The translations under genes were made by a program, and so were the position numbers. A stretch of DNA of 63,092 bases, filler included, from Collodictyon triciliatum (Eukaryota), in assembly GCA_043381765.1 (NCBI GenBank). It is 8 parts of 8 records of this genome, joined end to end, with 100 filler letters (N's around TTAATTAATTAA, not from the genome) between each part and the next. Parts side by side here need not be neighbours in the genome. Positions count along the whole stretch, not along the records: positions 58,614 to 63,092 come from JBHJMP010003331.1; 7 more parts are not named here. One strand, written 5' to 3'. The notes under the pieces were generated by a model that did no database searches, had not been told where the DNA came from, and saw only the letters and a list, made by a program, of their open reading frames with translations. This document shows, piece by piece, positions 1 to 63,092 of this stretch. Positions within the stretch are counted from its first letter, which is position 1. Every line of letters starts with the position of its first letter.

Positions 1-96
1 TGTTTTGTTTTGTTTTGTTTTGTTTTGTTTTGTTTTGTTTTGTTTTGTTTTGTTTTGTTTTGTTTTGTTTTGTTTTGTTTTGTTTTGTTTTGTTTT
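1..96. repeat. (TGTTT)n microsatellite
   Basis: Perfect 5-nt tandem repeat at window start. Confidence 0.97.
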
Positions 97-168
97 AAAA
101 AAAAAGAAGTAAAACTCGTATCTTCATGACAACAGTAACTCCCAAAGAAATAAATTATAGCTTCTGCA

Positions 169-810
169 GAAATATATTTATTTTTCAAGAACGAAAATTC
201 GCATAGGTTTTTAGAAACAAGAGAAAATGCCCGAAAAATTGAAGAGGAAAAGAGAGAGCGCGAAAAGAAAGTTTTCAGAAAGAATGATGGCGGAATGCAA
301 CCAAGCAAAGTCTGTTATTAATTCTACTTTATCAATTGATATTGAACCTTTTTAAATTGTGAGGTATGACCTTGCACCCTTAATTTACATGTTATTTATA
401 AATACAGTTTTAAAAACATTCAAATGTTTATTTTCATCAACCGATCTCTATATCAGAGCTCTAAAGTCACCATGCCGAAGCCTTTTTCTATTCTCGAACG
501 CTCACAGCCTACAGAGAAAAGCCATCGAATTAGAAGAGAAGCTACTGCCAAAGTACATCGAAAAATCAAATGTGTAGTTAGTGTATAAAACCATTTTCTC
601 TGTGTTCGGATTAAAAAAAAATCTAGCAATATCCGAAACCCAAACGGAGCGTTCATTATCTTTTTTCTGTGGGTATACGTCATCATTGCAATATGTAAAA
701 GAACCGCGCTTTTGTAGGAAATGGAAGAATGTACTTTTCGCCCAAAAACGAATGAAGTCGCTAACAGAGAACTACTGCGTCTTGTTTTGCAGTCTGACAA
801 CTATTTTTAA
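169..810 (+). CDS. 3' exons of an uncharacterised coiled-coil protein with TxPKPF / ECTFxPK motifs (possibly cytoskeletal or ciliary)
   Basis: Manual translation of AG/GT-bounded segments: ...RENARKIEEEKREREKK..., SSKVTMPKPFSILERS..., and last exon 718-810 EMEECTFRPKTNEVANRELLRLVLQSDNYF* (TAA 808-810). 5' end lies outside the window. Confidence 0.55.
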
Positions 811-970
811 CCAGGAACCCTGCCTGCATGTATGATATAGTTTCTAATTCGCTTCATATTTTTTCGTTAGCTTCATAATGAAATACATCATTCACCTGAA
901 CGTATATTTTTTATTTCAATTTACCTTATGTGTTTGTAACCATTCATATTTGTAACACTCGTGGCTGTGA

Positions 971-1939
971 TTAGTGCAGAGGTTCCCTGAAGTACAGTCG
1001 TATTCTCGCATCACCCACCGTAAAAATTCTGAAGGAACTAATCAAAAATGCTCGCATTACCTACAATCCGACGCATGGCAGCGCCATTCAATTTCTCATC
1101 GGTGATAGGCTTTGCTATTTCCTCTTTTTCTTCTTTATTTTATCCCACTGATAGTATCACATTCCTAAAAAACACACACACACATAACAGAGTGTTTTAA
1201 ATGTACATCTATTTAATTGGTTGGCTATTTTATGAGCATGAATTCATTCTTTCTATTTCCTTGGTTTTTTTTTTAAAAAATAAATAAATAAATAAATTTT
1301 TCTGAATGGATTAGAGCACGCAAAATTCGTTTTGTGTGACACACAAACACACCCTCAAACTCATTTAAATGCAAAGAAAAGTTTCGTCTTTTGTGGGTTT
1401 TGTCAGTGATAACTCCACTGAAGTCTTACAGTTGAGTAGGAAATAAAATTGATGATGAGAGGTGATTAGATGCATTTAATCTCTGAATTTTTTTTTCATT
1501 TTCCGTCAATAAACAGGTGAAAGAACATTTTGGTTGGGATTTGGGAATGTGCTTCACGGTCCAGCACATCGGTACGAAAGCGTCAATGTCAGTCATACCG
1601 AATGTGCTTCAAATACCGAATTTCACATGTGGGAATGTTCTCAATACTCAACTTTAGAGGAAAACAAAATGAACCTCCAGTTTACTTGAAATGATAATAA
1701 TGTTCATATTTTTTGTTTTGAGAAACTGCAAATCCCTGACTTGCAGTATATGGAAGATTTTTTTGTTTTATTTTTACGAGGTGTATGCAGCATGTCCTGC
1801 AACCCAAATGTACACGACCAAGTACGGTTGGAACACTTCATAAAAACACCGTACAACTAGATGTGTAGAGCGAGAATCAATCTGTAAAGATAGGGGAAAT
1901 GGCTTCATAGAGTTCATTACATTTGAAAGAAGAGAACAT
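971..1939 (-). CDS. Possible small multi-exon gene of unknown function
   Basis: Short higher-GC AG/GT-bounded blocks translate openly (IDSRSTHLVVRCFYEVFQ; LSIENIPTCEIRYLKHI; FSGVITDKTHKRRNFSLHLNEFE; PITDEKLNGAAMRRIV). No recognised motif and exon phases not fully resolved. Confidence 0.3.
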
Positions 1940-2009
1940 GGCATTTCAAATCGAGAAGAATCTGTGGGCCATGTAGCCGTCACATTTTAACTTCTGTTTA
2001 TACAAGTTT

Positions 2010-3989
2010 TCACGATTGTTCTTGCACCATCACATTCTCAGTGATAAAGAGGATTCGATTGGGATTATTCCAGTATCCCCAAAAAAACCTGAGGTTAAAT
2101 GGCTGATGGAAAATGTTGCTGTCGACGATATAATGCGACATGATATGGGTTGCATTCCCTCAAAATGGAGATTTTATCCTCAGAAAATATACTTCCAACG
2201 CCCAGCTTACATAATACAGAGGCTGACAGAGTCCAAGCTATCCCCAAAAATGATAAGTATGACAGATTTCGAGCCTTGATATGAAATGTGTCAACCATCA
2301 CAGACCAGTGGATTATAAAGACGATGTATATCCATGGTATCATCCGGAGGTCCCAACGGCAGAGAATTGCAGCAGAGAGAAAAACTTTGAAAAGCAGGTA
2401 CATCACGTACCAGTAGTCGAAAGAGCGAAACATCTTGTTTACCATGAAAAAATTGCTTGTTATAACCATCTGTATTGTAATAAATACAATTCCGAACATA
2501 ACACAAAATGTCCCGATGTAGAAGTGCACGTAACCAAAGTCAAACCCGATAGCCAAAATAAACGAAAAAAATAATGAAAAAATACTCATGGAAACCCCAA
2601 TGATATTGTAAATTCTGGACTTTAGTATGCGCGCCAACCTCGGAATTTTTTGAGAATGTATATGTGATATATGGTTTGATTCAAATCATACTCCACACAT
2701 TTACTTTGAAATATCCCAATAACCGATTTATCAGTCAATCTAGAAGGCGGATTTCCTTCGGAAACGATGAAAGTTCCTGGACGAACTATCTCCATACCAA
2801 CCCCGCCAATTACATCTCTATTTGTATTGCTTTTTTCCGATGTAACCAACTGATTTTCATCTCGGCAGTCAGGCTTTATTGAATTTGTAGATAACCTACT
2901 CGATTGTATCTCATCTTTTGCAGAAGTGCAATTGTTTTGAGCGTCTCCACTGTTTCTATCTATTTTCAAGGATTCTACTCCATTTGTTGATATTTCGAAA
3001 GAGTTTGAAAGGAAAGCGATTGTGGTTGACTTTCCCAAAACCACATGCGAGTATATTACACGAAGAAGGTAAATCATTAATGTAGTTAAATTATCCAAAG
3101 CCTGCAAACGCACGTTAATAACCTAAATTCCAGTGCTTTCGTGATAGTACTTTTCATTATTGAACTGAGTCATATTGAAAAATAGAACTATAATCATGAT
3201 AACGTAGGATATGAACCCGATAACCGAAACATACTTCATAACCAATAATCGTTTTCTGGCATGTGCGTCATATAAAATGAGAAGCAAGATACTCGAGATG
3301 GAATGAAGAATCATGCAAAATACTTCGGCTGACATACCTAATAATAGTGCCAAGCAAATATGAAGCGAGAGTGCGTTGAATATAGTGAACCAAAAGTTAA
3401 AAGATTTCGCTAATTCTATCACGATATCTGCTCGAATAAAAATGGAGTGATGTATGCAAAAGTTCATGGTAAGAAATACTTGCAGTGGTACGTAAACAGA
3501 CGAACTGATAAACGCCTTTCGGTAGCAAACAGCTAGTGAATTTGAATTGCACAAAAACCAAAGCAAAGTTATCACAACTGCCAAAACTTTCTGTTTGTAG
3601 AACCACAGCACATTTTTCATAAGGCTTTCATTTTTAAAAAGTAATGTAAATATTGTCTTCCTTCTTTTGATCGGCTTCGTATTTTCCTCCAGATAAAGTT
3701 TCACCTTGGTCATAGGCTTATGCTTTCTGCCTTGAGTTACTTCAGCAGGGTTTGTTTTCTTTGCAATCCTATTTGCACTGGGCCCAGCTCCCGATTCCCC
3801 AATATCCATAGTTGATTTCTTTTCACCATCATTCACAGGATCTTTCAGATGCATTGAATCAATGTGTTTCTTTTCTAGTTGGCATTGGGATGCTTCCAGC
3901 GTGTTTGTTTGCTCTTGGTTATTTTCTTTCCATGCGAGTCTCCCTGGAAGAAATAAGCCGTCGAAGGCCCTCACCCTTTCTTCGCTCAT
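2010..3989 (-). pseudogene. Intronless, internally duplicated multi-pass membrane protein gene with an in-frame TAG and about three frameshifts
   Basis: ORFs 3123-4097 and 2622-3113 share a frame and are separated only by TAG (ESTGI*VINVRLQ). Reading continues in shifted frames near 2640, 2160 and 2100, ending NLRFFWGYWNNPNRILFITENVMVQEQS*. Two hydrophobic halves share a motif (LAKSFNFWF / MFRSFDYWY). Confidence 0.6.
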
Positions 3990-4364
3990 ATCGGCTTTCG
4001 GATTGCTTTCTGTATTCGACCTTAGTTTGCTATTATTTAGTGTGCATTTTTCGTTGTTTTTTTTTTCTCTCTTTTTTGTATTTATTTTCGTGAACATATA
4101 ATGTCGATTGTCAGTAACGGTTTCTTTTCTCGAAATTTACGCTTGAAAAGTTATCCTTCCTCCTGCAAAAAAAAAAAAAAAAAGAGTCAGGCGGGTTTAC
4201 CAGAAAGAGTTTTCATTACTCTGTACCCCACAACTCGCTATGGACTGGTGTGTGTTTCCCGTCCATTAATTGGAATCAGTTTATTCCTTTTCCCCTGCGA
4301 ATTTTTTTTTCGTTCATTTTGTTTTATAAGTTAGTGCGCTAATTCTTTTCAAAACAAAGGGTGA

Positions 4365-7300
4365 TTACATCGTCTCCATTTCAAAGCTCTTGTTAGAAGG
4401 CTTGTAAGATTGTTCTTGTAGTATCTCGAATGATTTTGGCCTCCATAGGCGTTGATACCTAAATAGATTAATTGTAATTGTGTTAGAGTTTGTATTACGG
4501 AGATATAGAAAACAAAATACAAAAAAAAAAAATAGAAAAGAAAGAGAAAAAGAAAGAGAAAAAGAAATAGAAAAAGAAGGAAGAAAGAAAGAGAAAGAGA
4601 AAAAGCACATTTTCTTTTTTAAAAAAAAACTTACGAATCGTATGTAAAATTAGGTAGCAGGGCTATCAGTATACTCCCTGCCATACATAACCAATATCTG
4701 GCTGTGGACAGTGTAGTGTCTTCGGGTGGAATTAAGAATAAAAAAGTCATCTAATGACAGGCTGAATATTTTTTTGAAAAAAACATCTCTTTAATATCTC
4801 ATTTGATTAAGTGGTGTGTCGCCTAAAATACAACAAAAAAATTGCAACTCATGACTCTTTGCATCTCTTTTAAGAAAAGGATACGGTAGATCAGATAAAC
4901 CCAAGGGTTTGTCACGTAGAAGCTGCAATATATGAGGGATATGCACAAAATGGCCAAAAGACTTAGTATGATACTAAGCTCAACCAGGACGGTGCGATGG
5001 TGAATCATAAAGTTAAACTGTATAATCACAATCACAACAACAGATGTGGTCGCATAGAATGACATATCCCATAATCCGGCATCCTTGAATAAATGATACA
5101 AGGAATTAAAGTAGAGAAAAAAATATCTCATTAAGTAGGTTATTAGATAACCAAATGAAAGCACTATATGAAATTACGGAAGAGACAGATTCGAAAAATC
5201 ACACTTGATATCAATATATACTTAATATTAAGTATATATTGATATCAACACTAAATTTAAAGGGTCAAATCACTTTGCCATTTTCGAAGGGATGTTGCCC
5301 GTATCCAAAAGTCCAAAAGATGAATATAACTGAATTGGTATGGGATTGGTGTTCAGAAGGACAAGTTACCATTATAAATGATAGTATATATTGTCGTATA
5401 TAGCTTGAGAATTTCCAGATGGGAAGAAAAAAACCTATGCTTGTCCACAAAGACGATAAAATATAGTAACCAAAGCCGGATAAGGAGAACGGGTATTCTT
5501 TTCTCAACAATTTGTAGGCAATAGGGTTCTGGATACGTTGAAAGTTGCAATAATCATTTCTTTGTTTATTTAAATTTTTAAAAAAAAAACCCTCGTTGCT
5601 GAAAAAATGCACTGGAAGACAAAATGAGAAAATATAGACATTATGCCTCAGCTTTACATTTTCTAGCACACTGTCAGGCAAGTCCTTTTCAAATAATCCG
5701 TAGACAAGAGGAGGTAAGGATGTAAAAATCAAATTGTATCCACCAAGAAGCCAACTGTCATGTATTGTCTGGTAGACAGAAATTTGGTTCAAAAAAAAGG
5801 ATAGAATTACTATGCATTCAAAGAGCCAACTATTTATTCACGGGATAGAATACAGAAATAACTGGTACTATAAACTAGATACTCACTTGCCCTGAGAACC
5901 CGCAGACGAAGGCGAAGCAAATTTGGATGAAAGCGATTGGAATATTTTTGTAGTAACTAAATACAAATTTTAAAAACATAGGGTTCAGTTCGCTTTTTTT
6001 TTATCCTTCGTCGACCTTGAATATAAGTATAAAATGGGATGACGTTCCACTTAAAAATTACCAATAGTACGTTAGTCCTAGTAAGCGAATATAGGAAAAT
6101 CGTCCGTGAATGAGCATTAATCGATTCAAATCTCTATAAATTTTTCGGTCATTTATTTTTTATGAAACGAATATAAATTACATGTTGAGATGTTTTGTTA
6201 AGGATACCGATGGGAATGGCCTACTTGAATTGATGTATGGCAAAATCAGAAGAGCGTGATGCTTGAGACCCTTCCTTTCCGATTATGCCAACACCAACAT
6301 TTGCACACTATATTTAAGTAATATAAGATAATGCTTTTTTCCCTTTATTGGATCCAAGAAATATAAAACTATGCTAAATACTTTCTAGAAGAAAAAAAGC
6401 AGGAGCAGAAAAAAAAAAAGAAGATCGAATAAATGATGATTTTTTTTTATTCTTCCTTTCAACTTTTGTGCTTCGAATAAATGATGATATTCTTTTCTAA
6501 TTCCCCTTATCGTGGGTGGTATTTAAATATTCAACAAACCTGAATCATGCTGACATCATTTGCCCCATCACCAATTGCCAGGCAGCATTTCTTAAGTCCA
6601 TAGCGTACCAAAGAAACGATATTTGCCTTTTGTAGAGGTGTAATTCGACAGCAAATCACGGAGTGGCACAGGGTCCCGAGTTCAAGGAACAGCTCTGAAT
6701 GCTCCTTTAATATGCAGACCAAAGACTGACCATCGATAACTAGCGCACATTTTATTCCATTTACCTAAAGAGTATATCGAGATATTAATATAACATTATG
6801 CTTTCTTTTTATTCCTTCACTTATTGATGAATTATCGCTTAGAGTAGAGTCTGAAGTTGATGAATTATCACAAAATTTAAAACATCGGCATCGCATTGCT
6901 AATTGAGACTTTTCTACGTTTGTATAGTATTCCTACATTTGCTTTCCTAGCATTATCTATTTCAGCCCTTATGATTGCTTCAGGGTCGTCCCCGTCGACA
7001 ATATTAATCACCATCAAAATCATAGCTGAATTGACCAATCCACATGAATAGCTAGGTATTAATATCAACATTAGAAAAATAAAGGCTGAAAGTCTCTAGA
7101 AATTCAGACGAAAATAAAAATATTGCATCATCATATACCCGATGTTAATGGCCGTCTCTTGCTTATCGCCCGTCAGAACCCACAGGTGGATATCAGCCTG
7201 ACATAATATATCGATTTGTTTTAGTCACTACGGTCCATAAGTGTATTTTTTAAAAAGATATTACAATTATAACAAACGAAATAAAAAAAGACAGCTTTTT

Positions 7301-8085
7301 TATAATTTACCTCTAATATTCTTTGTATCGACTTTGGAACACCATCCTGCAGTTTGTCTTCAATTGCTGTGCAGCCCAATAAGACGAAGTCGTGTTCAAT
7401 CAGCTCGGCTGCATAAGCAATCTAGATTGACGAAGGGATCATTTTATGGTCCTTTGCAAAAAGAGGATATAGTATTTTCTTGTATTATTATGTGTTCTAG
7501 CGAAGAAAAAATGAACAAAGATGTATATATATTATATTGCCTTTTTCTCCCTTTCCACTAAAGATGTTTCGGCGTCGTGATAAATCTTCTTCCATTCAGT
7601 ATATTCATCTTCTGGAACTATCCTTACACAAACGACCAAAGTTCTCAATCCCTCTTGAGAAAAGACTGATAGTTGGGAGTCAGTGACCTGGTATTAAGTA
7701 TTTATTGAGCGAAAATCAGAGGGAACAAAGAGATGAAAACAAAGATGATTATATTACATCCCACAATTCATCCTGGTCGGGTGCGAGCAAGTCTTTCATA
7801 ATTACATCTGCTCCTTTGGAGTAAATCTTTATATCTCCTTGAATCAAGAAAGTAATTTTTGAGACAAATCGGAAAATAAGATATGTCTTTCATGTAAGAG
7901 TGCGTCATGAATTGGATACTTAACGTAGAAAGTTAAATAAAATCTCGTAGAAATATAAGGCTTGTGAATATTTGGGAATTACCAGCCACACTGCGGATGA
8001 TGACTGACATTCTTCTACGCTCTGAAGAAAATTCCAGAACGTGCAAGATCTTATAATCCAACCTCCGGGGCTTTTCGTTTGGCAC
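4365..8085 (-). CDS. P4-type ATPase (phospholipid flippase), 3' portion, multi-exon
   Basis: Exons encode [117 protein letters not shown]. 5' end is lost in the gap at 8823. Confidence 0.95.
6335..6359 (-). mobile_element. Old 5'-truncated poly(A) retro-insertion, family B
   Basis: T6-CCCTTTATTGGATCCAAGA flanked by a diverged 16-bp direct repeat (AATATAAGATAATGCT / AATATAAAACTATGCT). Related copies at 17983, 55565 and 57197. Confidence 0.5.
6441..6472 (-). mobile_element. 5'-truncated non-LTR retroelement 3' end, family A, with 16-bp target-site duplication
   Basis: Minus strand AGCACAAAAGTTGAAAGGAAGAAT(A)8, flanked by the perfect direct repeat TCGAATAAATGATGAT (6425-6440 and 6473-6488). 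Identical core at 60820-60853. Confidence 0.8.
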
Positions 8086-8159
8086 TATTTAAATGGTTCG
8101 ATTGATGAAAAAGAAAAAATGTGTTATTAAATTTAAAGTGTGCCTGCCTAGCCGTGTTT

Positions 8160-8822
8160 TTTTACTATTATTTTGTTTTCCTTTTTTTCTCTTGTTTTCT
8201 TTTGTTTTCTTTTGTTTTCCTTTGTTTTCTTTTGTTTTCTTTTGTTTTCTTTTGTTTTCTTTTGTTTTCTTTTGTTTTGTTTATATTTCTTTTGTTTTAT
8301 TTGGTTGTCTTGGTTGTTTAAATTATTTTCTTTTTGATTTATTTGGTTGTCTTGGTTGTATTTTATTTTGTTCATTTTACTTTGTTTATTTTATTTTGTT
8401 TAAATTATTTTCTTTTTCTTTTTCTTTTTCTTTTTCTTTTCTTTTCATTTCATTTCTTTTTCTTTTTCTTTTTCCTTTCTTTTCTTTTTCTTTTCATTTC
8501 ATTTCTTTTTCATTTCTTTTTCTTTTTCTTTTTCTTTTTCTTTTTCTTTTCTTTTTTGTTTGGTTTTATTTGGTTTTGTTTGGGTTTGTTCTATTTTGTT
8601 TTGTTTCTAATTTATTTAGTGTATTATTTTATTTTGTTTTCTTTTGTTTTCTTTTGTTTTCTTTTGTTTTCTTTTGTTTTCTTTTGTTTTCTTTTGTTTT
8701 TTACTTTTGTTTTTTTTTCATTTCTTTTTCTTTTTCTTTTTCTTTTTACTTTCGTTTTTTACTTTTCTTTTTCTTTTTCTTTTTCTTTTTCTTTTTTTCT
8801 TTTTTTTTTTTTTTCTTTTCTT
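8160..8822. repeat. Compound T-rich simple repeats (TTTTC/TTTTG)
   Basis: Visible low-complexity tract in a P4-ATPase intron, running into the gap. Confidence 0.9.
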
Positions 8823-8922
8823 NNNNNNNNNNNNNNNNNNNNNNNNNNNNNNNNNNNNNNNNNNNNTTAATTAATTAANNNNNNNNNNNNNNNNNNNNNN
8901 NNNNNNNNNNNNNNNNNNNNNN
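8823..8922. other. Assembly gap placeholder N44-TTAATTAATTAA-N44 (same construct at about 13408, 18718, 27633, 40703, 49609, 58514)
   Basis: Identical 100-nt structure with a six-frame stop linker at seven sites, nearly always flanked by simple repeats. Confidence 0.97.

Positions 8923-9015
<93 letters not shown>
8923..9015. repeat. (CA)n microsatellite
   Basis: Perfect dinucleotide repeat. Confidence 0.97.
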
Positions 9016-9017
<2 letters not shown>

Positions 9018-9711
9018 AACCAACCAACCAACCAATCAACCAATAATCAGGAACGCCAGACGCCCAAATCTTCTACAACTTCCTCGTCGAGGACGCCAAC
9101 GCATTAGGCACCGGATTCCGGTACCCATTTCCTCTTCACCCAAAGACATCACCGGCCTGCGCGTGGCGGTGATGCACGGCACACGATAGCCTTTTTGCGC
9201 CTTCGCTTGCCGGCCGCCTTCCACCCTTACTCACCCGTCTCGACGCCGCAGGGAATACCTCGACCTTGTGATTCTGGACGCAAAGCGAAGGCAGGCCGAC
9301 TCCAGATGAGGCAGCGGGTCTGCAGCTGTTCCCTCGGCGGTCTGGACGCACTGTTCCGGGAAGCGGGGAGCGTGAGTGTTCCCGGCGTGCAGACACAAAC
9401 AGAGACACAGACACAGACACAAGCGCCTTCTTCCGGCCATCGCCGAACCACACGAGCACCACAGCCCATAAAGAACCCTCAACGAAGCAACGGGAAAGTG
9501 CGCTGCGCAGCCGAAAGACTTGCGCTTGAAAGGCTTTGCAGACCTTCGCTTGTTGCCTGACATGTGACCACAACGCCGGACGATAATGCCCGCTCAAACA
9601 CACGCATGCGCCCGCTCACTCGTTTGCTTGTGCTCCTCTGACAGCCCGCTTCGCCCCTGCAGAACCCGCCCCGCGCGCGACTCTCGCCCACTGCCCACGC
9701 AACACAGAGGC

Positions 9712-12212
9712 ATGGAGCAGCCTCCCTCCACAAAGGGCGGCCGAAAGCGCCTCTCAGCAGCACAAAGCGCCGGGACTCCCGACTCGCGGGGCGAAGCGCC
9801 ACGCTCGACCAGCAGAGGCCACGCTCAACTCCCGCTCGTAGAAGCAGCGACGGCAACAAATGCAGCCCAGCACAACCCTGCGGCATACACACCCGAGCTT
9901 ATCTATGCCTACGACCCGAGCAGTCGCGCAACGAGCACATACGCAGACGCAACAACTGCCCCGGCCTGCTTGCTCGTGTCTCCGCCAAAGAGGTCGGGCT
10001 TTTCACCCGGCAACTTCCCATCCGCTCACGCGGCCCGCAATGCCGGTCTGGCCAACTCGGGGGCGCAGCTGCCCTATGAGACTCCGCCTGCCGTCGACCA
10101 TCCCGTCCCGGGTGGCTACGCGCACGGCCACTTGCCCTATGGCTTCCACATGCAACATGGCCTGCTGTATCACTGGACCTTTTTACAATCGCAACTCCAG
10201 CTTCCACCGCATTTACAACCACAACCGCATCCGTATCAGTCTTTCGTCGGTATGTCGCCTCAAAGAGGAACCCCTGCTCGTGTCTTTCCCATCGATGAAT
10301 CCATGAGCGATGACGTTTCTTCTCGGAGCAATCCATATGACGAAGCGCAACAGAGGGAATCTCGACCGGTGGACTTGGGCTTGGACGGAAGGAGTTCGTC
10401 TCAAAAGGCTCGCTTTGTTCGTAACTCTGTCCAGATGGCCTCAAATACTGCTCTCGCTACCGCAAGTCGGCTGTCATCGACCATGCAAGAGCGTGGAATG
10501 CAAGGCTTGTTTGGTGAGGCCATTCAGTCTCCTTACAATGTGGACTTTATCATCGATACACAACCACCCTACGAAGTACGCACAAGGACTCCTCGTGAAG
10601 TAAGGTAATAATTGAAACTGTAGTGCGGTAGTAATATTCTGGACATACATTTTCATAGTGTTGATACGTGCAGCCTATGTGTTTCGCCGTGTCAAGATAT
10701 GAGAATTCATCCACCAAGTGAATTGGAACACTAGGGTTTTTGAGTGATGAATTGCACTATATACAACATGGTGGCAAATCACTCATATCAATTGCAATCA
10801 TTGGAAAAGATATCAACCCCTTCGATTTTCCTCGTTTTATTTAGGAATTTTACGTTATCAGGCTCCCTCCTTGGACGACACAATTACCCAGAAACACAAT
10901 TTCTTGTGAAAATAGAACTCTGTTACGCAACAAAGGAACCCTCTTCCGGTCATGAAATGGTCGTGGGTGGTGATCGAATACTCGGTGGAACAACTGTGGT
11001 GAATGCGCAACCAAACGGTAGTCAAAACTATGAAATAGTTTCAAAAAATGCAAATACTTGTCATCACACGTATTCCATATTGAACAATCATATGTGTGCT
11101 AATTTGGCGGTGTCAAAAAAAAAAAACACTTTCTTTCAGGCAAGGTGGTTTTCAACAACTTGAGTGTTTCGGAGGCATCCATCAGACATCAGGAACGAGA
11201 TTTTTGTTTGATGATCACCGTTCTTGGCGGGAATCCTTTGATTCCAATAGCCCAGAAATTCAGCGACCCATTCTACACTTACTCGCATAAAAAAGTGCTG
11301 CAACGCCGGAGTAAGTGTCCTTATCTTTTCTTCTCTTTTCTTCTCTTTTCTTCTCTTTTCTTCTCTTTTCTTCTCTTTTCTTCTCTTTTCTTCTCTTTTC
11401 TTCTCTTTTCTTCTCTTTTCTTTCTAATTCCCTCTGCCTTTTGGTTGTTTGCTGTTCTCACTGATAGTCCCATATGGTATAGGAAACCTTAAGCTTCGGG
11501 CATTAAGTTCCAAAATTGGGCCGACAGAAGGGCGAGTTCAGATGCATGTTGTTGGGTCGCCTTTCATACAAAGCAATAATTTTGCCATCACGATGACAAC
11601 AAAACATGGCAATGTGCAAGCCTCAAAGGTGGAAATATACTCTGATTGTGTTGCCTTTTTCGTACTCCCTGAATGCCCAGGCGGCCCACATCCAGAGGGC
11701 TCAATAATTGAGGCTCTAGTTCGCGTCACAAACGACGGGAAAAATTTCTCTGAAGGACTTGAGTTTTCTTACGTAGCCTCAATATCGGGTGATTACTTTT
11801 TGTTTGACTTTTTTGTTTTCTTGTATTACATCATGTTCAGATATTTGGTTTTGGCTTTTGTGGTTTCTGTGCGCACATTTATTTGCTGGTAACGCTATAG
11901 CCAAGAATACCTTCCTTTTCCGCGTCCTCATTTCTCTCTATTGATTGTGTTGTGTTGCGAATAAAATATAATCTAGTCCAAATGATTTCAACTAAAATTG
12001 TATCCACATACCCTGCTTTAGATTCTCGTGACAATGGGCCTTTGCAAGACGCGCGCCCGTCTTCGACTGCACAGCAAGGCCATCAAAGTAATCTCACACC
12101 ACCCACGAATGGCGAAGAGAATACGGTTCAAGAGTCGGCGCACGTCTCTCAGCAAAGTGAGCATCAGACACTCATGTCTCATCCAACACACCAGGAAGAA
12201 AAAATGCCTTGA
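9712..12212 (+). CDS. Putative transcription factor: low-complexity N-terminus, velvet/Rel-homology-like beta-sandwich domain, IPT/TIG domain
   Basis: Exons about 9712-10604, 10845-11017, 11140-11310, 11483-11788, 12023-12212 join in frame. IPT signature: LSSKIGPTEGRVQMHVVGSPF...VRVTNDGKNFSEGLEFSY. Upstream domain: FIIDTQPP...VVFNNLSV...FCLMI...FSDPFYTYSHKK. Confidence 0.75.
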
Positions 12213-12609
12213 TTAGTGGACTGGGCTCCATCAACAAGCGCATTTCTTCATTTTCTATACCTATATTCATATTCTTTTTTTAAAACCCACTTTCGCAGCT
12301 CCATGCCTCGGTAATCTCTCCATGCCTTATCTCACTATCACCGAGCTCAATTCCTAGCTCGTCTCTGTATTTCTAGGACGAAAATAAACTATTTACCGAC
12401 TCTGCGTGCGAGACTTCTGAGTGGCCAACAGCCGGTGCAGAAATGCGGCATCAACGCGCTCCTTCTTCCTTTCCTTTTCTCGTTTGAGACATTCAGTTTA
12501 TTGTCGAAGGTGTGGGGAGACAGGGAAAGGAGAGACGAAAGGAGCAAAGACAGCAGGACCAGAGTGTAGGTGAGTGTGGCGGCAACGCCAGGCAGAGGGA
12601 AGGCGGGGC

Positions 12610-13195
12610 TCATATCTTCTGGATCTTGGAGGCCACCACGGCGGGATTGGCTTCGGCCAGGGCGGCGCGGTCATGTGCTTTGTAGTCGAAGGTGCATTGG
12701 TGCACGTCAGGGTAGCGATGGTCGCCGCAGAATGTCTGGTGGCAGCGACACTCGAAGCCTGTCAGGCCGACCTTCTTGCGACAGACGGCGCAGCGAGTCA
12801 GGGCCCGTCGCAGCGGCGAGGACGCGGCATCCGCAGACGCAGGCGACGCCGAGGGAGATGCGTCCGGCGTAATCCCCGGTGAGCGGCCGGGAATGCGCAG
12901 CGTGCCCGACGTTGGGTCCACAGATGTGCCGAGGCGGGTGCCCGTGCCGTTCGAGGCAAGCGCATGCGATGGGCCGCCGGCTGGAGCGCCCATGGCGGCA
13001 GACAGGCTGCTTGGGATGGAGATGGGCGACGAAGGCAGGCGCTGTGTGGTTGTCGGCGGGGTGCTCTGCACAATCTGCAGGCTCGGGATGCTGCTCGCTG
13101 TGGTCCGTGGGGCCGGTGGCTGCAGGCCGGCGGTTTGTTTGCTGCTTTGCGCCGTCTTGAAGCAGCGCGAGCACATGTCGTCAGTGGCTGGGTTT
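12610..13195 (-). CDS. A20/AN1 zinc-finger stress-associated protein (ZFAND5/6-like), last exon
   Basis: [13 protein letters not shown] (end of A20 finger) and [39 protein letters not shown]...[12 protein letters not shown] (AN1 finger). First exon is in the gap. Confidence 0.95.
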
Positions 13196-13310
13196 CTGCG
13201 TGGATGAGTTCGTTTGTTTTATTTGATGTGAAGGAGTAGATCTATGCTTGTTTCTGTTTCTTTTTTTTGTTTCTTTTTTTTGTTTCTTTTTTTTGTTTCT
13301 TTTTTTTGTT

Positions 13311-13407
<97 letters not shown>

Positions 13408-13507
13408 NNNNNNNNNNNNNNNNNNNNNNNNNNNNNNNNNNNNNNNNNNNNTTAATTAATTAANNNNNNNNNNNNNNNNNNNNNNNNNNNNNNNNNNNNN
13501 NNNNNNN

Positions 13508-13613
13508 TGTATGTATGTATGTATGTATGTATGTATGTATGTATGTATGTATGTATGTATGTATGTATGTATGTATGTATGTATGTATGTATGTATGTGT
13601 GTATGTGTATGTA

Positions 13614-13674
<61 letters not shown>

Positions 13675-13835
13675 GTATGTATGTGTATGTGTATGTGTGT
13701 GTATGTCTATGTCTATACCTATGTCTATGTCTATGTCTATGTCTATGTCTATGTCTATGTCTATGTCTATACCTATGTCTATACCTATGTCTATGTTTAT
13801 GTCTATACCTATGTCTATGTTTATGTATATGTCTA
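13508..13835. repeat. Compound (TATG)n / (TATGTG)n / (TATGTC)n microsatellite
   Basis: Visible tandem repeats. The same TACA/TATG family occurs at 15820-15920 and 36443-36665. Confidence 0.95.
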
Positions 13836-13875
13836 TTTCTGTGGGGATTTGGTCTAAAAAGTGCTTGTGTGGCAG

Positions 13876-16800
13876 GTGAAAGATGAGAAGGGTCGGCGAC
13901 GATTCCACGGTGCATTCACGGGAGGTTTTTCAGCCGGCTACTTCAACACTGTGGGTTCTAAGGAGGGTGAGCTTTTATTTAATGGTTTATTTCTATCTAT
14001 TTGTTAATTCCTTTGTTTAAGTATCTTTTACTTCGCTTATTTTTGTCCGATTTTTTATTATTCTTTTTAGTATTTATTTATTTGTATATGACTTCTGTTC
14101 ATTGTGTGTATTGTTTTCTGTTCGTTTGAATGTTTATGCTCCTGCTTATCTATACTACCTGTTGGGAGCAGGGTGGACACCTTCGACATTTCAGTCCTCC
14201 AGGTCTAGCCGGGCAAGTGCGCGTGAGAGCAAACCTGAGGATTTTATGGATGACGAAGATAGAGAGGTACAACCAACCTTCTAATATCTTCTACTTTATA
14301 TATATATTAAATCACCAAAACATGACAGTTATCGTTTAATGTCTTTGTCCTATTATACATTGAATCAAGAAATGCATGAGAGATGCATTAGTACTAGTCA
14401 ATAAGATTTTTTTATTTTTATGGATTGACCTTTAACACAGTCGGTGTATAAAAAAAGTCACATTTTTTTTATTTTGCAACATTCATCATATCAAGATCAT
14501 TCTTGTCCACCAACTAGGCTTTTGGAGGTCTTGCGGCGAAATCAACATTTGATACACTAGGCACAATTGCCGAGTCCCAAAGGAAAAAAAGCGAAGCTAT
14601 TACTGCTGTAGTGACTGGTGAGGTTCCTCAAGGGTAAGAATCAAAACAACTTCATGAAGATGTTTATCAAATAATCATGAACGTGATATCTAATGATTTT
14701 GATTTCTATGATTTTGTTTTGCTGTACTCATCCATCTTAAAATAGGAGTATGCTCCAAGATATCATCGGACCAAGCTCTGACTCAATCGGTAATGACTAT
14801 TCACATACCTTTTTGGTTGGACGTCATTATAAAATAAATAAACTTTCAATATACCAGTTTTAGTATGTTTGGAGTATTTTAAATGCGCTCTATATTAGGA
14901 AAAAAACTTTTAAGGCAGATGGGTTGGAGAGAGGGCCATGGGGTCGGGCCGCGCACCAGAAGTGTGAAGAAGCCATGTAGATTTACTTCACTTTACGATT
15001 CTTCTCATATTTGCACATCTTTTAGAGTTAATTTATATTAAAAAAACCATGTGAAATGAGACCATCATTTTTTTTTGGAATATCAATCAATTAAATTTTA
15101 TTCATCAGCTTACCCGCAGATATTGAATACGGTGAGATGACATGCGCCCCTCTAGCGCGCATATAGACAAAATTTTCAAAAAAAAAAAGTGTTTTAATTT
15201 TGTTCGTTAAACATTACTTCAGTGTAACGAAAAGAAAAATCAGGGCATTAAGTCATTCATAATAAAAATGATAACAATAACTTTAATAATAATAATCATC
15301 ATAAAAATAAAAATAAAATTAAATGATCAGATAGACCCTCAAGACGATGACGGCACTATAAGCGGGTTAGCCCCTCAGAATGCAGAGGTACCGTCAAGAT
15401 TACTGTGTTATGTAATAAGCAATTTTTACTGCTATCTTTAAGTACGTATTAAAGTGAACATGTAATTTAGCTTCTTTTTTTTTTTTTTTTTATAAATTGC
15501 CAGGCTATCATATTGGCATCAAAAAATGATACATTTGGAATCGGGTATTCACCTAAATTAGCACCTGCATTTGGTCTCAACATCGGAGGAGGTTTCTGCA
15601 TATGTTCCATTTCGTTTATTCGATCTAGATTGCTCAATATAAATGCAGACCACTTACCATGAAGTGTGCCCTTTACTCTCCACTATAATGAATGCATGTA
15701 TCAACCATATCTCTGCAACGATATAGCCTCAAAAGACAAGAAGCCTCAGGTTGTGGCAATGGCTGATGCATTGCGGAATAAAAGTACGTAGTAAGGCTTG
15801 ATCGAATGTATATGCGTTGATACATACATACATACATACATACATACATACATACATACATACATACATACATACATACATACATACATACATACATACA
15901 TACATACATACATACATACACGCAAACTATACTATAACAAATATTACATACAATCGAATTCTCAACAATAAAAAAAATTATAAGCATTCTCTTATGCTAC
16001 CAGATTGCATAATACTTTTTTATTTTACTGGTAGGACTGACATCTACTCGTGGGTTTGGAGTTGGTTCTTACGAAGATGACGATGATGATGTCTATGGTG
16101 GTGATGATAGTAGGAGTCCATATATCTAGCTAGCTAATCAATATTATACATAAATCGAAAGCACGTTCTTAAATGTTTTTCATATGATAGTGAGCATGTA
16201 TGTGACAGAGTTGGGTTCTCACTACCAGACTACCACCAAAGAGCCCGAAAAAACTGTTAGAATATGATTGAACGCAAATAACACCACATTAATCTCCATC
16301 GATTTTCTTCTGGTTTTTTTTTTTTTAACTTTTCCTCGTAACAAGGGCCCTAAACAAGATCGATCAAGAAAGTGCAGTGACGGAAGGTATCCAATATCTG
16401 GATACTGTCTTGCGAGTGCACCCCCAGAACAAACGAAATGGTTAAGTTATCACCCATGTTGAATCTAATATGAATTATTAATCATACTTGTATTCATTTA
16501 CTCTGTAAATTATCAATGTTCTTTGATATACGAATAATTTTAAAAATTACCGTAGACTCTAGTAGAGGCTTATCACTTCATGATTACGAGTCATAAACCT
16601 AACTTGTGAATAACAGGTATAAACCACCAACCGTTCCGTCATCTTACATCCCAAGACATGTCTTTCCAGAGGACCAAGTTGTAGAAAAAACGACACCCAG
16701 TCAAAGTAGCTGTTACCTAGTTTCGTGTAAATGTCTTCTATACGTACCCTGCAATATCTCATATTATAAATCCCAATGCCCTGGTTTAGGTACAGACAGA

Positions 16801-18660
16801 AAAACACTCACTTTTGCTGAAAGAGGTGCATTATTGGGGGAGAAATCACTTCCAAAACTCGAAGGTTTTTCTTCATTTACTTCTCGTAATAGATAAATTA
16901 ACTAGTATATACTTACGCAGTGTAATTTGTCAGGTGTCTTTCATATTTGTATTCAAATTCTGAATGTTAATGTATTAGTACCTCACGAGTCACCTCGAGA
17001 ATTCACTTCAACTAGTCAACAACAAAGTAGTTTACCAAACACCTCAAAACAAATAGTTGCAACGAAGCAAAGCTTGACTGAATGGGAGGCAGAAAGGTTA
17101 ACCCATGATTTTTCTCAAAGCATAATTATACCAATAACAATATTAATGAATTATACGTCAACACTTTTCGGTTTACGTAGAGAAAAGGCGAAGCCTGTCT
17201 CAGGAATTACCCTTGCATTCGGTCCGGATGAGTTCAATTATGAGAATAAATCTCTACAAATAAAAAAAAATGCAATTCATTAACAACAAAATTTCATCCT
17301 TTAGAATCTTCAATATCTGATCGATTTGTGTCGAAAGGTACTGTTAATCCTCAAAGTCTCGATAGCAAACCCAAGGCAAAGGTTAATTTTTATTTATTTT
17401 TCCAGTGATAATATATAGTCAACAATCTGCTAAAGTAAAATCACCAGTATGTGTACTTATATTACAACGCAGTAAGCGATAAGAAATCGGATATGCATCT
17501 CAAACTTCTGATAGGAGGAGGAAAGTAAATTGGATATGAAGATGCTTGGCCGGCACTCTCGAAGTGAACTGGAATGGAGACCTTCGAAACTCTTGTGCAA
17601 ACGCTTCAATGTCCCAGACCCCTATTTTGGAAAAGCGGTATATTCTCACCAAAATTCCATTCCATTCCTGGTATCTTTTGCCCTTTTGATGACATGATAG
17701 AGTAAGTAAAGGAAAGGTTTAACTGAAGAAGCTGCTTTAGGCTCCCATGTCTGCAAAGGAAAAGGAGAAAGAGCGTGCCCAGTACACCATCATGAATTTG
17801 GCTGCCATACCAAAGAGTTTTTTTTTTTTTTTTTAGCTTTGTATCATTAATTATTGACATATTTTTTCTAGTATTTTTATATTGTTTTTGTTTATGTTTA
17901 TGAATCAAAATACATTTTTTTAAATAACAAATGTGACTTTATCCAGCTTCTATTCCATGTTTCAAAATAGGAATTAGCTATCTTTTTTTCCCCTTTTATC
18001 CGATTCAAAGGAATTATCACATCTTGATATTTTTTTTTTTGGAACGATATAGACGAAACTGATGTGCGTGATATTTCGATTATATTATACATTAGATTTT
18101 GCACATTCCCCTTCATCGGTGACAGAACCATCTCATGGAGTTCAGGAGAAAAAGGAAGAGGCTACAAAAGATGTGCCCAAGTTAAATGCCCATCACTTGT
18201 ATGGTGCCACAAACAATTCGAGCACAAACGCCAATTCTATGTCACCAAAAGGTGGCGTAATTGACAGACATGTCATACAATCCAATACACCAAAACTTAC
18301 TGACCCCAAGAAACCTGATTATGACAGGTCAGTTTTTACTCAACCATATTTCATTCATTTCATTTCCTTTTGAAAAACAAAGTAGATACCCTTCTCGGTT
18401 CAATCTTAAACCAAAAAGCATACTCATTTTTTTTTGTCTTTATATGTTTCTCTAAAAAAAAAAAAAATGCTCCTGCTAATAAGCCGTCCTTTATAATGAG
18501 GAAACAAATATCATATCAGTATATCGTAACGACTTTTCTATTCTTTGCTTTATGTTAGTGAAGAGGAGTTTATGAAACAAAAACGCCCATCCATAGACAT
18601 TTTCAAGGCAATATTTGCAGATGATTCGGACTCATCCAGCGACAGTGAAGAGGAGAGCGC
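13876..18660 (+). CDS. GPATCH1: G-patch domain protein 1 (GPATCH1/TOUGH), multi-exon, both ends in gaps
   Basis: DUF1604 motif [41 protein letters not shown]...[11 protein letters not shown]-patch [49 protein letters not shown]. Confidence 0.93.
17983..18008 (-). mobile_element. Old poly(A) retro-insertion, family B, in a GPATCH1 intron
   Basis: T7-CCCCTTTTATCCGATTCAA between imperfect direct repeats AGGAATTAGCTATCT / AGGAATTATCACATCT. Confidence 0.45.
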
Positions 18661-18817
18661 GTATAACACGCTTCCTTTTGTTTCATTCCCCCGCGCACCC
18701 CGCCCCCCCCCCCCCCCNNNNNNNNNNNNNNNNNNNNNNNNNNNNNNNNNNNNNNNNNNNNTTAATTAATTAANNNNNNNNNNNNNNNNNNNNNNNNNNN
18801 NNNNNNNNNNNNNNNNN

Positions 18818-18924
<107 letters not shown>

Positions 18925-19069
18925 TCGGGAACACTCGAAGAAAACACAAATTAAAAATACTATGGACATATCACTTTGGATAAGATAATGCAATATTCTC
19001 TTCACATATGGACTCTGTAAAGTCAAAAAGAAGCTGGTACCATTGTGTGTGTAACTTTCGTGATTATAG

Positions 19070-19532
19070 CTGGCTCTCGTTTGGGATCAAAGCTCAAGGT
19101 TGCCGTGGTTGACCGCATGATTCCTAATCCCATCAATCCCCATCGCGGGATGGACACTCGTGCGATCTCTGTGGCCCCATCCTCCTCAGACCTTTTGAAA
19201 GGTATGTCGAACTTCAGAACAATGCATCTGGGGCTAGCCATCAAACCAAATAATATTAATATCAATAATACATACTCAATTGCGTATTGCCTACTATGTT
19301 TATCTTCATTACATATGTCCTAATTATGTTTGCACGCCGCACATATTCTCTCCCTCGCTTTCTTTCGCATTAGATATCGGCGTGTGGGATCAGATTACAG
19401 CATACGGAGTTGCTCCCTTTCGCCAAATGAAGGTAATAAGCTAGTTATAAGCAGACTCATGTCTCTTCCTTTCCATCTCTTGCCCGAAAGGCTGTGCGGT
19501 TCTTATTATGAAACGGGACACTCAGTCTATTA

Positions 19533-19571
<39 letters not shown>

Positions 19572-21761
19572 CTAACACTTTTGTTTTTTTCTCTGCAGGT
19601 GTGGGACTCTCGCGGCACCGGCCACTTTGCCTTCTCTAGTACTGATGTCGGACTTCCGCAGATGGGCCACATTGTGGAGACCAATGTCATCAGCCGCGCA
19701 ATCTGGGAGAAGATGACCGAAGTGAAAAATATCGACCTCATTACGGACTCTGATGTATTACTATAATACCTACCCAACAAAAGACTATTCCAGAACGACA
19801 AAAGTGTATATGATATGCTTGCCGAGATTTTATTCTCTTTTTTTTTATTTTTTTTTTTTTACATATCCACAAACCATCTTATTCTTGCGTACGCGTACAA
19901 TCGATGCATCGCCTGCTGGCGGTTGGATGATTCACTCTCTTGTTTATATCAGATCAAAACGATTGTTCCCAAGTTCCACGACCCATCCAAGAAGGGCTCG
20001 TCAGAGTACCCTGACTTTCTCGAAGTCGGACTGTCCAACGGATCCACAATCAGCTGCAAGACAATCGTAAGTGTGCTGCCGACGCTGACCCAATCACCCA
20101 AAGATAGTGCAACTTGTATATCAAGAGAAAACGAAAAAGAAAGAAAAACGATATTTAAATCATGCTGAAATTAAAGTAAGCCAATTAATTTATGAACAAG
20201 TACTCGTCAGCACAGCGATTGCCCTTATGGCTCCTGTGAAACCATGTCGAGTGGTATGTCACATATGCATGATGTCTCCTCTGATTTTGCCTGTCTATTC
20301 AGGTTGGCGCCGATGGAGCAAACTCTGTTGTTCGCAACATTGTAGGATTCCAGATATACTCATACGACTACAACCGCATCGCTGTGGCCGGAACTGTCAT
20401 GGTGGACCACAATCCATCCACCGCGTGGCAGCGCTTCCTGACGGGCGGCCCAATCGCGATGCTCCCCGTTTGTCTCTGCATTTTGCTTTCATTCCTTCTT
20501 CTCCTTTTTTTTTTTAAAAAAAAAAAAACCTTCTTCTGTATTGGCCTTTGCAATTGCTTTCCGTATTCCTTGCGAAGGGAGAGAACCTCAACCGAAAAGA
20601 GTGCTGAACACACATGCGTGCCCATGCTGAAATACAACACCCTTGTGCACCAATATCCACAGGGCCCGGGCAACTACAGCTCCATCGTCTGGTCAACCAC
20701 AAAGGCCAACGCCAAAGAATTTGCAGAGCTGAGTCCAGAGGCCCGCATCGAGAGACTCAACCGGCTCTTCACCGCACCACCAGCCTACCCCAGCGACAAG
20801 TTCGACAAGATGGACAAAGTAGTTACAACGCATTCTATCAAATCACATCGAGCCACATCAAATCGCGTCAAATCACATCAAAATCACATAAAGTCAACAT
20901 CAACATCAACATCAACATCACATCAACATCAGGAATACGACGCAGATGACAGCATCCGAACCCGCATTGCCCGGTCTTTGGAACGAGGCATCGGACGCCT
21001 TGCCGGCGGCACAAAGCCGGTTGCTCCAGTCATCACGTCCATCCCGACCGCACTGGCCAACTTCCCGCTGCGCCTCTCCCACGCCGACAGCTACTTCCAC
21101 GACCGAGCCGTCCTGATTGGGTATGAAGACGCCGCCTTTCCTCCTCGCACTGCATCACTCCTGACCACTTCACTCGGCTGCAGGGACGCGGGACACACAG
21201 TCCACCCGCTTGCAGGACAGGGCGCAAACATGGGCTTCTCAGATGTGCAGGTGCTTGCCGAAGAGATTCTGCGAGCAGCGGAGAACGGGACAGACGTGGG
21301 TAAGACCGGCGCACATGCGTCTCCTGTCTGTTGATACTCTGCCTGTGTTTTGGTGTGGCTGCACAAACAAACAAACAAAACAAAACAAAACAAAATCAAA
21401 TTGGCTGATGGCTTCACGCAACCACACAGGCTCGGCCGACGTGCTGCGCAGATACGAGAAGGCCCGCAAGCTGCCCAACTACGTGCTGCAGAAGGCCATC
21501 GACTCGCTCCAGCACGGCTTCGACACCGACAACGTCCCCGTCAACTACGCACGCAACTTCGTCCTCGCCTTCTTCAACGCCGTGTCCATCCTCGGGGTTT
21601 GTCTTTGCCGGCCTCCCGCCTTGTGCTTTGCATCCCGTTTCTTTCCTTCCTCTCCAGAGCCAAACTCACCCGCCCCAACTCACACACAGCGCGTTGCAAT
21701 CACCTACGCGTCCGGCAGGATTGGCTTCGCCCGCAAGACTCGCGTCGGCGACCGGGCGTAG
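19070..21761 (+). CDS. COQ6: Ubiquinone biosynthesis FAD monooxygenase COQ6 (5' end in gap)
   Basis: [86 protein letters not shown] across GT-AG exons. Confidence 0.92.
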
Positions 21762-21940
21762 AGCGCAGCTCAATTGCCTGCTACAGACAAAGCACGGGCC
21801 TGTGCGGATTATACAAACCTCCTCTCCGTATCCGAGACTGATGAGGGTGTCTGGATTGCATGTGTGTTTCTGCCTCATCTTTTTGTCCTCTTTTTTTTTT
21901 CTTTTTGTTTTCATTGTGATGGTGATTGTGATGCGGGCGG

Positions 21941-23414
21941 TCAGACGCGGCCGTGGCAGAGCGGGCACGACTGGCGTCCGCGGATGTCCGGCTCGAAAGA
22001 GCGGTGTTTGCAAGTGCGGCATTGGATTGTCCCGCGCGTGTCGAAGAGTGAGCGGCCTGTCGAGATGCACCCGGGGATGGGCGACCCGCAGTCCGAGCAG
22101 GAGCTCATCCTGCAAACCCACAAATTAGAAAAAAAAAATGAATGAAATTAGAAAAAATGAAAGAAGAAAAGAAAAATACCAATCCTTCAGTGCTGTCTTG
22201 CAGGACGGACAGTCGTATTTCTTTGTGTTGGACGGGTCTTGGGGTGGGTGGCTGTGTTTGTTTGGCGTTATAAAAAAAAAATAACAAAGAAAAAAGGAAA
22301 TGAGAAAATAGGGCATATATATGCTTGCGTGTGGATGTGAGTGTGTTTGTCCAGTGCAATATAAATATGCGTGAATATGAAAGGCGCGGTGGAGGAAGCA
22401 TGCCGGATAAAGATGCTGAGTGCAAGGTCCTGGTATGCTTCCCGCTCCTGCGCCGTGATGTCCGGCAGAGACTCCAGTTTGATGAATGCCTTTGAGCACT
22501 AGACCGCAAAGACAATGGTTTATTCAGTTTCCTGTTTGTGATTAGTATGTGTATGTCCATGTTATTGGGCAGACCTGGCCGTAGTACTTGTTGTAGTATG
22601 CGGTCACAGCAATCAAGGAGTAGATTTCTCGGGAAGAGAGAATGTCCTCGTATTCACGCAGTCGCAGCGCCTGAAGTATGATGTATTTGTTGTTGTTAAT
22701 AAGGGAAAGAAAAGACCGAATCATTTTGACGAATCGAGTACCCATAATTTTTTTACCACTTCTATAGAGAATGAATGAATAGTAAGGGAAATAAATATTA
22801 TTGAACTATCATGCGAGAGAGATTGTGCTACCGTCTTCATGCTGGCGTCCATGTACCCGTCATAGAGCTGTCTCTGGGCAAGCAGGAAGAAGTGATATGC
22901 CTCCGCTCCTTTCCACCTACATGATTGCTTGCGTGTCACTAAAGAGCACAGCACGTTTCTTGGGTGACAGATATGCAATAAGAACGAAAGAGGACATACG
23001 GATTATCCAAAGATTTGTCGAGTTTCCCGCCATGGTCTTCACCAAGGAGTCCGGCGAGTGTCTGCTGAGCCTGTTGATGTAATAACCATGTGTTACGGTA
23101 AACCCGCGAACTGAAGCAGGGCAACGCGATAGAAATGTTACTCATTTTGTCAAGGTGATACTATGATTAAGAATGTACTCCTTACCGATGTCATTCCCGA
23201 ATTCCCTGTTGGGTCGCTGAAGCGCTTCCTGTGTTGGTCCACTTCCAGGGCCGATAACACATACATCTTCTTGGCTCGTAAGGGTTGGACTTTGGTCTTT
23301 CCGACGTCCTTGGCCATCTGTTTACATATCAGGCAGTAGGTTAACTGTGCACCTGAAATATTCTCAGTGGAGACTGCAATATGAAAATAATAAAAATGAA
23401 AAGTGGAGATAATG

Positions 23415-23451
<37 letters not shown>

Positions 23452-26400
23452 AGAGAAAAAAGAGAAAAAAGAGAAAAAAGAGAAAAAAGAGAAAAAAAGA
23501 GAAAAAAAGAGAAAAAAGAGAAAAAAAGAGAAAAAAGAGAAAAAGAGAAAAAAGAGAAAAAAGAGAAAAAAGAGAAAAAAGAGAAAAAAGAGAAAAAAGA
23601 GAAAAAGAGAAAAAAGAGAAAAAGAGAAAAAAGAGAAAAAAGAGAAAAAAGAGAAAAAAGAGAAAAAGAGAGAGAAAAGAGAGAGAAAAGAGAGAGAAGA
23701 GAGAAAAGAGAGAGAAGAGAGAAAAAAGAGAAAAAAGAGAAAAAAGAGAAAAAAAGAGAGAAAAGAGAGAAAAGAGAGAGAAAAGAGAGAAATGAGAAAA
23801 AAAAGAGAGAAAAGAGAGAAATGAGAAAAAAAAGAGAGAAAAGAGAGAAAAGAGAGAAAAGAGAGAAAAGAGAGAAAAGAGAGAAAAGAGAGAAAAGAGA
23901 GAAAAGAGAGAAAAGTGAAAAAGTGAAAAAGTGAAAAGAGAGAAAAGAGAGAAAAGAGAGAAAAGAGAGAAAAGAGAGAAAAGAGAGAAAAGAGAGAAAA
24001 GAGAGAAAAGAGAGAAAAGAGAGAAAAGAGAGAAAAGAGAGAAAAAAGAGAGAAAAAAGAGAGAAAAAAAGAGAGAAAAAAGAGAGAAAAAAGAGAGAAA
24101 AAAGAGAGAAAAAAGAGAAGAGAGAAGAGAATGGAAATAATGAAAATAATGAAAATAATGAAAAAGTGAAAAAGTGAAAAAGTGAAAAAGTGAAAAAGTG
24201 AAAAAGTGAAAAAGTGAAAAAGTGAAAAAGTGAAAAAGTGAAAGTAAAGCCCAAGTGTGAGCCTTGGAAAACCTGAGCGAGAAGCTTTGCAGCGTCTGCG
24301 TGATGGTTCGCCTTCCGATAGAGCTCGATGGCAGATATGGTCTTCTTCTCTTCCAATAAATGCGTTGCGTACTTGGAGAGCAGCGTTTCTATTTGTTGGA
24401 AGTTGTGGCTTTCTGCGAGCTCGACAGCACGGTCCCACTTTCATGTACAGATGTTTTCAGTTAGTACAAATTATTTCTTGTTTTTTTAAGAAAAAAATTA
24501 TAAAATTTTAATCATACTCAGAATGACAATATATAATAGAAGTCGGAAAAAGTACGCGATTCAGAAGAACACAGCAGTCAATCGCTGCCTTGATATCACC
24601 AGCTTTGACAAATGCAGTCACTGCATGCTCTGAAAGGCCAACAGAAACGAATCGCTCTCCAATAGCCTAATACAACATCTTAGTGAATATCCAGTTACCA
24701 AATGTAAATGCAAATAGTGTATCACGGTGTGGGCAACATTCATTTCATCCTCCTCCACAACAAAACATACACCGAGCGAAGCATGGCCATCGGGGAGTGG
24801 GTTTATCAGTCTTTCGAGACTGACATAGTCCTCTAAGTAGTAATAACAATCCTTCAACATGTCGACGTTCTTTGCTTGTGAAAAGTATTGAACTGCCTGG
24901 GACCTATTACACAGGGTATATCAGATATTGATTTGCAAATAAACTGATTCATTTGAAGGGGTGCTTAAGGTTGTTGGTTATTTACAGAGGAAAAAGGAGG
25001 ACACAGAAAGAAAATAATTGTCATAGTATTGCATACCATTTTTGGCGGTCTGCGTAGTATTCTCCTATTTCATTCCAGGCTCGCTTCAAGAGAGAGTCAT
25101 CTCCGCCTCCAGTTTGAAGAAGCTAAGAAATCGTTAGTGAAAAAAGAGAAATAATCGTGTCATATGTTGAGTAGAATATAGTTTTTATTTTTATTTTTCG
25201 CTCATAATGTATATCAAGCAGTAGTCGTGGGTTTATGATATCATCAAAGTATAAAATTCATCAACTTTGTCGATGAAGACACTGTAAAAAGAAGCAACAA
25301 CGCTCACCTGCACAACTCGGAACCAATCGCCCAATCTCATACGCAGGTCGATTGCTAGGTCTTTTCTATCCATTTCTCGATAAATACTCTCAGCTTCATC
25401 AAATCGGCGAAAGTAAGTGCACACTTCAGCTTTTTGCTTCATTTTGTCCTAATAAAATATTCGCTGAGATTTTTCTAATATAATAGTAAATACTTTTTGA
25501 AGTAATTTTCTCTAAATATAATACATATTAGCTGATGATTTGAATATGTGAGTTCTTACATCTAATATTTTTAGTCTCTTCACAAGTTGGATGCCTTGGT
25601 AGTCAGCTGAACGGACAAAGGCTTTCTCGGCCATTCCAAAGTCCAGCTGAATGATATTTATTGTGATATGATTCATTTATATATAAGTAAAGAAGTAAAG
25701 AAATAAAGAAGTAAAGAAATAAAGAAGTAAAGAAATAAAGAAGTAAAGCAATATAAAGTAATAGTCATACTGTCTTTTACCTTATCCAGTGCAGATTCCG
25801 CAAGCAGCTTCCAGAGTCTGGGGTGTGGTCGGTCATCGATGAAGCTAAAGGCATCCTGCAATCCAACATTGGCCAACAGCTCTAGTGAATTCATATTCAA
25901 AGTGAGTAAAAATTGCATTCTCGTAGATTGGTAAATTTTTAATAAATAACCTCCAAAAAAATTCGTTAATGAAGATATGTTTAAATTTACAAAGACGAGG
26001 ATGAACCTTTTGTATCGCGTAGGGATTTTGTCTCGAACGGAATCACAAATTCCTTCTCAGGATTTTCAGGATTAACCATGATTTCGTCCAAAAGAACAGC
26101 TTTAATTTTTAATTTTGAGAAGCTGCAAATATCTAATAACAGTCGGTGCATTCGCAATTGTCAAGATAAATGAGTTTACGAATGAAGGTTGGCAATGTAT
26201 GCATAGTTGTAGATGATCAGGACATTGAATAAATAGATAGATAAATAAATAAATAGTGGCATATGCAGAGCATAGGATACACCCCGAACTGAGAATGGGC
26301 TCCTCTGGGTCTTGGTTGCGGAATATATACATTCTTGTTTTTTCCATCATTGCAAATAATTCAGGATTGTCATCACTCCTGTGAAAGTAGGTCGTATACC

Positions 26401-45043: not shown

Positions 45044-45116
45044 GGGGATGTAGCTCAGATGGTAGAGCGCTCGCTTAGCATGCGAGAGGTAATGGGATCG
45101 ATGCCCGTCATCTCCA
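45044..45116 (+). tRNA. tRNA-Ala, anticodon AGC
   Basis: 73-nt cloverleaf: acceptor GGGGATG/CATCTCC with G3:U70, D stem GCTC/GAGC, anticodon arm CTCGC-TTAGCAT-GCGAG, T arm ATGGG-ATCGATG-CCCGT. T7 Pol III terminator at 45123-45129. Confidence 0.97.
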
Positions 45117-45280
45117 CAAATATTTTTTGCCTACCTGCGCAACCTTCACCCAACGACAGCTGTCTTTCCCTCCCCTCTCGAGCAACCATCCACCCACCGC
45201 GAATCTCCAGCGAAAGACAGGCGGACGGGAGCGGGGCAGAGCGCTGAGCTACACTTTGTTTATTTTGGGGCGCAGCAGCC

Positions 45281-46085
45281 TTACTTCTTCTTGGCAGCCT
45301 TCTTTGCGACGGCAGCAGCAGCGGCCTTTGCGGCGGGGGCAGCGGCGGCAACGGTGACGGGGGCACCGGCGGCACGCTGGGTCTTGCGGGTGCGGGCAGC
45401 CTTGTTCTTCTGGCGGCGGGCCTCGGCCTGGTCGGAGAGGGTCTTCTCGCGGGCCTTCTCGGCCTTGGCGCGGTGGATGTGCTCGACGAGGACGCGCTTG
45501 TTCTTGAAGACGTTGCCCTTGCACTTGAGGTAGAGCTCGTGGTACCTGCGGCGTTATGGGCGGGCGGTTGGACTCTGTGGGCCGGCGAAACAGCAGGGAA
45601 AGGGGAGAAGGGAGAAGGGAAAGGTGGCGCCATATGTGGAAGAGACGCAGCGGGCGGGCGCACGTACATGTGGCGGTCGATCTTCTTTGCGGCGCGGTAC
45701 TTGCGGAGCAGGCGGCGGAGGACGCGCTGGCGGCGCACCCACAGGACCTTTGTGGGCATGCGGGCGTTGGCCGTACCGCGGCGCTTACCCGTCCCGGTGT
45801 GGCGGCCTTTGCGCTTGGCCTCGTTGTTCTTGCGCACGCGCGCACGCGAGTGGACGCGCACCGGCTGGCGCACGATGTAGCCGTCCTTGACCAGCTTGCG
45901 GACATTGGCGCCTGCGTGGAGGGGGCGCGTGAGTGGCCATGCCGTGTTTGGTATCGGTGGGCGGGCTGCTTACGCGAGTGCGCCAGGGAGATCTCGCTGA
46001 CTTCGTTGGGGTCCAGCCAGACGCGGCGCTTGCCGCACTTGAGGACGGAGGCTGCCAGGCGCTTCTGCAGGCGGAGGGAGACCAT
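45281..46085 (-). CDS. RPL19: 60S ribosomal protein L19 (eL19), three coding exons
   Basis: [67 protein letters not shown]; Ala/Lys-rich tail. Very high GC3. Confidence 0.98.
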
Positions 46086-46699
46086 CTCTGGGGTGTTTCT
46101 GTGGGGAGGCGGGGGGTTGGGTGAGGTGAGTGCTGTTTGCGGGTGGAGGCACGGCTACGGCGACGGCTACGGGGCGGGTTGGCGGCTTTTGCGGCCTTGC
46201 TTGTCCGCGAGAGAGCGTGTCGTGATTGATCGGCCCGAGAGACGGACAAGGCTTCTGCCTCTCGGGAAACAGGCGGTTTTGTGAGAAGGCGACAAAGGGC
46301 CCGCGTATTCGGGGTTTACAACAGGGGTTATTGTGAGGCCTGCTCGGCCGGCAAAGGGGTCCTGCAAGGCACAGAGACCCATAGGCCGTCGGAAAGAACT
46401 CTCTCTCTCCAGGAGAAGTGAGGGAGAAAGGAAGGAAGGAAAGAACGAACGGAAAAAGGCTAAGAGGCGGGGCAAGCAAACTGTCTGCTTCAGCGGCCGT
46501 CCCAACAGATTCTTGGGTCGTCTTCGGGGACGAGGAGAGGAAACAGAAAGGGGCCCCTGGGGCGTTGTTCAGAGGCCGGCGGCTTACGTACAGGGCCGGA
46601 TGTGATGCTTCGTGTGGGCGGGGCCTCCGAGGTGGGGTGAGACAGGAAAGAGAAATTGTGGTTTGGCGAGAAAGAGGCTTTGGCCAGAGGGCAATAGAG

Positions 46700-46800
46700 A
46701 GCCCCAACATAATTATTCCGCTCTGGTTCCGGAGGCCAGCGACGGAAATGTCCCTCTCTTAATGTGGAATAATCGCTCACCGTCCGCTAGCGTTGGGGCT
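46700..46800 (+). ncRNA. Candidate structured RNA element, unassigned
   Basis: Nested helices AGCCCCAAC/GTTGGGGCT and ATTATTCCGC/GTGGAATAAT enclosing CTGGTT/GGCCAG and GACG-GAAA-TGTC hairpins. G-U pairs favour the plus strand. Confidence 0.35.
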
Positions 46801-47225
46801 ATCGTAGCGAAATATTTGAATAACCACACGGCAATTGGCATTTCTCTGAATTGCTCGAGAACATTCAATCAGCGTGCACACAATTGGTTTATCTTCAGTG
46901 TGGAATGGGACAATATGTTGTTGACCACATGCAATTAGATGGATCGAATGGGATGGCATCTTATTCATTACTATTCCTATTATTCCTCATATTCTTGACA
47001 AATGTCTACTTGTTATAGGGTATATGTATCATATAGAATAATTATTTACTCATAATAAATTAATTTCCACAAATAATCCATGTTTTTCGGATTGGGTACC
47101 AGGCAGTTCTTTCACCAACCCCACAACTGCACCCTAACCCACTTCATCCATCGTGCTTTATTCAATTAGAAACTCGGAGCACCCAATCGGGGAGGTGGGT
47201 AGACCAGAGGGACTTGCATCGGTGG

Positions 47226-49375
47226 CTATCTGCTGAATGTCAGAGATTTGTGCGACAGAATCCGAGAAAAGACCTCAATTTCTTGAGCAATATCATGCTG
47301 GTCATGAAGGCCTTCCACAAATCTGACAGGAATCGATTTCATGCCGTGAGCAAGGCCCAATATCGCACCAAGACAAGCACCTCGGTGGCAGTTCTCCCCG
47401 CCAAGGTTTGCATTGAATAGCAAGGCGCCTTCGTAATCATTCGCATATACATATGCTATGTACATCATCGCTGGAAAGGAACCTTGAATTGAACAGCAAT
47501 TGGAGAATACACCATTGATGACCTACAAAACAAAGGGGGGTTGTGATTATTGGAACTTTGTTATTGGAGGCGAGAAGAAAGGCATCCAAGTCAAAGCAAT
47601 GACAATAAAATAGGGAACGAAATCTTGCGAGTCAAATCTAGCCCATCACCAGATCTTTATATTATTTATTTGCTTTCTATTTATATTTAAAAGATATCCC
47701 AGACAAAAAATGAGAGAAAATAATGCTTAATATATACATATATTTGAGACAACATAGTGCGGCCGATGTTTTTTTTTTTCAAGCTCACCTGACTGGGAGG
47801 TAGGTTTCTTTTTACAAGACCATCCAAGTCAATTCCAATTTCACGGCATGCTTTTTGAATAGCCTGATAAAATTAAGTTCAATCACAGATGTGCAAAATA
47901 GAGTAGTTTATATTTATTTATACGTCTTTTTTTATTTAAAGTATCGTAAATTGGGGGGTGAGGTGGTGGGGGTGATGGGTCTATTAATAAAAAACAAGGA
48001 GTATATGTTTAATTTCTATGAAAAGTAAGCAAACCGATCGAATGTCTTGTCCATTCATTATGTTCAGAAGAAGAGAGCCAAATACATGGGCGTATTTGAG
48101 CAATGATAAACTTTTATGAGTCAAATACAGGTGTGTTTGGATAATTCTCTTCACGGCCTCCTCTCTATTTCACGTCATAGATCAGTATTACATGATGACG
48201 AATATTCGGGTTTAATGATCAATTCATGTAAAAATTCAAGCTCCATCAACAAATTTTACATATTGATTAGTTAGCAATATTTAACAAACCCCCTAGATGC
48301 GGATACTAAAATAACAGGTATTAGCGAGACAAGACCCCCAATGGTAGCTGTGTACATCGTTTCATTTCCTGCACACTCTCTGGTATAATTTTTTTTCTCG
48401 TTTGTGTAATTCACTTTAGGATGTACCATTTTTAGGACAAGCAGAAAGTTACAAAAATTAAACATAGGAGACGCACCTTGGGTCAATCCCGGCAGCATAT
48501 CTAGCAAAGAAAGCGCGGTGAAAGCTCTCTGCATAAGTGTCGTTGTGGGAATTTGGAGTTGTCATGAATCGGATGTAAGATTCCAGGAATTTATCAGAAT
48601 CATATTTCCCCCTCGAGTTATTTAGGGTTCTGATGAGGACTCGAGTTACAAGTATATTAAGAGTATTCTGGCCAGCTTGCATCCCTATACACAATTATGG
48701 TATTGCTTTATTTTATACTATATTTAGAGTTATATAAGAATATGCGAAATAGTTGTATCGTATATATCACTTTGTTAATGTTTAATAATTCACATCCATG
48801 TGATCCTCTTCAAAAGAAGGCGCTGAGCTACCTTGATGATAATGAAGGTTTGGCATGTACCAAAATCTTTTCTTTCCGTGTAGTATGACAGAGCCGACAA
48901 TATTTCCATCCCTCGAACCGCGGCCTGGGCCTCCTGTGTTGCTTTGTTGCATGATGCTTGTCGGGTGGAAGTCCAGAGGGGCGAGGTAATCAGTTATGTT
49001 GCCATAATGTCTAAATTGTCAATCATTTGGAGCATGTCCAAATACCACAGCGGATCAAAAAAAGTTGTTATTAGTGAATTGTAAATACAAAAACAAGTAG
49101 AGGAGGAAATGAAGAAATAACAGAAGGATGCGCCAATAGCTTTAATAAAACTGAGTGGTTATCTAGCCGGCCCGCGTAAGTCATTCGAACACAGTGGCTT
49201 GAGAAGATAGTAATTGTTTTCTTTTTCTGTAGAGCATATATCGAGTTATTTATATAAATAAGGAAAACCTGGCTTGTGAACCGTCGTAAATCCAGTGTGT
49301 TGGCATAGAAAGTGCATCTGCGATGAATACGGACCAAAGTGAAGCCCTAATTCTGTCGTTCTGTGGTAGATTCAT
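47226..49375 (-). CDS. ADP-ribosylglycohydrolase family protein
   Basis: LWSVFIADALSMPTHWIYD, HYHQGMQAGQNTLN, YIRFMTTPNSHNDTYAESFHRAFF, LLFNANLGGENCHRGACLGAILG...IP; multi-exon, complete. Confidence 0.9.
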
Positions 49376-49507
49376 GATCGGATATGGGGGGACTGAGTGA
49401 AGTCCGATTATATGGGCTTCTATTAATCTATTGTCAAAATCATCACTATCCGTCAGGAAAGAGAATTTACTCGGGAAGCCAAAACTCCAATGTAACAGAG
49501 GACTATA

Positions 49508-49608
49508 CAAAATAAAAAAGAATAAAAAAGAATAAAAAAGAATAAAAAAGAATAAAAAAGAATAAAAAAGAATAAAAAAGAATAAAAAAGAATAAAAAAG
49601 AATAAAAA
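49508..49608. repeat. (AATAAAAAAG)n tandem repeat
   Basis: 10-nt unit repeated about ten times. Confidence 0.93.
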
Positions 49609-49797
49609 NNNNNNNNNNNNNNNNNNNNNNNNNNNNNNNNNNNNNNNNNNNNTTAATTAATTAANNNNNNNNNNNNNNNNNNNNNNNNNNNNNNNNNNNN
49701 NNNNNNNNAAGAAAAAAACACAAATATATCTTTGAAAAAAAAAATTTTTGAGGAGAAATTATTTTTTTGATAAATAAGCCAACATTTCCATCATCTT

Positions 49798-49817
49798 ACA
49801 AAAAATTGAAAGGAAGA

Positions 49818-49890
<73 letters not shown>
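49798..49890 (+). mobile_element. Family A retroelement 3' end with about 70-nt poly(A)
   Basis: ACAAAAAATTGAAAGGAAGAAT(A)n matches the 6441/60820 core. No clear target-site duplication. Confidence 0.6.
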
Positions 49891-49891
<1 letters not shown>

Positions 49892-50199
49892 ATTGACCAG
49901 ACAAATTTGAGGTTTCCATCGTCCTGTCTGCAGTCCGCCTCTCGTCCTAGAAAAAAAAATGTCGATTTTTGATATATCTGAATTTTTTTTTTTTCAAAGC
50001 GCAATGGTTTCTTAATCAGGCTCCAATTAGAGTATGATGGTTGGTTTATCCTCCTGGATAAAAATCTTCACTTATCCGCATTCAATATAACCTCGGTCTC
50101 CAGTATGTTTGCCAAAAAGCCAACACAGTGAAGCATGGTTAGTTATATTAGCGATCTAAAGTTAGAGTAAAAGAGGATGAGACTTAGTTGAAGTTTTTT

Positions 50200-53100
50200 T
50201 TAAAGAGATGTGGTTGCATCATTAAAATCTTTCATTTCTTTTTCTTTTTTTGGGAGTGTCCATTTGTTTTTCATGTAATGGGTGGCAGATGATTCCATCA
50301 CAAATGTGTAAATCGGCTGCGCAAAAGTCTCTATTTTCCCCACAAAAGACATAAGCAGAGCAGGCCCAGCTTTCAGCATAGAAACAATTGCAATCAGCGC
50401 ATTCAACAAAACAACCAGTGTGATGAGTATATATTCAGCAACCAAACTAAGGTTGGTATATCTGAATAGAAGGCTTGTCATCAAAGTGAAGTAAAGAACT
50501 GATATTGAGTAAAGTTGCGACTTCCTGAGCACATTAGACATGAATGGCTTGAAATAAAATGATGCTGAGATGATTATTAAAAGTAACCATAGTCCAAAGT
50601 AAATTTGCAAGGCCGATGTAAAGAAAATGCTGATTAAAACGACGAGTAGCTTTTGCATCATAGTAACTATTTCCCAGTAAAAGCATTCTTCAGTGTACCC
50701 ATCAACCAAAAATCGGAGTAAGTTGTAAGTGTTTGAAGCTGGATTAATCAGTGATGACCTTTTGTAAAACATGTATGCAGCTATAATAAGCGGGCCACAA
50801 ACGCAATACAGTATCACGTAAACCAGAGCAATATTTTTCCAAGCGAGGTAATTTGCATCATCACACATTATGGACATGTCAGCTTTTAAGTAATTTTCAT
50901 CACCAAATTTATCGCAACGAAATATGTTTGATATTGACGACATAATTGTTGGGTGAACAAAGAATAGCATGACCAGCATGGAAAAAATAAACTCTTGGTT
51001 CAATTTGAAGAAGGTAATGTCTCCACTATTAATTTGATTGGTTTTTAATTTCCACGCGGTTTTGACTGTTATTACAAAGAGAGCAACTCCTATCAAAATC
51101 AGAGGGGTTATCATCGAATAAAATACCTTATCATAAATTGTCATTTCAAATCTACATTCCATAGGGTACGTGTCTATTGAAAGAGAAAATGAGAAGAGAG
51201 CTGGAATTTTCATGATTGAGAATATAGTGGAACTCCAACCGACATCAAAATTGGCCAAATAAGATAAAATCTGAAAATGTGATGCAAGGGTTTTTAATAT
51301 CTGTATTTTTGCTGTCTTGGGTTGTCTTGATTGCTCTATCATAAAGAAGACGAAAACAAGAGGTGCTGCAACGCTAAGAAAAACCAAAAATCCACTTGTT
51401 CCTTGGTTGGGGCACTTGGTGCAAAAAATTCCTGTTTTTCCAAATCCTTTTTCACAAGCACCACACAAAGCCCCGGTATATCCTTCAGCACATGTATTGT
51501 TTCCTGAATTGCAGGCATCCTCATTCAAACATTTATAGGCAATATATTCCCCATCTGAACTTGGTGCCTGCCAATAGCCTGGTGCGACAATCGGCTGGCT
51601 ACTTCCGTCACAGGTAAATCCTGTTGGACAGTCTCTGCATTGCTTGTTCTTTGAGTCAAGGTATGTAAATGGAAGACACTTACATGCTTCAATGGACACA
51701 GAGCCAGTCATATTTGTGAATGAATTTATTGGACATTCTTTGCAAAAGTTTTGTTCAAAGTTATCGTTATAAGTGCTTGGTGGGCATTCATAACATTTTT
51801 TTTGCTTTTCGTACCATCCAAGTTTGCATTCACAAGTGTAATTTTTCAACTCAAACCCAGAACTACAAACACAGTCTGAAGAATTTGTCGATCCATTATT
51901 TATAGTGGTAAATTTATCTTCACACAAAAAGCAAAAGTTTGTATCATTTGCAGGTTTGTATGAACCAATTCTGCAGGGAACACATTGGTTTCCATCCTCA
52001 AATTGCCCTGGAAGACAAGTACAAACTCCATTAAATAATACATAGGAATAGATACACTCACATTCGTCAATTGATTCAGCGCCTATTTCTGTGGTTGTCG
52101 AGCGTGTGGGACAAGAGTTGCATGATGAGCTTCTCTCTGAGCTGTAACTTCCAATTGGACATGAAATGCACGATGATTGGTTTAATGAACCTGTTTTATT
52201 ATTGAATGTTCCAGCTGGACATGATTTGCATGACGCCTGACCTTCTACATCAACCCATGTACCTTTTGGACATGCAGCACATGACTCGCTTCCATTTGAG
52301 CCAGATTTTGGGTTGAATGTGCCTTTTGGACAAGCTTGACACTTTTCACATCCACTACCATCTAAATCAGATGCAAAATATCCTGGGGAACACTCTGCAC
52401 AAATTGAGCTACCTCTAACACTGTAGCTACCTGGTGGGCATGTATTGCATGAAGATATTCCAAATGAACCCTCCACATTATTGAATGTCCCAGCCGGGCA
52501 TGAGGCGCATGCGATTTTCGATTCATCTCCATATGTCCCAACAGGGCATTTCAAGCAAGAATTTGCACCTGTAGCTCCATAAGTAGTGCTGTGAGTTCCG
52601 TTGGGACATATCAAACATTCTTTTTGACCTTCAAGATCATTATATTTTCCAGGGGGACACAAATCACACACAAGCGTTCCTGGGGCTGATGAATATGTTC
52701 CCAGAGGGCAATTTTGACAGTTTCCAATGCTTGAAGAGCCTATTTTTGTATTATATGTACCTGCTGGACATAGTTCACATGATAAAGAGTTTGTCCTGTT
52801 CGAATATTGTCCAAAAGAACATGGATAGCAGAATTTTTGTCCGCTTGAACTTGAGTAAAATCCAATGGGACATTCGTCACATTTATCTTGTCCTGAGAAA
52901 CTATTAAAAGTCCCTGGTTCACACTCAATGCAAGATGATGAACTGTTGCTTTTTTTCATAGGATTGTATGTTCCAGAAGGGCACATAGTACATTCTGATT
53001 GACTGAATTTGCTATTGAAATATCCAGCAGGGCATTCAAGGCAGCTCTTCCTTCCTTCATCGGTGTTATAGGTTCCTGGTTCACACTGACTACATATAGT

Positions 53101-54519
53101 CTGTGCCTTTTTGTTATTGAATGTACCTGGTTCACATGGTAAACAATCATCTAGAGAAGAAGATCCATTTAGAGGGTTGTATGTTCCAGCTGGGCAGGAA
53201 ATGCATGAACCAACACTTGTAGATCCAATGGATGGATTATATGTCCCAGCAGCACACGAAATACATGTAGTTTGACCAATATATGGGTTATATGTTCCAG
53301 TTGCGCACAATAAGCATGATGGTTGACCAAGCGTTGGATTGTATTTACCAGCTGAGCATGGAGTACAAAATGATGTTGCTCCAGAACTATCGCTTCCTGC
53401 TGGGCATGATCGACAAGATTTGGATGTTGAATCATAAAATAGACCACTGTTACAAAGTCCCCATATTTTGATTGTATTATCAATCTCATCATACACATAT
53501 CCCCCTCCAGAAACAATTTTTGAACCATCAGGAGCAACACCAATACCATTAACATCATTTTTGTGACCAATCAATGTGCTTGTTAAAGCTCCATCAGAAA
53601 CATTCCATATTCTTACTGCGGTGTCATAACTTCCCGACACAATTTTTGAACCATCGGGAGTAACAGTAATCACGCGAAAATTAGTAAATGATATAGTTAA
53701 TGTACGGACCAAAGCCCCGTCAGATAGATTCCAAATTTTGATTGTACTATCAGCGCTTCCAGAAACGATTTTCGAGCCATCAGGAGTAACAGCAACGCTA
53801 TTAACACTATTCATATGGCCAGTTGTTGTACGAACCAAAGTTCCGTCAGATAGATTCCAAATTTTAATTGTATTATCAGCGCTTCCAGAAACGATTTTCG
53901 AGCCATCAGGAGTAACAGCAACGCTATTAACACTATTAATATGGCCAGTTATTGTACGAACCAAAGTTCCGTCAGATAGATTCCAAATTTTAATTGTATT
54001 ATCAGCGCTTCCGGAAACGATTTTCGAGCCATCAGGAGTAACAGCAACGCTATTAACACTATTAATATGGCCAGTTAATGTGCGAATCAATTCTCCATCA
54101 GAAAGATTCCAAATTATTATTGTATTATCAGTACTACCAGAGATAATGTTCGAACTGTCAGAAGTAACAACAACGCTATTAACACTATTATTGTGCCCAG
54201 TTAATGTGCGAATCAATTCTCCATCAGAAATATTCCAAATTATTATTGTATGGTCATCACTCCCGGAAATAATTTTCGAACTATCATGAGTAACAGCAAT
54301 ACTGTTAACCCAACTATTGTGGCCAGTTAATGTGCGAATTAGGAAATCATCTTGCCCTTTGACCTCAATAACTTTGCAGTGGAATATAAATCCTAGAATA
54401 AATGATTATGAAAAAGAGTTCTTTTGATCGATTAAGATAATCATATGTTCATGTAATTAAAAGGAACATAACGCACCTAGTAACAAAACAGCTGGAATGA
54501 ACCGTATGTTGATTACCAT
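50200..54519 (-). CDS. Signal peptide + 7 WD40 + GCC2/GCC3 (ephrin-receptor-like) Cys-rich repeats + about 7 TM receptor-like protein
   Basis: Exon 1 (54519-54477) and exon 2 (54392-50200) join in phase 1: MVINIRFIPAVLLLGFIFHCKVIEVKG-QDD, seven GH...W blades, many CxxCPxGTY repeats, CAEGYTGALCGAC, then hydrophobic helices with YLKADMSIMC and YTEECFYWEIV motifs. Confidence 0.9.
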
Positions 54520-57299
54520 TCTACTAGTAAATTTGATGTGTATTTCAAGTTAAAAATGTCATCTCTTTCGAATGGGTTGTTATTTTTTATGATTTTTATG
54601 ATTTTAACTTTATATTTGCAGTTTTTATTCTCCCTTTCAATTTTTTTGTTTCATACTAACAATATTAATATATCTAATTAAAAAAGAATTTGATATTGAT
54701 TCAGATATGGATGAGAAAAGGGTAATTATAGAATATTTTAACAATATATATGCATATCAGATGAAATGTCCAGGCAACGAAATTTTGATTCAGACTTTTT
54801 CATCGAATGAGCAATATCATCAGTTTTATGGCTTTTGCATGCCAGTGTCATCATTTATATACATAGAAATGATAATGAAAAAAGTATTAATATATAAATG
54901 ATGAAAATCAGTTAGTAAAGAGATATTTCATTAAATTTAAAATGCTACTTTAGACTCTATATAAGCAAGTGTAGCCTGATAATAGATTACTCAAATACTG
55001 ATATGTATATAACATCACGCAATTATGATTTTTCAAGTTTCAATTGATTAATTTTTCCTTCATTCTTCAAATAAGCTTCAATTGATAGATATAAACTACC
55101 AGTACCTCAATGTAATAATTATATCATTATTAACTAGGTTGGCTATAATTTTATCAACTATATTTGTACACAAAAACTTAGTCATTTGAGTCACACATGT
55201 CATAATAATACTTTTTTGTCAAGTATTATTATTCGTAGAGTATTTAATAATTTTTCAAATCATTCATATTAATCGACTGAGTAATTCATAAAAATCAATG
55301 GGTTTTTTTTGTAGGGAGGATTAAATATATAATTTTTGATTCTATGTCCAAGATGCGGTTCCATGTTAGTTACTATTTTCTTCGGTCCTTGTAGGTTCGT
55401 GGGTATGAACCCTGAATCCAAGGATATGACCAAGCTGACCTGTACTTGATTACGACTCTCGTCACTGTAGTATATCCAAGGTGCAATAACTACTTCCGAC
55501 CACCTTTAAATAGAATGAAGAAAAGAAGACATTTTGGACTTTATAGAAAAAATTTAATCACAAGCCCTCTCCCCTTAAATAGGATAAAGGGGAAAAAATA
55601 TCAGATATGTGGACATTATACCGAAATTGTACATATGTATAAACATTATAAGAGGTAAAATTATTATTGTAATTTTTGAGAATAGTCCAAACCATGCCTT
55701 AATACCACGTATAATTTAATTTTCTGTCCGGACTTAATTTTTATCTCAGAGAAACTTCCTTAAAGCTTAAAAATTAATTTTTGAATTAAATGCATCTATT
55801 CATTCTCCAAAAATGAACAAAAGTGTATTTCGAATATTCAGTAAAGTATATAAATTCAACATGTTAATCTTGTGTTATTGTAATAAAATTTAATTTGATA
55901 AATTGAAAATGATAAAATATTCTATAATTTATTGATGAATTATTCATATTTTAATTTTTTTTTACCTTGATTATATTCAAATTTCAAGAAGGTTAACCGC
56001 CTCACATTTTTGTCTTCATTTAGACATGGAAATTCTATTCTGATAGTTGGAAATGTTCCGAAAAAAAAAAAGAGTCAATAAATTGAACGTGTGTACCTTT
56101 ATGCCTTATTCACTTTTAAGTTTTACTTCAATTTTATTTTCAGCATACAAAAGTTAATTTTTTTATCTTGATTTATAGCTCCCTCGCCCATGAGACGTCT
56201 TTACATTACAGACAGCATGGTGAAGTTATATAAATATCTTTCCTTAATACTATCATCCGCCACATGTTTTTCATTGCTAAGACCTGTGATAAGATATGTA
56301 AAAAGGTCAAGGAGATAGAACATCACCCTCTCTCTTTCATTCAAACACAAGACCCTGTCTTTAGGTCAAACTGTATGATTCTAGGCTTGATAAACAATTA
56401 CTTCGCTAATTGACCTCCAAATAGCGCCCACGTAGATGAAGGATACCGGACATAGGCCAAAGCTCAAGCTCCTCGTCCTAAAAAATTGTAAGGGACAAAA
56501 AAAAATATCCTATTTTAAACCATGGAGGACTTATCACATGTTATTTTAAACTATGATAAAGGTTTACTAGGATAATCCAAGCAACTGTCTATATCGATTT
56601 TCTTCCGCTAAAAGCACCTTTGTATCCTTACCATATATCGTAACTGATAGAAGATATGATATCTTTAAAATAACCATGTTATTAGATCAATTTTATGGGA
56701 AGAAAAGCTAACTTGTGTGACATAATTTACTATCGCGTGAAGAAACAGTATCATGATTCGAATAAATTAATTTAAACATGTCTGATGGAAAATCTCAAAG
56801 GTGCCTTCAGATTACCTATTTTATGACCGTAGAGATCTATATCTTTTTTCCAGGTTGGTGTATGCGCGTCTTTTCTGAAAATTATAAGTAGAGTAAAATA
56901 CGACCCTTAAAGATTCAATTTATATTCTAAATAAGGATATAGAAGGAAAAAAAACTCTAAAAAAAAAATTATAAGAAATGTATGCCGGTAGGGTACATCA
57001 CCATTTCTATGCAATCGAATAAGATGTGGACGGCTTCAGTCGCAAGATATGAAATCATTCGATTTGAGACTCGCTGTTTTGCGTGATGTTCAACCTGTTT
57101 TTCCAATGGAAATGGGAGGCGCCTTTTTTTTTTTTTTTCATAGAATACAACGACTGAATTGAATGTGTGTACCAAAATGTTTGAAATGAAGAAGAGTTTT
57201 TTTTTCCCTTTATTCGATTCAAGGGAGGGAATGTTTTTAATTTATTATTTTTTTACAGTCTGACATAGCTGTGAGGAAGAATAAGTCATTCAATAATAT

Positions 57300-58280
57300 A
57301 GACTCTTAACCTTCACTCGATAGCAGTCACCGCGGTACAGAGGGCAATCACAAGTGTGAAATTCGATGCAATCATCGATAATTTTATTTCCATGTGGATT
57401 TCGGGGCGATACCACTAAAAAAAAAAAAGCGAGGAAAAAGTTTACATTGAACTTGAAGAGAACTGTTGTGAAATTCGTTTGTGACAAGTTTGAGTTAAAT
57501 AGACTTTGACAAGGAATTTATAAATCTCAATAAATTTCATGTTTCATATAAAATAAAATAAAACGGTTTCCAGATCGAACCTAACTGTAAAGACTTGAGT
57601 TAAAATAACCACCCATGAGGCGATACCTAATCGGTGATGGCAAACCAAGCAGGTCAACTTTGTAGTGAGCAAGGACAGCCAGGGACACGACCATCATAGC
57701 ACCTCTTAGGGGATTTTTCTATTCTTCTTTTAAGTTTGTGCGAGATGGAGGTTTTTGTCTTTGAAACACTCCTTGAGGGATATTCCAAATATCCTGGGTA
57801 TCAAGGTATACGTTATATTTGCTGCATGTGTTCGCATGACATATTGGCTCGGGCTTCTGTGACAAGGTAAGATAAAATGGGGTAAATACCTTCAATGCAG
57901 ATAGAGCATCAATCAACGACGTGTTCCAACAGGGAGACTCCTTCATCCAAGCTATCTCAAAACTCCTCAACTTAAATCATTGGGACAAGGCCCCAACGAA
58001 ATAACAAAATAGACCAAAATGCCATAACTATCCGAGTATTATAATAAGTTTGTGAAAATCGAAAACTTCCCTTGGCAGGTATCAGAACTGAATAGCTGTG
58101 CATTTCTTATCAATGAAGTAAAGGATTGAAGATAAGATTATCAACCTACTCCTTCTCCTTGGTCGGAACTCTTTTTTTTTTCTTCGACCCGTGCAGTATA
58201 TTGAAGATGGAATGCATATCCGAAGAGTCAGTTTTTTCGACATAACATATCTTTTGAATTGTTGAGATACTGCACCCTAT
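57300..58280 (-). pseudogene. Degenerate COR-like / ROCO C-terminal fragments
   Basis: Stop- and frameshift-interrupted segments (ISTIQKICY...SIFNILH; F*YLPREVF; IDAL.../IYPILSY...C) loosely resemble COR motifs and lie just downstream of the ROC exon across a gap. Confidence 0.3.
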
Positions 58281-58388
58281 TTATTTTCTTTTATCAATTT
58301 ATAAGAGATGTGGAAGTATATACTGCGAACTCAATTTCTAATGGGGGTGTCATATTATGTTTATGTTTATTCTATGGTACGGTAATAT

Positions 58389-58513
58389 ATGGTATGGTAA
58401 TATGGTATGGTAATATGGTATGGTAATATGGTATGGTAATATGGTATGGTAATATGGTATGGTAATATGGTATGGTAATATGGTATGCTATGCTATGGTA
58501 TGCTATGCTATGG
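58389..58513. repeat. (ATGGTATGGTAAT)n / (ATGCT)n tandem repeat
   Basis: Visible tandem units next to a gap. Confidence 0.9.
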
Positions 58514-58613
58514 NNNNNNNNNNNNNNNNNNNNNNNNNNNNNNNNNNNNNNNNNNNNTTAATTAATTAANNNNNNNNNNNNNNNNNNNNNNNNNNNNNNN
58601 NNNNNNNNNNNNN

Positions 58614-61600
58614 ACTGAAGACGCAGCGGAATATATTGATAAGGAAAAGCGGGTCTAGAAACGCTATGTCCTTCATATCTTCGAATGATGAGTACCAAAC
58701 CACGGAACCAAGGTCATGCAGGAATTTCAGAGCACTTTCGCATTGATTTTGGTCCATTTTCAGTTCTTTTTCTGCAAAATCATAGGTATCTTGAATATTC
58801 TCATACTTTTGCTGTTTTCCTTTCGATTCTAAATATTCTTTCAATCGGATATATGATTTCGGAACTCCCGTCTTGATATTCTCTAACAGCAGCATTCCAT
58901 CGTAAATCGCTTTCTTCAAATCTGAAATTCTCATCCCACTCTTGTTGCTTACTTTTAATTCTGTACTGATGAAAGTGTGCCGCTTGTTCTCTCTTTTGAT
59001 GTTGTCTATTTCTTGTTTCATTTCCTGAGCATGCGCAGGATTTTCTGTATCTTGGTGTGTTCCAGCGATTATGATTTTTGAGCCTGGTGCAAAGTCGTCA
59101 AGCATCTTTATCCAGCGGCTGAGATTGTTTTTCTCTTTGCTTCGGTCGAGTCTGTATAGAATTAAAACAAGGGCGCCGTATGATAAAAAGAATGGATGCG
59201 TCACTTGGAACTCTTCCTGTCCTCCAAAGTCCCAGATGCGAATAGATATCGGCTCTCCAGATTCTCCAAGCGCGACTTCGTGGATGTTGACTTCGACTTG
59301 CTCGATGCCATCAGTGCGCTGTCTATTTTCGTCTACAGTACTTTGAAAGCTTGTTGATTGTTGCGTGATTGACTTGGTCAGGGTTGTTTTCCCAGCCTCT
59401 CCTTCTCCAAGCAAAAGCAGTCTCCCCTGTCTCCATTTCATCATGCCATCCACAGAAGCAGTGAGGAAATCAAAAACGGCCTCCGAGCCTTGTTCAATTA
59501 CGTTCTGTGGCACGTTCTTGATTGGGTTTCCATCGATTTTGAGCCCACTTCTCAAGGTTGGAATCTTGACAAATAATAAAGGAAAAACCAGAAGTTCGAT
59601 TTACGCGAAAAAGTATGGATTTCTTTCATTTTATCCATGTGGCTGGTTGGCATGTAAGTTTTGGTTTTGAAGAAAATAGAGCATGGCGCCAGAATGGGAG
59701 GAAGTGAAAAAGAGTTCAGGGAAGACTATTGGAGCATTAAGATTCCTAAGCGCTAGTCCAGCCATTCGATCTATTAATCAAGATATAAGGATAGTTTTAC
59801 ATTTGTAAGTATATGCACATACATATTCCTTTCAGATAAACAAGCATTAAATTAAAATTCGATCTTTTTAATAAATATTCGTCGCTTTTTATATTGCTGT
59901 TATAAAGTTATATATTGAATGCATGAATGAAAGAATCTCTAACTAGGTTGTGGGATATGTCCAGTTTTTCGAGATTTTCGAGTCTTGCAATCGATTCTGG
60001 AACCTTGGTAAGCTACGGTGCGAGTTAGTTACAGCTAATCAAGAGGTTATCGCGTAATAGTTTGATGAGTGATAAGTTAATCAAAAATACCTGGCATTGA
60101 GAGCGTTGCCATGAGTCATTTTACACAGCCAGGATATTCGGTTATTTATTAATAAAAATAAAAAAGGGTTATCGATATAATCTAAACATGAATGCAAAAC
60201 ATAACTCTAATAAATGAAACGATTAAATGTAATTTAAGTTGCCTGGTTCATGGAGATGTCTAGAAAGTGGATTGACGTCATCGCAGATAATAGAGCTGGT
60301 AATTCGGTCAGCTGTTTGTCACAATTAGATTTGAGAATAGGCTAGATAATAAATAAATCAGCTAGATGATGAAAAAAATACTACTTACCTTGTTGCAGCT
60401 GATGTTTAAGTATGTGATATTTGTCATGCACGTGATGTTGGGTGGAAGCGCAGAGATGTTCATTCCATAAAAATTCAGTGATTCAAAGCGGATTTGGGTT
60501 GCGTTCGGTGTCCAGCCTGGCTTCAGCATATCTGCATCCTATTTTATTTTTTTTTGTTTAGTATTCTTCGTTTTTTTAAAAAAAAAATTCTTTTTATTTT
60601 ATTATTGTATTAATATGACTTACTGGTACTTCGTATAACTGCAGCTTTCGGATGTGTTCAACGCCTTCTTTCCAGCACGGCAGGTTCGTGATTCCACGCG
60701 GTGCACGCTTGATGCTTATTTTGCCTCCAGACTCGATGTTGAGATTCTTCAGATTCGTGAGTACCGTGATTTGCGGTGGAAGCTCGATCTGCACACATCG
60801 TTAGTCACTTTTCTTTAATTTTTTTTTTTTATTCTTCCTTTCAACTTTTGTGCAGGACCGAGGGTAGTCACTTTTCTTTAATAAAATAAAATAAAAAAAC
60901 ACTTACAGGGTTGCTGTAAACCCAAAGCTCCGTGAGTCCCGTCAAGTGCGATATTCCCGGTGGCAGCGACGAAAGCTTGTTGCTGTGAACATCAAGCCTC
61001 TCGAGTCCCGTCAACTGTGATATTTCCGGTGGCAGCGACGAAAGCTGGTTTCCACCAACACCAAGCACTTCGAGTCCTGTCAACTGCGATATTTCCGGTG
61101 GCAGCGACGAAAGCAGATTGTTATAAACATCAAGCACTTCGAGTCCTGTCAACTGCGATATTTCCGGCGGCAGCGACGAAAGCTGGTTGTCACCAACATC
61201 AAGCAGTTCGAGTCCCGTCAACTGCGATATTTCCGGTGGCAGCGACGAAAGCTGGTTGTTTTGAACATCAAGGTGCTCGAGTCCCGTCAACCGCGGTATT
61301 TCCGGCGGCAGCAACGAAAGCCGGTTCCTGCGAACATTAAGGTACGTGAGTCCTGTCAACTGCCATATTTCCGGCGGCAGCGACGAAAGCCGGTTTACAC
61401 TAACATTAAGCACTTCGAGTCCCGTCAACTGCGATATTTCCGGCGGCAGCGACGAAAGCTGGTTGTTGTGAACATAAAGCTCCGTGATTCCTGTCAACTG
61501 CGATATTTCCGGCGGCAGCGACGAAAGCTGGTTGCCATGAACATTAAGGTGCTCGAGTCCCGTCAACCGCGATATTTCACGCGGCAGCGACGAAAGCTTG

Positions 61601-61770
61601 TTTCCATAGAGCCACAACTTCACCAAGCCTGGCAGATCCCAGACACCGGGCGGCAAAGAAGTCAGATTTTTCTTCTGGAGATTCAGCTCTGTGTGCTTTT
61701 CGAGCTCCGCGATGCTGCCGTAACCGACGATTTTTCGCAGCTCTTCGAGACGGGCGGCGCGATCAGCCAT
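58614..61770 (-). CDS. LRR-ROC-COR (ROCO) protein, 5' portion; probably disabled in one linking exon
   Basis: Exon 1 (61770-60907) holds about 11 23-aa LRRs, followed by further LRR exons. ROC motifs LLLLGEGEAGKTTL, RTDGI, IWDFGGQEEFQVTHPFFL, GTHQD, VSNKSG; COR start VPKSY...ALKFLHDLGSVVWY...FLDP. Exon 59770-59741 has TAG and a TT donor. Confidence 0.88.
60820..60864 (-). mobile_element. Family A truncated retroelement with 18-bp target-site duplication, in ROCO intron 1
   Basis: Minus strand CCCTCGGTCCTGCACAAAAGTTGAAAGGAAGAAT(A)11, flanked by the perfect direct repeat TAGTCACTTTTCTTTAAT (60802-60819 and 60865-60882). Confidence 0.85.
60907..61620 (-). repeat. 69-bp coding tandem repeat (LRR array)
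   Basis: About ten near-identical units, plus-strand core GAGTCC(C/T)GTCAACTGCGATATTTCCGG(C/T)GGCAGCGACGAAAGC. Confidence 0.95.
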
Positions 61771-63092
61771 GGCGGCGGAGGGGGACGGAAAGTGGTTGTG
61801 ACGCTGTCTGAGGAAACCGGAGACGAATGAGTCGAGTTTTGTGTGGGCAGGTTGCGCAGTGTTTATTTGTTTGGTGTCGTATTGCTTGGGATTGGGAGAA
61901 GGTGACGGGTTGCAGATAACTGGTTGCGGCAGAAAGAAAAGCAAGAAAGTGAAGAGGGACGAATCGGCTGCGAAATAAATAGCAGAGATCCGGAGGTGCA
62001 ATCGGGGTTTTTAGCGTCGATAGTAAGGATAGCGAAGATAGCGGCGAAAACTGGACGGCTGGCAAGAAAAAAAGGTTGATTTGGAAGACTTTTATTGAAA
62101 ATAACATGAAAAACACAACAACTGGAAAATAAAAAAGTTTGGCAAAGTTCGACGAAATCTAACAAAAAAACATAAGACAAATTATGATTCGATAACAATA
62201 AATTTACAAGAAGCTAAGCGCGTGGGCGGTAGAATGAAGCGGAATTTTTGCCAAAATTCTAAAGAAAAGTAAAATGGCAAAGTGGGATAAATGACTTGTG
62301 AGAAAGCTTCGTGCGTGTGTCTGTTTTGTGACAAAATAAAAAAGAGAATTCTGAAGACAGAAAAATAAAAAACATAACGAAGAAGCAAAGGAAAGAGAAG
62401 ACTTACTTGAGAAGCTTCGTGCGTGTCATTGTAAAGACACTGCATTATTCAGCCGAAAGCAAGTTGAAGGCTGTTCGAGTCTCGTGTGTGCGCTCGCACA
62501 TGTGTGAGTGAAGCTTGAAAGACGACTTGAGGAAGGCAGTCGAGACAAAAAACACTGCTGCTTGCTTGGTTGGTTGCTGGCTGCTGCTTCAAGCTGCTTC
62601 GCGCATCACGCGCGCGAAGAAAGGGGTGCCAACCCTTCTCTAGCTTTTGGTTCATTGAACGTGGAGCGTCAGCCTCCCCCGCGTGGGGCTTGCGTCACGC
62701 ATCCAGGCCAGACTTCACTTGGCGTTTTCCGAACCCCTCGCGAGATTCAACCCAGAAGGAGTCATCAGGTGCACAATCCAGTCCACATTCACACCCCCTA
62801 CATAGAATGGTAAGAAAGATGCATAGATTAGCCAATAGATTCATGATTATATGTGAATGGATTATAAAGAGACAAAGTGTATAGATGAATAACAAAGTTT
62901 GTGTATAGATTCATAATAACAGGAAAGCCTTTGAATAATACCTTCGGAACGGCGTCGCTGCGGCGGGAAGAAGCATGTGAGTGTCTGGACCACGCAGTAC
63001 TGGTCACTCCTCCGTGGCGACGCAAGTGCGGCATCCAGTGGAGTCGGTGAGGGCTACTTGGCCTCCACATCCTCACCAAACGCTAGATGACG

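Follow-up and report, generated by a model that had tools for sequence, protein, structure and literature searches.

The array of leucine-rich repeats (LRR) on the minus strand of the window (the whole 63-kb stretch of DNA analyzed here) is probably, with a probability that we put at roughly 0.6, the N-terminal sensor domain of a eukaryotic ROCO gene, in which the repeat units have been homogenized and the concave face has been diversified by selection. Recent tandem expansion or homogenization of the units, combined with diversifying selection on the concave face, is well supported. The variability is almost entirely limited to the x positions of a homogenized scaffold, which is a known signature of fast-evolving recognition domains, and we regard the locus as a clean single example of this signature rather than a new mechanism.

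Exons and domains of the array-bearing gene

Exon 1 (61770..60907, minus strand; 864 bp, 288 codons) starts with an ATG at 61770, encodes an N-terminal helical cap and 12 LRR units, and is followed by a GTAAGT donor after 60907. This exon, delimited by its open frame and translation, matched LRR_8 of Pfam at 1.6e-42 and was modeled by AF2 as a regular strand/helix repeat with a pLDDT of 81.9. The ten homogenized 69-bp units, termed U1-U10, occupy 61626..60937 (minus strand) and were characterized by repeat finding, alignment, and codon tests. They are flanked by a divergent unit, U0, upstream of U1 and by a partial unit, U11, which reaches the exon end at 60907.

The remaining parts of the gene lie on the same strand. 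Exon 2 (60624..60788, minus strand), an irregular LRR region (IELPPQITVLTNLKNLNIESGGKISIKRAPRGITNLPCWKEGVEHIRKLQLYEVP), has GT-AG borders recognized from the sequence and aligned with two related proteins, P0001 and P0002, in tblastn; a spliced contig of run X7 documents the intron downstream of it (60539-60623). Exon 3 (60389..60538, minus strand) contains LRR units, of which the match to LRR_4 (1.3e-4) is under the curated cut-off of Pfam, and its borders were set by an X7 joint, a loose end, and the reading frame. Exons 4 (60243..60311, minus strand; LTELPALLSAMTSIHFLDISMNQ) and 5 (59944..60012, minus strand; LTKVPESIARLENLEKLDISHNL) each encode a single 23-residue LRR in 69 bp of phase 0, the former being supported by an X7 joint and the latter by X7 joints at both ends. 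Exon 4 is followed by a GC-AG intron (X7 joint 60012->60243, with the ends CT..GC on the plus strand). Altogether, the spliced contigs of X7 contain three introns with GT/GC-AG ends, which indicate minus-strand transcription and the presence of spliceosomal introns in this gene.

In the stretch at 59601..59770 (minus strand), the exon whose first base in the X7 RNA contig is 59770 runs into in-frame TAGs. The TAGs (59755-59753 and 59728-59726) are 6 and 15 codons into this exon, and none of the acceptors and donors tried between 59770 and 59560 opens a join to the Roc frame. We rejected the reassignment of TAG, as this codon terminates 5 of the 21 open frames of at least 200 codons in the window, which also contains a 1401-codon frame without TAG. 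The open frame at 58614..59600 (minus strand), assigned by Pfam, PDB, and P0001, comprises the last LRR, Roc, and the first 81 positions of COR-A, and is intact over at least 329 codons until ended by a contig linker. This linker (58514..58613, N44-TTAATTAATTAA-N44), one of 8 such linkers in the window, truncates the gene in COR-A, and the rest of COR (COR-B) and any C-terminal domains are missing beyond the join; no continuation of the gene below 58614 was found in the window by tblastn with P0001 and P0002.

Judged from its domain matches, the array-bearing gene encodes an LRR-Roc-COR (ROCO) GTPase, as claimed by the initial annotation. In addition to LRR_8 in exon 1, Roc (PF08477) was detected at 1.6e-21 in residues 45-169 of the 314-aa frame, and COR-A (PF16095; profile positions 1-81 of 143) directly after it at 3.3e-10. 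Among solved structures, the Roc-COR part best matched bacterial and archaeal Roco proteins and LRRK2 (4wnr, 1.1e-22; 3dpu/6hlu, ~5e-21; LRRK2, 5e-15), and the alignment with 3dpu/6hlu covered query residues 9-312. A protein search with the Roc-COR frame yielded three matches in the longer band, the best of which shared 39% identity, and no matches in the near-length band; P0001 aligned at 39% identity over 99% of the query. The LRRs of P0001 and P0002, the closest relatives of the Roc-COR part, are ordinary and non-homogenized. Neither NACHT nor NB-ARC was detected by Pfam in the visible part of the gene, which lacks the C-terminus and has Roc-COR instead. P0001 bears AAA_16/AAA_22-type Pfam matches after COR, and thus the missing C-terminal part of the gene may contain a STAND-like module.

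Homogenized scaffold and diversified x codons

Tandem Repeats Finder detected a period of 69 with 9.7 copies and 82% matches at 60934-61602. A 36-base unit core was found 10 times, always within the array, when up to 3 mismatches were allowed, against 0 occurrences expected in the 63-kb window (100 shuffles). In frame on the minus strand, the unit reads LxxLxVxxNxLSSLPPEISQLTG. Averaged over all pairs of the 10 units, DNA identity reached 0.92 in codons 11-23 and 0.65 in codons 1-10 (overall, 0.92-0.94 and 0.65-0.70, respectively), and the mean pairwise amino-acid identity was 0.74 (9 units). The scaffold codons standing among the variable ones are nearly invariant in U2-U10 (CTT, 9/9; GTT, 9/9; AAC, 8/9; CTT, 9/9), and four different codons serve the five Leu positions, each column being fixed for its own. 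Thus, the units are homogenized at the DNA level, and the near-invariance of ten 69-bp units including their synonymous sites, which had been noticed from the sequence, was borne out. Over 54 scaffold columns, 1-9 differences separate the members of U2-U10 from each other, while 11-14 separate U1 from them and 22-27 separate U0.

When the 23 codons are ranked by variability, the top five are precisely codons 3, 5, 7, 8, and 10. The residues listed previously for these x positions proved to be exact (position 3, K/H/E/V/Y/L/R; position 5, W/N/Y/D/G; position 7, Y/H/S/R/Q/G; position 8, G/N/V/R/D/S; position 10, K/Q/R/L). U2 and U7 differ at a single one of the 54 scaffold columns, yet at 6 of the 15 x columns. 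In x codons 5 and 10 of U2-U10, the third base is fixed and the first two bases vary. In the AF2 model, the predicted beta-strand spans unit positions 3-8, which places the variable codons in or beside this predicted strand and is consistent with their proposed role as binding-face residues.

By the Nei-Gojobori method, dN at the x codons was 0.99, while dS was 0.17 for the scaffold and 0.14 for the convex part. Inside the x codons, dS was 0.47 on roughly 3 synonymous sites, giving an omega of only about 2; thus, the large excess requires that the scaffold synonymous sites be neutral and share their genealogy with the x codons. Among U2-U10, the 15 x columns require at least 23 steps, whereas synonymous change in the scaffold amounts to 4 steps over 14 effective sites (binomial p of 3e-4). 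We further applied a GY94-type codon model with shared branch lengths to an NJ tree and a star tree, in each case including or excluding U1. The maximum-likelihood estimates were 6.8-12.6 for omega_x (about 7-13) and 0.34-0.60 for omega_scaffold, and omega_x = 1 was rejected on both trees with and without U1 (2dlnL of 41-47), in a single array of 10 non-independent units of 23 codons, in which gene conversion between units violates the tree assumption of the model. The x positions were not picked blind but equal the textbook x positions of LRR. Altogether, the homogenization plus diversifying selection put forward in the initial annotation is supported by both the DNA-level likeness of the units and the alignment-based dN/dS tests. 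A control WD40 array 7 kb away is also homogenized (94-98% identity among units 3-5), and its omega of 0.28-0.39 reflects purifying selection only.

Block-limited gene conversion followed by neutral drift was rejected as an explanation: a block-limited conversion tract cannot produce the observed interleaving, in which fixed scaffold codons and variable codons follow each other one by one.

We propose that the ten 23-residue LRRs in one exon arose by recent tandem amplification or, alternatively, that recombination inside the array (unequal crossing-over or gene conversion) keeps the units alike, with the edge units (U0, U1, U10, and U11) having escaped homogenization. Later substitutions have occurred almost exclusively at the outward-facing residues 3, 5, 7, 8, and 10 of the beta-strand and the following turn. 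These are mostly amino-acid changing, with a per-site rate several-fold over the synonymous rate of the same units, and such fast, mostly replacing substitutions point to diversifying selection on the concave binding face, in agreement with the statistics above. If the gene product works like other ROCO proteins, a ligand bound at the LRR face would regulate the Roc GTPase switch, and a role of the gene in immunity or non-self recognition is conceivable.

Alternative explanations and the extent of a possible repertoire

The array might be an ordinary adaptor-type LRR domain (similar to those of SHOC2, LRRD1, or RSU1) that was recently expanded in tandem, with x positions merely unconstrained and with neither diversification nor receptor function. 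Indeed, among solved structures the LRR domain comes nearest in sequence to LRRD1, SHOC2, and the LIC LRR proteins of Leptospira, and the window contains one array only. It is also established that the x positions are generally the least constrained in LRRs, and to our knowledge this holds for every LRR. However, neutral x positions should change at a rate near the synonymous one, and those in the array change about 6-fold faster (NG86); as omega_x = 1 was rejected, and x codons 5 and 10 of U2-U10 vary at their first two bases with a fixed third base, we consider the adaptor-type reading unlikely. The sharp localization of the changes would also be expected if a targeted mutational process (DGR-like retrohoming or local hypermutation) wrote the x-codon variation instead of selection. 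We hold this to be highly improbable, since neither a template repeat nor a second copy of the core was found in the window, the variable codons are not of the adenine-templated AAY type, and the constancy of the third base at x codons 5 and 10 fits selection on residues, not a codon-blind mutator.

Two other explanations concern the integrity of the locus. The unit number and order would be unreal if the assembly had collapsed, or made a mosaic of, paralogous or allelic arrays sharing the ~40-base core. The window was joined from contigs into a pseudo-scaffold, with breaks between contigs at simple repeats, and the environmental contigs fragment within the array and run from the core into other variable segments. 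Nevertheless, a single contig free of gaps, running from 58614 to the end of the window, contains the array, which keeps an open frame over 288 codons in an exact 69-bp register, and even a mosaic would comprise real units with the same x-limited variation; we regard such an artefact as improbable. A similarly low probability is given to the gene being a decaying or non-productive copy, with the array pattern as a relic. Both the TAGs, which are in frame when the RNA-contig splice is used, and the COR continuation not found past the contig join would fit a pseudogene, but exon 1 and the Roc/COR-A frame are intact, the scaffold omega is below 1, and spliced transcripts are present in X7. Furthermore, the region 59433-59949 is covered by metagenome contigs, each of which has 0-3 other letters and no indel listed, and thus an alternative isoform may contain the TAGs.

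Whether the diversified array, read as the sensor domain of a ROCO gene, belongs to a larger repertoire was addressed by searches of proteins and environmental contigs. A search with exon 1 recovered 2119 proteins (158-504 aa, E of 0.001 or less) among 8000 candidates scored, with a best identity of 65% among the 120 matches listed, and a further search yielded 156,821 representatives, with a best identity of 60% among the 150 matches listed; neither list of matches contained a close paralogue or orthologue of the array. In JGI metagenome contigs, an exact scan with a 27-base degenerate core gave 0 matches, and a protein-guided scan with the Roc-COR frame gave 65 pattern matches with 0 confirmed relatives. 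Contigs from four environmental runs, which are k-mer assemblies (31-mers) and possibly chimeric across the identical core, were aligned to the window and revealed splice joints as well as variant units, with none of the pieces reaching across the whole array; their unit order and the parts left uncovered are no evidence either way. Eleven of the 14 differences listed inside the array were in x codons, and 9 of the 11 were residue-changing, albeit these contigs by construction differ from the nearest window unit mainly where the units differ. A 124-nt contig of run X1 joins a U1-like segment to a U3-like one (possibly as a chimera of 31-mers, and with a paralogue indistinguishable from an allele), and several loose ends of the possibly chimeric contigs go from the core into new variable segments. 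These short contigs are only a hint of further unit variants.

The repertoire of sensors proposed in the initial annotation is not supported, in contrast to the homogenized and diversified array: only one such array is found in the 63-kb window and the JGI scans were empty. We consider it doubtful, though worth stating, that many arrays of this freshwater eukaryote share this scaffold and have their units reshuffled within a single exon between alleles or paralogues, so as to form strain-specific ROCO sensors for the recognition of non-self or parasites in the manner of fungal NLRs, with the Roc GTPase in place of the NOD module, in a lineage for which no case has been described. If so, the new variable segments on the same core in the environmental contigs would be the first trace of such a system.

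Comparison with known repeat systems

The germline VLR gene of lampreys is incomplete and is completed by somatic assembly with flanking cassettes. In contrast, the window gene is complete through the array, and neither donor LRR cassettes nor extra copies of the core outside the array were found in the 63-kb window, as all 10 core matches lie inside the array; the parallel with VLR cassettes drawn previously therefore does not extend to cassettes in the window. What the two share is variable concave-face residues on a conserved LRR scaffold, as VLRs are described in the available text of Zambounis et al. (2012, PMC3341825).

The brown-alga LRR-ROCO proteins (Ectocarpus and Saccharina) are candidate immune receptors according to the available parts of two reports (Zambounis et al., 2012, PMC3341825; Front Plant Sci 2024, PMC11378527). 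As far as described there, they resemble the window gene in the N-terminal LRR followed by Roc-COR, in the units of ~23-24 residues with a conserved scaffold, and in the positive selection on the concave beta-sheet face, to which the omega_x of 6.8-12.6 corresponds here. In the brown algae, each LRR is a separate 72-nt exon, and the diversity is ascribed to exon shuffling in a clustered family (PMC3341825, PMC11378527). In contrast, U0-U11 share a single 864-bp exon in the window gene, in which only exons 4 and 5 (69 nt, phase 0) show the layout of one LRR per exon. Exon shuffling of the Ectocarpus type is thus inapplicable to the ten units, and any shuffling here must be tandem-repeat recombination.

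In fungal NLRs such as Podospora HNWD, the WD40, ANK, and TPR repeats are highly internally conserved (Dyrka et al., 2014, PMC4986451). Like the array, these repeats are, in the available text of that report, tandem units kept alike inside one coding exon by concerted evolution, with positive selection limited to a few binding-surface codons (PMC4986451). LRR is absent from the fungal NLRs as far as reported there (PMC4986451), and the window gene differs in both the repeat, which is LRR, and the visible signaling module, which is Roc-COR and not NACHT or NB-ARC. The amino-acid identity of the units given above (0.74) is also lower than the internal identity of >85% over at least 100 residues by which HIC repeats are defined (PMC4986451).

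The pattern has therefore already been published, within the parts of these reports available, for brown-alga ROCOs and fungal NLR repeats. If the gene belongs to a real sensor family, it would represent a further eukaryotic lineage in which ROCO GTPases look like rapidly evolving receptors, with a different genetic route (tandem units in one exon versus one exon per unit). Such a family would also connect the cases in eukaryotes with bacteria, whose LRR-Roc-COR proteins have very similar homogenized LRR arrays; on these bacterial arrays, a limited literature search found no publication.

Homogenized arrays were found in database LRR and LRR-Roc(-COR) proteins, namely P0017 and P0106 (both Nostoc according to NCBI), P0140 and P0129 (ENA), and P0220 (JGI), of which P0140 and P0129 are LRR-Roc-COR. 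These proteins share with the window gene an N-terminal cap, LRR, and Roc, as well as nearly the same unit (NQLSSLPPEISQLxxLxxLxLxxN). On the other hand, their best identity to the window exon is 60-65% among the matches listed, and the window gene has introns. Positions 3, 5, 7, and 8 are again mainly the most variable ones in these protein sequences, including those of Nostoc, and thus the x-limited variability is not a speciality of protists.

Exon 1 of the ROCO gene and its repeat units

The identification of the locus as a ROCO gene in the initial annotation held in the Pfam search, which found LRR_8 in exon 1 (1.6e-42), and Roc (1.6e-21) and COR-A (3.3e-10; the first 81 positions only) in the open frame 59555..58614. 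Exon 1 lies on the minus strand, with its ATG at 61770 and its GTAAGT donor following 60907; its 288 residues form twelve leucine-rich repeats (LRRs) of 23 residues each behind a short helical cap at the N terminus. Tandem Repeats Finder delineated an array of period 69 at 60934-61602 (9.7 copies, 82% matches). The ten units of the array, U1-U10 (61626..60937, minus strand), are preceded by U0 and followed by the partial U11, both of which are far more divergent. At three or fewer mismatches, the 36-base unit core was matched 10 times in the 63-kb window, where none is expected by chance, and all 10 matches fell within the array; thus, no further array of the core was found in the window.

The units were claimed to be alike at the DNA level, synonymous sites included, and to vary in the residues listed at unit positions 3, 5, 7, 8, and 10 (hereafter the x codons, the rest being the scaffold); the lists proved exact when the units were rechecked, and the likeness was evident in the fixed scaffold codons of U2-U10. 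The scaffold codons interleaved with the x codons were CTT (9/9), GTT (9/9), AAC (8/9), and CTT (9/9). The five Leu positions are encoded by four codons (CTC, CTT, CTT, CTG, and TTG), with a single codon fixed per column, a pattern that codon bias cannot explain. Between U2 and U7, one of the 54 scaffold columns differs versus 6 of the 15 x-codon columns. More diverged edge units are expected in arrays homogenised by unequal exchange, and the inner units were indeed less diverged than the edge units, fitting such exchange. The scaffold synonymous variants at unit codons 15, 19, and 22 (61626-60937) are CCG/CCA, TCG/TCA, and ACG/ACA, respectively, all CpG-to-CpA, and all four combinations of the variants at codons 15 and 22 were read by eye across the units. 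Either recurrent CpG mutation or an exchange among the units could account for this pattern.

Selection at the x codons

By the Nei-Gojobori method applied to the 10 units, dN and dS were 0.99 and 0.47 at the x codons (the latter itself raised, on approximately 3 sites), 0.067 and 0.17 in the scaffold, and 0.058 and 0.14 at the convex codons 11-23. Counted conservatively, the minimum number of steps in U2-U10 was 23 in the 15 x columns versus 4 (synonymous only) at the 14 effective synonymous sites of the scaffold (binomial p = 3e-4). We then fitted our own GY94-type codon model, in which branch lengths and kappa were common to both codon classes. The diversification inferred in the initial annotation was supported, with omega_x of 6.8-12.6 and omega_scaffold of 0.34-0.60, and omega_x = 1 was rejected by a likelihood-ratio test (2dlnL of 41-47), albeit from a single array, whose 10 short units are not independent of one another, and under a tree model violated by recombination. 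The outcome held whether an NJ or a star tree was used and whether U1 was kept or omitted, and also when the x class was widened to include position 2; this class comprises textbook LRR positions, yet was not picked blind. The excess at the x codons is approximately 2-fold by the yardstick of x-codon dS and 6- to 12-fold by that of the scaffold.

A conversion tract skipping a variable block, without selection, was ruled out, because fixed and variable codons alternate codon by codon. As a control, the WD40 array at 53695-54338 (126-bp units) is homogenised (94-98% identity among units 3-5) and displayed an omega of 0.28-0.39 and no hypervariable columns. An AlphaFold2 model of exon 1, run on the single sequence, placed beta-strands at unit positions 3-8 (pLDDT 81.9, pTM 0.78). 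Positions 3, 5, and 7 are thus predicted to face outward by standard LRR geometry, while position 8 is at the strand end and position 10 in the next turn of the model. Altogether, in this single array, homogenisation combined with diversifying selection at the binding face has good support.

Relatives of the array

Short freshwater and subsurface metagenome contigs matched portions of the ROCO locus, and some of the pieces listed differed from it at 0 of 233 letters (59717-59949), 0 of 247 (59963-60210), and 2 of 317 (59433-59749). The only hints of the candidate receptor repertoire proposed in the initial annotation came from contigs. Some contigs, at their loose ends, ran past the conserved core into variable segments missing from the window. 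One such segment carried a U1-like unit with four of the five x codons changed but the idiosyncratic scaffold codons of U1 retained, and a spliced contig of the RNA run X7 bore another last unit ahead of exon 2. Among the 14 differences listed within the array, 11 were in x codons, of which 9 alter the residue. These segments may represent paralogues, alleles, or related species. The unit order in the contigs is no evidence, since chimeras across the identical core can arise when contigs are assembled from 31-mers. Two scans of JGI metagenome contigs revealed no confirmed relative, and no relative of exon 1 with >65% identity was among the protein matches listed.

Judged from protein sequences, the array is not very special, as both its unit and the x-limited variability already occur in database proteins. 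The most variable positions were 3, 5, 7, 8, and 10 in P0220 (a JGI LRR protein; 16 units found), 2, 3, 5, 7, and 8 in P0140 (an LRR-Roc-COR protein of an ENA record; 22 units), and 3, 5, 7, 8, and 13 in P0129 (an LRR-Roc-COR protein on a 6.6-Mb contig; 23 units). Two Nostoc proteins, P0017 and P0106, possess NNQLSSLPPEISQLS units. A limited literature search turned up no paper that describes bacterial ROCO proteins with homogenised LRR arrays. Concave-face residues are under positive selection in the LRR-ROCO genes of Ectocarpus (PMC3341825) and of Saccharina and other brown algae (PMC11378527), where every LRR is encoded by an exon of its own and shuffling of these exons is put forward (PMC3341825, PMC11378527). 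In contrast, the array units here lie together in a single exon, yet two downstream LRRs occupy exons 4 and 5 in the brown-algal layout. The closest mechanistic analogue of the single-exon array comes from fungal NLRs, whose WD40, ANK, and TPR repeats show concerted evolution and positive selection at a few interface codons (PMC4986451).

The ROCO gene and its surroundings

Spliced X7 contigs supported three minus-strand introns with GT-AG or GC-AG ends, at 60539-60623, 60013-60242 (GC donor at 60241-60242), and 59771-59943, and a loose contig end fits a fourth at 60312-60388. These introns mark the source as eukaryotic. The derived minus-strand exons are exon 1 (61770-60907), exon 2 (60788-60624), exon 3 (60538-60389), exons 4 (60311-60243) and 5 (60012-59944), each of 69 bp, phase 0, and one LRR, and a next exon starting at 59770. 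The last, whose splice was seen in RNA contigs, is interrupted by two TAG codons in its frame (59755-59753 and 59728-59726), and no open join from it to the Roc frame was found. A non-productive isoform, an unrecognised splice, and a pseudogene are the candidate explanations for these TAGs; TAG reassignment is unlikely. Metagenome contigs cover 59726-59755 with few differences.

The closest relatives of the Roc-COR part were two transcriptome proteins (39% and 32% identity), of Diphylleia rotans per EukProt. The closest, P0001 (1896 aa), has AAA_16/AAA_22-type P-loop Pfam matches after COR, which would make it a fusion of a ROCO with a STAND-like NTPase, and has LRRs that are not homogenised. 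The best solved relatives of the Roc-COR part were 4wnr, 3dpu/6hlu/8r4b, and LRRK2, and those of the LRR part were LRRD1, SHOC2, and Leptospira LIC proteins. 4wnr and 3dpu/6hlu, named 'Leucine-rich-repeat protein' and 'Rab family protein' in PDB, are archaeal and bacterial Roco proteins, respectively.

The gene is cut within COR-A by the contig join N44-TTAATTAATTAA-N44 at 58514-58613, beyond which tblastn with the two closest relatives as queries gave no match. There are seven such 100-bp joins (8823-8922, 13408-13507, 18718-18817, 27633-27732, 40703-40802, 49609-49708, and 58514-58613), mostly beside simple repeats, and their linker is a six-frame stop; a gap of 395 N (30879-31273) and a single N (36543) were also found. 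The window represents a pseudo-scaffold in which contigs have been put in order, and adjacency across the joins is therefore not proven. On the minus strand at 50200-54405, an open frame of 1401 codons lacks an early ATG and encodes 7 WD40 stretches, including the 126-bp array, 19 cysteine-rich repeats of the Ephrin_rec_like type (2e-83), and a C-terminal part that is hydrophobic and resembles several membrane spans. This frame may belong to the ROCO gene, from which the join and 4 kb of AT-rich DNA divide it, or may represent a gene of its own. A GC-rich open frame at 45055-46154 (minus strand) looks, to us, like ribosomal protein L19e. GC content ranges from approximately 0.28 to 0.53 between 2-kb bins of the window, and microsatellites are very dense.
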